From: a virus
Direction: 5' to 3' (one strand)
Virus record (IMG/VR): IMGVR_UViG_3300025530_000003
Length of the DNA: 48,438 nucleotides
Of the stretch, positions 1 through 48,438 are shown in pieces (the stretch's first letter is position 1; each line of letters begins with the position of its first letter). A program made the translations under genes and the position numbers. Under the pieces are notes generated by a model, which saw nothing but the letters and a program-made list of their open reading frames with translations, was not told where the DNA came from and made no database searches.

Positions 1-99
1 TTTATAAACTTTTTTGTGGTTTTTTGTAGTGGTTCATGTTGTTACTTTTACTTTACTACAGACTTTGTAGTGTGTCAAGCACTTTTTATAAACTTTTTT
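1..99. repeat. Terminal redundancy: bases 1-99 are identical to 48340-48438. This could be a circular-assembly overlap or a short direct terminal repeat.
   Basis: Base-by-base comparison of the two window ends. The identity is bounded by the window edges. Confidence 0.9.
50..78 (-). promoter_or_regulatory. Sigma-A-like promoter inside the repeat unit (TTGACA-17 nt-TAAAGT), reading leftward across the window junction
   Basis: The reverse complement of 50-78 reads TTGACA cactacaaagtctgtag TAAAGT. Confidence 0.4.
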
Positions 100-162
100 G
101 TGGTTTTTTGTAGTGGTTCATGTTGTTTGTTGTTGTCTGCAATCATTGTAGACGTTGCATTT

Positions 163-281
163 GACGGGATCCAATCGCTGACAGGATCCCATAAAGTGGA
201 ATCGCTGACGGGATCCAATCGCTGACAGGATCCCATAAAGTGGTAATTGTCGATAGGCATTTTTGAGGATCCTAAAAGTGG
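163..281. repeat. Iteron array with five GGATCC sites. GACGGGATCCAATCGCTGACAGGATCCCATAAAGTGG occurs twice (163-199, 207-243), with a third degenerate GGATCCTAAAAGTGG at 267-281. Candidate pac/terminase-recognition or origin element.
   Basis: Exact 37-bp direct repeat with a 44-bp period. GGATCC at 167, 184, 211, 228 and 267. The array lies in noncoding DNA upstream of the packaging genes. Confidence 0.8.
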
Positions 282-425
282 AAACGTTGCTTGACGTTGA
301 CAGACGAGTAGGTTTGACTGATGCTGGAGAAAGTTGAAGAATTTACCATGTGGTAGGTTGTATGGGTGCTGATCCATATGATGGGTGTAGGGACAAAAAT
401 TGGAAGTTGCGCCTTGAGACGAAAT

Positions 426-456
426 GCCGGGCGGGCGGGGACGCCAACCCCCCACC
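426..456. other. G/C-rich tract (gccgggcggggcgggg...ccaaccccccacc) in otherwise AT-rich noncoding DNA; possible cos or packaging cleavage region
   Basis: The composition contrast is visible in the sequence. The function is purely inferred. Confidence 0.2.
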
Positions 457-497
457 AAACACACATAAATATCATCAACTTAACTACACTACACATC

Positions 498-526
498 TTG
501 TCATCTCACGCAAACTAACGTAAAAT
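498..526 (+). promoter_or_regulatory. Sigma-A-like promoter for the rightward structural operon (TTGTCA-17 nt-TAAAAT)
   Basis: TTGTCA at 498-503, a 17-nt spacer, and TAAAAT at 521-526, about 60 nt upstream of the first + strand gene. Confidence 0.45.
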
Positions 527-586
527 TATATCCAAACCGATTCGATTCTCTATTCCACAACATTTCAAGGAGGGAACTTAACAACC

Positions 587-1030
587 ATGCTTCTCGAAGC
601 CTTGAAAGCAAACGAATCCTTCAGGCGATTGCCTATCGAAAAGCAAGAGATTTTCGCACGGCTTGCTTCAGTTTTTGAGGATAATGAACTGGCGCTATAT
701 CTCAGCCCACAGGAACTTACCAGCAAACTTCAGATCGGAAATAAAAATCAATGGCAGGAATTTCTCAACATGGAAATCGTTCGGCAATACATTAAGGGGC
801 AGATGGCGCAGATGGCGCAGATCGCCACACGGCGCACATTCAAAGCGCTGAAAGAGCAAGGCGAAAGTGGAAACGTTCAGGCGATTAAACAGATTAACGA
901 ACTTTCCGGGGTTTTGAATTCTGGAGACGACAACAAAGTCGTTGTTCTCCACAGAGTTGAGCGACCAAAGGAGGTGTTTATCCGTGACACAACAAACGAA
1001 GCAACTAATTCTCAATCTGATCCAGTTTAA
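587..1030 (+). CDS. Putative terminase small subunit or DNA-binding packaging protein
   Basis: First gene of the + operon, two genes upstream of terL (a small ORF at 984-1286 intervenes). 147 aa, preceded by AAGGAGGG. The assignment rests on position only. Confidence 0.35.
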   Translation: MLLEALKANESFRRLPIEKQEIFARLASVFEDNELALYLSPQELTSKLQIGNKNQWQEFLNMEIVRQYIKGQMAQMAQIATRRTFKALKEQGESGNVQAIKQINELSGVLNSGDDNKVVVLHRVERPKEVFIRDTTNEATNSQSDPV

Positions 1031-1286
1031 CATTCAAAGAAATCAGGAACTCGATCTTCAGGTGCTTGCCAACAGCATTGCAACACTGGCAAATGCTTAC
1101 AAAACGATTTCAGATGCGGAAGTCGATCAAATCCGCTTGCAGCACGAAACACAACTCACCAAAGCAAAGCTGCAACTCGAAGCGCAACAGGCACAACTTA
1201 ACGCTACCAAGGTGTACGGCGATTTGAGCATCAAGGAAATGCAGGTTCAGCAAGCCAATAACCAGCGAACAAGCGATATTCGCTGA
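984..1286 (+). CDS. Hypothetical coiled-coil protein (GTG start preferred over the ATG at 942)
   Basis: AAGGAGG lies 8 nt upstream of the GTG at 984. The product is Q/L-rich and helical. Confidence 0.35.
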   Translation: MTQQTKQLILNLIQFNIQRNQELDLQVLANSIATLANAYKTISDAEVDQIRLQHETQLTKAKLQLEAQQAQLNATKVYGDLSIKEMQVQQANNQRTSDIR

Positions 1287-1306
1287 AATCTATCAGCTAA
1301 TATAGC

Positions 1307-2854
1307 TTGGAAGGGAGGTTTCCAGATGAAATGCGGTGCCTGAACTGCTATACAGCGGATATGGTAACTCCGCAAAATGGACATCCAGCATATATCGAAT
1401 GTCCGGCTTGTGGATCTATTGAACTGACGTATGAACCACAAGATTATCAGGTAGAGTCCCATACAGTCCCGATTCGCAAAGTGTGGAACGAAAAGAAGGG
1501 AAAATGGGAATCTGAACTTCGGATTATCGGTTGGTTCGGTGGTTATGGGAGCGGCAAATCTCGTGCAAGTTTGACGGAAGTACTGTTAACAGCGCTGGAA
1601 AGTCCAAAAGGAACGGGTCTCCTGACAGCGCCTACACTTCAGCAACTAAAGCGTACAACGCTCAAGACGTTTTTTAACGAAGTTTGCCCGCCACCGCTCA
1701 TAAAACGATATAATAAGTCAGAAGGTCAGATCGAACTCGTCAACGGATTCATATTTTACACGGTTCCTTCAGACGAAGAAGAAAAAATTCGATCTATAAA
1801 TGCCGGAATTATTCATATGGAGGAAGCATCCGGGATCAAGCGGACGATTTACGACCAATTATTGACCCGTATGAGAGATCGATTTGTTCCGAATCGACTT
1901 TTGGCGGTGTGTTCAAACCCGGATATTGGATGGATTAAGGAAATCTTTGCAGATAATATCGCCAAAGCCGACCCGAATCATCCAAAACACGATGAATATA
2001 ACCGATTTATTCACACATTTATCTGGGAAACAGAACTGAATAAATATCTTCCTTCAGATTACATCGAGGTTCAGAGTCGTGGAAAGCCTGAATGGTGGAT
2101 TCAGCGTTACCTGAAAGGCAGTTTCCAACATTCAGAGGGGATGGTTTATCCGAATTTTGCAAAATGTTTAAGAAATTCTTCCGATTATTTTGAAGAACGG
2201 GGAATTGAAGATATTCCTCAAAATTGGGAGAAGTTTGTGACTCTCGATCACGGTCTGGTAAATCCGACAGCGGTTTATTGGCATGCTATTGACCCGGTGA
2301 ACGGGGTTGTTGTAACGTATGATGAGCATTATAAAGCAAATATGCTTGTTCCAGACCATGCAAAAGCGATCAAACCACGTATTGACGCTATTCCAGCGGG
2401 GATGTTACGGTTTATGGTAGCCGATCCGTCCATTAAAAATCGTACCGATGTTGTAAATGGTAAAAGTGTACAAGCCTTATATCAAGAGTACGGACTCTAC
2501 TTTTCGCCCGGAAACAATGACGTTGAAGCCGGCATTCTGAAAGTGAACTCTTATATCGAACGGGGCAAATGGATCATCCTTCAGGATCGGTGTCCGAATC
2601 TTGCAAAAGAGGGGATCGAGTACAAGTATAAAGAAATCTCACTTGACGATACAAAAAATCCGGATGAAAAACCTGTGAAAAAGAATGACCATGCAATGGA
2701 CTCTATACGTTACGGGTTTATGAGATTGCCGGATGACCCAAATATGCTTAAAACAGTAGGATACAGTCCGCCAATGGACTATTCGGACTATTACTTGGAT
2801 GATGACGATGATGAATATGAAGAATACTCCGAAAATTACTTGAATTACGTGTAG
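1307..2854 (+). CDS. terL: Terminase large subunit with an N-terminal CxxC...CxxC zinc ribbon and an acidic C-terminal tail
   Basis: Walker A GGYGSGKS, an IHMEEAS Walker B-like motif, a C-terminal nuclease-like region (DHAMDSIRY), and its position before the portal gene. The start could instead be the ATG at 1331. Confidence 0.88.
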   Translation: MEGRFPDEMRCLNCYTADMVTPQNGHPAYIECPACGSIELTYEPQDYQVESHTVPIRKVWNEKKGKWESELRIIGWFGGYGSGKSRASLTEVLLTALESPKGTGLLTAPTLQQLKRTTLKTFFNEVCPPPLIKRYNKSEGQIELVNGFIFYTVPSDEEEKIRSINAGIIHMEEASGIKRTIYDQLLTRMRDRFVPNRLLAVCSNPDIGWIKEIFADNIAKADPNHPKHDEYNRFIHTFIWETELNKYLPSDYIEVQSRGKPEWWIQRYLKGSFQHSEGMVYPNFAKCLRNSSDYFEERGIEDIPQNWEKFVTLDHGLVNPTAVYWHAIDPVNGVVVTYDEHYKANMLVPDHAKAIKPRIDAIPAGMLRFMVADPSIKNRTDVVNGKSVQALYQEYGLYFSPGNNDVEAGILKVNSYIERGKWIILQDRCPNLAKEGIEYKYKEISLDDTKNPDEKPVKKNDHAMDSIRYGFMRLPDDPNMLKTVGYSPPMDYSDYYLDDDDDEYEEYSENYLNYV

Positions 2855-2869
2855 AAAGGAGGACTATGT

Positions 2870-3175
2870 ATGGAAGAACGTAAATTATATACGATTTACT
2901 TTACAAACGATACGTTTTTATCGTACCGTTTAACAGACGAAGATTACCGAAAAATCGGCAAAAATCTCCGCAAAAATCGAATTGTGGAAACGTCTGTCGG
3001 ATTTTTACACACGAAAAACATGTGGTCTATCATCCTTCAGGTAGAACCGAAAAAAGAATACAATTTATCAGCAGACCCGGAATTGCCACCAGAATATGTA
3101 GAGTATTTAGAACTTGCACGTAGGGCAGAAGAATTTATGGAAGGGGTGAAAAGATATGACGAAGAAGGAAATTGA
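2870..3175 (+). CDS. Hypothetical protein between terminase and portal
   Basis: 101-aa ORF with AAGGAGG upstream. It overlaps the portal start by 20 nt. Confidence 0.5.
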   Translation: MEERKLYTIYFTNDTFLSYRLTDEDYRKIGKNLRKNRIVETSVGFLHTKNMWSIILQVEPKKEYNLSADPELPPEYVEYLELARRAEEFMEGVKRYDEEGN

Positions 3176-5072
3176 AGAAATGAAGATGCGGGTGAGTAAA
3201 TATCACCGACGTTTCAACCGGGCAAAGTCAGAAGTTCAGTCAAAACATTCGTTATGGACTAAAATTGATACTTTTGATCGGGGCGAACAATGGAAAGACA
3301 CGTCTTTGCCACCGTGGATACCTACACCTGTAACAAATTATATCCGCTATGTACGCACGTTGAAACGTGCAAACCTTGCGTCTGCGATTCCTTCAGCAAA
3401 GTTTTCTTCACGATACCTTCAATTTGCTGATGTTGTTGCACGTTTACAACGTGCATACGAACATGTTTGGGAAACAGAAGATGTTCCGAAAATTATAAGA
3501 CGATCGATCGATCGAGCACTTCTTCAGGGAACAGCTATCGTTTATGTATACAATGACAATGACTTTTTCGGTGGAATATACATGAACGAAAATGATCCCG
3601 GCAATAGATTGTATCAGGGACGTATCAGAATCCAGCGGATTCCTTCAGCTAACTTTTTCCCAGACCCAGACGCTACGTCGATTGACGATCCGAATATGAA
3701 ATACATGGAAATCACATCGAATCTTCCACTATCTTTAATTAAAAATAATCCACGATTTAGAGAATACGCAGGAGAATTTTTGGATAAGCTGGAAGGTTCT
3801 CATTTTTCTCAAGACGATAGCGAAACTGGATTTATCTTTAATCGTGACAATATTCCGGGCATGGGATCGCCAAGTGTTGAAGGAGATGAAATCGTCACTC
3901 TTCATACGCACTTTGAACGCTTTGTTAATGACGAAGGCAAATGGCAGTTGAATATTGCATGGTATCTTTCAAATACGGATTTTGAACTTTATCGGATTGA
4001 GGATTATAAACCGTCCGTATATCCGATTGCCGTACTTTATGACGAAGAAGAAGAAGGAGACTTCTGGGGTACGTCAACGGCAATGGATATTCTCGAAAAT
4101 CAAAAAATTATCAATAAAACGTCACAAACATCTTCGATTATTGCACTTTTACATCAAAATCCGCAAAAAGTTATACTTAAAGAGTCTGGAATTAATGCTC
4201 AAGAGATGGCAAGAGAGGGTACGCTTCCGGGCAAAACTTGGGTGTCAAATACTGATCCACGTGCGTCTGTTCATGTTTTGCAACAGCAAGACGTTCCAAG
4301 GGGACTTCTCGAAATGGACAGTCGTATGCGTCAAGATATACGTGAGATTTCAGGAATCAATGAAGCCTACACCGGGGAATCTGTTGGAAGTCTGACTACT
4401 TCTACAGGTGTTCAGTCGTTGATTGAGAGGGCAACGGTTAGGGACAAAGATAAAATGCTTCAGATCGATGACTTTGTTGAGCAGATCAGTAATTTGATCG
4501 TGCTTAACATTATTTATCACTGGAAAGATGAAAGAGAAATTTCAATCACAGGGCCGGATGGAAAAATTATTTACGAAACATTCCAACCTCTTGACGATGC
4601 AACAATTGAGAATATCGATTGGATCGTTAAATCTGACGTATACGCTACGGCTCCAACAACGCAAGCAAGGCGCAGACAGCAAGCAGACCATTTGATGCAG
4701 TTACAAGGTCAATTCAACTTCAATCCGCCGATCATTACGGCAGAAGAATGGATTCGTTTCCAAGATTTCGATATGAAAGAAGAAATTCTTCGTAGAATTC
4801 AAGAAGATAGAAAGCGGATGGAGAGAGAACGACCGCTTCAAATTGCACAGAATCTTGTTCAGATTGCTGATATTATTCGTCAAAATATTGCTCAAGGTAT
4901 GCCACAAGATCAGGCAATGCAAGCAGCGGTTCAAGCGGTGGAACAGCTTCTATCGCAACAAAATCAGCAAGATATGGCAGTTGGTAGACCGAGAGATGTG
5001 GAACAAGAGCCCGAAACACCGCAAGGAACGACAGGACAATTGGCAATGTCAAATATGGCAAGAGGTTGGTGA
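3156..5072 (+). CDS. Portal protein
   Basis: 638 aa, immediately downstream of terL, with the size and helical, Q-rich C-terminus typical of portal proteins. Confidence 0.8.
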   Translation: MTKKEIEEMKMRVSKYHRRFNRAKSEVQSKHSLWTKIDTFDRGEQWKDTSLPPWIPTPVTNYIRYVRTLKRANLASAIPSAKFSSRYLQFADVVARLQRAYEHVWETEDVPKIIRRSIDRALLQGTAIVYVYNDNDFFGGIYMNENDPGNRLYQGRIRIQRIPSANFFPDPDATSIDDPNMKYMEITSNLPLSLIKNNPRFREYAGEFLDKLEGSHFSQDDSETGFIFNRDNIPGMGSPSVEGDEIVTLHTHFERFVNDEGKWQLNIAWYLSNTDFELYRIEDYKPSVYPIAVLYDEEEEGDFWGTSTAMDILENQKIINKTSQTSSIIALLHQNPQKVILKESGINAQEMAREGTLPGKTWVSNTDPRASVHVLQQQDVPRGLLEMDSRMRQDIREISGINEAYTGESVGSLTTSTGVQSLIERATVRDKDKMLQIDDFVEQISNLIVLNIIYHWKDEREISITGPDGKIIYETFQPLDDATIENIDWIVKSDVYATAPTTQARRRQQADHLMQLQGQFNFNPPIITAEEWIRFQDFDMKEEILRRIQEDRKRMERERPLQIAQNLVQIADIIRQNIAQGMPQDQAMQAAVQAVEQLLSQQNQQDMAVGRPRDVEQEPETPQGTTGQLAMSNMARGW

Positions 5073-5079
5073 CGATAAG

Positions 5080-5107
5080 CCCCGATAATTTATCGGGGTT
5101 TTCTCTT
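5080..5107 (+). terminator. Rho-independent terminator after the portal gene
   Basis: CCCCGATAA / TTATCGGGG stem followed by TTTTCTCTT. Confidence 0.65.
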
Positions 5108-5265
5108 GCAAAATTTCACAACTTGTCGTAAAATACCACTCGACAAATAGGGCTTGTACAAAAGCGGTTGGTGTCGTTGCTTTTAAAGCATAATTCACCG
5201 TACAAGTCACGTTAAAATTCGCGTGGTGGGATGCGCGCAAACAACCCATAGGAGGTAATGTAGGT

Positions 5266-6159
5266 ATGGTCAAATTTCTTCCTTTGCAACTCAATCTTCA
5301 GTTATTTGCGGGCGACGATGATGACTTTATCAGTTTCGATGATGATAATGAAGAATCTGTAGGACCGATTGAAGATTTCTTCACTGATGACGATGACGAT
5401 GACGGCGACGACACTGTTGACAATTCTGAAGAATCTGAAGAATCTGAAGTTGAACCTGATTCAGAAGAGCCGGACGATGAGCCAGAACAACAACAACAAG
5501 AAGTTGTTCAGAATCAGGACGACCAAAAGCCGGTACAATCTCCAGAGGAAAATGCCAGATTTGCAGAGCAAAGAAGGCAACGACAACTTCAACAGATGTT
5601 GGAGAATATGCCGGAATATCAACTCGCAAAACAACTTTCTGATCTCTACGGGCTTACTCCAGAACAATTGCTTGAAAAAGTAAAAGAGGAACAGATTCGT
5701 AAACAGGCGAAAGAGCAAAACGTTCCTATCGAGTTCTTGCGTGAACAGCAGCGTATTAAAGAAGAAAATATGCGAACACATCAAGAACTGATGGAACTTA
5801 AAGTGAAACTTTGGAAGTCTGAAATGGATCGACAGTCAGCCGATATTAAAAAACAATATCCGGTTCTATCAGATGAAGATATTCAGCAAGCAAGACTTTA
5901 CATTCTTGAAACACTTAGAAACCCTGATATTCCTTTGGAGCAAGCAGTGTTTGCATTGCACGGCAAAAAGATTGCAGAGAGTATCAAGAATCTATCGAAA
6001 CAAGACGCTTTGGCGGAAGTTTCCGGACGTAAGCGCAATAGCGTTGTAAACACACCGACCGGAAAGTCAAATAAAGCGGTAGTCTTGACAGACGAAGAGC
6101 GCTACTTCGCAAAACAGTTCGGAATGACTGAAGAAGAGTATGCAAAGTATAAAGTGTAA
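5266..6159 (+). CDS. Putative scaffolding protein with an extremely acidic N-terminal region
   Basis: Its position between portal and capsid genes, a coiled-coil K/E/Q-rich body, and D/E runs over roughly residues 16-78. Confidence 0.55.
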   Translation: MVKFLPLQLNLQLFAGDDDDFISFDDDNEESVGPIEDFFTDDDDDDGDDTVDNSEESEESEVEPDSEEPDDEPEQQQQEVVQNQDDQKPVQSPEENARFAEQRRQRQLQQMLENMPEYQLAKQLSDLYGLTPEQLLEKVKEEQIRKQAKEQNVPIEFLREQQRIKEENMRTHQELMELKVKLWKSEMDRQSADIKKQYPVLSDEDIQQARLYILETLRNPDIPLEQAVFALHGKKIAESIKNLSKQDALAEVSGRKRNSVVNTPTGKSNKAVVLTDEERYFAKQFGMTEEEYAKYKV

Positions 6160-6174
6160 GGAGGGATAATTTCG

Positions 6175-6597
6175 ATGTTCGAGTACAGGAAAAGCCTTCG
6201 TGGAGACTCTATTTTCCCGATTAGGGATTACAAACTTAATAAAGATTACGCAAAAGTTGCCAAACGTGGAGATGTTGTCAAATTGAACGCTTCAGGCGAA
6301 GTTGTTGCTGCTGCGGCAAACGACACGGAAGTTCTGGGTGTTTTCTTGGGTCGAGAAATTAAAACTGAAGCAGAGACAGATTTCTACGGTAAAGTTCAAG
6401 CATCTGAAGGTATGGTATTTGAAGCCACTGTTTCAGGTACAGGCAATGTTGTAGTTGGCGCAAAACATCCGATTGCATTGACTGATGGTGATTATTCTGT
6501 GAATCTGGACTCTACGTCCAACGCAGCAGTAAAAATTATCGAAGCCACAGATCGGGGTACAGCGTATGTAACTTTTATTAACCTGCAACAAGGTTAA
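6175..6597 (+). CDS. Putative head decoration or capsid accessory protein
   Basis: 140-aa beta-rich ORF immediately upstream of the major capsid gene, with a strong RBS. Confidence 0.4.
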   Translation: MFEYRKSLRGDSIFPIRDYKLNKDYAKVAKRGDVVKLNASGEVVAAAANDTEVLGVFLGREIKTEAETDFYGKVQASEGMVFEATVSGTGNVVVGAKHPIALTDGDYSVNLDSTSNAAVKIIEATDRGTAYVTFINLQQG

Positions 6598-6624
6598 TAG
6601 TTAATGGGGAGGGGGAGATAATTA

Positions 6625-7536
6625 ATGCCTACAGTTAGAGGTAATTTTGCTAAGTTACTCGAACCCGGCTTGCGAAAAATCTTCTTTGAGGGTTATAAAG
6701 AAAAGCCGGAACAGTACAGCAAAGTTTTTAACGTTAACAATTCTAAAAAAGCAATTGAAACCGATCTTCGTATGGGCGGTTTCACAATGTGGAATCAAAA
6801 AGGAACGACGGATTCTACAGAATACGAAGAAATCCCAAATCCGGATATTGTTCAATACATCCATAAAACTTTCTCGAAAGGGTTTACTGTCGAGAAAGAA
6901 ATGGTGGATGATGAACAATATAACCAAATTCAAAAGAAAGCAAGGGCGCTTGGACGTGCAGCACGTTCGACAATCGAACATCATGCAGGTTCCGTATTCA
7001 GAAATGCTTTTAAGTCTTTGCCGACAAATTTCAGAGGGGAGCCTTTGGTAAGTGACAAACACACAAGGCTCGATGGTGGAACAACGTCCAACTTTATTGG
7101 TAGACTTACTCTTAATGAGCAGAATCTTGAGATTGCTTTGAAACTTGCTGCTGAACAAGTGGATGAAAGAGGACTCAAGATTCAAATGACACCAAAACTT
7201 CTTGTTGTTCCTCCAGCCCTTCAGTTTACAGCAGAAAAAATCGTCAAATCGTCTTTGCTTCCGGGTACAGACTACAACGACATCAACCCAATGAAGGGAC
7301 GTTTCCAAGTCGTTGTTCTGGATTACATCGGAGCGGTAGACGGTGGAAGCGACAACTACTGGTTCCTTATTGATCCAGACATCCACGAACTGAACTGGTT
7401 CTGGAGAGAGCGTTTGAACTTCAAACGTGCAACAGATTTCGATACTGACCAAGCAAAATACAAGGGACGTATGCGTTTCAGTTACGGCTGGTCTGACCAT
7501 CGTGGCGTACTTGGCGCAAACCCTGATTTGCCATAA
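6625..7536 (+). CDS. Major capsid protein (HK97-fold type inferred)
   Basis: 303 aa, with a GGGGAGGGGGAG RBS and a strong terminator downstream. The position is typical for a major capsid gene. Confidence 0.75.
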   Translation: MPTVRGNFAKLLEPGLRKIFFEGYKEKPEQYSKVFNVNNSKKAIETDLRMGGFTMWNQKGTTDSTEYEEIPNPDIVQYIHKTFSKGFTVEKEMVDDEQYNQIQKKARALGRAARSTIEHHAGSVFRNAFKSLPTNFRGEPLVSDKHTRLDGGTTSNFIGRLTLNEQNLEIALKLAAEQVDERGLKIQMTPKLLVVPPALQFTAEKIVKSSLLPGTDYNDINPMKGRFQVVVLDYIGAVDGGSDNYWFLIDPDIHELNWFWRERLNFKRATDFDTDQAKYKGRMRFSYGWSDHRGVLGANPDLP

Positions 7537-7561
7537 TAACCTGCACAGCTATAGTATATTG

Positions 7562-7594
7562 CCCCCTAGTTTTCATTAGCTAGGGGGTATTTTA
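7562..7594 (+). terminator. Rho-independent terminator after the capsid gene
   Basis: CCCCCTAG / CTAGGGGG stem with a 10-nt loop, followed by TATTTTA. Confidence 0.65.
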
Positions 7595-7613
7595 AAATAT
7601 GGAGGTAATTGAT

Positions 7614-7844
7614 ATGCAAACAGAATTTGGTGTTATTGTGACAATGAAAGAGCAGATCATGTACAACATTCTGAAAGAATTGAAGAAATCTAACGAACTC
7701 CTTCAGTCATTGATTGACAAACAAGGCGTCGTTATTGTTAAAGAATCTGAACTTCCGATAGAGCCGGAGTCAGAAAAGAAAGTAAATAGAAAAAAGAAAT
7801 CCGACCCAGAAAAGGCATCTGAAGAGAATACATCCGTGGAATGA
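7614..7844 (+). CDS. Hypothetical protein
   Basis: GGAGG lies 8 nt upstream of the ATG at 7614 (the ORF track starts at 7599). The C-terminus is K/E-rich. Confidence 0.45.
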   Translation: MQTEFGVIVTMKEQIMYNILKELKKSNELLQSLIDKQGVVIVKESELPIEPESEKKVNRKKKSDPEKASEENTSVE

Positions 7845-7874
7845 GGAAATAGTCCGAACGGAGGTAAAGTTTAA

Positions 7875-8888
7875 ATGCCTTACTATAAGCGCATGGATAT
7901 TCAGCCTGTGCAGTTTGTTGATGATGATGGTAACCCAATACAGTTTCCGACAATAGTAGGCGGTAATTCTAAGTCAGAGCTTCGCTATAAAGGCGCCACT
8001 ATCTATTTGGAAAATGGTATCGATTATGAAGCCCGTATTAGTCAACTTGCGGACGACGGATGTAATGCGCTTCAGTTAGTTACTATATCATCGACAGATC
8101 ATGCAACTTCTAATGTTGTTAGTCGGTTATTTACTGATCAACAGTATCAAGATGTTATTGATATTGCAAAATCCAAGCGGCTGAAAATAATCATGAAAAA
8201 TCATATCCGTGCAGAAAATCTGTCAGCAGGTTCATCTCCCAATCCAACTGACCCTGAATCTTGGTTCGCAAGTTGGAAAGAAAGGTTGCTTGAATATGCT
8301 GAGTTGGCTCAGAAAAATGCGATTGAGCAATTTTACATCAGCAACGAGTTTTATCGGATAACCACTCCGCCGTACTATGATTATTGGGCGGATATTGTGA
8401 CGGAAGTTCGTCGTGTTTACAATGGCGAAATCGCCTGTGCGTTGGGTGCAGTTTATGATGAGGACTTGACGGCGACGCATCTTCCACTTCTTGATGTCAT
8501 TGGATTTAACCTATATCCGAAGTTGTCGCTCGATGGTGTAAATGCGACAGTTGAGCAACTTAAAGCACGATGGTATTGCGACTTGCATCGTGTTAACTGG
8601 TTTGATCGACTGCTTCGGGTAAAAGAGATGTTTGGAAAACCGGTTCTTGTGTCCGAAGTCGGTTGTGTACCGAAAATCGGCGCCCTGTACATCCCATCCA
8701 TGTACGAGTGGACAGAGTTTGATGAGGATACACAACGTAAATTTTACGAAGCGGCGTTAAGTGTTTTGCTAAATAACAACATTATCGAAGGATTCTTTTT
8801 CTGGGGGCTGAACGGCTCTTTCAGGTATCAGTCAAATCCTTCAGTTGTTCAAGTCGTCCGCAAATATCTTAAAGGAGGGGTCGTATGA
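7875..8888 (+). CDS. Putative TIM-barrel glycoside hydrolase (clan GH-A-like); candidate virion-associated polysaccharide depolymerase
   Basis: An NE pair in FYISNEFYR and a later VLVSEVGC glutamate have the spacing typical of the acid/base and nucleophile in (beta/alpha)8 glycosidases. Confidence 0.45.
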   Translation: MPYYKRMDIQPVQFVDDDGNPIQFPTIVGGNSKSELRYKGATIYLENGIDYEARISQLADDGCNALQLVTISSTDHATSNVVSRLFTDQQYQDVIDIAKSKRLKIIMKNHIRAENLSAGSSPNPTDPESWFASWKERLLEYAELAQKNAIEQFYISNEFYRITTPPYYDYWADIVTEVRRVYNGEIACALGAVYDEDLTATHLPLLDVIGFNLYPKLSLDGVNATVEQLKARWYCDLHRVNWFDRLLRVKEMFGKPVLVSEVGCVPKIGALYIPSMYEWTEFDEDTQRKFYEAALSVLLNNNIIEGFFFWGLNGSFRYQSNPSVVQVVRKYLKGGVV

Positions 8889-10363
8889 TGACAGACTTAC
8901 CTGTAGGGTCTACTATAGGCGGCGTGAAGATCGTGACGGAAGGCTCGCTCGGACAGCTTGTAGCATCGACAGCGACATATTCGACGCGATTAATTTATCC
9001 GACGGACAATCGCAACAAGTGGACAAAGTTGGCTGACATCAAGATCGGTCGTGATAATGGGTATGCGTCCGGCGAGATCGCGTTTATGGGCGGATATAAT
9101 CAGACTATTACCAAGACGCAGAGAGGTAAAATCCGGTTTCGGATTAAAGTCATAAAACCGGGACAGTCCGATTATATGATTGAGCTTTATCTCTCGGACT
9201 ATAAACTCATTCGCCCATCGGATGTGGCAATTGTCGTCACATCAAATACGTCAGGTACGCCTTACGGTCTATTTGAAGCCGGGCTATACTTACGGACTCG
9301 TGATTATCACGACCGGATTTACTTTAGCGGTCAGCAGATCGCTCAGTTTGAGTCTCAGGTGACGCTACTTAACGATCAGCCGTGGGAGGATAATCTACCT
9401 GCGGGGGATGTTCGATATGCGGCAGAAGATATTGTCGAATCGTTTCTGTCTGCGAACACTTATGGGACGCCTAACCGCTGGGCGCGAATCGGTATTGCCC
9501 GGTTGTTCTCGGACGCAAAGGCTATTCACGCCCGATTCGGATTCGCGACTGGATTCGGCTCAGGGTCTGATTCCGCTGTCGGCGAAGTCGAGATCAGACT
9601 TCGGAGCCGTACGACATCGCCGACTATCATCGGCGAGATCATTGTCCACAATTACAATCTGCCCATCATTAGCGGTAACTTGAGCATTATTCAACCGTCG
9701 CAGTTTGTCGGTGTCATCACGTCGGAAGATACCACTGCCGGCGGTGGAACCGTCGAACTGTTTGTCCAAATCCCGTATTCCAGCGAACGGATTGAAATTT
9801 TCCCGATTTATAATTCATCAACAGAAACAGACCATCGTGGAATCATTGAATGGCGGGATCAGCTTAACGAATCGCTTGTAAACGATCTGCCTACTGGTAC
9901 ACAGATTGTCGGACGCGCGGCGGATGCTTATCAGCATCGCATATTTGCCAACGGCATCAAACTCAACCCATTATCTGTACAGCCCAACACACCATTGCGA
10001 AGCACTGGGCTATTAGCTGTGGCGAATGGCAAATCTTCTGGTGGGTGGAATCCGCTCAGTATATCTGGTAACGATTCTTATCTTGTTACACACAACGGTT
10101 CGGATTATCAAATGGTGTTTTTTGGTAGAGCCTTTACTCGCACCATTAACGCTGACGGAGAGTCAACATCGTATCAGACAACACATGGAATTGGTAAGAC
10201 TCCATTCAACGTTCAGGTAACACCGCGAAACATTGCCGCACGTCAAGCGGGAAGTTTTTCAGTTAGTTACGACTCTTCAGCAGTTACACTTACCTTCGAC
10301 AATCCGCCGACGGGCAGTTTACAATATGATATTTTGGTAATTTCTCTTGGAGGGGAAGTGTAA
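8885..10363 (+). CDS. Virion structural protein (tail or adaptor-associated, unknown family)
   Basis: 492-aa beta-rich ORF translationally coupled to neighbouring genes in the structural operon. Confidence 0.5.
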   Translation: MMTDLPVGSTIGGVKIVTEGSLGQLVASTATYSTRLIYPTDNRNKWTKLADIKIGRDNGYASGEIAFMGGYNQTITKTQRGKIRFRIKVIKPGQSDYMIELYLSDYKLIRPSDVAIVVTSNTSGTPYGLFEAGLYLRTRDYHDRIYFSGQQIAQFESQVTLLNDQPWEDNLPAGDVRYAAEDIVESFLSANTYGTPNRWARIGIARLFSDAKAIHARFGFATGFGSGSDSAVGEVEIRLRSRTTSPTIIGEIIVHNYNLPIISGNLSIIQPSQFVGVITSEDTTAGGGTVELFVQIPYSSERIEIFPIYNSSTETDHRGIIEWRDQLNESLVNDLPTGTQIVGRAADAYQHRIFANGIKLNPLSVQPNTPLRSTGLLAVANGKSSGGWNPLSISGNDSYLVTHNGSDYQMVFFGRAFTRTINADGESTSYQTTHGIGKTPFNVQVTPRNIAARQAGSFSVSYDSSAVTLTFDNPPTGSLQYDILVISLGGEV

Positions 10364-10368
10364 AGAAG

Positions 10369-10938
10369 ATGAATCTTGCAACAATGATCCGCATGGTTAA
10401 TGCATATGTTGATGACATTATTGACAATCAAGATATTGTCATGCTGCTCAACGATGGGAAAGATTTGATGGCATCCGAAGTTCGATGCAAGTTTCCGGAC
10501 ATTGAACTGACAGGTGATCTTTCAGATACTTTCGTTTTTGATGAGCAGTATCATAGACTTCCTGTACTTTACGCATCAGCAATGATCAAAGCGCAGGATT
10601 CGTCAATAGGTGAAAAGAATAGTTTTATGCAACAGTTTTACGACGGTCTCGCAACTTTCAAGGTTCATTATGATCCTCCAGCAGAGTACTGGGATCGCCC
10701 AAATTGCCAACAATTCATTGCAGAAGAAGGTCAGAAAAAGTTTGAGGTCACAAAGGAAGATTTTCATCCGGTGCGAAGTAAAGTAAATGTTTACGTTAAT
10801 AGTCAAAGGGTCTATGATTATAGCAAATATCTTGGTACAATATTCCTAGATAATATTGCTGAAGGGGATCGGGTCACAATCTCTTGGCATACTGACCCAA
10901 TTATGGTGAATCGTCCATTATATTATGTAGGATGGTGA
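10369..10938 (+). CDS. Putative head-tail adaptor or tail tubular protein A-like protein
   Basis: 189 aa, positioned before a large tail protein. The assignment rests on order and size only. Confidence 0.35.
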   Translation: MNLATMIRMVNAYVDDIIDNQDIVMLLNDGKDLMASEVRCKFPDIELTGDLSDTFVFDEQYHRLPVLYASAMIKAQDSSIGEKNSFMQQFYDGLATFKVHYDPPAEYWDRPNCQQFIAEEGQKKFEVTKEDFHPVRSKVNVYVNSQRVYDYSKYLGTIFLDNIAEGDRVTISWHTDPIMVNRPLYYVGW

Positions 10939-10945
10939 AAGGTAA

Positions 10946-12928
10946 ATGGCACGTCAAAATATAAGACACAATCCGGCAGAAAAGTTATTTGAAGCGTTCA
11001 TGGATTTTTCGGGAGGACTCAACACGGAAATCACGAACGAAAAACTTATGGAAAATGAGTTCCCTGTTTGTGTTAACGTTGATCTGTCCGGACGATCTTC
11101 AGCTAGACTTCGCTACGGACGACGTGCCATTGCCACATGTTCCGGAAACACTCAAGGTGCCTTTTTCTATTACAGACATTCAGAAGAATATCCGGATATT
11201 ATTATGGCAGTGAACGGTCAACTGTTTGTTAAAGAGAATGACAGTAGCACATTTTCCAAGATAACAATATACGATTCCAATGGTGATGAATTTACTTTCC
11301 AGACATCAAGAACGGTAGAAGCTATTCAATACCGACATGTGATGTTTGTTGCTACTGGAACCAGACTAGTTGAACTTGAATATGACAGTGGTTGGAAGGC
11401 AAAAGTCGTAGAACCTTATACACCTACCGTTATGGAAGCGATCTATATAGGTACCAACGGACTTGCTGACAATCCTGATGAGTATATACAAGACGGTGTT
11501 TCTCCAACTCAAAATGTTGAAGCTATCGGTATCAAGCCGCAGTACCGGACAGCAGCGAAGAATGTTCCAATCACGATGACCGCTTATATTAACCGACCTT
11601 CGGGCTATACAGACCCGGTTGAGTATAAATGGGAATATAAGCGTTCTTCAGATACCGAATGGGAAGAAATTACGAACTTTGAAGCGGATAAAAGGACAGT
11701 CGAAATTTCTTTTGACACGGCAACGAATTATGATATTCGTGTTACCGTGCGAAAAGAGAACGATTCAAATGATATTCAACCGACACAGGTTTATGTGTTG
11801 ACAGGATACATTGTAAAAGATGTTGAAGATCGTACAAGCGTCATGCCTGTTTCCGGTATCCATACATGTAACAGAATCGTTCTTCACTGGGATCGGGTAC
11901 TTCTGTACGGAGATACAGAGAATCCCTTCCAGATGTACATTTCCGATCTTCAAAATGCAAGATATTTCCCGGTATCGAATACGATCAACTTCGATACAGG
12001 CAAGCAAGAACCAATCACAACGGCTGTTCGATTCCAAAATATGCTAGTTGTTTTCACGAAAACGACAATCCAGACACTTGTCGGAAAATCAACAGAGGAT
12101 TATGAACGCTATCAAATTCATGACGGAATTGGGTGTATCGCTGGATGGTCAGCGAAAGTTGTCGGAAACTATATTATATTTTTGTCGCATGAAGGTGTAC
12201 ATGCCTTGCGTCCAAACCCGTATCGTCTGGACACTATGAATGTTAATCGGGTAGACGCACAGATTAAGTCTGAAATGCCGACTGATGAAAATGCGTGTGC
12301 AGTTGTGACGGACTCTCAATACTGGTTGGCATTCCCTGATCGAAAAACAATTTATCGATACTACTATGAACAAGGGGTATGGGTAAAGGATCAGTCGGAA
12401 AATCTGGACATTATTCAGTTCCTTCTCTATGGAGAAGATGCGTATAACGTTACCAAAAACGGCAACCTGTATATACACGATAGAGAAGTTTACACGGATG
12501 CAGGGGTTGAATACGATTTGGACATCGAGACAAAACTTCTCGATCTTTCAGCTTCGTTCAACTACAAGAAATTGAAGCGTATTTACATTCTTGCAAGACA
12601 TTTCCCACTACATGATGTTCAGATGTATGTTACTGTTCAAGCTGATTCTTCGATCGTACTGTCGCCTGATTCCGGCGAAGTTGTTATCGACGATCAAGGG
12701 AAAGTTGAATGGGTGCATAAAACAGAGCCGAATTTCGAGTTTTACACAGGAACGGTTCTAGGCGCTTGGGTTATGGGACAATCCGCTTTCGGTCATCTCA
12801 CACTATCGGTTCAACGGGCAACGATCCGGGGTAAATGTAGACGGGTGAAGGTAAGGTTCCGTGGCGGTGCTGGAAAAGAGTTCGAGTTGTTTGGTTTTGG
12901 ACTTGAATTCAAACTCAAAAAACCGTAA
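10946..12928 (+). CDS. Large tail structural protein (tail tubular B or nozzle-like) with an Ig-like insertion
   Basis: 660 aa and beta-rich, with an Ig/PKD-like segment (YKWEYKRSSDTEWEEITNF...IRVTVRKEND). Confidence 0.45.
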   Translation: MARQNIRHNPAEKLFEAFMDFSGGLNTEITNEKLMENEFPVCVNVDLSGRSSARLRYGRRAIATCSGNTQGAFFYYRHSEEYPDIIMAVNGQLFVKENDSSTFSKITIYDSNGDEFTFQTSRTVEAIQYRHVMFVATGTRLVELEYDSGWKAKVVEPYTPTVMEAIYIGTNGLADNPDEYIQDGVSPTQNVEAIGIKPQYRTAAKNVPITMTAYINRPSGYTDPVEYKWEYKRSSDTEWEEITNFEADKRTVEISFDTATNYDIRVTVRKENDSNDIQPTQVYVLTGYIVKDVEDRTSVMPVSGIHTCNRIVLHWDRVLLYGDTENPFQMYISDLQNARYFPVSNTINFDTGKQEPITTAVRFQNMLVVFTKTTIQTLVGKSTEDYERYQIHDGIGCIAGWSAKVVGNYIIFLSHEGVHALRPNPYRLDTMNVNRVDAQIKSEMPTDENACAVVTDSQYWLAFPDRKTIYRYYYEQGVWVKDQSENLDIIQFLLYGEDAYNVTKNGNLYIHDREVYTDAGVEYDLDIETKLLDLSASFNYKKLKRIYILARHFPLHDVQMYVTVQADSSIVLSPDSGEVVIDDQGKVEWVHKTEPNFEFYTGTVLGAWVMGQSAFGHLTLSVQRATIRGKCRRVKVRFRGGAGKEFELFGFGLEFKLKKP

Positions 12929-12935
12929 GGGGTGA

Positions 12936-15875
12936 ATGTTAATGGGACGTGTAAATCCCGAATCTATGAAAGATTGGAAAGACGGAGATATTGTTATGGC
13001 TGCGGACTACAAGCAAGAGAGAGAACTCTTGCGTGTAGCTATTAACGATAACTTCGACCGTTTGATCAAAAAGTTCATTGCAGTTAATCGCAACGGTAGT
13101 GTAAAAACTACGACAGATTTGAATACAGCGCTTAATGAACTTCGTTTCAGAGAAGGCGACAACGTTATTTTATCGATGGACAAAGATACGGCAACTTTGA
13201 CAATTTCTGTCGAATATGGTCAAGGAAGTGTTGATACTCCAGCACTGAAAGACGGTTCAGTTGTCCGTGCGAAGATTGCAAACGGTGCTGTCCACGTTGA
13301 AAAGATCGCTGACGGTGCGGTTACTGAAGCAAAGATTGCGAACAATGCTGTTACGACAAGCAAGATTGCGAACAATTCTGTGACAAACGCAAAGATTGCG
13401 AACCAGTCTGTAACAACAGAAAAGATTCAAACAGGCGCACTTGATGGGCGCTATTACACGAAGCAAGAAGTCAACGCTCAACTCGCACAAAAAACTGATC
13501 GCACAGGTGACCATCAAGGAACTTGGCATGGTCTCCGGGTGGAAGATATTGACCCTGAAGGATTCGATGCTGCACGAATTACGGCTCTTGAAAGAAAGCT
13601 GAACGAGAGTGATGTTCGGGACATTCAATTGAATCGAGGACTTCAGATTGTCGAAGCTGATGAAGTGTCCCCTCTTCATTTGATAAAAGTGGAAGGTAAA
13701 ACAGTTATTAATATTTTACCTAACTTTAACAGTTGGACTGTAGAACAACCTAATTACGTTAATATCGATAGTCCAGCAAAAATGACAGTTCAACCGTTCG
13801 GCAATATGGTTGCACATATAAGTATACCTGTTAAGAAGGGGGCGTGGTATACTGTTTTTGGTAAAATTAAAGACCCAAGCCTTCTGGCTTCATTAAATGT
13901 TTTGAGTCCTCTTAATATTGCAAAATTAGATCAAAATACACAATCAGCAATATTTCAAGCACCAAACGATAGTTCATCTTTAGTAGTTACTATTTCAGGA
14001 AGTAATTCTAGTGAATCTGTTTTTGAAAATATTTGCATTGTTGAAGGTATTTATACAGATTTAGAGTTCGTTGAAGGTATTAAAAACTTGCGTGGATTGT
14101 ATGTAAAACGGTATGGGAAGAATCTTCTTCCGCCGTTTTACATGTGGGAGACCCTTTTGTCAGGAGAATTCCAAATTAACGAACCTTACAATGTAAGAAT
14201 ACAATCCTCTAACACTTTTAGGTTTATGCAAACGTTTGTAAATGTAGTGCCGGGGCAAGTGTACACACTATCCTACCAACTTTCTTCGGGTAGGTTTCAA
14301 GTAATTTCTGTGAATGACGATGGTAGTTTAGGTTCGTTACTGATAGAGTTAGGGGGAGATACAAGTTCTACAAGCGGCTCGTTCACAATTCCCGCAGGAA
14401 TTAACCGCATCTGTGTTCGGATAACTAATCATATTGCAGGTATCTGTATATGGTCTAAACCGATGCTTAATGTAGGTTCAGAACCATTACCCTTTGAGCC
14501 GCAGAATAACGACTACCTGTATGCAGATGTGGAGTTAGCTTCTAACCAAAATGCAACAGTGAGGGACGTTCTCGAATATAGAGACGGACGTTATTGGAAA
14601 GTAAAGCGATTCAATCAGGTTGTATTGGATGGTAGTTTGGATTGGGAATTTGCCACTAATTATACGATGTTTAAGTCTGTTCGTATTATTGATGTATCGT
14701 CTGTACTTGGGCAGTTTGTAAGCCATAGCCAATCCGCTACTCGATATGATGGATTGATTTTAAATAGTATACCTTCAGGGTTCAATAATCCTGCCCAAGT
14801 TATTCTTCGTGATATTGATGACACGCTTTTTATCACAGTTTCGAATGCTCATGCAGGATGGGTTTCTGACGTAAATCCAAATTCAAACGCTATCAAAGCC
14901 CTTATGAACGGTTGGAAAGCGACAGCAAATAACGGAACAGTCTATACTGCTTGGGAATCCATCCTAGACCCGTCCGAGACAAGAACGAATGAAAATTATG
15001 TCGCCAATTACAAAGCTACTGGATGGACAGGTTGGGCAACGTTACAATATCAGCTTGCGGAGCCTGTAATAGAAGATGTGACTGATAAAGTGCATGGTTC
15101 TATCAGCCTTCTATCAGGTAAAAATGCGATAGAAGTTGGGGAAGCTATGCTTGTGAATGAGATTGCCACACCATATACGCATATCAATGGAAATACGTAT
15201 ATAAACAACACTTGGGATAGTAACCTTTCGACAAGTAAATTGAATTACAGGTTGGAACAGTTCTTGCAGATAAGAAGGAATGGAAATGTTGATAGCATGT
15301 GGGAGTATATTGTATCTCCAGCCTCATTCGGTAGAGTTCATGCATGTATACCAACATCTGACTACGATCCATCCGCAACTTACACCGTCACATATCTTGC
15401 AGAGCCGTGGCAATTATCGTCCTCGGTACAGTCGGTCGCTGTGCAGTATGGTGCAAACGTCAAAACAGCACTTGATCGTACCATTCAAGACGTTGCGGAC
15501 TTGAAAACTGTTGTTAATAGCGAAATTCCAGCAAACTTTGCGAGTAAATTTCAAGAGGATTGGATTCGTCCGACACTACTTAATGGATGGTCGAGTGTAG
15601 GTGTGCGAACATTAAGATACTATAAAGATAATTTCGGCATTGTTCATATTGCAGGTTTGATAGGAGGGGGTGTAAACACACCGTCGACACTATTGTTCAC
15701 ACTTCCCGAAGGTTATAGACCAAGAATAAATGTAGGCGCACAAGCACTTACATGGAGTAATGAAACAGATTCTAAGTCAGTTGGTATTACTGTTGATACG
15801 CAGGGTAGGGTAACACTAACACATCAAGCGTTAACTAATATAGAGTTCAATTTTTCAATAAGGGCTAACGGATAA
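12936..15875 (+). CDS. Tail fibre or receptor-binding protein with KIANxAVTxx tandem repeats
   Basis: 979 aa. About five 10-11 residue repeats (KIANGAVHVE KIADGAVTEA KIANNAVTTS KIANNSVTNA KIANQSVTTE) are encoded around 13257-13430. The ATG at 12942 has better RBS spacing. Confidence 0.75.
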   Translation: MLMGRVNPESMKDWKDGDIVMAADYKQERELLRVAINDNFDRLIKKFIAVNRNGSVKTTTDLNTALNELRFREGDNVILSMDKDTATLTISVEYGQGSVDTPALKDGSVVRAKIANGAVHVEKIADGAVTEAKIANNAVTTSKIANNSVTNAKIANQSVTTEKIQTGALDGRYYTKQEVNAQLAQKTDRTGDHQGTWHGLRVEDIDPEGFDAARITALERKLNESDVRDIQLNRGLQIVEADEVSPLHLIKVEGKTVINILPNFNSWTVEQPNYVNIDSPAKMTVQPFGNMVAHISIPVKKGAWYTVFGKIKDPSLLASLNVLSPLNIAKLDQNTQSAIFQAPNDSSSLVVTISGSNSSESVFENICIVEGIYTDLEFVEGIKNLRGLYVKRYGKNLLPPFYMWETLLSGEFQINEPYNVRIQSSNTFRFMQTFVNVVPGQVYTLSYQLSSGRFQVISVNDDGSLGSLLIELGGDTSSTSGSFTIPAGINRICVRITNHIAGICIWSKPMLNVGSEPLPFEPQNNDYLYADVELASNQNATVRDVLEYRDGRYWKVKRFNQVVLDGSLDWEFATNYTMFKSVRIIDVSSVLGQFVSHSQSATRYDGLILNSIPSGFNNPAQVILRDIDDTLFITVSNAHAGWVSDVNPNSNAIKALMNGWKATANNGTVYTAWESILDPSETRTNENYVANYKATGWTGWATLQYQLAEPVIEDVTDKVHGSISLLSGKNAIEVGEAMLVNEIATPYTHINGNTYINNTWDSNLSTSKLNYRLEQFLQIRRNGNVDSMWEYIVSPASFGRVHACIPTSDYDPSATYTVTYLAEPWQLSSSVQSVAVQYGANVKTALDRTIQDVADLKTVVNSEIPANFASKFQEDWIRPTLLNGWSSVGVRTLRYYKDNFGIVHIAGLIGGGVNTPSTLLFTLPEGYRPRINVGAQALTWSNETDSKSVGITVDTQGRVTLTHQALTNIEFNFSIRANG

Positions 15876-15881
15876 GGGAGG

Positions 15882-16238
15882 ATGTCAGCGATGAAGAAGT
15901 TAGCATCGAAAGTAGATTCTTCGGGTGTTTTTATTGAGAACGTTATTGTTGATTTAGGTTTTGGTGAACTGGCGGAGGACATTGTTCTTCAGCCAGTCCC
16001 GGACGGTTTTTTCCGACCAAGGTGGACAGGTGAAGAATGGGTCGAAGGTATGACACAATCTGAAATAGATGCTATCACTAATCAACCTAAACCCGTCAAT
16101 CCTTCAGATGTTTTAGGGGAGCGAATCGTACAACTAGAGATCGAGAACTTACAACTGAAGCGTCAGAATGAAGCGTTGGGTAGTTCGTTAGTTAATATAG
16201 AATTACGATTACTTGGATTAGAAGGAGGTAATGGGTAA
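15882..16238 (+). CDS. XkdW-like or tail-fibre-associated small protein
   Basis: Lies directly upstream of an XkdX-like gene, has a coiled-coil C-terminus, and overlaps the next gene by TAATG. The start may be the ATG at 15891. Confidence 0.45.
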   Translation: MSAMKKLASKVDSSGVFIENVIVDLGFGELAEDIVLQPVPDGFFRPRWTGEEWVEGMTQSEIDAITNQPKPVNPSDVLGERIVQLEIENLQLKRQNEALGSSLVNIELRLLGLEGGNG

Positions 16239-16387
16239 TGTCTATCTTCCCTAACGATTTTGAACGTATTAAGTACTACTACGAACAAGGATGGGCTAGT
16301 AAGGAACAGGTAGGTATGTATGTGTATTTTAATGTAATTACACCAGAAGAATATGAATTGATAGTAGGCGAACCTTACGAACCGTGA
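16238..16387 (+). CDS. xkdX: XkdX-family small protein (49 aa; below the ORF-track length cutoff)
   Basis: My translation is MSIFPNDFERIKYYYEQGWASKEQVGMYVYFNVITPEEYELIVGEPYEP, which is the typical XkdX pattern (YY..GW....V...V..g.IT.eEY..I.G). Confidence 0.6.
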   Translation: MSIFPNDFERIKYYYEQGWASKEQVGMYVYFNVITPEEYELIVGEPYEP

Positions 16388-16409
16388 TATATTATAAGAA
16401 AGGAGGATT

Positions 16410-18032
16410 TTGGCTATGGCAATTCCTGAATGGCAGAGGAAACTGGAACAGTACCGTACAGACCCAACGGCGGCTAGAGCGGAAATTGCACGGGCAAAGA
16501 GCGTATATGATCAAGAACTTGCCGCTTGGCAAGCTGCCGGAAACTCACCACAAAGTTTCCATCAGACGGATCGTGCCAAACAGATTCACACTTGGGCGAA
16601 TCAAGTACGTGAAGCTGCAGGAATCGATTATAGCGATCCGTACTACGGTAATGATCCAAATACTTATATAGGACTGCAACAGCGACAGCCAGCGCCTGTG
16701 ACGCAGCAACCAACCCTTCCGCAACAGCAGGATCAGGAAATGCTGATGTGGCAAGCGATGCAGGAGCAAATGGCGCAACAACAGTCACAAACGGATCAGT
16801 TGATCCGGAGTCTACTTCAGACGATGCAACAAATGTCTGATCCATATAGTAGTCCGGGCTATCAAGCAATGATGGAGCAAGCAAGGCAACAAGCAGAGCG
16901 TGAAGCGCAACAGCGCCGGCAAGCCTTCCAGAACCTTGTTTCGAGTCTGGAAGGTGCACAAGCTTCTGAATTGGACATGCTTAATACCCAACTTGCAACT
17001 TCTCGTCAGAGTTTGGAAGATCGCACATTCCAAGAGTATTTAGCAGCAAGGCAAGCTATGGCGAACCGTGGATTGGCAGGTTCTGGACTTGCTTCAGATC
17101 AAGACACTCGGTTACTTCTTAGTCAAGGTAGGGAACTTGCAAGACTCGGACAGCAGGGACAAGCTATGGCATCTGAAATTATGAGACGTTACGGCAACCA
17201 ATTGTCACAAGCATATCAACAGATGGCATCTTTTAATCAGAGCGACAGGGAAGCCGAACTTCTTCAGCAATTGATGCAATCCGGCAACCAGAACTTGCAG
17301 AACGTAGCGAACCTGTATCTTGATCTGATCGGACATACTATCGGATATGATCGAGTCAAGCCAGCAGACTTGTTAAGATTACAGTTTGACTATGATAAAT
17401 TGTCGAGTGAAGAACAACGGGCATTGATGAAAATGTCTCTTGAAGATAAGAGATTCTATCAGCAACTGAACGCTGAATCTCAAATTGCTTTGGCACGTAT
17501 CCTGTCAGACTACGAAATTAGAATGACGGACATTATGGGAATGGATCAGAACGGTAATCCGACACTGGACGCTTTAAAACTGTCTGAACAGATCAGATCG
17601 AACATGGCGAACGAATCTATTCGTTGGGGACAAATTGAAGTAGATTCCAGACGAGTAGATGAAAATATTAGACAATTTAATGCTGAATTACAATTAAATT
17701 ACGACAAATTGAGAAACTCTCAATGGTCACAACAAGCAGCAAACCTTGTAAATATGGCAAGACTAGAAGGAGATGCTATCTCAATGCTCGTCAAACAGCT
17801 TGAAGCATTACCTTCGACAGCCGGAAATAAGGAAGCAAGACAAGCAATTCAGGAACAGATTTCTGAACATCTGAAAAACTATGCTTCCTACGTTAAGACC
17901 ATCGATGAGTTGACGTATGCCGTAGATTTTGTGGAGGGAGATTCTTCTTCAGTACCTTCGACAAAAACTCCGTCGCTCGACCCGAACGATCTTTTATTGG
18001 AAATGTTTAGGCGGGTTAGATCATCGTACTAA
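16410..18032 (+). CDS. Q-rich coiled-coil virion protein (putative internal or ejection protein)
   Basis: 540 aa, with a strong RBS and long Q/A/L-rich helical segments. It lies downstream of the fibre genes. Confidence 0.4.
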   Translation: MAMAIPEWQRKLEQYRTDPTAARAEIARAKSVYDQELAAWQAAGNSPQSFHQTDRAKQIHTWANQVREAAGIDYSDPYYGNDPNTYIGLQQRQPAPVTQQPTLPQQQDQEMLMWQAMQEQMAQQQSQTDQLIRSLLQTMQQMSDPYSSPGYQAMMEQARQQAEREAQQRRQAFQNLVSSLEGAQASELDMLNTQLATSRQSLEDRTFQEYLAARQAMANRGLAGSGLASDQDTRLLLSQGRELARLGQQGQAMASEIMRRYGNQLSQAYQQMASFNQSDREAELLQQLMQSGNQNLQNVANLYLDLIGHTIGYDRVKPADLLRLQFDYDKLSSEEQRALMKMSLEDKRFYQQLNAESQIALARILSDYEIRMTDIMGMDQNGNPTLDALKLSEQIRSNMANESIRWGQIEVDSRRVDENIRQFNAELQLNYDKLRNSQWSQQAANLVNMARLEGDAISMLVKQLEALPSTAGNKEARQAIQEQISEHLKNYASYVKTIDELTYAVDFVEGDSSSVPSTKTPSLDPNDLLLEMFRRVRSSY

Positions 18033-18046
18033 AGGAGGGATAGCAG

Positions 18047-21000
18047 GTGGTTACTACAACAACGGCTTCGGGACTCGCCAAACAAATTTTAGAATCAAAA
18101 CCAGATAAGAATAAGAAGTCGGAAGAACCTGCGATTACGTCTCCTGTAACAATCACACCTATTGATCCGGTAAGCAGGTATGCGAATCCGGCTCAAGGAA
18201 TTCTCGGCCCTCTCAGACAGAGACCGGAAGTGTATGTTCCAGATAACTATACCAATGTTGCTTATTACTTCGGGGGCGGAGGTAAACAACCCGCTCCTGA
18301 AGAGGGGCAACCAGCTTGGATGAATGTTCTTGATTTTATTTCTCGCCCTCAACGTGCAATTACCGGGACGCTTGCTGAAGCTACAAGCGAAGGTTCTTCT
18401 TTCTTGTCAACGCTTAATGCTTTTTGGAGAGGGTTATCCGGACAAGAGAAAAGGGATTTCGATGAGTTCCTCGAAAATCTTGGATGGAAAGATAAAGAGG
18501 GATTCGGATGGCATGATGTTGTCAGCTTTCTTGGGGACGTTGCTCTTGATCCTCTTACTTACGTTACATTAGGTGCCGGATCAGTTGTCAAAGCAGGAAC
18601 GAGTGCTGGACAACGGGCATTGAGGGAAGCCGCCCAACAAGTAGGTGTACAGATTTCAAAAGAAGGATTGAAAGACTTTTCAGGTAAAGGTGTACGAGAA
18701 CTTTATAACGCTACACGGGAAAAACTGATAGCTGAAGGAGCCAGTCCGGAAACAGCACGTGAAGTTGCGGAAAGTATTTATCGAACAGCACAAAAGAAAG
18801 TAGACGATGCCGCCAAAAGCGCAAGGTTTAAAGCGCAAAATAACCTGTTGAATATTGACATCCCGTTCACTAACATTACAGCAGGTATCGGCAGGAAGCC
18901 GGGTTTTCTTCAGAAAACAGAAGCAAAGATTGGATCGTTCGGCGCATCAACGGTAGCGGATATTCTTAACCGTATGGGTATCGACAAAGCACATCATGCC
19001 GACGTTCTGGACAACTTGTTTGGAGTCCGTAACGCAAGTGATCTCAACATACAACAGTTCGACTTCCTGAAAAATGAAGCAAGACGTTTTGAAGATTATT
19101 TGCACAGCGTACAAGATCATGCACGTATTCTTCATCAGACTGTACCTGAAGCTGCCGATGTGTGGAGAAACTTCCAGTTTGGCAAATTCGTTCAAGACAT
19201 GGGCGGTAGATCACAGTTTGGAAACATGCTTGGTAAGATTGGCGACTATTTCAACACTCGCACATTGCGTATTGCAGGTGAGGGTTTATTGAACCGTGCG
19301 GCGAAACATATTCGCTTAACACACGCTAAGATTGCCGGACAGATGCAGAAGCTGAATCTTGAACTTCGAGAAATTAATAAGATGGCGAAGGGACTTTCTA
19401 AGGATGAACTTGAAGCTATACCTTACATTCTCGAAAACAAGTTCCCAGAATCCAAATTCCGTCCAGACCAAGTGACGCCACAGATGCAAAAAGTTGCGGA
19501 TAAAATGCGATCGATTTATAACGAAATTGCACAACTGGAGTTGGATGCAGGTATTCTTGACAGTGTTCGGGCGAACTACTTCCCGCACGTTATCAAACCT
19601 TCAGAAGAAGATTTGTTGGCGAAGGCTCAAAAATACAAAAACGATCCTGAGTTTTCAAAACTTATCAACATGTCGGCAAGTAGCCAATTCAGTAAAGAAC
19701 GTCGAAGTTTCCAAACGATGGCGCAGCTTGACAACTATATTGCATCTTTAGAAAACGCAAAAATGCGCCCAGACATAGACGATGTTCTACGGGAAGAGTT
19801 GGAAGAAAAAGTATCGATTTTATCAAATTTATTTGAACGTAACCCGATTGATGCGCTAGCGAAACGTTACGCTTCGCATATTAACGCAATGGCGATGAGG
19901 GAACTTCAAAAAGTGTTTCAAGAGGAAAATATCATTATGAAGTTCTCTGATTATAAAGCAAGTCCCAACGCTGTACAAGTAGCCCACAGATACAGTCGTC
20001 TGTCGAGGGAAGAATCATATCGTCTCGGACTTGGATTTGAAGAACATGTGATCGATCGTGACGTTTACGATGCGTTAAAAAAGGTGGAATCTATTTTTAA
20101 CGAAAAAGGTATAGCAAAGCTAATTGGTCATTTTGAATCTGTATACAACATCTGGAAGATGTTGGTCACAACATTTGTTCCAGCACATTTCCTATACAAC
20201 GCTATCGGTAACGTGTTTAATAATTACGTTGCCGGTGTACGTAGTTTGAAAACGTATAGGGAAGCGACTGAAATTATTCTCAACGCTCGAAATGGTAGAT
20301 TAACTAAGTCACAAGAGAAACTTCTTCAGGAAGCTGCTGAACGTGGTATCCTTGAATCCGGGTTCTCTTCAGATTTTACTCGTGCAGGACTTGTTGATCC
20401 TCAAAACATTCTTGCAAAGTCAGAACGTGCGGTTAGAGATTGGTCTTACACTCGATTTATGAGACGTAATTTTGGAGATTTGACCGACCATATTACACGA
20501 CTTACGCATTATATGGACATGAAACGCAAACTTGGTTCCGCTGATCTGGCAGCAGAATCAGTGCGTAAATATCTGTTCAACTATACAGAAATGACAAGTT
20601 CAGATAAACTTGCACGACTTGTCATTCCGTTTTGGAACTGGACGAAGAATAACGTACCGTTGCAGATTATGAGGATGGCGCAACATCCAAGATATTATCA
20701 GACGTATCATCGGTTTTTGGATGAGATCAATGAAGATATGGAAGGTATCGCTCCAGATTGGGCAATGGAAGAATACATGCATATCGGTGGCGGTACGATG
20801 TGGAATCCAAGACTTCCAGTATCCGATCTGAACGACGATCCGTTTCAGATGTTTACCAATAGCATGAATCCTCTTCCAAAGTTTATTATGGAAGTCTCAC
20901 AAAACAGGAACTTCTTCACAGGTAGACCTTTGGATTATGATAAAGAATATCGTGGAGAAAGTTATGATCCGTGGACATTAGCCAGCCACGCTGTAAGTAC

Positions 21001-21115
21001 GTTCGGTGGAGGGATTGCTAGAAGAACGCTCGACACGTTTTCAGGTAAAGACAGCTTGCTAGAAAATTTGAGAAATCTTTTCGTAGGTAAACCGATTAAC
21101 TTTTTAGAAGAGTAG
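18047..21115 (+). CDS. Large virion protein (putative internal, ejection or injection protein)
   Basis: 1022 aa with a GTG start after AAGGAGGG. It is the last large gene before the lysis cassette. Confidence 0.4.
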   Translation: MVTTTTASGLAKQILESKPDKNKKSEEPAITSPVTITPIDPVSRYANPAQGILGPLRQRPEVYVPDNYTNVAYYFGGGGKQPAPEEGQPAWMNVLDFISRPQRAITGTLAEATSEGSSFLSTLNAFWRGLSGQEKRDFDEFLENLGWKDKEGFGWHDVVSFLGDVALDPLTYVTLGAGSVVKAGTSAGQRALREAAQQVGVQISKEGLKDFSGKGVRELYNATREKLIAEGASPETAREVAESIYRTAQKKVDDAAKSARFKAQNNLLNIDIPFTNITAGIGRKPGFLQKTEAKIGSFGASTVADILNRMGIDKAHHADVLDNLFGVRNASDLNIQQFDFLKNEARRFEDYLHSVQDHARILHQTVPEAADVWRNFQFGKFVQDMGGRSQFGNMLGKIGDYFNTRTLRIAGEGLLNRAAKHIRLTHAKIAGQMQKLNLELREINKMAKGLSKDELEAIPYILENKFPESKFRPDQVTPQMQKVADKMRSIYNEIAQLELDAGILDSVRANYFPHVIKPSEEDLLAKAQKYKNDPEFSKLINMSASSQFSKERRSFQTMAQLDNYIASLENAKMRPDIDDVLREELEEKVSILSNLFERNPIDALAKRYASHINAMAMRELQKVFQEENIIMKFSDYKASPNAVQVAHRYSRLSREESYRLGLGFEEHVIDRDVYDALKKVESIFNEKGIAKLIGHFESVYNIWKMLVTTFVPAHFLYNAIGNVFNNYVAGVRSLKTYREATEIILNARNGRLTKSQEKLLQEAAERGILESGFSSDFTRAGLVDPQNILAKSERAVRDWSYTRFMRRNFGDLTDHITRLTHYMDMKRKLGSADLAAESVRKYLFNYTEMTSSDKLARLVIPFWNWTKNNVPLQIMRMAQHPRYYQTYHRFLDEINEDMEGIAPDWAMEEYMHIGGGTMWNPRLPVSDLNDDPFQMFTNSMNPLPKFIMEVSQNRNFFTGRPLDYDKEYRGESYDPWTLASHAVSTFGGGIARRTLDTFSGKDSLLENLRNLFVGKPINFLEE

Positions 21116-21130
21116 GAGGATCAGGATGCC

Positions 21131-21379
21131 ATGCCGAATTTTGAATCTCTCGCACAATTAGGTATTGCAGGTATTGTAGTTGTAGGGTTACTGTGGTTCC
21201 TGTTTCACTTTGCATCAAAGTTACTCGATTCATACAATCGAAATACGGAAGCACTTAATCGTGTAGCAATTGTGACTGAAAAAGCACTACAACAAGATCA
21301 AGATTTTCAACAAGAAGTTTTGAGAGTTTCTCGGAACACGAATGATCTTGTGAAAGATATTCATAAAAAGGTGGTGTAA
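21131..21379 (+). CDS. BhlA/UviB-like holin candidate (single N-terminal TM plus a coiled tail)
   Basis: TM segment LAQLGIAGIVVVGLLWFLFHF followed by a polar helical tail, immediately upstream of the endolysin. Confidence 0.5.
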   Translation: MPNFESLAQLGIAGIVVVGLLWFLFHFASKLLDSYNRNTEALNRVAIVTEKALQQDQDFQQEVLRVSRNTNDLVKDIHKKVV

Positions 21380-21382
21380 TAA

Positions 21383-22084
21383 ATGCTTGAGATCAGGCAG
21401 GATTTTTTACCGAAGGGACATCGTAACCGTCCGGGGAATCCCATGTCCCCAGTTGGTATTCTGATTCACACAACAAACAACTGGCGAGACGGTGCAGGAG
21501 ATGAGATGCACGGCGAATATATTCGTAACACCAGTAAATCGGTAAGCTGGCATGTGACAGTTGACAAGGATAGTGCAACTCAGCATCTACCTTTCAACGA
21601 GAACGGTTGGCACGCTGGAGATGGTGCAAACGGTCATTACAATCGGAACTGGATTGGTCTTGAAATTGCTTGCGAAGCCGTTAATGAAGGTGAGCCGTTG
21701 GATGAAGCAACTTACAATAATGCTGTAGACGTAACGGCTCAAATCATGATGCTTCACGGATGGGACAGTCCAGACCGTATCGCACCGCATCGGAAAGTGT
21801 CTGGAAAGAATTGTCCACACGACACGCTATTTTCTTACGATAAGTTTGTAAAAGACGTTATCGAACTTATCAAGAAGCGAAAAGACGAACAACGGACTCC
21901 ATTTCCAGATGTTCCGAAGGAACTTTGGTCTGAAAAATATATTTTGAGAGCATATAATTTAGGTCTTATCAATGGTTATCCTGATGGAAACTTTTATCCG
22001 AAAGCACCTATGACAAGGGAAGAGGTAGCTACTGTTATAATTCGATTATATGATCTTATTAGTAAAGGAAGGATTGTTGAATGA
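21383..22084 (+). CDS. Endolysin: N-acetylmuramoyl-L-alanine amidase (PGRP/Amidase_2 type) with a C-terminal SLH domain
   Basis: Amidase motifs (IHTTNN, SWHVTVD, GWHAGDG, PHRKVSGKNCP). The C-terminus FPDVPKELWSEKYILRAYNLGLINGYPDGNFYPKAPMTREEVATVIIRL matches the S-layer homology pattern. Confidence 0.8.
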   Translation: MLEIRQDFLPKGHRNRPGNPMSPVGILIHTTNNWRDGAGDEMHGEYIRNTSKSVSWHVTVDKDSATQHLPFNENGWHAGDGANGHYNRNWIGLEIACEAVNEGEPLDEATYNNAVDVTAQIMMLHGWDSPDRIAPHRKVSGKNCPHDTLFSYDKFVKDVIELIKKRKDEQRTPFPDVPKELWSEKYILRAYNLGLINGYPDGNFYPKAPMTREEVATVIIRLYDLISKGRIVE

Positions 22085-22347
22085 TGCAGGAAGTGTTGAC
22101 TTTTGCTACAGTTCTTATTCCAGTTGTAACTGCGCTTGTCCAACTGGCGAAAACTACGGTCAATATGCCGAAGCGTGTTGTACCTATCATTGGATTTCTC
22201 ATCGGTCTGATTGTAGGTTTCGCAGCATCACCGTTTACTGATTTGGATACTGTCCTTCGCTTATGGTCTGGAGGAATCGCCGGACTGTCGGCAACGGGAC
22301 TATTTGAAATGGTATTCAACAAACATGAAGGAAATACAAAAGAATGA
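22081..22347 (+). CDS. Holin (multi-TM small membrane protein)
   Basis: 88 aa with hydrophobic segments (FATVLIPVVTALVQL, VVPIIGFLIGLIVGFAA, GIAGLSATGLF). It overlaps the endolysin stop (ATGATG). Confidence 0.65.
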   Translation: MMQEVLTFATVLIPVVTALVQLAKTTVNMPKRVVPIIGFLIGLIVGFAASPFTDLDTVLRLWSGGIAGLSATGLFEMVFNKHEGNTKE

Positions 22348-22372
22348 GCGTTCATTACGAACGCTCATTTTC
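22343..22372. terminator. Bidirectional rho-independent terminator at the convergence of the two genome arms
   Basis: AATGAGCGTTC / GAACGCTCATT stem with T-runs on both strands, between the + holin and the - MazG gene. Confidence 0.7.
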
Positions 22373-22383
22373 ACTTCCTTTCA

Positions 22384-22719
22384 TTAGATCACCTTACCTC
22401 CATGCTTATACGGACGTGTTTCGTTATATTCCATTTTTTCGATAATGGCTTTCTCCAGATCGATACCGTACCGACCACAAATATCAAATACCCTGATGCA
22501 TATGTCCGCCAATTCAGTCGGTATTCCACAAGGTTTACCATGTTGGTACCATACTTCTGTTGGACTATGACCTTTGCGGTAATCCTCCAATGATTCAGAC
22601 GCTTCGCTATGTATCAAAGCAATCAGTTCACCAAAGGATCGATCTTCGTCCCACCATCCTTTATTTTTTGCATTTTCATGGGCTTTTTGTACAAGTTCGC
22701 TGATCCTCATTTCATTCAT
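22384..22719 (-). CDS. mazG: MazG-like nucleotide pyrophosphohydrolase
   Basis: ELVQKAHENAKNKGWW...GELIALIHSEASESLEDYRKG matches the typical MazG EExxE/helix pattern. The start may be the ATG at 22710. Confidence 0.7.
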   Translation of the reverse strand: MNEMRISELVQKAHENAKNKGWWDEDRSFGELIALIHSEASESLEDYRKGHSPTEVWYQHGKPCGIPTELADICIRVFDICGRYGIDLEKAIIEKMEYNETRPYKHGGKVI

Positions 22720-22728
22720 CTCCTAATC

Positions 22729-22830
22729 CTAACGTAATAGTTTGTATAGTGTCAAAAGAATAATTATAATAACAATATAAATCCTTAATACAAACGCAAG
22801 CCCTCTTACGGCTCCACCACGTCTTGTCAT
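22729..22830 (-). CDS. Possible 33-aa membrane micro-protein (not in the ORF track)
   Basis: My translation is MTRRGGAVRGLAFVLRIYIVIIIILLTLYKLLR. GAGGGA lies upstream, and the ORF fills an otherwise empty gap. Confidence 0.25.
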   Translation of the reverse strand: MTRRGGAVRGLAFVLRIYIVIIIILLTLYKLLR

Positions 22831-22836
22831 AACACA

Positions 22837-23079
22837 TCATCCCTCATCACTATAATTAATCAGCTTATCCAGAAACCAACGTGCTTTAAGCAAATCCTCT
22901 TTGCCGTTTTTGATTTTCCAGCGCCATAAGTATTTTATAGCGCTGCCGATCAGATACCCTTCATATCCTGAAAGAGTTGCTACTGCTGACTCGATCGCAT
23001 CGATACACTCAACTTTTCCTTGATTGTAATGTCTCGGACGTTCTACACTGTCATAAACAACTTTTCCTTCAGATTCCAT
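22837..23079 (-). CDS. DUF3310-family protein
   Basis: RPRHYNQGKVECIDAIESA...YLWRWKIKNGKEDLLKARWFL is the characteristic DUF3310 pattern. Confidence 0.65.
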   Translation of the reverse strand: MESEGKVVYDSVERPRHYNQGKVECIDAIESAVATLSGYEGYLIGSAIKYLWRWKIKNGKEDLLKARWFLDKLINYSDEG

Positions 23080-23380
23080 TCCGTCTCATCCTTTCAGATT
23101 TTTTAATTACGCTATTTACAGACCTTCCGACCAAGTATGAAACTTGATAGGCTGTAAGTTCTCCTTTCAGATGCCTACGAAGTATAACTAACTCTCCATC
23201 TGACCATCTTTTCTTAAATTTATTCGATCCCTTATCCATTCTTTCTGATACGTGATCTCTAACGTATCGATTACTTTTACATAAAGGACATACAGGTTTT
23301 TTAATAATTTTTGCTAAATAAATGGTGAAAACACATATACAATCATCACATATAAAATTATATTGAAAATTACGAGTCAT
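23069..23380 (-). CDS. Zn-ribbon plus Myb/SANT-like DNA-binding protein
   Basis: CDDC...CPLC cysteine pairs, followed by RWSDGELVILRRHL...YQVSYLVGRSVNSVIKKSERM. Confidence 0.45.
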   Translation of the reverse strand: MTRNFQYNFICDDCICVFTIYLAKIIKKPVCPLCKSNRYVRDHVSERMDKGSNKFKKRWSDGELVILRRHLKGELTAYQVSYLVGRSVNSVIKKSERMRRNGI

Positions 23381-23534
23381 TCAGTTCTAACACCGCCCAG
23401 TACTTCGTGTACGAATTACGCCCATCGAAAAACGTCATACCTCTCTTTAACAGCTTGTATCCTTTCTTCTCATAATCTTTTATTCTTTTGTCCAATGCGT
23501 TGTTTTCTGCATTTGTAATAAGTATCTTCATCAT
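23370..23534 (-). CDS. Hypothetical 54-aa protein (not in the ORF track)
   Basis: My translation is MMKILITNAENNALDKRIKDYEKKGYKLLKRG... It overlaps both neighbours (ATGA-type coupling). Confidence 0.35.
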   Translation of the reverse strand: MMKILITNAENNALDKRIKDYEKKGYKLLKRGMTFFDGRNSYTKYWAVLELNDS

Positions 23535-24025
23535 TCTCGTTTCCTCCCGTACAAATGGTAATATACCCCGTGACGAATCGCATCTCTCATGTGATCGTTA
23601 GTCTGTTTACCAAGCGCATAGTGTCGATTCCCCCTTTTTTCGAGAATTCCCATTTTAACCAGCAATTCATCTGGAACACGTGTTTTGCAAGATGGGTCTT
23701 GCAAAACGAACTTTTGTTTATGTTGCCACGCTTGCATTCGCAAATGTCCAATAAGCATAGGTGTTTCCATAGATGACCATGATTGAGCAGCAGCTTTATT
23801 CGGTTGTAACTTGAAGGCTTCGCATACAACAACATCTATTTGTGAACGAACTACATATTTTGACGCATGAAACGCTACTTCATTCCAATAAGATTCGGCA
23901 TCTGCAAAAAATCTCGCTTCGATCGTTTTTACGGAATCCAATTTTGAATCTTTGAATACCGCAATCCCTGTAGTTCCTTTTCCTTCAGCCCAATTACCCG
24001 AAGGATCGATTGATACGATTATCAT
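23531..24025 (-). CDS. ruvC: RuvC-like Holliday junction resolvase
   Basis: IVSIDPSG...GTTGIAV (first catalytic Asp), VVCEAF (Glu), and DHMRDAIRHG near the C-terminus. Confidence 0.7.
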   Translation of the reverse strand: MIIVSIDPSGNWAEGKGTTGIAVFKDSKLDSVKTIEARFFADAESYWNEVAFHASKYVVRSQIDVVVCEAFKLQPNKAAAQSWSSMETPMLIGHLRMQAWQHKQKFVLQDPSCKTRVPDELLVKMGILEKRGNRHYALGKQTNDHMRDAIRHGVYYHLYGRKRE

Positions 24026-24116
24026 GATGTTAAAATCAACTCCTTAATAAAAACATATCATATTTTACACTTGATCTACATACCTTATTACAAAATATAT
24101 CAAAGGATGTGATCTG

Positions 24117-25496
24117 ATGCTTGGTACACTTGGCGCATCGATGTTCATTACAGGTGTTGTCGGTGCAATCATGAATACTGAAAAAGCGTGCCTGAAACGA
24201 TCCATCAGACGATACTTATCCGCTACAAAGCTTTCTCCCGGAGTAAAGATGACGCTCTGTAAGCGACAGAATCGATCGTACAGGACTGAATTCACTTTAC
24301 CTTACGGATACACTATCGAAGAATTCAAATCACACCTGAAGGGGCTGGAGCAAGCCACAGCGAGTCATATTCGCTTCAGACATCTATTCGGATCAACTTG
24401 TGAACTTACTTTCGGCTTCCACCCATTCTACGAAAAGATGAATTTTACTGATGAACTTCCGATGGAACCTCTTGCCATTCCGCTTTACACTCCTTTCGGA
24501 CTTCGTACACTCGACTTCAAAGACGAAACATGTTGTCACCTTTTATGCGGTGGAGCGACTCGTATGGGAAAGTCAGCGTTTCTCAGATATGTTGCAACAC
24601 ACTTGATTCTGTCTACAGAAGGTAATGTAGATATTATATTCATTGATCATAAGGTGTCCGACTTGTACATGTTTCGAGATATTCCACAGATCAGAATTGC
24701 CGAAACTTCTGGCGAAGCCCGTGCTTATCTGAAGGATGTTCTTTCAGAAATTAATCGACGAAAGAACCTTCTCAAAAATTGTAGGGATGCTGTCGATCTT
24801 CGAGAATATCGATCCAAATATACGGACGATAAGGTAAATCCCATGTTCGTTATTATCGATGAGTATGGACGTTTCGCTGACGACAAGGTGATCCAAGAGA
24901 TTGTCACCGAGATCGCCGAAACTGCCGGTTATGTAGACGTCCATCTCATCATTTCCAGTCAGCGTCCTGATGCAAAAGACGTATTGAAGCCGAGAATTAA
25001 AGCAAACATTGTTACCAGAATGTCATTTGCCACTTTCGATGAAGTCAATTCCAAAATCATTCTCGATATTCCAGACGCTGCCCATATCGGCAAGATTCAG
25101 GGTAGGGCAATTCTTGTAGACGGTCATCCTGAACTTGTTCAGGTACCTTACATGTCCCCTTCACAAGTACAAGTTTTACTAAATAAGTATAGGAGAGATG
25201 ATTATGACGAAGCGAGACAAATTGATTATCCAATACCTGAAACATTTCCGGGTAATGGCGAGAGACCAGATCGCTCAACTAGCTTGTCCGGAAGTAGCCA
25301 GACCAGTAGTTACAGTGAACCGGATTTTGAAGCGCCTGTCGAGAGACGGTTACGTGCTTCCGATTCCGCAGGTGAAAGATCGTCCATACCTATACATGCC
25401 GAATCCGGCGATCATTCATCATCGGTCGAACAAAATCGAACATTTTCTTGGTTTAGTGGATATTTACCTTCGTTTGAAGAAACCGAAGATTTTTGA
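24117..25496 (+). CDS. FtsK/SpoIIIE-family DNA translocase-like ATPase with an N-terminal TM segment
   Basis: Walker A GGATRMGKS, Walker B FVIIDEYGRF, HLIISSQRP, and the TM segment LGASMFITGVVGAIM. The last 100 or so codons overlap the next gene. Confidence 0.75.
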   Translation: MLGTLGASMFITGVVGAIMNTEKACLKRSIRRYLSATKLSPGVKMTLCKRQNRSYRTEFTLPYGYTIEEFKSHLKGLEQATASHIRFRHLFGSTCELTFGFHPFYEKMNFTDELPMEPLAIPLYTPFGLRTLDFKDETCCHLLCGGATRMGKSAFLRYVATHLILSTEGNVDIIFIDHKVSDLYMFRDIPQIRIAETSGEARAYLKDVLSEINRRKNLLKNCRDAVDLREYRSKYTDDKVNPMFVIIDEYGRFADDKVIQEIVTEIAETAGYVDVHLIISSQRPDAKDVLKPRIKANIVTRMSFATFDEVNSKIILDIPDAAHIGKIQGRAILVDGHPELVQVPYMSPSQVQVLLNKYRRDDYDEARQIDYPIPETFPGNGERPDRSTSLSGSSQTSSYSEPDFEAPVERRLRASDSAGERSSIPIHAESGDHSSSVEQNRTFSWFSGYLPSFEETEDF

Positions 25497-25746
25497 AGTC
25501 GAACCCCAAATCAACGATGAGTATGTTCCAGATGCTTACACAAGGATCAACGATCGTCCAGTTATTATCGAATATCAACGAACGTTAATCAGCACAAAGA
25601 AGATGCAATCGAAAGTAGATGCGTTTGTTGAATCCTATGTCCGTAAACAACATGACGCAAGAACTTTACTGATTGTGTCCGATCACAACTATCCAAAGAT
25701 TACGATTCCTTCAGGTTTCCACATCATTCATAAGAAAACTAGTTGA
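25198..25746 (+). CDS. Replication-relaxation family protein (winged-helix N-terminus)
   Basis: MTKRDKLIIQYLKHFRVMARDQIAQL...RILKRLSRDGYV resembles the replication-relaxation family N-terminus. The ATG at 25204 has better RBS spacing. Confidence 0.55.
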   Translation: MIMTKRDKLIIQYLKHFRVMARDQIAQLACPEVARPVVTVNRILKRLSRDGYVLPIPQVKDRPYLYMPNPAIIHHRSNKIEHFLGLVDIYLRLKKPKIFEVEPQINDEYVPDAYTRINDRPVIIEYQRTLISTKKMQSKVDAFVESYVRKQHDARTLLIVSDHNYPKITIPSGFHIIHKKTS

Positions 25747-26416
25747 CATCTTCGTAAAATGTTTCGCCTGTTCGGGTATCTATTATAAGTGGACGGATAA
25801 GTTCGCCTAAGACATAGTTACGATTGACACCTTTAGGATAAGGAAGTATAGGATATTTTAACTGCTTCTTCAATCTCCTAGACTTCCTCGTAAAGAACAC
25901 ATATCTGTGCTTAGGTGTTCTAACTTTTCGTAGATGCTTATATTCTTCTGTATAATGTCTAGGATGCTTATTTCCCGGCATATACTTGTCCGTTCTTTCT
26001 TTTGTCTTTCCTGTGTAGATGAAGTTTGTTGCTTGATATATGTAGCCATGATGACCAACACCTTCATCTGCAAACGAAACGATGACAATATCCTCATTTC
26101 TAAGCATCCTTAACACTTTACCTACAAAGAAAGATAGCACGTTACGCCCCAAACCATCTTCAGTTACAAGTCTGTTTAATTCGTAGACTCTATGTGCATG
26201 TTCCGATCCTAAAAGACCTGTGCATAAGTTCGGTGATGCAGGTTTTCCAATAGTTAGTACACCTACCATAGTACTATCCTTAAAAAGTCCAAACGCATAA
26301 GATATTGAAGGCATACGCTGTGCATAGTGCTTTTTTAAAATAAAATCTTTCGTATCTTCGTAAGCTATTCTATTAACATGGAATCCGTTCACAGATTTAC
26401 ACCCACTTTCCTTCAT
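25739..26416 (-). CDS. Mom-like (GNAT-fold) DNA adenine modification protein candidate
   Basis: Motifs HYAQRMPSISYAFG, ELNRLV and SFADEGVGHHGYIYQATNFIYTG resemble proteins annotated as the Mom family. Recognised from memory only. Confidence 0.5.
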   Translation of the reverse strand: MKESGCKSVNGFHVNRIAYEDTKDFILKKHYAQRMPSISYAFGLFKDSTMVGVLTIGKPASPNLCTGLLGSEHAHRVYELNRLVTEDGLGRNVLSFFVGKVLRMLRNEDIVIVSFADEGVGHHGYIYQATNFIYTGKTKERTDKYMPGNKHPRHYTEEYKHLRKVRTPKHRYVFFTRKSRRLKKQLKYPILPYPKGVNRNYVLGELIRPLIIDTRTGETFYEDVN

Positions 26417-26422
26417 GCCGAT

Positions 26423-26647
26423 CTACCATCTATCTCTAAATTCCGGTGGTATACAAGTATGTTTATCAAAATGCTGTCTGGAATACATTCGGCGACATTT
26501 ATCACATCGAACCTTTGCGTATTTCCTTGCCGGTGCGCTGTTTTTGGGTCGCTCCGGCGAACATACATGGTTTTGATAGTAATAATAGCTGTATTTTTTA
26601 CGACAAGTAGGACAAGTTATCCTTTTTAAATGGTTTGGTCTACTCAT
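26423..26647 (-). CDS. Small double zinc-finger protein (two CxxC-x12-HxC motifs); possible Com-like regulator
   Basis: CPTCRKKYSYYYYQNHVC and CDKCRRMYSRQHFDKHTC. It lies 6 nt upstream of the Mom-like gene. Confidence 0.5.
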   Translation of the reverse strand: MSRPNHLKRITCPTCRKKYSYYYYQNHVCSPERPKNSAPARKYAKVRCDKCRRMYSRQHFDKHTCIPPEFRDRW

Positions 26648-28785
26648 TTTACAGGTGGCAACACCTTTCTTTTCTCGCTCCAGTAAGTATCCGAAAATTC
26701 TACTTCGGCAATGATTGGGACACTAATGTTCGGTGCATATTCCATAATCTTTTTGATCTCCCAAATCGCCCAATCTTCAGATGGGTCTGGAACGTGAAAT
26801 TGTAGTTCATCATGCACACACAAAACCATACGTAACTTTAAATTATTGTCTTTGATAAACTTGTCAATTTGAATCATTTTATTCTTTAAATCGTCTGCAC
26901 ACGTACCCTGAATTAAGTAATTTGCCGCTCTGTAGAAATTTCTTGAACTACTAATATAGTATCTTCGTCCAAAAAGGTTTTCTATATATCCCTGTTTACT
27001 CATAGTAGACTCTACGGCTCTTTGATAAGTGACGACTTTCGGGAAAGCATCTGTGTAACCTTTATTCATTGCTTTTGCTTGATCCAATGAAATATCAAGC
27101 GTTTCAGCCGCCATAGCATCTCCGCCGCCGTAGTTCCTCATAAAGTTGAACTGTTTTCCTATCCTTCTCCAGAAAGAAAACTCTTTTTCGTCCATTTCTT
27201 CAGGATTCATTCCCATAATCTTCAGCGCACGTATCGTAGTCGCTGAATGAACATCAGTTGGAATCCACGGCTTACTTGTTTCAGGAACGACCCACGCTGA
27301 CCAACCTTCCTTCAAAAGTTCCTCCCAGTGTTTGTCCGTTGGTGCTCCCGGCTTCATCTCATTCCATCGATTCCTTCCATATTCAGTTTCATGGTCGAAA
27401 ATTTCGCCTGTTTCATAGTGGACACACTTGAACGGCATATACGCTCGACAAAGGTTAATATCACCACCGAAGTACATAGTATAGTGCGCTTGAACACGTA
27501 ATTCGACCTGTGAGAAGTCCAGATAATATCCTCGTAGTTTAAAGGCTCGTCTAGGGTTAAATATTTCATTTCCCTTGTCGTCAAAGATCGCATCTCGTGG
27601 AAACTGTTGTGCATCGCCCGAAAATCTCCCGGAAACTGGATTGAATTGGTTCATCGATGAGTAAAATTTTCCGTCATATTCGGATACGTCAAGGATTCGT
27701 TCAATATATGTCGCTTTCCATTTTTCTAATCTACGTAACTTTATGATCGTATCCGCCAACTTGTCTCCTTCAGCCGCCATCTTTTTCATAAAAGACTTGT
27801 CTGTTGACGAAGGTTTGTATCCCAAACGATCTTCGTATATATCTTTGATAACTTCATGTTGCCCGACTGTAAACTTCTGTCCGGCGAGTTCATGCATTTT
27901 CATTTGAAGTTCATAAATATAATCTTCCACCAATTCGAGAGATTTCTTCAAATACTCCCGATCCACCGGAATTCCTTGACGTTCCATCTCCCATACTACT
28001 GGAAGAAGTTCAAATTCTTTGTTGAGTATCTTCCACTGCTTCCTGAAGGTTATCACAGGTGTTGATTTTTCAATCAAAATATCTGTGAGAATCCCGTCTG
28101 ATGCTACGTAAGGTGTAATAATGTCTATTGGAACGTCTGCATACGTTGGTTCTGGATAAGCATTTCGCCATTCCCGAAAAACGTTCATGACTTCTTCAGG
28201 AATCGGCTCCGTACTTTTATTCATTGCATTTTCCAATCTTGTAATCGTCCAACCAAACGGGCGAAGCATAGCTGAAAGAACTTTATGGTCTGACGTTCTT
28301 TTCTTCCTCATCCACGATATGACCGCTTTTTCATAACGATCTGCGGTCGCATCGATGTATTTGTTTCCAATCGCTTTCAGTTTTAACGTATCTCCACCGT
28401 ATCTAGTGCTTAACGCTTCAAAAGACAATCGACAAAAACCCATCGTATCGCCTAACTTCTTGAATCGCCTACCATACAAATCATCACCAAGTTTATTAGC
28501 TGCCATATGTAAGTCATAGTTGATGTTGTGATTCACCAAAAACCCAACTTGATTCGCTAAATTCACGAGTTCCAATAGGTTTTCTTCAGTTGCTGGAAAG
28601 ACGTAAGACTGACCTTTCCAAGTAAACGAACCTATTGTGGGCAAGTCCTTTTTGAGATGCAATCCTGTTGTCTCGAAATCGACAACGCACCATTTCGGCT
28701 GATCTTTCTTCAGATGGTCTCGAATATCTCTCAAGTAGTCGACGCTATTCACGTTATATTTATAATCGCCCATCTGTATAATCAT
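26644..28785 (-). CDS. Family A DNA polymerase with a 3'-5' exonuclease domain
   Basis: Exo I VVDFETTGL and Exo II NHNINYDL. Pol motif A DFSQVELRV, motif B RRIGKQFNFMRNYGG and motif C CVHDEL. Confidence 0.9.
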   Translation of the reverse strand: MIIQMGDYKYNVNSVDYLRDIRDHLKKDQPKWCVVDFETTGLHLKKDLPTIGSFTWKGQSYVFPATEENLLELVNLANQVGFLVNHNINYDLHMAANKLGDDLYGRRFKKLGDTMGFCRLSFEALSTRYGGDTLKLKAIGNKYIDATADRYEKAVISWMRKKRTSDHKVLSAMLRPFGWTITRLENAMNKSTEPIPEEVMNVFREWRNAYPEPTYADVPIDIITPYVASDGILTDILIEKSTPVITFRKQWKILNKEFELLPVVWEMERQGIPVDREYLKKSLELVEDYIYELQMKMHELAGQKFTVGQHEVIKDIYEDRLGYKPSSTDKSFMKKMAAEGDKLADTIIKLRRLEKWKATYIERILDVSEYDGKFYSSMNQFNPVSGRFSGDAQQFPRDAIFDDKGNEIFNPRRAFKLRGYYLDFSQVELRVQAHYTMYFGGDINLCRAYMPFKCVHYETGEIFDHETEYGRNRWNEMKPGAPTDKHWEELLKEGWSAWVVPETSKPWIPTDVHSATTIRALKIMGMNPEEMDEKEFSFWRRIGKQFNFMRNYGGGDAMAAETLDISLDQAKAMNKGYTDAFPKVVTYQRAVESTMSKQGYIENLFGRRYYISSSRNFYRAANYLIQGTCADDLKNKMIQIDKFIKDNNLKLRMVLCVHDELQFHVPDPSEDWAIWEIKKIMEYAPNISVPIIAEVEFSDTYWSEKRKVLPPVK

Positions 28786-31628
28786 ACTGTCCTACCTCCT
28801 TTTTGAGTTAATGGTTGTATATAGGTTTGAGTATCAATTTTTCTGTAAGCATCGATAGCTTTCCTTAACCTTCTTGTTGGCATAAATCCTTGTGGTGTTG
28901 CCGTTATTAAATAATTGGATGATAACTTATTGATAAGTTCGTTAAATGAGTCATTGTCCATACCGGATACGGCTTGCAGGTTGTACCTTGGGTAAGGTGT
29001 TGTTGTTTGGAGAATGTTCCGGAAAAATGATGCGTTTGTTCGGATCAGACCTGCTACAAGATTATTCACTGCTTCGTTCGTTTCATTCTTAATTCTCTGA
29101 TCCTGAACATATTCTCGAAGTCGAAAGATAGGATTATCGTAACAATCCCGTAAGAACTTTGATGCCCAATCCACATGTTCTTTTTCGACTACAATACATT
29201 CTCCAGATTCATCAGAACTGAAACATGCTCCGGCGCAAGCTACCGCTACCCTTGCGAGCTTCTTCCACGCTTCCGCCCCGAAAAATTTGATGTCTGTATT
29301 GTACGCTTCGTTCAGTTCCTGCGATACTTGCCATATATATTCTTCTACCCCCTCTCCCCAAAGGATTTGATCTGCGTTTCTACTCCACACCCAATGAATT
29401 AATCTTCTATATAATTCTGAATCATGTGCCTTCATCGGTGCTTCTTCGATTGGAGAATATATTTTAGTTTCAGCTACAAGTACGATGAAATCGAATCTTG
29501 CTATATCTTCAGTCGCACCAACTAAATCAAGCACGATTTGAACACCTGTTGGATAATCTTCTACGGGAAGATTCTTACCCTCATGATTTTTACGAGGGTT
29601 GCTGATCCACAGAAGTCTTGTCATAGCGGGCGCCTTACCTTTTACAATCTTGCTTACTGTAGCAATCCCGGACGATCTCATATCTGTAAGGGATGCGATA
29701 ACGTCCAGACTGCAATCTGACATCTCATCCAGAACGACCAGACCTTTGTTATTTCTTGGAATTGTTCCCCAAGATACTCGAAAACCTCCGTTCGGTAGCT
29801 TGTCCGCTCCGCCAAGAAGTCCGGCTGTTGTTGCTCTCTTAACAGATACAAAGTTTCCGATTCCGTAGTATCTCTGAAGCATTTCTGCCGTTTTGGACTT
29901 ACCTGTTCGGGTATCACCGACAATCAATCCTTCAGGGTATCCTTTCTCTACCTTTCCCCTGAATTTGAACTGAAGTGGGGAATGGTACATGAGATCAACG
30001 GCATATACGATCATTTCAGGTGCGAAATTTCCGACAATATCTTTTGCCATAAGCGCTCGCTTATACATCATATCTTTCGGATTTCCCTGAAAGACTTTCA
30101 ACGATTCCCGAATTTCTTCAGTCATGCGAAATGTATTTATAGCATTATCGGATTCTTCGACTTTATCTACAACCATATAAACCCGCTGACCATCCAGCGG
30201 ATGAGCGTATGTGCGGAAATATACTCTATACCTCAAACCATCTTCTAAAGCATGTCCAACAATATAAGCATATTGTTCCGTTGCTCTGAATCCGGACAAT
30301 ATATCTTCAGTTTCAACGTCCGGTGTAAAGATCACTTTGTAAACTTCTTTTCGGGTTCTGATCTCGAAATCTCCATTCGGACATTTGTCTGGAAACCCTA
30401 TTATTTTTCGCAAATTCTTTGTTTGTTGCGCTTTGGTAGAACATTTGTCTACCAGCATCATAACATCTCCCAAATTATCATCATCCAACGTCCACCATCC
30501 GGAAAATGAATCGTCCCTGTTTCCTCTTAGTGGACAATGGTGACATGGTGAGTTTCCTTCCAGAATCGGCTTTTTGCATACCCACCGTACCAGTGACGGT
30601 GTTTGCATTGCTGCATCGTATTTACCTGAAAGAACAACCCTGCTACTGATTCTTCTACCTGCATACTTCCCTTGTGGTACTTCCCATAGGTTGACGAGTG
30701 GATAATGCTTTTCCTTATCTTCGACGAAATCTTCAGGTGTATAGGGGATTGACTGTTCGATACATCGTTGAATATCTTCTGCCGTATAACCACGCTTGAC
30801 AACTGCATCTGTCAAGTCTTTTTCATCTTTGGAGCCACTTAATCCAAGATTTACGATGCGGACATCGGCTCCGGCTTCGTGCAGGTAAAACGCAACAGTT
30901 CTTGTCGCTTTCTTTCCAGCGTCATCTTCGTCATAACAGATGTAAACCGTTTTCCCTTTGAACATTCCCACAAACATTTTTGGGAATGATCCTTCGCCAC
31001 CTGTGACGCACACTGCGTTGAATCCTAATTGCCGGGCGAGTAAACAATCGTTCTCTCCAGCTACCAGCAAAGTTGGGCGTTCGTCCTGTATCCAATGATC
31101 GAATGGGAATAGTAGCGGTGAAGCACCTTTTCGGGATCGCATTTTCGGACGTTCATTCGGCATGTATGTGCGAACGTCACAAAGAACTCCGTGGATAAAA
31201 ACAGGATACCCTATACCATCGCCAGAATATCCAAGTTTATACTTACGTATAGTGTCTATAGTAATTCCACGGCTTTTCAAGTATTCGATATAATCTTGAC
31301 CCAACCTGTGCAAATTTTCGACAGCACGTTCCCAAATTTCTTCGTCATCGTGATCGGACTCTATAGTTACCAGTTTTGCAGCTTGTTCATATGGGATATT
31401 GTATATCTGCGAAACAAATCCGATTTCTGATAGACCTCCGTCACTAAACCTTCCTTCTGCCTGACAAGTTTTGCAGTGGAATAATCCTTTCGATGGGTTA
31501 ATATGTGCGGATGGACGAGTTTCATAACCTTTTGAATGCGGAAACGGGCAAAGTACTGGAATCTCGCCCTGTGAGTTCGCTTCAGGCAATGCTTGACGTT
31601 TAGAGAAAAACGATTCCAGAAACCTCAT
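28782..31628 (-). CDS. Fusion of a DnaG-type primase (zinc finger plus TOPRIM) with an MCM-like AAA+ helicase
   Basis: CPFPH...HCKTCQ zinc finger. TOPRIM motifs LLVAGENDC and YDEDDAGKK. Walker A GDTRTGKSKT, TTAGLLGG and Walker B VVLDEMSD resemble MCM core spacing. Confidence 0.7.
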   Translation of the reverse strand: MRFLESFFSKRQALPEANSQGEIPVLCPFPHSKGYETRPSAHINPSKGLFHCKTCQAEGRFSDGGLSEIGFVSQIYNIPYEQAAKLVTIESDHDDEEIWERAVENLHRLGQDYIEYLKSRGITIDTIRKYKLGYSGDGIGYPVFIHGVLCDVRTYMPNERPKMRSRKGASPLLFPFDHWIQDERPTLLVAGENDCLLARQLGFNAVCVTGGEGSFPKMFVGMFKGKTVYICYDEDDAGKKATRTVAFYLHEAGADVRIVNLGLSGSKDEKDLTDAVVKRGYTAEDIQRCIEQSIPYTPEDFVEDKEKHYPLVNLWEVPQGKYAGRRISSRVVLSGKYDAAMQTPSLVRWVCKKPILEGNSPCHHCPLRGNRDDSFSGWWTLDDDNLGDVMMLVDKCSTKAQQTKNLRKIIGFPDKCPNGDFEIRTRKEVYKVIFTPDVETEDILSGFRATEQYAYIVGHALEDGLRYRVYFRTYAHPLDGQRVYMVVDKVEESDNAINTFRMTEEIRESLKVFQGNPKDMMYKRALMAKDIVGNFAPEMIVYAVDLMYHSPLQFKFRGKVEKGYPEGLIVGDTRTGKSKTAEMLQRYYGIGNFVSVKRATTAGLLGGADKLPNGGFRVSWGTIPRNNKGLVVLDEMSDCSLDVIASLTDMRSSGIATVSKIVKGKAPAMTRLLWISNPRKNHEGKNLPVEDYPTGVQIVLDLVGATEDIARFDFIVLVAETKIYSPIEEAPMKAHDSELYRRLIHWVWSRNADQILWGEGVEEYIWQVSQELNEAYNTDIKFFGAEAWKKLARVAVACAGACFSSDESGECIVVEKEHVDWASKFLRDCYDNPIFRLREYVQDQRIKNETNEAVNNLVAGLIRTNASFFRNILQTTTPYPRYNLQAVSGMDNDSFNELINKLSSNYLITATPQGFMPTRRLRKAIDAYRKIDTQTYIQPLTQKGGRTV

Positions 31629-31673
31629 AACTTCTTTTCTCCTTTCCCATCTTGCCCTCCTTGAGAGGATGTT

Positions 31674-31702
31674 ATTATATCATCGTACCCACCACAGGTG
31701 GT
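31674..31702 (-). promoter_or_regulatory. Extended -10 promoter candidate upstream of the primase-helicase gene (TGaTATAAT)
   Basis: The reverse complement of 31674-31682 reads TGATATAAT. The -35 element is poor. Confidence 0.3.
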
Positions 31703-31749
31703 TTATTTCCGAACAGATGCGGATACTTTGATTTTAATAACACCTTCTC

Positions 31750-31780
31750 AAAGGGGCAAGTCGCCCCTTTGCTATTTATT
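31750..31780. terminator. Stem-loop or terminator-like hairpin (AAAGGGGC / GCCCCTTT)
   Basis: 8-bp GC-rich stem with a 5-nt loop. The T-rich run is better on the + strand than on the - strand. Confidence 0.35.
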
Positions 31781-32012
31781 CGTTCGGAAAGTCATCCTGC
31801 ATTTTCGGAACGTCCGATACAGTATTTTCTTCCACCACATTTTTCGATAAAATCGAACCTTTGATTGCAATAGATGCGATTTCTTTACGAACTTCTTTCA
31901 AGTTATTTTCAGCTTCCTCCAGCTTCTTCATCGCTTTCAACAACTTCTTGTAGCAAGATTGTTCCTTTTTTACGAGTTCCTTCAACCGTTTACTGTAATT
32001 TTCCATTCTCAC
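31776..32012 (-). CDS. Hypothetical coiled-coil protein
   Basis: 78 aa and K/E-rich, with an RBS present. Confidence 0.45.
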   Translation of the reverse strand: MRMENYSKRLKELVKKEQSCYKKLLKAMKKLEEAENNLKEVRKEIASIAIKGSILSKNVVEENTVSDVPKMQDDFPNE

Positions 32013-32027
32013 TCAACTCTCCTTTAA

Positions 32028-32525
32028 TTATTCTTCCCACGGAGGTTTTATGTCGCCTTGCTCAACAAACGGGAAATCCTCGTCTGGAATATTGAATGGA
32101 TTTCCTGCCGGACCGCCATGTTCAGGGTTTCCGTTATATTCTACAGAAGCCGGCATGTAACGATTTACACGCTCCCTATTTTCTCCCTGATATTTTTCAT
32201 GGACAACTTTTACTCGAACGGGTTTGAATTTGATTGCTTGTGCGAAGTCAGAGATGTCATCGAACGTTGTTCCTTCTGGAAAACCAATTGCTTTTGACAC
32301 TTGATTGAATTTGAACATCGCTTTCGGAGACGCTACAAGGTTATCGAACAATTTACGCTTTGCTCCTTCTTGATTTACATCGTGGCGAATGGTGAGTGTT
32401 ACCTTCAGCCCTTCTGATCCAGTAGAGAATGTTGTTTTCTCTACTTCTGAAATAATGCACTCATACTCTCCTTCTGGAACAATTTCAAAGTCTACGTTCT
32501 CGTAATTTGTCGTGAAAAAAGACAT
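32028..32525 (-). CDS. DUF669-family protein (putative ssDNA-binding protein) with an SSB-like acidic DEDFPF motif
   Basis: The N-terminus MSFFTTNYENVDFEIVPEGEYECII is typical of DUF669. NIPDEDFPF near the C-terminus resembles the SSB tail. Confidence 0.55.
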   Translation of the reverse strand: MSFFTTNYENVDFEIVPEGEYECIISEVEKTTFSTGSEGLKVTLTIRHDVNQEGAKRKLFDNLVASPKAMFKFNQVSKAIGFPEGTTFDDISDFAQAIKFKPVRVKVVHEKYQGENRERVNRYMPASVEYNGNPEHGGPAGNPFNIPDEDFPFVEQGDIKPPWEE

Positions 32526-32589
32526 TTTAAATTCCTCCTTTGTTAATAGGTGTTTTTACCATATATTATATATGATATTGGATATAAAA

Positions 32590-33402
32590 TCAAGAAGATT
32601 TTTCATCGTCTTTAAATTCACCGTTGAGCATGGCGAATACTTCAGACCATTTCGGATTCCAGATGATTTTCGGAATCTTCGGACGGTTACGAGGATGAAC
32701 TCTTGCTTCTGCGTGAATGATACCATCGTTAAGGGTATAGATACCACGGGCAACTTGTTCAGGGTTTTTGGGATTCGTCTTTTTGAACATGTAGAACATC
32801 GCATCTACCGCTGAACCGATCCGTGGTGCTGCATATTTTCCTTGTAACATAAGTTGTGTTGCAATAGCTTGACCGAACTCGTTCGTTACCTGCATGTCAT
32901 GTCCGATCCATAAAGCATTGATCGGACGATCTCCACGTTTGGACATAGCTTGCCAATCACGAATTTCTTGGATTTCTCGATCCTGTAAGTCTTGCCAGTC
33001 GGACTGCGCTCCAAACTTATTGCCAATTTCACGTTTACGATTCGGTGCAAACGTATCGACAACCCAACGTTTGATCAATTCTTCCATACGAGTGAAGCTG
33101 TCGATGACATAAAGATCGAAGTCCATCTTCAGTTCTCCGCCGGGATATTTGAACACACCCCGGTCAACTCCTTCTTTAACTGCAAGGTATTCCTCAAAGC
33201 TGTCAACACCTATGATGGTGATATGATCTGATCCTTCAATAACTGTTGAATTCTTGTCCAAGTCGATCAGACATATTTTTATACTTGGATCGTTTGCAAG
33301 CGTTGATGTTTTTCCAACAAGTGGCGGCCCATAAAGAACAACAACTTTACCAGATTTGTTTGTGGTTGTATTTGTTCCGGGTTTACGAACTACAAATGCC
33401 AT
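32590..33402 (-). CDS. Sak4-like / AAA_24 RecA-fold ATPase (recombination mediator)
   Basis: Walker A YGPPLVGKTS and Walker B-like LYVIDSF, adjacent to DUF669 and a nuclease. Confidence 0.6.
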   Translation of the reverse strand: MAFVVRKPGTNTTTNKSGKVVVLYGPPLVGKTSTLANDPSIKICLIDLDKNSTVIEGSDHITIIGVDSFEEYLAVKEGVDRGVFKYPGGELKMDFDLYVIDSFTRMEELIKRWVVDTFAPNRKREIGNKFGAQSDWQDLQDREIQEIRDWQAMSKRGDRPINALWIGHDMQVTNEFGQAIATQLMLQGKYAAPRIGSAVDAMFYMFKKTNPKNPEQVARGIYTLNDGIIHAEARVHPRNRPKIPKIIWNPKWSEVFAMLNGEFKDDEKSS

Positions 33403-33409
33403 TTGATCA

Positions 33410-34528
33410 TCAATCCTCCTGTGAATCTTCTACATCAAAAAACATATCTATGAGGGATTCTGTATCTGATCCATCCATGTCAGACAGACATAATCCTTCA
33501 AATGGACAATCCCACGAACAATCATCTGTAACATTACGATATATAGGGTCGTAAGACATTTTGTAAATATCCCCCGATTCAATCGACTTTTTAATCGAAC
33601 TACTTTCCACCGCCACAGAAAACAATTCTTGAATCGAATTTTCTATTTCCTCTGTGTGACAGTAAACAGGAATTCTTCTGAAGAATTTATTTCCGAATTG
33701 ACTCTCTTGTGCCAGAAGGTGTTCCAACATCTCTTGATACTTCGGTTCAGCATCTCCATCTTTCGTTGCCAGACCATGGTCGATCAAAGCCTTCAGATAA
33801 ACGCTGTAAGTCGTGTCTTGCGACTTATTTACTGATAAACCCCCCTTCTTTAACAGTTCGGGAACTTTTGGAGCTTTACGTGCGACAATATCATAGATGA
33901 ATCGGTCAGGTTTGTTTGGCAATCCCTTGAACCATTCAATTTCGGATACAGGTTTCCAATCATCGCCTTCCAATATGAAACCTTCTCCAGTAAGTAATTG
34001 TTGGATTGCCCAGAAGTATCTGCGAATCTGCATATCCATTTTTGCACGTTTGACATATTTTTCAGGCGAATTTGATGTTTTGTAATCTTTAAAACATAGT
34101 TTGCCGTCATAGTCGATATACAGTAAATCAACAGTGCCAGTAAAAACGATGTCGTGTATCAACGGGATAGCGAATGTGAATTCCGTAGCAAGAACTCTTG
34201 ATACATCGTCTTTTTCAGACCAATAATTAACATAATTTTCGGTTACTTCTGAAACCAGTTCCCACAGATCGTCCAGTTCTGTTTGTTCCATAGTATCCAC
34301 GTTTGCTTCGTTGAACATACTCTTCATTGCAACGAATCCTGAAGTCTTACACTTCCCGTTCTTGTAGTATTCTTCAACAAATTTGTGAAACAGGTTTCCA
34401 AATAACAGTTTATCATCTGTACGTTTGGGAACCAACTTATCCACCCATCTCCACTTCCAACGCTTGCGACATCTGAGGAAGTCCTGTGCTTCACTTCCCC
34501 GAATCAGATTAGCATTCTTCATAACCAT
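33410..34528 (-). CDS. PD-(D/E)xK nuclease, Cas4/RecB-like, with a Cys cluster
   Basis: VDLLYIDYDGKLCFKDYKTS (D...D-x-K), QIRRYFWAIQ, an N-terminal Cys (FLRCRKRW) and the C-terminal CSWDCPFEGLC. Confidence 0.7.
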   Translation of the reverse strand: MVMKNANLIRGSEAQDFLRCRKRWKWRWVDKLVPKRTDDKLLFGNLFHKFVEEYYKNGKCKTSGFVAMKSMFNEANVDTMEQTELDDLWELVSEVTENYVNYWSEKDDVSRVLATEFTFAIPLIHDIVFTGTVDLLYIDYDGKLCFKDYKTSNSPEKYVKRAKMDMQIRRYFWAIQQLLTGEGFILEGDDWKPVSEIEWFKGLPNKPDRFIYDIVARKAPKVPELLKKGGLSVNKSQDTTYSVYLKALIDHGLATKDGDAEPKYQEMLEHLLAQESQFGNKFFRRIPVYCHTEEIENSIQELFSVAVESSSIKKSIESGDIYKMSYDPIYRNVTDDCSWDCPFEGLCLSDMDGSDTESLIDMFFDVEDSQED

Positions 34529-34534
34529 TTCAAA

Positions 34535-34711
34535 TCACCCTACAATCTCATACCATTCGCCAGTTTCGACCATCGTCAACCAACGCTCGAACGGTATTCC
34601 GTACCGTTCGTAGATTTTTAATGTTGAGAATACTCTACCTGCAATATCTACCCGGTCATATGGATTCACATATGCATCATACTGACCGCATGGCTTCGGT
34701 TGATTCCCCAT
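34535..34711 (-). CDS. Hypothetical 58-aa protein (not in the ORF track)
   Basis: My translation is MGNQPKPCGQYDAYVNPYDRVDIAGRVFSTLKIYERYGIPFERWLTMVETGEWYEIVG. GAAGGAGG lies upstream. It overlaps the end of the AbrB-like gene. Confidence 0.35.
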   Translation of the reverse strand: MGNQPKPCGQYDAYVNPYDRVDIAGRVFSTLKIYERYGIPFERWLTMVETGEWYEIVG

Positions 34712-34952
34712 ATTTTCTCACAACCTCCTTCGTACAACTTTCACAAATTGCGTATTCTCCAATACGTGTGAGAATTTTATCAGAATCGCAAAAAGTGCAA
34801 TGTTTTGTAGCGTTGTATTTACGGACTCTCAATTCGTTCCCATCAGCAATGATTTCAATATCGTCACCTTCATTGATGTCAAATATTCTTCTCCACTCCA
34901 TCGGGATAACAATTCTCCCGAATTGATCGATCTTTCTAACTACTCCTATCAT
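34677..34952 (-). CDS. AbrB/SpoVT-family DNA-binding protein with a C-terminal zinc ribbon
   Basis: IDQFGRIVIPMEWRRIFDINEGDDIEII (swapped-hairpin AbrB motif), followed by CTFC...CESC. Confidence 0.7.
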   Translation of the reverse strand: MIGVVRKIDQFGRIVIPMEWRRIFDINEGDDIEIIADGNELRVRKYNATKHCTFCDSDKILTRIGEYAICESCTKEVVRKYGESTEAMRSV

Positions 34953-34982
34953 TTTTCATTTTCTCCTTCCTTTGGATATACA

Positions 34983-35276
34983 TCAGGAAATCTGTCTGTG
35001 TTTTAAACCTACGGAACGCATTTTTGATGAAATAGTAAGTCCTCCTTTCATCCTTTCTTGATAAAGTTCATCGAGTGTATCTCGAATACGTTGATTGTGA
35101 TTCATCATAATCAGCAGGGAATCTTTGTACTTATCTTCGATGATTCCCTCCATAACGTATTCTAATGCTTGTTCGATGAGTTTGTCTTCGTCAATGTTTT
35201 CCGCATCCATTTCTGAACCGATCAAAAACATCCGTTCGGAAACGTCTTGTGCCAAATGATCAATATGGAATTTCAT
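34983..35276 (-). CDS. Hypothetical protein
   Basis: 97-aa ORF with GAAGGAGGGG upstream, and a strong promoter upstream. Confidence 0.5.
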   Translation of the reverse strand: MKFHIDHLAQDVSERMFLIGSEMDAENIDEDKLIEQALEYVMEGIIEDKYKDSLLIMMNHNQRIRDTLDELYQERMKGGLTISSKMRSVGLKHRQIS

Positions 35277-35300
35277 TGTATCCCCTCCTTCGCATTATAA

Positions 35301-35330
35301 AGTATACCACATATCACATTAAGTATGCAA
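35301..35330 (-). promoter_or_regulatory. Sigma-A-like promoter (TTGCAT-18 nt-TGgTATACT)
   Basis: The reverse complement reads TTGCAT acttaatgtgatatgtgg TATACT, with a TG extension. Confidence 0.5.
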
Positions 35331-35366
35331 GTAAATAAAATAAAAAATGGCATCAAATGATGCCAA
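35331..35366 (-). terminator. Rho-independent terminator overlapping the stop of the upstream membrane-protein gene
   Basis: On the - strand, GGCATC attt GATGCC is followed by ATTTTTTATTTTATTT. Confidence 0.6.
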
Positions 35367-35616
35367 AAATCATAATTGCATACTTAGCAAACTTCAGGAT
35401 CAAGTCGATGACGGTTAATCCTCCTATTATAAACGTCACTTGATCTGAAAGGTACGCTGCCGTATAGTGTCCCCGGCTTAACAGATGCTTTTTTAACAGT
35501 GCGGATGCTACAGATACGGTGCCGATCACCGCCAGATGTCCAACACCCGGCATAGATGCAAATTCTGTGAGGAAGCGTGTTACATCTTCTCCGATGACTA
35601 ATTTCATACTCATCAC
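35353..35616 (-). CDS. Small membrane protein
   Basis: 87 aa with hydrophobic segments (GVGHLAVIGTVSVASALL, VTFIIGGLTVIDLIL, AIMIFGII). Confidence 0.5.
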   Translation of the reverse strand: MMSMKLVIGEDVTRFLTEFASMPGVGHLAVIGTVSVASALLKKHLLSRGHYTAAYLSDQVTFIIGGLTVIDLILKFAKYAIMIFGII

Positions 35617-35622
35617 GCTCCT

Positions 35623-37227
35623 TTAAAGTAAATTGATAATGGACTGTCTGCCCTCATTGATAATGTCTGTAAGGGATTTTTTCTGAAGAAGTATTTTGTG
35701 CAGACGTTGGTCTACTGAATCGTTACAGACCACATCAATCACGAAGTGCGAATGGTTACGCTCTTCGCTCGTCGGGCAAACCCTATCTTCGGCTTGTTCA
35801 TTTTCAGCCGGTGTCCACGCACGGTCACTAAATAAGACTTTGTTTGAGCGATCAAGCGTGAATCCGACTCCTGCTGAAATAATGTTACACAACAAAACAT
35901 CCACCTTACCTTCTTGAAACTCTGTAACCGCTCTGTCTTTATCCTTGTTTGACATCTGACCATGAATATAATCCACCTTCAGCTTCAGCTTCTTTTCAAT
36001 GTCCTGTCCCAGCATTTTCAAATAGCTTGTGAACATGGACATGATAACGATCGGCTCCCGGACGTTCTCTAGATAATCGAGAATTAGTTTTGTTTTCGCT
36101 CCGACAACATCGAATCCTAATAATCGAGGGTCGAGTGCTAATTGCCGTAAACGAATAAGCTGTACAAGTTCTGTGGACGCATGAACGACATGTTCAGATT
36201 CCAACGCTTCTGACCATTTTGATAAGTCGCCATCAGCAATCTGAACATTATCTTCGATCATCGCTATAAACTCTTCTTTCATTTGTTTGTACAATTTTCG
36301 CTGTTTAGCGTCCATCTCACATTCCAGCGTTACATATTGTTTTTCAGGAAGCCATCTCATAACTTCCCTACGCTTTCGCTGGACAGAAACCATCTCAACG
36401 ATCCCTCGGAACTCATTTTCTCGATGTTTCTTCACATCCCCCAATTCTGGTGCAGGTTTGTATGGAACTTCGTATTTGTTAAAATAACGATCTACTACCT
36501 GCCAGTATGACGGGTAATGATTTGGATACAGAAACATGAGTATCGGGATAACATCTGAAGCATGATTGATCGCTGGTGTTCCTGTTAGCGCATAGCGACG
36601 TTTCGCTTTCTTTCCAACTTTAAAGACTGCCTTTGATTGCAACGTTTTAAAGTTGCGTAGAAAATGCGCTTCATCGACGATCACCACATCCCAATCCTTC
36701 AGATAATCGTTCAGATGTCCTTTCAGATAATCCTTACTGACAACGGTTACTTTATCTACACCTTCCGGATACCATTTTTCCACTTCCCTCTTCCAGTTAG
36801 GAACAAGAGAAGCTGGACAGATAACCAAATTCTGATCCCCACCGATCAACCGTATGAGCGTAATTGATATCGGTGTTTTACCTGTTCGTGGTTCGTTAAA
36901 GATTCCTCCAGCTTCTAGATGTATCAGGTATGAAACATCTTCTACCTGATACGGTCTCAAACCTTCCAGTTCCATTGACGTCTGACGAAGCGCAACCAGT
37001 TCATCATACTGACGTTTGCACTCCATTCCGATCTGAAGGAAGTTCCTGCTCTTCCTGATTTCGGGAAACTCTTTCCATAGTTCAGAACACACCCAATGGT
37101 TTTTAGGAAGTCTCCAGCACTTTTTTGTTTTGACATAAACTGCATCGAAATAATCCGTCATAAGATGTCGGATACTGCTGGTTCCGGAAATATAGATAAA
37201 ATGAGAGTCCGATGTAACGTTAATCAT
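35623..37227 (-). CDS. SNF2-family helicase or ATPase
   Basis: GIFNEPRTGKT (motif I), VIVDEAHFLRN (DEAH), LTGTP, QLIRLRQL, and C-terminal helicase motifs (GVGFTL, QAEDR). Confidence 0.8.
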   Translation of the reverse strand: MINVTSDSHFIYISGTSSIRHLMTDYFDAVYVKTKKCWRLPKNHWVCSELWKEFPEIRKSRNFLQIGMECKRQYDELVALRQTSMELEGLRPYQVEDVSYLIHLEAGGIFNEPRTGKTPISITLIRLIGGDQNLVICPASLVPNWKREVEKWYPEGVDKVTVVSKDYLKGHLNDYLKDWDVVIVDEAHFLRNFKTLQSKAVFKVGKKAKRRYALTGTPAINHASDVIPILMFLYPNHYPSYWQVVDRYFNKYEVPYKPAPELGDVKKHRENEFRGIVEMVSVQRKRREVMRWLPEKQYVTLECEMDAKQRKLYKQMKEEFIAMIEDNVQIADGDLSKWSEALESEHVVHASTELVQLIRLRQLALDPRLLGFDVVGAKTKLILDYLENVREPIVIMSMFTSYLKMLGQDIEKKLKLKVDYIHGQMSNKDKDRAVTEFQEGKVDVLLCNIISAGVGFTLDRSNKVLFSDRAWTPAENEQAEDRVCPTSEERNHSHFVIDVVCNDSVDQRLHKILLQKKSLTDIINEGRQSIINLL

Positions 37228-37405
37228 CGGACTTCACTTCCACATTCAATAAAATTTTGGATGCATGCTTCATTTGTTGAATAGCTTGCTTAATTTCTTC
37301 TATCGCTGGATGATTAGGTTCCTGCTTTACAAAAATAGACATTCTCGTTATAGAACGCCGCAAGTCTGTTTTTGTCTTGTTTATAGGATGTTCAATGGGA
37401 ATCAT
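37220..37405 (-). CDS. Hypothetical protein
   Basis: 61-aa ORF, first gene after the promoter at 37442-37470. It overlaps the SNF2 start. Confidence 0.45.
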   Translation of the reverse strand: MIPIEHPINKTKTDLRRSITRMSIFVKQEPNHPAIEEIKQAIQQMKHASKILLNVEVKSDD

Positions 37406-37441
37406 GTGCGCACCTCCTGCTCAGATGATGATTTTATGTGT

Positions 37442-37470
37442 ATTATAACATATGCATTATATAAACGCAA
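37442..37470 (-). promoter_or_regulatory. Near-consensus sigma-A-like promoter (TTGCGT-17 nt-TATAAT)
   Basis: The reverse complement reads TTGCGT ttatataatgcatatgt TATAAT. Confidence 0.55.
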
Positions 37471-37659
37471 CTATTCCTTCAACGCCGCCCGCAGACGATC
37501 TTCTTGTGTGCAAGGAACGTCGAAACGACCGGATTGGATATTCTCTATAACATATTCTAGCCCATAATTGAAGTTTTTATTCCAGATGTCACTGTCTCCT
37601 GAACTTGCTTCCTTTTTCAACCACTCCAACACCGCTTCCTTGTTCAAGTACTCACTCAC
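37471..37659 (-). CDS. Hypothetical protein; short paralog of the 40073-40390 product
   Basis: MSEYLNKEAVLEWLKKEAS...ESGRFDV...RLRAALKE aligns by eye with MSEYLSKKAVLEFIKARKA...ESGAFDA...RLRAALVE. Confidence 0.5.
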   Translation of the reverse strand: MSEYLNKEAVLEWLKKEASSGDSDIWNKNFNYGLEYVIENIQSGRFDVPCTQEDRLRAALKE

Positions 37660-37850
37660 TAACTTTCGCTCCTTTCCTGACTTATCAAAGCGTCAGAGAA
37701 TTCTTCGATAAACCGATTCCATGCATTGTTTCTGCTCGGTTGTCCGAGAATCAACTCGTTCATGCATGGTTCGCAGATTTCTTCGCATTGTTTACGGGGA
37801 AATATCTCGCAACGTGCGCATAACTTTTGATCGGACATAGTTCTCACCAC
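37659..37850 (-). CDS. Small Cys-rich (Zn-binding) protein
   Basis: CARC...CEEICEPC in 63 aa. Confidence 0.45.
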   Translation of the reverse strand: MVRTMSDQKLCARCEIFPRKQCEEICEPCMNELILGQPSRNNAWNRFIEEFSDALISQERSES

Positions 37851-38065
37851 TCACATTTCCCGCCAGGACAGTCGATGCCGTAGGCGGTGGATTCGTCCAC
37901 CCATTTACCCTGAATCTTCCCGCTTGGACTAATCACATATCCGCCACATTCGCACTTATAACCGTATTGATAAGGAATTGTCTCGGAATCATATTCCTTT
38001 CCGCAATACCAACATTTGAATAAGACTTTCACTCTTTTCATCCTCCCACCCCGGTTCAGTGCCAT
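37844..38065 (-). CDS. Small Zn-ribbon protein
   Basis: CWYC...CECG...CPGGKC. The start is uncertain (38065 or the internal ATG). Confidence 0.45.
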   Translation of the reverse strand: MALNRGGRMKRVKVLFKCWYCGKEYDSETIPYQYGYKCECGGYVISPSGKIQGKWVDESTAYGIDCPGGKCEW

Positions 38066-38088
38066 TCGCCCTTTTCGGACAACCTGTC

Positions 38089-38250
38089 CTACTTCACCGC
38101 TCCCTTCTTCCGCTGGTTGAACTGGTCAGGCGTTCGCAAGATGTACTCACGCCCGGACACGCGGATCACGGTCGGCACTCCTTTTTTCACCTTCAGGATC
38201 GTCACGATCGGGCGGTAACGGTGACCCTTCGGTCGATCGTATTTTTTCAT
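38089..38250 (-). CDS. Hypothetical basic 53-aa protein (internal start of the 99-aa track ORF)
   Basis: The ATG at 38250 overlaps the upstream stop (GAATGA). The product is MKKYDRPKGHRYRPIVTILKVKKG... Confidence 0.4.
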   Translation of the reverse strand: MKKYDRPKGHRYRPIVTILKVKKGVPTVIRVSGREYILRTPDQFNQRKKGAVK

Positions 38251-38720
38251 TCCACCGTCACCCCGATTTCGCGGAGGATGTTGCGGGCGCGTTGGCCGCT
38301 GTCGTAATAAATCGCTTCTGCCGGTTCTACCAACGTTCCATGACGGCTGCGAAACTCTCGCCTGTAATTGACCGCATCCGCATACCACCGCAACCCCTCG
38401 ATCAGCTTGTCACGTTGCTGTAAATACCGCTCGGCATCTTCTGCAAGATCATGTTCAATTCGCATATACGCTTCGATGATCTTCTTTCTTCCCTCGTTTT
38501 CCTCCCGCAACCGCTCAATCTCCTGATGTGCGGATTGAAGTTGTTCTTCCAGTTTCAAACACTCGTCTTGCCAGACTATTTCCTCTTTCAATCGCTCCCG
38601 CAACTTCCGGTTTTCCTCTTCAAGCTCGCACAATTCCGCCAGCAGGAAGCCACGGTCGATCTTCTCCAACGCTTCCCTAATATCTGCAATCTTCTTTTCG
38701 GTGTCAGTCACGGGTTTCAT
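38247..38720 (-). CDS. Hypothetical coiled-coil protein
   Basis: 157 aa and E/L/R-rich (LRERLKEE..., EIERLREENEGRKK). Lies in a GC-elevated block. Confidence 0.5.
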   Translation of the reverse strand: MKPVTDTEKKIADIREALEKIDRGFLLAELCELEEENRKLRERLKEEIVWQDECLKLEEQLQSAHQEIERLREENEGRKKIIEAYMRIEHDLAEDAERYLQQRDKLIEGLRWYADAVNYRREFRSRHGTLVEPAEAIYYDSGQRARNILREIGVTVE

Positions 38721-39207
38721 CCTCCCCCTCCATCACCGCCAGCAGACGGCATTTGACCATAGCTTCTGCGGCTGATTTGGATTCTACTTGTGCTAATATT
38801 CGTACACCTATAACATCATCAGGCTTATAAATCTCAGCCAAATATGTGCCGTCTGAATAACATAAGTCAAAATTCCATTTTTTCGGTCTATCATGCTCCC
38901 ATACCTCCCACGCTGCGGCGATGTCTTCGCTGGGACTCCACTTATCTTGCCTTTTGCACAAACCGCTTTCGTTTCGCCAATATCCTATATCTGAATCGAG
39001 AAACCATCCCATCACTTTTTCCGCCACTAGCGCATTCAGCTCCCACCCCGGCTGCATCTTCATGATCTCATCACGTGTCATGATTCGGTTCCTCCTGTTC
39101 CCAGATTTTTGCCGTAGATACATACATTCTTCCTTGCAGTAGCACGGTTCTCCAGATTTCGGACATTCGAGCATCCACCAAAGTGGCGCTTTTTTGTCAT
39201 TTGTCAT
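38704..39207 (-). CDS. Hypothetical protein, possibly with a phage ABA-sandwich-like domain
   Basis: The WELNALVAEKVMGW motif resembles that domain family. The N-terminus is Cys-rich. Confidence 0.35.
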   Translation of the reverse strand: MTNDKKAPLWWMLECPKSGEPCYCKEECMYLRQKSGNRRNRIMTRDEIMKMQPGWELNALVAEKVMGWFLDSDIGYWRNESGLCKRQDKWSPSEDIAAAWEVWEHDRPKKWNFDLCYSDGTYLAEIYKPDDVIGVRILAQVESKSAAEAMVKCRLLAVMEGEDETRD

Positions 39208-39213
39208 ATTCCT

Positions 39214-39474
39214 TTATTCCTCCAATCCGGCGAGTCTCATAAGTTCCGCCATCGCCATTGTTTTGACGGAGGGGATGTCGTGATGATAATCGATCATCGC
39301 CAACCGCCATTCCAGCACCTTACGAACGACTTCTTCGGGGGGTTCGGTGACAAGCGACATATCATGCCCGGAATATACTTCCGAACCTCCTTCTCTGTTT
39401 TCGCAAATAGCTGTAATAGGTTCAGGTGCAATGTAAATCGGCTTCTTATTACTTTTCAGCGTCAACCGAATCAT
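39214..39474 (-). CDS. Hypothetical protein
   Basis: 86-aa ORF with an ATGA overlap to the upstream small ORF. Confidence 0.45.
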   Translation of the reverse strand: MIRLTLKSNKKPIYIAPEPITAICENREGGSEVYSGHDMSLVTEPPEEVVRKVLEWRLAMIDYHHDIPSVKTMAMAELMRLAGLEE

Positions 39475-39575
39475 GCGTTATCCTCCTTCAATTCAACTTT
39501 TCCCGTCTTCGCATACTCTTCCAAGTCCGACTTATAAGCGTTCTTCATCAGGCGTAACTGAATTTCCTTACTCAT
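39471..39575 (-). CDS. Possible 34-aa protein (not in the ORF track)
   Basis: My translation is MSKEIQLRLMKNAYKSDLEEYAKTGKVELKEDNA. It overlaps both neighbours and ends in a junction cassette-like sequence. Confidence 0.25.
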   Translation of the reverse strand: MSKEIQLRLMKNAYKSDLEEYAKTGKVELKEDNA

Positions 39576-39747
39576 CTTCTTCCCTCACATGGTCAAGCAT
39601 CATGATTCCAAGCGTTTCGGCACAGTCGCGACATAGAAAGATACTGTCTCCGCTTATTTCGACAAGCAGGTGCGTGATATGTTTGTTCGGGTATTTGCAA
39701 GAATCGCATTTCCAAGTGGGTTGATGAGGTGTTGAGATTCTAATCAT
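39568..39747 (-). CDS. Small Zn-finger protein (start moved to the internal ATG behind the conserved RBS cassette)
   Basis: GAAAGGAGACGAGGACGAATG precedes MIRISTPHQPTWKCDSCKYP...CRDC. Confidence 0.45.
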   Translation of the reverse strand: MIRISTPHQPTWKCDSCKYPNKHITHLLVEISGDSIFLCRDCAETLGIMMLDHVREEDE

Positions 39748-39798
39748 TCGTCCTCGTCTCCTTTCAGTAGACATGTGGTTTTAAGCCTTATACAGCCG

Positions 39799-40053
39799 TC
39801 ACACACTTAACTTGGACTCAATCCATTGCTCGATTCGTTCAACGTCCTGAATAAGCTCAGAAAGCGTATTTGCAGTGGATTCTTTCACCTTCATTTTCAC
39901 GATGTGCTTCACTGCCGCCTGAATGCTGTTGAAATATCCGTGCGTCTTGCAAAGTTTCTTTCCCTGTTTGTCCGTTTTTCCGGTGTATTCACGGATAATG
40001 AAGCTCAATTCATCGGATTCAAGATACAAGTTTCCTTCAATGTGGACTTTCAT
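39799..40053 (-). CDS. Hypothetical protein (start at the internal ATG behind the conserved RBS cassette)
   Basis: GGAAGGAGACGGGAACGAATG precedes MKVHIEGNLYLESDELSFIIREY... Confidence 0.45.
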   Translation of the reverse strand: MKVHIEGNLYLESDELSFIIREYTGKTDKQGKKLCKTHGYFNSIQAAVKHIVKMKVKESTANTLSELIQDVERIEQWIESKLSV

Positions 40054-40072
40054 TCGTTCCCGTCTCCTTCCC

Positions 40073-40390
40073 TCACCCGTTCCACCTTTTCTCCGCTGTG
40101 GTGGAGAGGGCTTGTGTCGCAACCTTCCATGCTTGCATGTGGTTCCAACTTTGAAATGCTCCGTCATTTTCTCGATTTTCGTTCAGAAGTTGCTTGATTT
40201 CCACCAACGCCGCCCGCAGACGCTGGATTTCGGTGTTGTCGGCATCGAATGCGCCGGATTCAATATACGCTTCTATTGTTTCAAGTTCCATGTACGCGCC
40301 ATATTCAATATCCTTGTAACTTCCAGAGAATTTTGCTTTTCTTGCTTTGATAAACTCCAACACCGCTTTCTTGCTCAGGTATTCACTCAT
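40073..40390 (-). CDS. Hypothetical protein; long paralog of the 37471-37659 product
   Basis: Shares N-terminal and central motifs with the 62-aa ORF and is preceded by the same RBS cassette. Confidence 0.5.
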   Translation of the reverse strand: MSEYLSKKAVLEFIKARKAKFSGSYKDIEYGAYMELETIEAYIESGAFDADNTEIQRLRAALVEIKQLLNENRENDGAFQSWNHMQAWKVATQALSTTAEKRWNG

Positions 40391-40557
40391 GCGTTCCCGT
40401 CTCCTTCCTCTGACTCCGGTAGACTAGTGATAACACAACACTCATGAATTTTGATGTTATCCTCACCTTCAATTTGCCTTGCATCTATCTCCGCTAATTC
40501 TCTAGTAGCGTACACCGACCATAAGCCGCTATTTGTCGTAATCACAAATACATTCAT
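40387..40557 (-). CDS. Hypothetical 56-aa protein (not in the ORF track)
   Basis: My translation is MNVFVITTNSGLWSVYATRELAEIDARQIEGEDNIKIHECCVITSLPESEEGDGNA. It has ATGA overlaps at both ends. Confidence 0.4.
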   Translation of the reverse strand: MNVFVITTNSGLWSVYATRELAEIDARQIEGEDNIKIHECCVITSLPESEEGDGNA

Positions 40558-41060
40558 TCGTTCCCGTCTCCCTTCAGTAGTTCAGGATTTTCAAATTCAT
40601 TCCCGATAACTTCAATCCATTTTGGTTCAAGTATCGATATTGTCTTTTCATATTCCGGTTCAATCGGTCTCCGTCCATATTCAATTTCCCAATCATTTGG
40701 TATTGTTTTTATACGTTCAATATAGAAACCAAAGCATTTTGTCGAACCGTACTCACTGCCGCTGCCGTCCTGTTCGTATACTCCTAATCTCACAACGCCG
40801 ATTATTTCATTTCCGCCTTCATAAAGTGTGTATTTTACGATATCGCCTTTATAAATCTCTTTGCCGTTATCGTCGCGTAATTCGGCGTATTGCACGATTT
40901 TAATATGGGGAATCTCATGTTGATGTTTCCAATCCACGTCCGCAACACATTGACCGTTAATTTTCTTGCACCCTGCCCAATACGAAAACATGCCACTTTG
41001 ATGAATGGCGAATCCATCTACCCAGCATTTCTCTTTTTCATCCCACGCCCGAAACTTCAT
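40554..41060 (-). CDS. YopX-family protein
   Basis: MKFRAWDEKEKCWVDGF... is the typical YopX N-terminus. The track ORF starts 3 codons earlier, at a GTG. Confidence 0.65.
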   Translation of the reverse strand: MKFRAWDEKEKCWVDGFAIHQSGMFSYWAGCKKINGQCVADVDWKHQHEIPHIKIVQYAELRDDNGKEIYKGDIVKYTLYEGGNEIIGVVRLGVYEQDGSGSEYGSTKCFGFYIERIKTIPNDWEIEYGRRPIEPEYEKTISILEPKWIEVIGNEFENPELLKGDGNE

Positions 41061-41180
41061 CTCACACACCCTTTTTGCGGATCCATCGTCCGCATCCGCA
41101 CTTAATGTCAGGATCCATTGACATAAACAAAGCGAATCCGAATACTAGTTCGTTTCCACAAGCACATTGAAATGTCAAAT

Positions 41181-41360
41181 TCAATTAAAATCACTCCTTC
41201 TGTTCCTGTTCCAAAACTTCCCGAATCTCCGTGATCTTGCGTTTATACGATAATTTGGCATCACTTCAATTCCTTCACTATCCACAAACACTTTGACCGA
41301 CACTGCTTTTGGATATAACTCTTTAATAATTTCATGAATTTCATTAATTTTTTCTTCCAT
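41181..41360 (-). CDS. Hypothetical small protein (internal start of the track ORF)
   Basis: AAAGGAG lies upstream of MEEKINEIHEIIKELYPK... The C-terminal half is very basic and of uncertain reality. Confidence 0.3.
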   Translation of the reverse strand: MEEKINEIHEIIKELYPKAVSVKVFVDSEGIEVMPNYRINARSRRFGKFWNRNRRSDFN

Positions 41361-41368
41361 ATTAAAAA

Positions 41369-42076
41369 TCACTCCTTTAAAAATCCGGCATTGCAATACA
41401 TGCAACCTTTGTATTTTTCATTTACATCAATCAGATCTTTTTGACATGCAGGACATTCGGAACTGGAATGTTTTCCGCAGTCAAAGAACCCGATGTCGTC
41501 AAAAAACTTTCCAACGTGAAGTTCTCCGAACTTTTCCCGTTGGTATCTCAATGCTGGATAGAACGGCATCTTTTTAATCTGTTCGCTACCAAGTCCCCGA
41601 AAAGAAGCGACTTGATTATATTCTAGCGCTTGTTGTAAATCCTCCATCTTTATATACTTTGCATAGCGCAAAATGCGCCTGAGAATTGTTGCAATCGTTT
41701 CCCCGTTTACGGCAACATCTGAAGGTAACCCGAAGTGCCTTCTCCAGTCGTACAGGCGGGCTACATCATCCAAAGGACTTTTTCTTGGCATCATGAGGGA
41801 CATCGGATGAACTTCAGCTAGAAGTGCATCATATGCTTCCGGGTTAATCTGTTGCACATCTAACATTCCCCGTAAAGTCCCCTGAACAAGTTCTTCAAAG
41901 GAAAGGTTTTTATCAAACTCTTTAGGTAAATCTACCCATCGAACTCCCTTCTTCGGGTCAAACGCTTCATTCATTAAATAGGCGAAGGTTTTGATAACTT
42001 CCTTCGCCAACGTCGGCTCTTGCTTCATAGCAATTTTCAAAAAGGGTTTATCTGCTGTATCGATTGAGAACTTCAT
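41369..42076 (-). CDS. Hypothetical protein with a C-terminal CxxC...CxxC zinc ribbon
   Basis: 235 aa with CPACQKD...CMYC at the C-terminus. No family recognised. Confidence 0.5.
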   Translation of the reverse strand: MKFSIDTADKPFLKIAMKQEPTLAKEVIKTFAYLMNEAFDPKKGVRWVDLPKEFDKNLSFEELVQGTLRGMLDVQQINPEAYDALLAEVHPMSLMMPRKSPLDDVARLYDWRRHFGLPSDVAVNGETIATILRRILRYAKYIKMEDLQQALEYNQVASFRGLGSEQIKKMPFYPALRYQREKFGELHVGKFFDDIGFFDCGKHSSSECPACQKDLIDVNEKYKGCMYCNAGFLKE

Positions 42077-42091
42077 ATGATACCACCCTTT

Positions 42092-42571
42092 TTAAAATGT
42101 TCCAAAGTCATCGTCATCGTATGTTTCCACTTTTGGTACTGGTACTGGTTTTGGATTCGGTTTTGGTTGTTCTTCTTCCGCACGGTACTGTCTCATAGCG
42201 ATTCCAACACAGTACCTGATGGCTTCTGAAACGCTGGACAGGCTTTCGGTTTTCATGATATTTACAATGAATTCCGCCATTTCCGGATCACTCAACCGTA
42301 CAGATTGCGGCTGTGTCACCAGTCTCCGGATTCGATCAATTTCTTCTCGATTGTAATTTTCGATCAACTTTTCTTTATGCTCTCGAATAGCTGTTTCGAG
42401 ATCGATAAGTTTAATTTCTTTACCTCGTTCCAACACTTGGTCTACGCTATTCGGATGATGAACTGTACAAATGTACGGGCTGACGCAATAAGGCGCCAAC
42501 GTCTCCGGATGGTACATCAGCTTTTTGCGCATTTTCCCACAAGCTACACAATGTTTTCCTAAAAGTTCCAT
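42092..42571 (-). CDS. Zn-ribbon plus ribbon-helix-helix-like protein with an acidic DDDDFGTF tail
   Basis: CVAC...C..C at the N-terminus, and SVRLSDPEMAEFIVNIM...SEAIRYCV (RHH-like). It is the first gene after the promoter at 42602-42630. Confidence 0.45.
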   Translation of the reverse strand: MELLGKHCVACGKMRKKLMYHPETLAPYCVSPYICTVHHPNSVDQVLERGKEIKLIDLETAIREHKEKLIENYNREEIDRIRRLVTQPQSVRLSDPEMAEFIVNIMKTESLSSVSEAIRYCVGIAMRQYRAEEEQPKPNPKPVPVPKVETYDDDDFGTF

Positions 42572-42601
42572 ATCTTATTCCTCCTTATCGTTGTTGTATA
42601 C

Positions 42602-42630
42602 ATTGTATCACAAATTACACTACTTGTCAC
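42602..42630 (-). promoter_or_regulatory. Strong sigma-A-like promoter (GTGACA-17 nt-TGaTACAAT)
   Basis: The reverse complement reads GTGACA agtagtgtaatttgtga TACAAT, with an extended -10 TG. Confidence 0.55.
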
Positions 42631-42760
42631 CATGTACTGGATACGTAAATTGTAATTTGTCGACGAGTGCATTCGCCATAAAATCTCGTGTTCCCGATTA
42701 TAAACAACATCATCCCGAAATAGAGTAATCTCCTATCTTTATCCTCTCGCGAGAGCACAC

Positions 42761-42800
42761 AAAAGAGCCGGCGACTAGCACCGGCTCTTTTGTTGTTTTG
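42761..42800. terminator. Rho-independent terminator (AAAAGAGCCGG / CCGGCTCTTTT), usable on both strands
   Basis: 11-bp stem with a 9-nt loop and T-runs on both strands. It contains the stop codon of the upstream small gene. Confidence 0.7.
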
Positions 42801-42945
42801 ATTTCTTTCTTTTTTCCTCCTTTCTTGCTTCAAGCTTTTTTGCATGCGCCTCCTTACACCAATCTGAACAGTAAGAGTCCATGTTATACGTTGGCGTCCC
42901 GCAGTAAAGGCATGACCAGTACATGTTAAAAGCGTCCCATGCCAT
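42775..42945 (-). CDS. Small Cys-rich 56-aa protein (not in the ORF track; replaces the overlapping 107-aa track ORF)
   Basis: My translation is MAWDAFNMYWSCLYCGTPTYNMDSYCSDWCKEAHAKKLEARKEEKRKKSKQQKSRC. AGGAAAGGAGA lies upstream. Confidence 0.45.
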   Translation of the reverse strand: MAWDAFNMYWSCLYCGTPTYNMDSYCSDWCKEAHAKKLEARKEEKRKKSKQQKSRC

Positions 42946-42964
42946 AACAATTCTCCTTTCCTAA

Positions 42965-43513
42965 TTAGTTAGCTGGAATCTCTTTTAAGGTTATCGGCTT
43001 GTCTGCGATAACCAAACGTTGCGCAAGCTCATCCCCCGACAGATCCCCGTCCTTGGTGTAGTCGAACCCGCGGATCGTGACCGCCGTATACGCGCCAACT
43101 ACTGTAATCAGATGTGGCGGTAATGTACCAACAACATGTTTACCTGCGATCTTGTCCGGAGTTACTGCATCATACACCGGCACGTCTCCGTATCGATCGA
43201 GCAATAGATCAACCGTACCTTGGTGACGGGATACAATGACCGTATCAAGATCGTCCGCGTTGTCAATCGTCTCAATGCGGTATTTACGGACATCGAGATC
43301 AGCTGCAATGATCTCATCCGGCGTGTTAAACACCGCGCCGCGTGGCAACTGTAGAGCATAGTATTCCGACACGCCTTGGTCCGCTAGTACGGACGGCGCA
43401 AGCGATGACAATACGACTTCTTCCGTTCCTTTTGAATAAGCGGACAATCCAGCGATTGCCGCAAAGCCAGAAGCTACAATCTTTTTTGTTTCAAGCAATT
43501 CTTTCAATTTCAT
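42965..43513 (-). CDS. Hypothetical protein whose C-terminal half resembles the Csx16 / VVA1548 CRISPR-associated family
   Basis: VSRHQGTVDLL...GKHVVGTLPPHL...GDLSGDELAQRL resembles the Csx16 pattern recalled from memory. The ORF is visibly more GC-rich than its neighbours. Confidence 0.3.
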   Translation of the reverse strand: MKLKELLETKKIVASGFAAIAGLSAYSKGTEEVVLSSLAPSVLADQGVSEYYALQLPRGAVFNTPDEIIAADLDVRKYRIETIDNADDLDTVIVSRHQGTVDLLLDRYGDVPVYDAVTPDKIAGKHVVGTLPPHLITVVGAYTAVTIRGFDYTKDGDLSGDELAQRLVIADKPITLKEIPAN

Positions 43514-43556
43514 TTTAACATCTCTCCTTTTCAGATTATATTGACACTTATTACAG

Positions 43557-48438: not shown

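Follow-up and report, generated by a model that had tools for sequence, protein, structure and literature searches.

In the DNA of an uncultivated virus (IMG/VR record IMGVR_UViG_3300025530_000003; the whole stretch of 48,438 nt that was analysed is called the window below), two plus-strand genes encode a motor with the FtsK/TcpA-type fold and motifs and a small winged-helix protein with a PD-(D/E)XK-like domain, a member of the replication-relaxation (MobC-like) family. The two genes are strictly adjacent and jointly inherited, and the named carriers of such pairs are spore-forming Bacillales. The last 293 nt of the motor ORF lie within the nuclease gene, with their frame kept open by codon choice, and this is new. 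We tentatively favour the reading that the pair forms an accessory module for processing DNA and pumping it through a membrane, most plausibly for delivery into the forespore, and give this reading a probability of about 0.45.

Gene arrangement

The locus is composed of the following features.

23531..24025, minus strand: RuvC-like flanking gene, divergent from the FtsK-like gene
24026..24116, no strand: divergent intergenic region between the RuvC-like and FtsK-like genes, 91 nt
24117..25496, plus strand: FtsK/TcpA-type ATPase gene, 459 aa (Pfam, PHROG, AF2, Foldseek)
25204..25746, plus strand: replication-relaxation (MOBC-superfamily) gene, 180 aa (PHROG, Pfam, AF2)
25204..25496, plus strand: dual-coding overlap of the motor and nuclease genes, 293 nt (299 nt from the first ATG)
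25739..25746, no strand: convergent overlap of the nuclease gene and the Mom-like gene, 8 nt

The ORF list places the FtsK-like ORF at 24117-25496 (+, 459 aa), where the initial annotation had put it, and gives the small-protein ORF as 25198-25746 (+, 182 aa); the likely start of the latter gene is the second ATG, 25204, which lies 7 nt 3' of AGGAGAG. Codon-usage log-odds on the plus strand between 22.3 and 48.4 kb are clearly positive for these two ORFs only (+0.096 and +0.117), a few short plus-strand ORFs within minus-strand genes having values of 0 to +0.066, which agrees with the earlier view that the region has only two plus-strand genes. An AAGGA Shine-Dalgarno sequence stands 9 nt upstream of the FtsK-like ATG, and the pair presumably has its own promoter inside the intergenic region, where a scan for consensus sigma-70 sites returned none and where a CATATCA(C/T)-like motif is seen again at the same position in relatives. 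Searches around the pair for terminators, sigma-70 promoters, iterons and inverted or tandem repeats gave nothing above chance, and the repeat searches around the locus produced no candidate binding site or oriT-like repeat.

The upstream neighbour is divergently arranged as had been described, and its identification as RuvC is weak: it matches PHROG 159 (RuvC-like) at E 0.0066 and PHROG 1981 (unknown function) at E 6e-17. It is nevertheless kept in synteny throughout the lineage (loci L003-L022, 37-52% identity). The Mom-like neighbour was confirmed by Pfam Mom (E 2e-39). Its stop (25739-25741, minus strand) and the TGA of the nuclease gene (25744-25746) bound the 8-nt convergent overlap, at or near which there is no terminator-like site, again as first reported.

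About 60 ORFs of the phage were scanned against Pfam and PHROG, and neither an integrase nor a CI-type repressor was found among them, in accordance with the initial annotation; secretion-system families were likewise missing from the about 60 ORFs scanned. The phage has its own replication set of Pol A, primase-helicase, SNF2 helicase, PD-(D/E)XK exonuclease, AAA_24 and DUF669 proteins. An endolysin with an SLH domain, the sole host clue, points to Bacillota.

An FtsK/TcpA-type motor

The features of the motor are given below, its C-terminal tail being included.

24120..24173, plus strand: N-terminal hydrophobic helix, residues 2-19, predicted single membrane anchor
24246..25190, plus strand: alpha-like domain (residues 44-100) followed by RecA-type motor (residues 120-358) (AF2, Foldseek, motifs)
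24549-24575, plus strand: Walker A GGATRMGKS, residues 145-153 (motif read)
24846-24875, plus strand: Walker B FVIIDEYGRF, residues 244-253 (motif read)
24954-25007, plus strand: SQRPD...IKAN motif (motif read)
25206..25493, plus strand: C-terminal tail, residues 364-459, predicted disordered, read in frame -1 relative to the nuclease gene

Profile searches support the earlier assignment to the FtsK/SpoIIIE-like ATPases, with matches to Pfam FtsK_SpoIIIE (PF01580) at E 1e-9 (38.6 bits, cut-off 24) and to PHROG 1358 'FtsK/SpoIIIE-like' at E 5e-51, and both Walker motifs were located. Among 62 homologues the invariant residues include G146, R149, G151, K152, D248, E249, Q282, R283, P284 and D285. 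In Foldseek the AF2 model (mean pLDDT 82) is matched best by pCW3 TcpA (E 7e-23), followed by the alpha-beta motor of FtsK (E 5e-22), each over about 360-378 columns. The alignments to the FtsK motor cover about 364-379 columns with a target-normalised TM of 0.62-0.69, and the presence of the alpha domain ahead of the beta domain gives the protein the alpha-beta motor architecture. The motor is presumably hexameric.

The proposed membrane anchor is also predicted here: the N-terminal 19 residues form the top Kyte-Doolittle window of the protein, AF2 places a helix at 2-19, and the corresponding helix of homologues is G/A-rich and hydrophobic. The multi-span N-terminal membrane domain is absent, there being one hydrophobic helix as against four in FtsK/SpoIIIE, and so is the gamma winged-helix domain, the reader of KOPS/SRS, residues 364-459 being modelled as disordered and matching no domain. 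As modelled, the protein fits the features of TcpA-type coupling proteins, that is, no gamma domain, a membrane anchor and a gene upstream of a DNA-processing gene. NCBIfam and PADLOC gave only domain-level matches for the ATPase and none for the small protein; in PADLOC the ATPase domain is akin to the FtsK-like modules found in two defence proteins, SspH and mad8.

A winged-helix protein with a nuclease-like domain

Two domains are distinguished in the small protein.

25204-25398, plus strand: winged helix, residues 1-65 (AF2, Pfam)
25426-25743, plus strand: PD-(D/E)XK-like domain, residues 75-180 (AF2, conserved residues)

Its description as a winged-helix, replication-relaxation-like protein is consistent with a match to PHROG 2190 (E 4e-24) and with one to Pfam Replic_Relax (E 1.8e-5) that, at 25.3 bits, equals the gathering cut-off exactly and covers only residues 13-59 of the N-terminal winged helix. 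Most full-length homologues contain PF13814 and carry the NCBI name 'replication-relaxation family protein'. The word 'replication' in this name goes back to one cryptic plasmid, pUA140, and the literature places Replic_Relax (PF13814) with the PD-(D/E)XK proteins and equates it with the MOBC relaxase superfamily.

The AF2 model has a mean pLDDT of 94 and consists of the winged helix, its helices and strands placed as the family would predict, and an alpha/beta domain. In two alignments of phage and plasmid copies (32-64% identity), H80, E100, D110, E123, Q125 and K137 are invariant in both, and S75 and H150 in one (A1) alone; P109, just before D110, is invariant as well, and E123 and Q125 form an E-x-Q pattern. 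These putative catalytic residues are under purifying selection, and the small protein may cleave DNA. Foldseek matches are weak, all lying above E 1e-3, and are to the PD-(D/E)XK nucleases Bax1, Can2, EndoMS and EcoO109I (E 4e-3 to 5e-2); the Pfam search added a weak CoiA_nuc match, and a sequence search of solved structures with the small protein gave no match.

For comparison with MOBC relaxases we used the MOBC-typed protein of pTEF1, as the CloDF13 record gave no clean mobC ORF. By hhalign the two align with a probability of 91% (E 1e-6, 85 columns), and the alignment to MOBC relaxases spans the winged helix and one more helix only; the PD-(D/E)XK-like domain gave no profile alignment to any characterised MOBC relaxase. 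The family profile reaches 109 representative clusters only, with no mainstream relaxase among them. A resemblance of the pair to the coupling-protein and relaxase modules of plasmids and ICEs had been noted before, and is in line with the equation of PF13814 with the MOBC superfamily and with a motor fold closest to TcpA and FtsK.

Dual-coding overlap

The overlap of 293-299 nt had been missed in the initial annotation. The motor tail encoded there is serine-rich, has a net charge of -9, ends in FEETEDF and is modelled by AF2 with pLDDT < 50. Codon choice in the nuclease gene keeps the tail frame open beyond expectation (P = 1e-4 by resampling to 1e-3 by permutation), and the tail itself has a codon log-odds of +0.058. 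Tails of equal length are found in motor homologues of 68-72% identity; all syntenic relatives have an overlap, of 89-284 nt, which exceeds the synonymous-permutation expectation (P < 0.05) at 10 of the 19 loci tested.

Two candidates for a fused product were rejected. A programmed frameshift joining both proteins would need a +1 shift, and the nuclease frame has a stop 8 codons upstream of its ATG; a motor and winged-helix fusion (P0128) lies on a contig with several split genes and is most likely an assembly frameshift.

Carriers of the gene pair

When the 3-kb region was compared by megablast with 50,697 phage records, nothing matched, and relatives were therefore sought through proteins. 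About 25 related metagenomic phage contigs hold the pair at the same site, flanked by the RuvC-like gene on one side and DNA polymerase A on the other. At these syntenic loci the sequence divergence of the pair co-varies with that of the replication genes, and the two genes co-vary with each other. The pair had been regarded as a cassette embedded in the replication arm; it is not an insertion, but belongs to this phage lineage as a syntenic pair that is passed on vertically.

Outside the lineage, the motor and nuclease genes are adjacent in all cases observed, always with the motor first, in phages, prophages and 346 plasmids, so that the search on plasmids suggested earlier was fruitful. The same pair occurs in phi29-like podoviruses, where it comes after the packaging ATPase on the late strand, and in temperate phages and prophages that have an integrase; these other carriers lack the RuvC-like neighbour. 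Prophage and plasmid copies are situated in accessory regions, with their own divergent Xre-type regulator adjoining and with Rap-Phr and lysis/lysogeny modules close by, and in Bacillus plasmids and phage-plasmids ParA genes are near the pair.

All named carriers found at the BLAST level are endospore-forming Bacillales, and at this level records of the non-spore-forming Staphylococcus, Listeria, Enterococcus and Lactobacillales and of Clostridium had no match to the pair. Two 'Staphylococcus phage SpaA1' records were rejected as Staphylococcus carriers, having scores and coordinates identical to those of B. cereus phage BceA1. The restriction to spore formers may simply be one of phylogenetic reach. 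Two scans of genome contigs gave two distant FtsK matches with no partner gene adjoining, and one match that was a mis-binned phage contig.

Comparison with known systems

Although the initial annotation implied that the pair was novel, FtsK/SpoIIIE homologues have been recognised in Bacillus phage genomes since the mid-2000s, and such a pair was termed a "DNA translocation operon" by Pathria et al. (2012). Members of that operon are 0305phi8-36 orf200/201, SPO1 gp27.3/27.4, GBSV1, BV1 and Gamma/Wbeta/Cherry/Fah, and annotated pairs of FtsK/SpoIIIE and replication-relaxation genes are present in BtCS33, phiCM3, PfEFR-4, the B. pumilus phages Finn/Riggi/Eoghan, 268TH007 and Bfsp1. In 0305phi8-36 the operon consists of a MobC-like relaxase and a VirD4-like translocase, and its deletion caused no growth defect in the laboratory; two B. 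subtilis phages that are otherwise 96% identical differ by 2.5 kb consisting mainly of the pair. No functional experiment on a pair of FtsK-like and replication-relaxation genes was found in the literature searched.

The window pair shares both protein families, gene order and adjacency with the Bacillaceae phage pairs. Identity to Bfsp1 is 44-45% for both proteins, and that of the small protein to GBSV1 and BtCS33 is 35%. By these proteins the pair belongs to the Bacillaceae phage/plasmid FtsK and replication-relaxation group, a placement of the pair and not of the phage's host, which the two scans of genome contigs did not identify. It differs from the others in being the syntenic core of an uncultivated, Pol A-encoding, integrase-less lineage, in lacking the small upstream ORF and the Xre regulator, and in its selected 293-nt dual-coding overlap; BtCS33 has an overlap of 11 nt, and Bfsp1 an annotated one of 17 nt, for which the open frame suggests about 90 nt. 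The 0305phi8-36 motor is VirD4/AAA_10-like, whereas that of the window is FtsK-like.

With CloDF13 MobB-MobC and the pAD1/pTEF1 TraW-TraX systems the pair has in common, as modelled, an N-terminal winged helix, with a putative catalytic domain of restriction-endonuclease-like type after it, encoded just 3' of the gene for a membrane-anchored DNA-transport ATPase. The window protein is, however, shorter (180 aa against 261 aa in pTEF1), the partner is of FtsK/TcpA type whereas those of CloDF13, pAD1 and streptococcal IMEs are of VirD4 type, the only type with which MOBC is paired in the literature, and the phage has no secretion system and no identified oriT. The TcpA-type proteins (pCW3 TcpA, Tn916 Orf21 and ICEBs1 ConQ) similarly are membrane-anchored, gamma-less, FtsK-like alpha-beta motors encoded by the upstream gene; their relaxases are of Rep_trans or tyrosine-recombinase type and their secretion system is of FA type, all of which are missing from the window, and the window motor differs from them in its single predicted membrane helix.

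SpoIIIE, FtsK, SftA and Streptomyces TraB, the last acting in AICE dsDNA transfer, share the motor fold and motifs including SQRPD...IKAN. The window motor differs from them in having neither the gamma domain nor the four-helix membrane domain, the winged helix lying on a separate protein together with a nuclease-like domain. TraB and FtsK read DNA via a winged helix, and the separate small protein could fill that role here; no clt-, KOPS- or SRS-like repeats were identified.

Possible functions

In the favoured reading, the winged helix of the small protein would recognise a site on phage DNA, and its PD-(D/E)XK active site would nick or cut that DNA in a MOBC-relaxase-like manner. Substituting for the absent sequence-reading gamma domain of FtsK, the small protein would pass the DNA to the membrane-anchored FtsK/TcpA-type motor, which would pump it through a membrane barrier, the preferred candidate being the sporulation septum, and a lytic phage genome could thus reach the forespore and survive within the spore. 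We infer that the two proteins are physically coupled, as well as the direction of transport, the barrier crossed and the biological role; that the pair spans unrelated phage types and lifestyles supports an accessory one. Phi29-like phages are well known for entrapment in spores. An enrichment of spoIIIE homologues among phages of spore formers has been reported, and entrapment was proposed there. Several points count against the favoured reading: SpoIIIE has a channel domain of four helices where the window motor has a single one, the nuclease domain is tied to MOBC relaxases by the winged helix and one helix only, its fold matches are weak (E >= 4e-3), the family profile reaches no mainstream relaxase, the searches near the pair gave no binding site, iteron or oriT-like repeat, and no carrier was seen in Clostridium.

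A wider version of this reading, which we think unlikely, is that phages and plasmids of spore-forming Bacillales have in common a self-contained forespore-delivery device. The MobC-like nuclease would mark the DNA of the element and load a septum-anchored FtsK-type pump, the disordered, overlap-encoded motor tail would tether the motor to the nuclease, and a strictly lytic phage genome would be moved actively into the spore as it develops, with no need for the host's SpoIIIE and Spo0J.

Conjugative mobilisation seems quite improbable. The small protein would be a true MOBC relaxase nicking an oriT, and the FtsK/TcpA-type coupling protein would dock on the T4SS of a resident ICE or plasmid, a virion-free spread such as Pathria et al. 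proposed for phage DNA between cells in biofilms. It is favoured by the identity of PF13814 with the MOBC superfamily, by published HHpred links of phage proteins to CloDF13 MobC, by the conjugative coupling protein TcpA as nearest solved structure of the motor, and by gene order, which in pTEF1 is coupling protein, small ORF and replication-relaxation gene, and in ICEs/IMEs has tcpA 5' of the relaxase gene. The phage, however, has no secretion-system genes, the MOBC relaxases of streptococcal IMEs pair with VirD4-type and never with TcpA-type proteins, 226 of the 346 plasmids with the pair are typed non-mobilisable, and the family had no match at the BLAST level in non-spore-forming Bacillota, although these have the same ICE families. 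The pair is also in phi29-like phages, whose linear, terminal-protein-capped genomes would be poor substrates for relaxase-led transfer.

We rate as similarly doubtful a conflict system, in which the nuclease would cut foreign DNA and the membrane ATPase would expel or block incoming DNA, for superinfection exclusion or attack on host DNA. While the accessory-region setting with an Xre-type regulator in prophages and plasmids, the behaviour of the pair as an insertion-deletion cassette, the resemblance of the ATPase domain to the SspH and mad8 modules and the dispensability of the related 0305phi8-36 operon for growth would suit such a role, the small protein matched none of the PADLOC families, and no known system corresponds to the pair. 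Rapid turnover is usual for defence cargo, whereas this pair is a syntenic core through the deep divergence of a lytic lineage; delayed-early expression in lytic infection by phage Fah also speaks against conflict.

Very unlikely, in our view, is that the pair serves to replicate, maintain or segregate the phage genome in the manner of a plasmid, the main idea of the initial annotation and akin to the view of a 'remnant of a plasmid prophage'. ParA genes near the pair in Bacillus plasmids and phage-plasmids, the label 'replication initiation protein' of PHROG 2190 and the missing integrase agree with it, but the phage owns a complete replication set, the 'replication' name goes back to the one plasmid pUA140, and the pair is under purifying selection in lytic lineages and so is no decaying remnant. 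The tie to the missing integrase is not sustained: temperate phages and prophages with an integrase also have the pair, as do protein-primed phi29-like phages with their linear, capped genomes, which argues against plasmid-like maintenance as the common function. There is equally little reason to expect DNA processing at the membrane during replication, in which the pair, jointly with the adjoining RuvC-like resolvase, would anchor, untangle or resolve replicating concatemers before packaging: cellular FtsK has a role in chromosome dimer resolution, the RuvC-like gene adjoins the pair across the lineage and the pair follows the packaging ATPase in phi29-like genomes, but other carriers lack that neighbour, the related 0305phi8-36 operon is not needed for plaque growth, and the pair is missing from most phages that have this replication module.

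Biological meaning

The motor and the MobC-like nuclease behave as one unit, which is retained over long evolutionary spans in purely lytic lineages and also moves between unrelated phage types; its named carriers are all spore formers. At present the pair stands as one further example of a recognised, uncharacterised cassette. Should it turn out that the module takes the DNA of phages or plasmids into spores or into adjacent cells, this would account for the persistence of lytic phages through host dormancy and would constitute a new route of virus transmission.

The gene pair and its published record

Two plus-strand ORFs encode an FtsK/SpoIIIE-like ATPase (the motor) and a nuclease-like small protein of the replication-relaxation/MOBC superfamily, and the second converges with a Mom-like gene:

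24117-25496, +: motor, 459 aa, FtsK_SpoIIIE / PHROG 1358
25198-25746 (second ATG 25204), +: small protein, 182 aa (180 aa from 25204), PHROG 2190
25739-26416, -: Mom-like DNA modification gene, Pfam Mom E 2e-39, PHROG 1384 E 3.5e-67

The initial annotation had described this co-oriented pair as the only plus-strand genes between 22.4 and 48 kb. Both ORFs were found, and a codon-usage test with ten confident window genes as its training set bore the description out, giving clearly positive scores on the plus strand of 22.3-48.4 kb to these two ORFs only. Its two family assignments also proved right in profile searches: the motor, in which the quoted Walker A and Walker B motifs are present, matched Pfam FtsK_SpoIIIE over the cut-off (E 1e-9) and PHROG 1358 'FtsK/SpoIIIE-like protein' (E 5e-51), and the small protein matched PHROG 2190 (E 4e-24) and, at exactly the gathering score and over the N-terminal winged helix only, Pfam Replic_Relax. 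The Mom-like gene is well supported; its 8-nt convergent overlap with the small-protein gene was confirmed, and nothing resembling a terminator was found at it.

Novelty had been implied, but the pair is not new: annotations of Bacillus phage genomes routinely include it, with assorted guesses at its role, and a 2.5-kb segment carrying it is the main difference between two near-identical B. subtilis phages. In Pathria et al. (2012), the small proteins of several phages, GBSV1 and Gamma among them, were connected with CloDF13 MobC and the module was named the 'DNA translocation operon'; the same study showed that deletion of the 0305phi8-36 version left plaque growth unaffected. The ATPase gene of phage Fah belongs to the delayed-early class. 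We found no functional study of the pair in the literature. The present analysis adds its stable core status in a lytic lineage, the distribution of its carriers and the dual-coding overlap described below.

Inheritance and carriers

Megablast of a 3-kb region against 50,697 phage records found no DNA-level relatives. About 25 metagenomic phage contigs (30-54 kb) have the pair in one common order: large tail protein, lysis genes, RuvC-like gene (-), motor (+), small protein (+), variable genes, Pol A (-) and primase-helicase (-). Across them the motor is 34-62% and the small protein 41-65% identical, and the pair diverges in parallel with Pol A and primase-helicase (38-64%). The shared order and parallel divergence mark it as an old, vertically inherited component of the lineage, not a recent insertion, and do not support the earlier view of an embedded cassette. 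The Mom-like neighbour is present in the window only; related contigs have dUTPase and small ORFs there instead.

Outside this lineage, the best match of the pair is in the phi29-like phage Bfsp1 (44-45% identity). The pair is also found in a phi29-like contig (L025:590-6196) near a phi29-type packaging ATPase (PHROG 2150), from which it is separated by one opposite-strand ORF of 672 aa without assignment, and it adjoins a serine integrase in a temperate-phage contig (L023:4597-8537); these two contexts show that the cassette has moved between unrelated phage types. In BtCS33-type temperate phages and chromosomal prophages, it lies beside an Xre-type regulator, near lysis or integration genes. 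The search of plasmids proposed in the initial annotation found the pair in 346 of them, often near ParA genes. All named carriers are spore-forming Bacillales, their genera including Bacillus, Priestia, Geobacillus, Cytobacillus, Metabacillus, Halobacillus, Anoxybacillus, Brevibacillus, Paenibacillus and others.

Predicted structures

In the AlphaFold model of the motor (alignment of 62 homologues, mean pLDDT 82), a single N-terminal hydrophobic helix (residues 2-19), a predicted membrane anchor, precedes a small alpha-like domain (44-100); the RecA-type motor (120-358) comes next, and the tail (364-459) is disordered. The closest solved structure is TcpA of pCW3, a conjugative coupling protein (E 7e-23), and the FtsK alpha-beta motor comes second (E 5e-22); both alignments span about 360-378 columns. 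Type VII secretion ATPases score lower and align in the ATPase domain only. True FtsK and SpoIIIE have gamma and multi-span membrane domains, whereas both are absent from this motor in the model and the structure comparison.

The likely start of the small protein is the second ATG (25204), 7 nt 3' of AGGAGAG, consistent with an identical database protein of 180 aa. In its confident model (pLDDT 94), residues 1-65 fold as a winged helix, and an alpha/beta domain comes after it. H80, E100, P109-D110, E123-x-Q125 and K137 are invariant both in close relatives and in a wider set (32-64% identity) with BtCS33, Bfsp1 and a B. mycoides plasmid among its members. These residues appear to form a PD-(D/E)XK-type pattern, which fits the superfamily to which Replic_Relax has been assigned in the literature. 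Comparison of the model with solved structures gave weak hits (E >= 4e-3), to wHTH proteins and to PD-(D/E)XK nucleases, among them Bax1, Can2, EndoMS and EcoO109I. PF13814 is the domain of MOBC relaxases (CloDF13 MobC, pAD1 TraX), which combine a winged helix with a restriction-endonuclease-like active site and act without a covalent intermediate. A phage and plasmid profile matched the MOBC-typed 'replication-relaxation family protein' of pTEF1 (probability 91%, E 1e-6) over 85 columns only, the winged helix and next helix, and an exhaustive profile search gave only 109 representative clusters, with no mainstream relaxases among them; these results point to a small, divergent branch of the MOBC/PF13814 superfamily.

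The dual-coding overlap

The two ORFs share 293 nt, which had escaped the initial annotation. Motor homology to relatives stops at about residue 365, the start point of the second gene, and the last 94 residues are encoded in the -1 frame relative to the conserved winged-helix sequence. When synonymous codons of the second gene were resampled or permuted, just 0.01% to 0.1% of trials kept the motor frame open for all 459 codons (median simulated stop, codon 367), and the codon preceding the 24 potentially stop-creating codons ends in T in 1/24. The tail frame has a positive coding score, motor homologues at 68-72% identity have tails of equal length, and overlaps of 137-284 nt exceed the permutation expectation (P < 0.05) at 10 of 19 related loci. 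This overlap, one of the additions of our analysis, appears to be selected. The tail is serine-rich, acidic and predicted to be disordered; much of its apparent conservation is forced by the other frame, and we therefore assign it no function.

In contig L038 (4001-5812; protein P0128), the motor ORF runs into the partner winged helix (PF01580 + PF13814). A real fusion was rejected, since neighbouring L038 genes are also split and an assembly frameshift is probable.

Genome context

Nucleotides 1-99 are identical to 48340-48438; the assembly is therefore closed, either circular or terminally redundant, with a length of about 48.3 kb. At nt 86, a unit of about 85 nt begins again. The plus-strand arm (0.3-22.3 kb) encodes terminase, portal, head and tail proteins, an Amidase_2-SLH endolysin and a holin, and the minus-strand arm Pol A, primase-helicase, SNF2 helicase, PD-(D/E)XK exonuclease, AAA_24 and DUF669 proteins and many small proteins without assigned function. 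No integrase, CI-type repressor or secretion-system gene was found among about 60 ORFs scanned. Other features are:

21383-22084, +: endolysin, Amidase_2 and S-layer homology (SLH) domain, SLH E 4.8e-15
26423-26647, -: zinc-ribbon-like ORF with CxxC pairs, 74 aa, overlapping the next
26446-26610, +: competing ORF, 54 aa, codon score slightly positive (+0.066)
34677-34952, -: small AbrB/MazE-type (SpoVT-AbrB) DNA-binding protein, Pfam MazE_antitoxin E 3e-12
38704-39207: Phage_ABA_S domain protein, in or at the highest-G+C 1-kb block (38001-39000, 0.50 vs about 0.41)
42965-43513, -: 182-aa match to Cas_VVA1548 ('putative CRISPR-associated protein'), E 1.7e-5, barely over cut-off (25.3 bits vs 25)

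The SLH endolysin, the sole host clue found, points to a Gram-positive S-layer host. Regulators of the transition state and of sporulation in Bacillus share the AbrB/MazE-type fold. The region from which the RuvC-like and motor genes diverge (24026-24116) contains a CATATCA(C/T)-like motif, which recurs at equivalent regions of related contigs L003, L005, L006, L009, L010 and L012 and may serve as a promoter or operator specific to the lineage. Just 5' of the motor gene, some relatives carry a short hydrophobic ORF (e.g. L011:6624-6862); a similar one occurs in Bacillus plasmids (64 aa) and BtCS33 (gp21) and is absent from the window.

Possible function

The window pair belongs to the recognised group of Bacillaceae phage and plasmid FtsK and replication-relaxation cassettes. 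The motor has no DNA-reading domain, and its gene always lies directly upstream of that for a winged-helix small protein, whose nuclease-type residues are under purifying selection. Among named carriers, the pair is restricted to mobile elements of spore formers, and in the one related operon tested, that of 0305phi8-36, the unit is dispensable for lytic growth. Read jointly, with a probability of roughly 0.45, the small protein would recognise the element's DNA, nick or cut it, and load it onto the membrane-anchored motor, which would move it across a membrane.

Such working would resemble that of coupling-protein and MOBC-relaxase modules, and conjugative mobilisation of phage DNA via a host secretion system may be considered on this likeness. 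We regard it as unlikely: the window phage is missing the secretion system, MOBC-relaxase modules have a VirD4-type partner whereas this one is of the FtsK/TcpA type, a combination not seen in streptococcal IMEs, and phi29-like phages would be poor substrates for relaxase-led transfer. An exclusion or defence role is equally doubtful. Plasmid-like maintenance is less probable still, the carriage by plasmids notwithstanding; episomal maintenance had been proposed from the lack of an integrase, and this is not supported, as the pair also occurs in a serine-integrase phage, temperate phages and prophages. A role at the membrane in processing replicating DNA, jointly with the adjacent RuvC-like enzyme, has a similarly slight likelihood.

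Phi29-like phages are known for spore entrapment and would make poor substrates for plasmid-type replication or relaxase-led transfer. For the preferred reading, transport of the element's DNA across a membrane, we favour the sporulation septum as the barrier crossed, because the carriers are all spore formers, because the pair occurs in phi29-like phages, and because plasmids and phages of spore formers would share the problem of access to the forespore.

What the first reader, a model, noticed from the sequence alone, without database searches (positions are those of the whole stretch)
25739..26647. com-mom-like operon: a small zinc-finger gene directly upstream of a Mom-like DNA modification gene
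The 225-aa product carries HYAQRMP..., ELNRLV and SFADEGVGHHGYIYQATNFIYTG, which I recognise as the pattern of proteins annotated as the Mom family (GNAT-fold adenine carbamoylmethylation, phage Mu). Six nucleotides upstream lies a 74-aa protein with two CxxC-x12-HxC zinc fingers. In Mu, mom translation depends on Com, a small zinc-finger protein encoded immediately upstream. The same two-gene logic in a Firmicutes phage would suggest a regulated DNA hypermodification system for restriction evasion.
Basis: partly seen in the sequence, partly recalled or inferred. Interest (0 to 1): 0.7.

Follow-up and report, generated by a model that had tools for sequence, protein, structure and literature searches.

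The report
Mom cassette beside unrelated zinc-finger gene
This phage of a Gram-positive host carries a real relative of phage Mu's Mom DNA-modifying enzyme, but the small zinc-finger gene in front of it does not correspond to Mu's Com regulator, because near-identical phages keep the zinc-finger gene with no mom gene after it.

Summary
Both ORFs exist as described: a 225-aa gene (25739-26416, minus strand) and a 74-aa gene (26423-26647, minus strand), 6 nt apart. One correction: the finger spacing is CxxC-x11-HxC, not x12.

The 225-aa protein is a solid Mom-family member. It scores 135.8 bits on Pfam PF25680 (cut-off 27.1). Its AlphaFold model matches the Mu Mom crystal structure 8BV8 best (E 4.7e-14). 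Six of the Mu residues important for activity are conserved, including the essential R111 and S124. The essential R151 is a glycine here.

The com-like reading fails:
- The 74-aa protein has no similarity to Com in sequence or ligand pattern, and no real homologue in any collection searched.
- No homologue of it, and no other small Cys-pair ORF, lies upstream of mom in 95 other Mom loci.
- In phages 99% identical to this one, mom is absent as a clean 687-bp indel (25734-26420), while the zinc-finger gene stays intact and still overlaps the polA stop codon.
- The indel carries mom's own Shine-Dalgarno sequence.

So mom is a single-gene cassette at the end of the replication operon. The zinc-finger gene is a lineage-specific orphan of the backbone. 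This is an ordinary new member of a family already annotated in Gram-positive phages.

The parts
25739..26416 (-). Mom-family gene (225 aa from the ATG; 217 aa if the GTG at 26392 is the true start). It is a GNAT-fold enzyme predicted to aminoacylate N6 of adenine in double-stranded DNA.
   Evidence: Pfam PF25680 135.8 bits. PHROG 1384 3.5e-67. PDB sequence hit 8BV8 at 1.2e-11. AF2 pLDDT 90.5, and Foldseek top hit 8BV8 at E 4.7e-14 with TM 0.67-0.74. Residues H30, Y31, R82, S95, D117 and Y127 align with Mu H58, Y59, R111, S124, D149 and Y159.
25734..26420 (-). 687-bp mom cassette: a clean insertion/deletion relative to 99%-identical Mom-less phages. It holds only mom, its Shine-Dalgarno sequence and 4-5 flanking nt on each side.
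   Evidence: blastn of the window against L102: 26700..26421 and 25733..25300 are directly adjacent in L102. The empty site reads TAGAT|TTAT. The same junction is in L104 and L105.
26400..26412 (-). Shine-Dalgarno-like sequence AGGAAAGUGGGUG, 7 nt before the in-frame GTG (codon 9 of the ORF). It lies inside the cassette.
   Evidence: Duplex energy with the anti-SD is -13.6 kcal/mol, against a window median of -11.7. The GTG start matches homologue N-termini.
26417..26422 (-). 6-nt spacer between the zinc-finger gene's stop codon and the mom ATG. It is 27 nt in relative L015.
26423..26647 (-). Orphan gene for a 74-aa, very basic protein (pI 10.0, net charge about +14) with two CxxC-x11-HxC motifs. 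It belongs to the phage backbone.
   Evidence: Motifs. Charge. Purifying selection across three alleles. No homologues apart from near-identical relatives. Present without mom in L102, L104 and L105.
26644..26647 (-). ATGA overlap: the start codon of the zinc-finger gene overlaps the stop codon of polA, suggesting translational coupling. The zinc-finger gene's own SD is weak (-6.5 kcal/mol).
   Evidence: identical in all relatives
26644..28785 (-). Family A DNA polymerase, the gene before the zinc-finger gene in the leftward replication operon.
   Evidence: PF00476 193.9 bits. PHROG 17. The upstream genes are primase/helicase, SSB, Sak4-like protein, exonuclease and helicase.
25198..25746 (+). 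Convergent Replic_Relax-like / replication-initiation-like gene. Its last 8 nt overlap the 3' end of mom and its stop codon lies inside the cassette. In Mom-less relatives it reads on to overlap the zinc-finger gene's 3' end by 17 nt.
   Evidence: PF13814 25.3 bits and PHROG 2190 4.4e-24..

Best explanation
The 225-aa gene is a genuine Mom-family enzyme of the subfamily common in phages of Gram-positive bacteria. By homology with Mu Mom, it most likely transfers glycine from Gly-tRNA(Gly) to N6 of adenine in double-stranded phage DNA after replication. The glycyl group then rearranges to N6-carbamoylmethyl-adenine, which blocks host restriction enzymes. That chemistry is inferred, not shown.

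The gene is a self-contained 687-bp cassette with its own ribosome-binding site. It sits at the very end of the leftward replication operon (helicase, exonuclease, Sak4-like protein, SSB, primase/helicase, polA, zinc-finger gene, mom). It is probably transcribed by read-through from that operon, so the enzyme would be made while DNA is being replicated (inferred).

The 74-aa zinc-binding protein upstream belongs to the phage backbone, not to mom. It is translationally coupled to polA by an ATGA overlap. It is very basic and tyrosine-rich, so it most likely binds nucleic acid in some replication-associated or host-directed role (inferred, weakly). Its position next to mom reflects where the cassette was inserted or retained. 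It is not a Com-like regulatory pairing.
For: Mom membership:
- Pfam 135.8 bits against a 27.1 cut-off, covering profile positions 2-202 of 202.
- PHROG 1384 'Mom-like DNA modification protein' at 3.5e-67.
- BLASTP against Mu Mom: 33% identity over 129 aa, E 1e-16.
- 8BV8 is the only PDB sequence hit.
- AF2 model pLDDT 90.5; best fold match 8BV8 at E 4.7e-14, next GNATs at 4e-5.
- Mu H58, Y59, R111, S124, D149 and Y159 are conserved.

Cassette:
- Flanks are 99.1-99.5% identical in L104 and L105, with exactly 25734..26420 missing.
- Mismatches cluster next to the junction: 8 in the adjacent 300 nt against about 1 per 300 nt elsewhere.
- The SD and the GTG start lie inside the cassette.

Independence of the two genes:
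- The zinc-finger gene is intact without mom in two samples.
- phmmer with the zinc-finger protein hits only L015 among the ORFs of 96 Mom loci, and no other locus has a small Cys-pair ORF upstream.
- Upstream neighbours of the closest Mom homologues are HTH_3 genes or unrelated ORFs.
- Com homologues occur in only 26 phage records, all Mu-like phages of Proteobacteria, against 296 records with relatives of this Mom.

Operon context: with no minus-strand promoter-like or terminator-like site upstream of either gene.
Against: - No DNA modification has been measured for this phage or, in the papers I could search, for any Gram-positive Mom-like protein.
- Mu R151, reported essential, is G119 here. 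W48 (dimer interface) is E20 and W181 is N149. The HTH-like insertion is about 14 residues shorter, and a C-terminal extension of about 30 residues is added. The chemistry or sequence specificity could therefore differ.
- The Mom-less and Mom-plus genomes diverged very recently, so retention of the zinc-finger gene without mom is not proof of long-term independent selection.
- One Mom-less contig carries an amber codon in polA and could be a defective genome.
- Only 21.4 kb of the 47.3-kb Mom-less contig was inspected for mom.
- The elevated divergence across the zinc-finger gene next to the junction means that, in the Mom-plus donor, the two genes were already neighbours.
- The function of the zinc-finger protein is a guess.
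Confidence: 0.75

Rival explanations
1. Convergent Com analogue. The 74-aa zinc-finger protein binds the mom leader RNA and activates or times translation of Mom, as Com does in Mu, although it is unrelated to Com in sequence.
For: It is small, basic (net charge about +14), zinc-binding by motif, on the same strand and immediately upstream of mom. The mom ATG lacks a canonical SD. Mom is toxic to the host in Mu, so control would make sense. In two diverged Mom-plus lineages (window and L015) the two genes are adjacent.
Against: - No Com model hit, while the Mu Com control hits.
- The ligand pattern differs: C2HC x2 against C4.
- No such gene lies upstream of mom in 95 other Mom loci.
- It is present, still coupled to polA, where mom is absent.
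- The spacer length varies, 6 against 27 nt.
- A good SD with a GTG start lies inside the cassette.
- Folding energy around the start is no better than shuffles, z +0.84 and +0.09. This test is weak, because the Mu control reaches only z -1.22.
- No integrase or repressor turned up among the 24 ORFs scanned against PHROGs or Pfam, so the phage looks virulent and host toxicity would matter little.
Confidence: 0.06
2. The Mom-like enzyme of this Gram-positive subfamily does something other than make N6-carbamoylmethyl-adenine. It might use another aminoacyl-tRNA or acyl donor, or target another nucleic acid.
For: Essential Mu R151 is replaced by G119 (A, G or S across the subfamily). An invariant H122 stands where Mu has R154. 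The insertion is shorter and there is an extra C-terminal segment of about 30 aa. Identity to Mu Mom is only 25-33%. I found no experimental work on this subfamily in the library.
Against: R111 and S124, the two residues singled out as essential and conserved across metagenomic homologues, are invariant, as are H58, Y59, D149 and Y159. The Pfam match is full length. Randomly chosen metagenomic homologues were active in the Mu assay.
Confidence: 0.12
3. The 74-aa ORF is not a functional gene. It would be a chance ORF in the polA-mom spacer.
For: Gene callers did not call it in any of the related contigs. No homologues exist outside this phage lineage. Its AF2 model has low confidence, pLDDT 52.6.
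Against: - It exactly fills the gap, with an ATGA overlap to polA that is conserved in all relatives.
- Variable codons are 6 synonymous to 4 non-synonymous, P = 0.005, and pN/pS of 0.09 is similar to polA at 0.12.
- All 8 Cys/His ligands are invariant, and the two halves form an internal repeat (8 of 25 identical, including all the ligands).
- The antisense ORF changes at many residues between alleles.
Confidence: 0.05

Closest known systems
Phage Mu Mom (PDB 8BV8; Pfam PF25680), a tRNA-dependent adenine N6 hypermodifying GNAT enzyme
   Same: Same Pfam family at full length. Same fold, with 8BV8 the best structural match. Conserved H58, Y59, R111, S124, D149 and Y159 equivalents. Basic protein of about 220-240 aa.
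   Different: Only 25-33% identical. R151, W48 and W181 are not conserved. The HTH-like insertion is about 14 residues shorter. The Mu N-terminal ~35 residues are missing and about 30 C-terminal residues are added. The gene sits at the end of a replication operon rather than in a separately controlled late com-mom operon.
Mom-like proteins of Gram-positive phages (PHROG 1384), e.g. Exiguobacterium phage vB_EauM-23 gp56, Bacillus phage Riggi gp9, Listeria P100/A511-like and Staphylococcus Twort-like phages
   Same: 51-66% identical over the whole length, with the same subfamily signatures (ADxxxxH, C-terminal extension). These are single genes with unrelated neighbours and no Com.
   Different: Here the gene is demonstrably a presence/absence cassette between 99%-identical genomes. 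No near-identical phage is in GenBank.
Phage Mu Com (Pfam PF10122), the zinc-finger translational activator of mom
   Same: Small (62 against 74 aa), Cys-rich, basic, on the same strand and directly upstream of mom.
   Different: No sequence or model similarity. Com has one N-terminal C4 finger plus a disordered tail, while this protein has two C2HC motifs. com overlaps mom by 80 nt in the Mu record, whereas here there is a gap of 6-30 nt. Com homologues are confined to Mu-like phages of Proteobacteria. The protein here persists where no modification gene follows it.
Com plus DNA adenine methyltransferase operons of Mu-like prophages (FluMu HI1522.1/HI1523, Pnm1, phage B3)
   Same: They show that in Mu-likes the small zinc-finger gene can stay while the downstream modification gene is exchanged. 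This resembles, superficially, the zinc-finger gene staying here while mom comes and goes.
   Different: There a modification gene always follows com. In the Mom-less relatives here nothing follows the zinc-finger gene, which instead abuts the convergent gene.
Eukaryote-type beta-beta-alpha C2H2/C2HC zinc fingers (for example UBZ and Sgf11 types)
   Same: CxxC, then an aromatic residue four positions after the second Cys, then His about 11 residues on. A weak beta-beta-alpha signal in the AF2 model. Only sub-threshold Pfam and Foldseek hits are of this kind.
   Different: All hits are below the thresholds. The final H-x-C spacing is atypical. A cross-braced two-zinc module cannot be excluded.

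Membership tests
Mom (Pfam PF25680) | Score above the curated gathering threshold of the family model, over the full domain | tested here: met
   135.8 bits against 27.1; residues 12-195 match profile positions 2-202 of 202. PHROG 1384 at 3.5e-67.
Mom (Pfam PF25680) | GNAT fold closest to the Mu Mom crystal structure | tested here: met
   AF2 pLDDT 90.5 and pTM 0.84. Foldseek rank 1-2 is 8BV8 at E 4.7e-14, TM 0.67-0.74. The next GNAT is at E 4.4e-5, TM 0.44.
Mom (Pfam PF25680) | Residues essential or important in Mu Mom: R111 and S124 (essential), plus H58, Y59, D149 and Y159 | tested here: met
   R82, S95, H30, Y31, D117 and Y127 are invariant in a 9-sequence alignment that includes Mu.
Mom (Pfam PF25680) | R151 (essential in Mu), W48 (dimer interface) and W181 | tested here: not met
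   G119, E20 and N149. The same holds for the whole Gram-positive-type subfamily. These residues are not reported as family-wide signatures, so this marks a subfamily difference rather than exclusion from the family.
Mom (Pfam PF25680) | HTH-like insertion (Mu 175-209), required for activity | tested here: inconclusive
   The aligned segment is about 14 residues shorter. The AF2 model shows three short helical turns at 147-160. No superposition was made.
Mom (Pfam PF25680) | Gly-tRNA(Gly)-dependent formation of 6-NcmdA in dsDNA and protection from restriction | not testable with these tools
   Needs nucleoside LC-MS/MS or an in vitro assay as in PMC13219725.
Com (Pfam PF10122, Zn_ribbon_Com) | Match to the family model | tested here: not met
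   No PF10122 hit at E<=1. The positive control, Mu Com, scores 36.8 bits against a 22.9 cut-off. BLASTP against Mu Com is not significant.
Com (Pfam PF10122, Zn_ribbon_Com) | Single N-terminal C4 zinc finger (Cys6, 9, 26, 29) followed by a disordered tail | tested here: not met
   Two CxxC-x11-HxC motifs span residues 12-65 of 74. Com features are from PMC6483171 and PMC3299994.
Com (Pfam PF10122, Zn_ribbon_Com) | Conserved linkage with a downstream DNA-modification gene in one operon | tested here: not met
   The gene is on the same strand and adjacent to mom only in this lineage. Nothing like it precedes mom in 95 other Mom loci. It is present with no downstream gene in L102, L104 and L105.
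Com (Pfam PF10122, Zn_ribbon_Com) | Target hairpin next to a translation-inhibition structure that sequesters the mom start | tested here: inconclusive
   MFE z-scores of +0.84 (120 nt) and +0.09 (70 nt) around the start. No Rfam hit. The same test on Mu gives only z -1.22, so it has little power.
Com (Pfam PF10122, Zn_ribbon_Com) | RNA binding and translational activation of mom | not testable with these tools
   Needs EMSA or SHAPE and reporter fusions.

The most novel reading that the evidence does not exclude
The Gram-positive-type Mom subfamily, which lacks Mu's essential R151 and carries an invariant His three residues further on, a shortened insertion and an extra C-terminal segment, might install a different adenine adduct, for example from another aminoacyl-tRNA, or have a different sequence specificity. 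The naturally occurring Mom-plus and Mom-less versions of this phage, which differ locally only by the 687-bp cassette, would then be a ready-made pair for finding a new DNA hypermodification. A second, less likely reading is that the orphan tandem C2HC protein is a convergently evolved Com-like activator (about 0.06).
Probability: 0.1. Interest if true: 0.65.

Novelty: new member of a known kind. Interest (0 to 1): 0.25.

Why it matters
Mom-like genes are already annotated in many phages of Listeria, Staphylococcus, Bacillus and Enterococcus, so finding another adds little by itself. Three points are useful.

1. The attractive 'com-mom in Firmicutes' idea can be set aside for this locus. In the 96 Mom loci screened here, no small zinc-finger partner appears outside this lineage, and in the phage collection Com homologues occur only in Mu-like phages of Proteobacteria.

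2. mom is shown here to be a single-gene cassette that is present or absent between 99%-identical wild genomes. That is direct evidence for its role as an exchangeable anti-restriction accessory gene. It also offers a natural near-isogenic pair for testing what Gram-positive Mom-like enzymes do, which appears untested in the searchable literature.

3. The subfamily lacks a residue reported as essential in Mu Mom. This is worth knowing before Mu's chemistry is transferred to these proteins.

Tried and rejected
Searches for homologues of the 74-aa protein:
- tblastn against 50,697 phage records found nothing at E<=1.
- The k-mer/HMMER search of 5.8 billion proteins found no candidate.
- The exhaustive phmmer search of 1.84 billion representatives gave two hits, both inflated by repeats. 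P0001 lacks the second Cys and the His. P0002 is a secreted repeat protein with CPTC-x12-HSCH units.
- The PDB sequence search gave only a local 'CPTCRKK' match to RNF4 RING fingers.
- Degenerate-pattern scans of viral, genome and metagenome contigs recovered only the near-identical relative L102.
- AF2 without an alignment gave pLDDT 52.6, and Foldseek gave nothing below E = 5, so no fold assignment is claimed.

Other tests that led nowhere:
- RNA folding around the mom start showed no signal, but neither did the Mu control in any convincing way. I give this test little weight.
- Rfam found nothing.
- Promoter and terminator scans found nothing on the minus strand upstream of either gene, and fewer hits than in shuffles.
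- Megablast of 25000-29000 against phages found no match.
- I checked whether the polA relatives (about 39% identical) in Paenibacillus phage SV21 and Bacillus phage Goe12 are followed by a zinc-finger gene. They are not.
- I tried to fetch the rest of the Mom-less contig through identical proteins. One protein was not on record, and the capsid look-up returned only other contigs.

Ideas considered and rejected:
- The zinc-finger ORF as a frameshift extension of polA. The polA homologues align to residues 9-708 of 713 without it.
- The antisense ORF 26378..26629 (+) as the real gene. Its protein changes at many positions between alleles.
Full report
**Observation.** The window holds, on the minus strand, a 225-aa ORF (25739..26416) and a 74-aa ORF (26423..26647) separated by 6 nt. 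The small protein carries C12-x2-C15-x11-H27-x-C29 and C48-x2-C51-x11-H63-x-C65, so the spacer is 11 residues, not 12. The start codon of the small gene overlaps the stop codon of the preceding family A DNA polymerase gene (ATGA at 26644..26647).

**The 225-aa protein is a Mom-family enzyme.**
- It scores 135.8 bits on Pfam PF25680 'Mom' (gathering score 27.1), over the whole 202-position profile.
- It scores 3.5e-67 on PHROG 1384 'Mom-like DNA modification protein'.
- BLASTP against Mu Mom, taken from NC_000929, gives 33% identity over 129 residues, E 1e-16.
- The only PDB sequence hit is 8BV8, 'Methylcarbamoylase mom'.
- An AlphaFold2 model built on 34 homologues (pLDDT 90.5) has 8BV8 as its best structural match (E 4.7e-14, TM 0.67-0.74). 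Ordinary GNATs follow nine orders of magnitude behind.

**What the Mu literature says.** Silva et al. 2026 (PMC13219725) show that Mu Mom transfers glycine from Gly-tRNA(Gly) to N6 of adenine in dsDNA, followed by rearrangement to 6-NcmdA. They report R111, S124 and R151 as essential, H58, Y59, W48, Y159 and W181 as important, and an HTH-like insertion (about residues 175-209) as required.

**How this protein compares.** In an alignment that includes Mu, H58, Y59, R111, S124, D149 and Y159 correspond to invariant H30, Y31, R82, S95, D117 and Y127. In contrast, R151 is G119, W48 is E20 and W181 is N149. The insertion is about 14 residues shorter, and about 30 residues are added at the C-terminus. 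These differences are shared by the whole subfamily to which this protein belongs. I therefore file it as a Mom-family member of the Gram-positive-type subfamily. The Mu chemistry is inferred, not shown.

**This subfamily is common and already annotated.** tblastn finds relatives in 296 phage records, including Vibrio, Listeria, Enterococcus, Arthrobacter, Staphylococcus and Bacillus phages. Many are labelled 'Mom-like DNA modification protein'. The protein database holds more than 3,300 homologues at E<=1e-10.

**The 74-aa protein is a real gene but an orphan.**
- Three alleles were recovered from near-identical phages: the window, L103 and L106; L015; and L102, L104 and L105.
- All are 74 codons long, keep all eight Cys/His ligands and keep the ATGA overlap with polA.
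- Of ten variable codons six are synonymous, against an expected synonymous fraction of 0.19 (P = 0.005). Pairwise pN/pS is 0.09, similar to polA at 0.12.
- The protein is very basic (pI 10.0, net charge about +14) and tyrosine-rich. Its two halves are an internal repeat.
- Outside this lineage nothing related was found in phage genomes, 5.8 billion clustered proteins, 1.84 billion representatives searched exhaustively, the PDB, or viral, genome and metagenome contigs.
- The single-sequence AF2 model is poor (pLDDT 52.6), with only a hint of a beta-beta-alpha unit, and Foldseek finds nothing significant.

**It is not Com.** Com is a 62-aa protein with one N-terminal C4 finger (Cys6, 9, 26, 29) and a disordered tail. 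It binds a hairpin next to a translation-inhibition structure in the mom leader (PMC6483171; PMC3299994).
- The Com model PF10122 is not hit at E<=1, while Mu Com scores 36.8 bits in the same test.
- BLASTP against Mu Com is not significant.
- The ligand pattern differs.
- Com homologues occur in only 26 phage records, all Mu-like phages of Escherichia, Shigella, Yersinia and Pseudomonas.

**The two genes are not linked across relatives.** I collected 96 loci that encode relatives of this Mom, 39-100% identical.
- phmmer with the zinc-finger protein against all their ORFs hits only L015, the 98%-identical relative.
- No other locus has a small Cys-pair ORF upstream of mom. The four other loci with a Cys-pair ORF upstream have unrelated proteins of 110-293 aa.
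- The upstream neighbours of the closest homologues (about 70% identical) are 66-aa HTH_3 genes or unrelated ORFs.

**The decisive result.** The metagenome scan with the zinc-finger protein found L102, part of the 47,339-bp contig ERZ795043 NODE_325. There polA and the zinc-finger gene are present but are followed directly by the convergent Replic_Relax-like gene. There is no mom.
- blastn shows that window 26700..26421 and 25733..25300 are contiguous in L102. The window therefore carries an extra 687 bp, 25734..26420, which is mom plus 4-5 nt on each side.
- A look-up of the identical FtsK-like protein returned both configurations. Mom-plus contigs are L103 (100% identical to the window over 21.4 kb) and L106. 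Mom-less contigs are L104 (the same contig as L102) and L105, from a different sample.
- Flanks are 99.1-99.5% identical, and tblastn finds no mom elsewhere in the 21.4 kb of the Mom-less contig that I hold.
- The contig is 1,099 bp shorter than the window, which is compatible with simple absence of the cassette.
- Mismatches between the two versions cluster in the 300 nt next to the junction (8, against about 1 per 300 nt elsewhere). This is what a recombination tract that brought the cassette in or took it out would leave.
- In L015 the upstream junction differs by a 21-nt indel, so the 6-nt spacing is not conserved.

**Translation signals.**
- The mom ATG has no canonical SD.
- The in-frame GTG at codon 9 (26392) is preceded at 7 nt by AGGAAAGUGGGUG (-13.6 kcal/mol against a window median of -11.7) and matches the N-termini of homologues.
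- Both candidate starts and the SD lie inside the cassette, so mom brings its own initiation region.
- The zinc-finger gene has a weak SD (-6.5 kcal/mol) and relies on the overlap with polA.
- Folding of 70 and 120 nt around the mom start is no more stable than shuffles (z +0.09 and +0.84). The same test on Mu gives only z -1.22, so I give it little weight.
- Rfam finds nothing.

**Context.** The minus-strand block 26.4-37.2 kb is a replication module: SNF2-type helicase, PD-(D/E)XK exonuclease, Sak4-like annealing protein, SSB, primase/helicase and polA. No promoter-like or terminator-like site lies on the minus strand upstream of the two genes. mom is thus probably transcribed with the replication genes, not from a separately controlled late promoter as in Mu.

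The window looks like a complete, probably virulent phage genome of about 48 kb:
- It encodes terminase, portal, a Mu-gpT-like capsid protein and an SLH-domain amidase.
- No integrase or repressor was seen among the 24 ORFs I scanned against PHROGs or Pfam.
- GC content is 41.5%, and SD sequences are strong and Bacillus-like.
- The polA is about 39% identical to those of Bacillus and Paenibacillus phages.
- There is no close match in GenBank phages.

These points rest.

**Conclusion.** The Mom assignment is right, with subfamily caveats. The com-mom analogy is not supported. The most economical account is that a single-gene mom cassette sits at the 3' end of the replication operon, immediately after a backbone gene for a lineage-specific, basic, zinc-binding protein of unknown and probably nucleic-acid-related function.

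Residual possibilities are that this protein nevertheless influences mom expression (about 6%) and that the subfamily performs different chemistry from Mu Mom (about 10-12%). Caveats:
- The Mom-plus and Mom-less genomes split recently.
- One Mom-less contig has an amber codon in polA.
- Only part of that contig was inspected.
- No experiment on any Gram-positive Mom-like protein was found in the searchable literature.

Noticed in passing
window 25734-26420; L102 3227|3228; L104; L105: mom is polymorphic in the wild. Mom-plus contigs (the window, identical to JGI 3300025529 contig L103; L106; L015) and Mom-less contigs (ENA ERZ795043 NODE_325 and ERZ27254875 k141_8642) are 98-100% identical in the flanks. 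Mismatches are concentrated right next to the junction.
   Followed up: yes
window 27265-27267 (polA codon 507); L102 and L104: The Mom-less contig ERZ795043 NODE_325 has TGG->TAG (amber) at polA codon 507, which splits the polymerase into 506-aa and 190-aa ORFs. It could be a defective genome, a natural amber variant or an assembly error. The second Mom-less contig ends before this position.
   Followed up: partly
window 24117-25496 (+) and 25198-25746 (+): The FtsK/SpoIIIE-like ORF (459 aa; homology ends near residue 369, and the tail is low-complexity Ser/Glu-rich) overlaps the Replic_Relax-like / replication-initiation-like ORF by 299 nt in another frame. This FtsK plus relaxase-like pair is unusual in a phage and reminiscent of conjugative-element transfer modules.
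   Followed up: no
window 30921-31220 (primase/helicase gene): A second cluster of 13 mismatches in 300 nt between the window and the Mom-less relative, against about 1 per 300 nt elsewhere. This suggests another small recombination patch.
   Followed up: no
window 23069-23380 (-), 37844-38065 (-), 1307-2854 (+): Other Cys-pair proteins are present: a 103-aa and a 73-aa small ORF with CxxC pairs, and the large terminase, which has an N-terminal pair of CxxC motifs if the TTG start is used (gene callers start it 8 codons later). Small zinc-binding ORFs are therefore not rare in this genome.
   Followed up: partly
L016-L018 (701-901), L020 (1922-2122): In the closest non-identical Mom homologues (about 70% identity), mom follows, and in L016-L018 overlaps, a 66-aa HTH_3 (Cro/cI-type) gene in what looks like a lysogeny-switch region of temperate phages. 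This is a different small regulator-like neighbour that might be worth a look.
   Followed up: no
P0002 (252 aa, from the exhaustive protein search): A secreted-looking protein with a signal peptide and four near-identical units 'RRGFTCPTCGKSFSSSSAYSSHSCHSRKPR' separated by acidic spacers. It looks like a repeat peptide precursor whose units carry a C2HC-like motif. It matched the zinc-finger protein only through repetition.
   Followed up: no
window 25739-26416 against PHROG 3339: The N-terminal 135 residues of this Mom also match positions 366-485 of a 536-position PHROG annotated 'homing endonuclease' (4.6e-07). This suggests that some phages encode Mom-like domains fused to other modules.
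   Followed up: no
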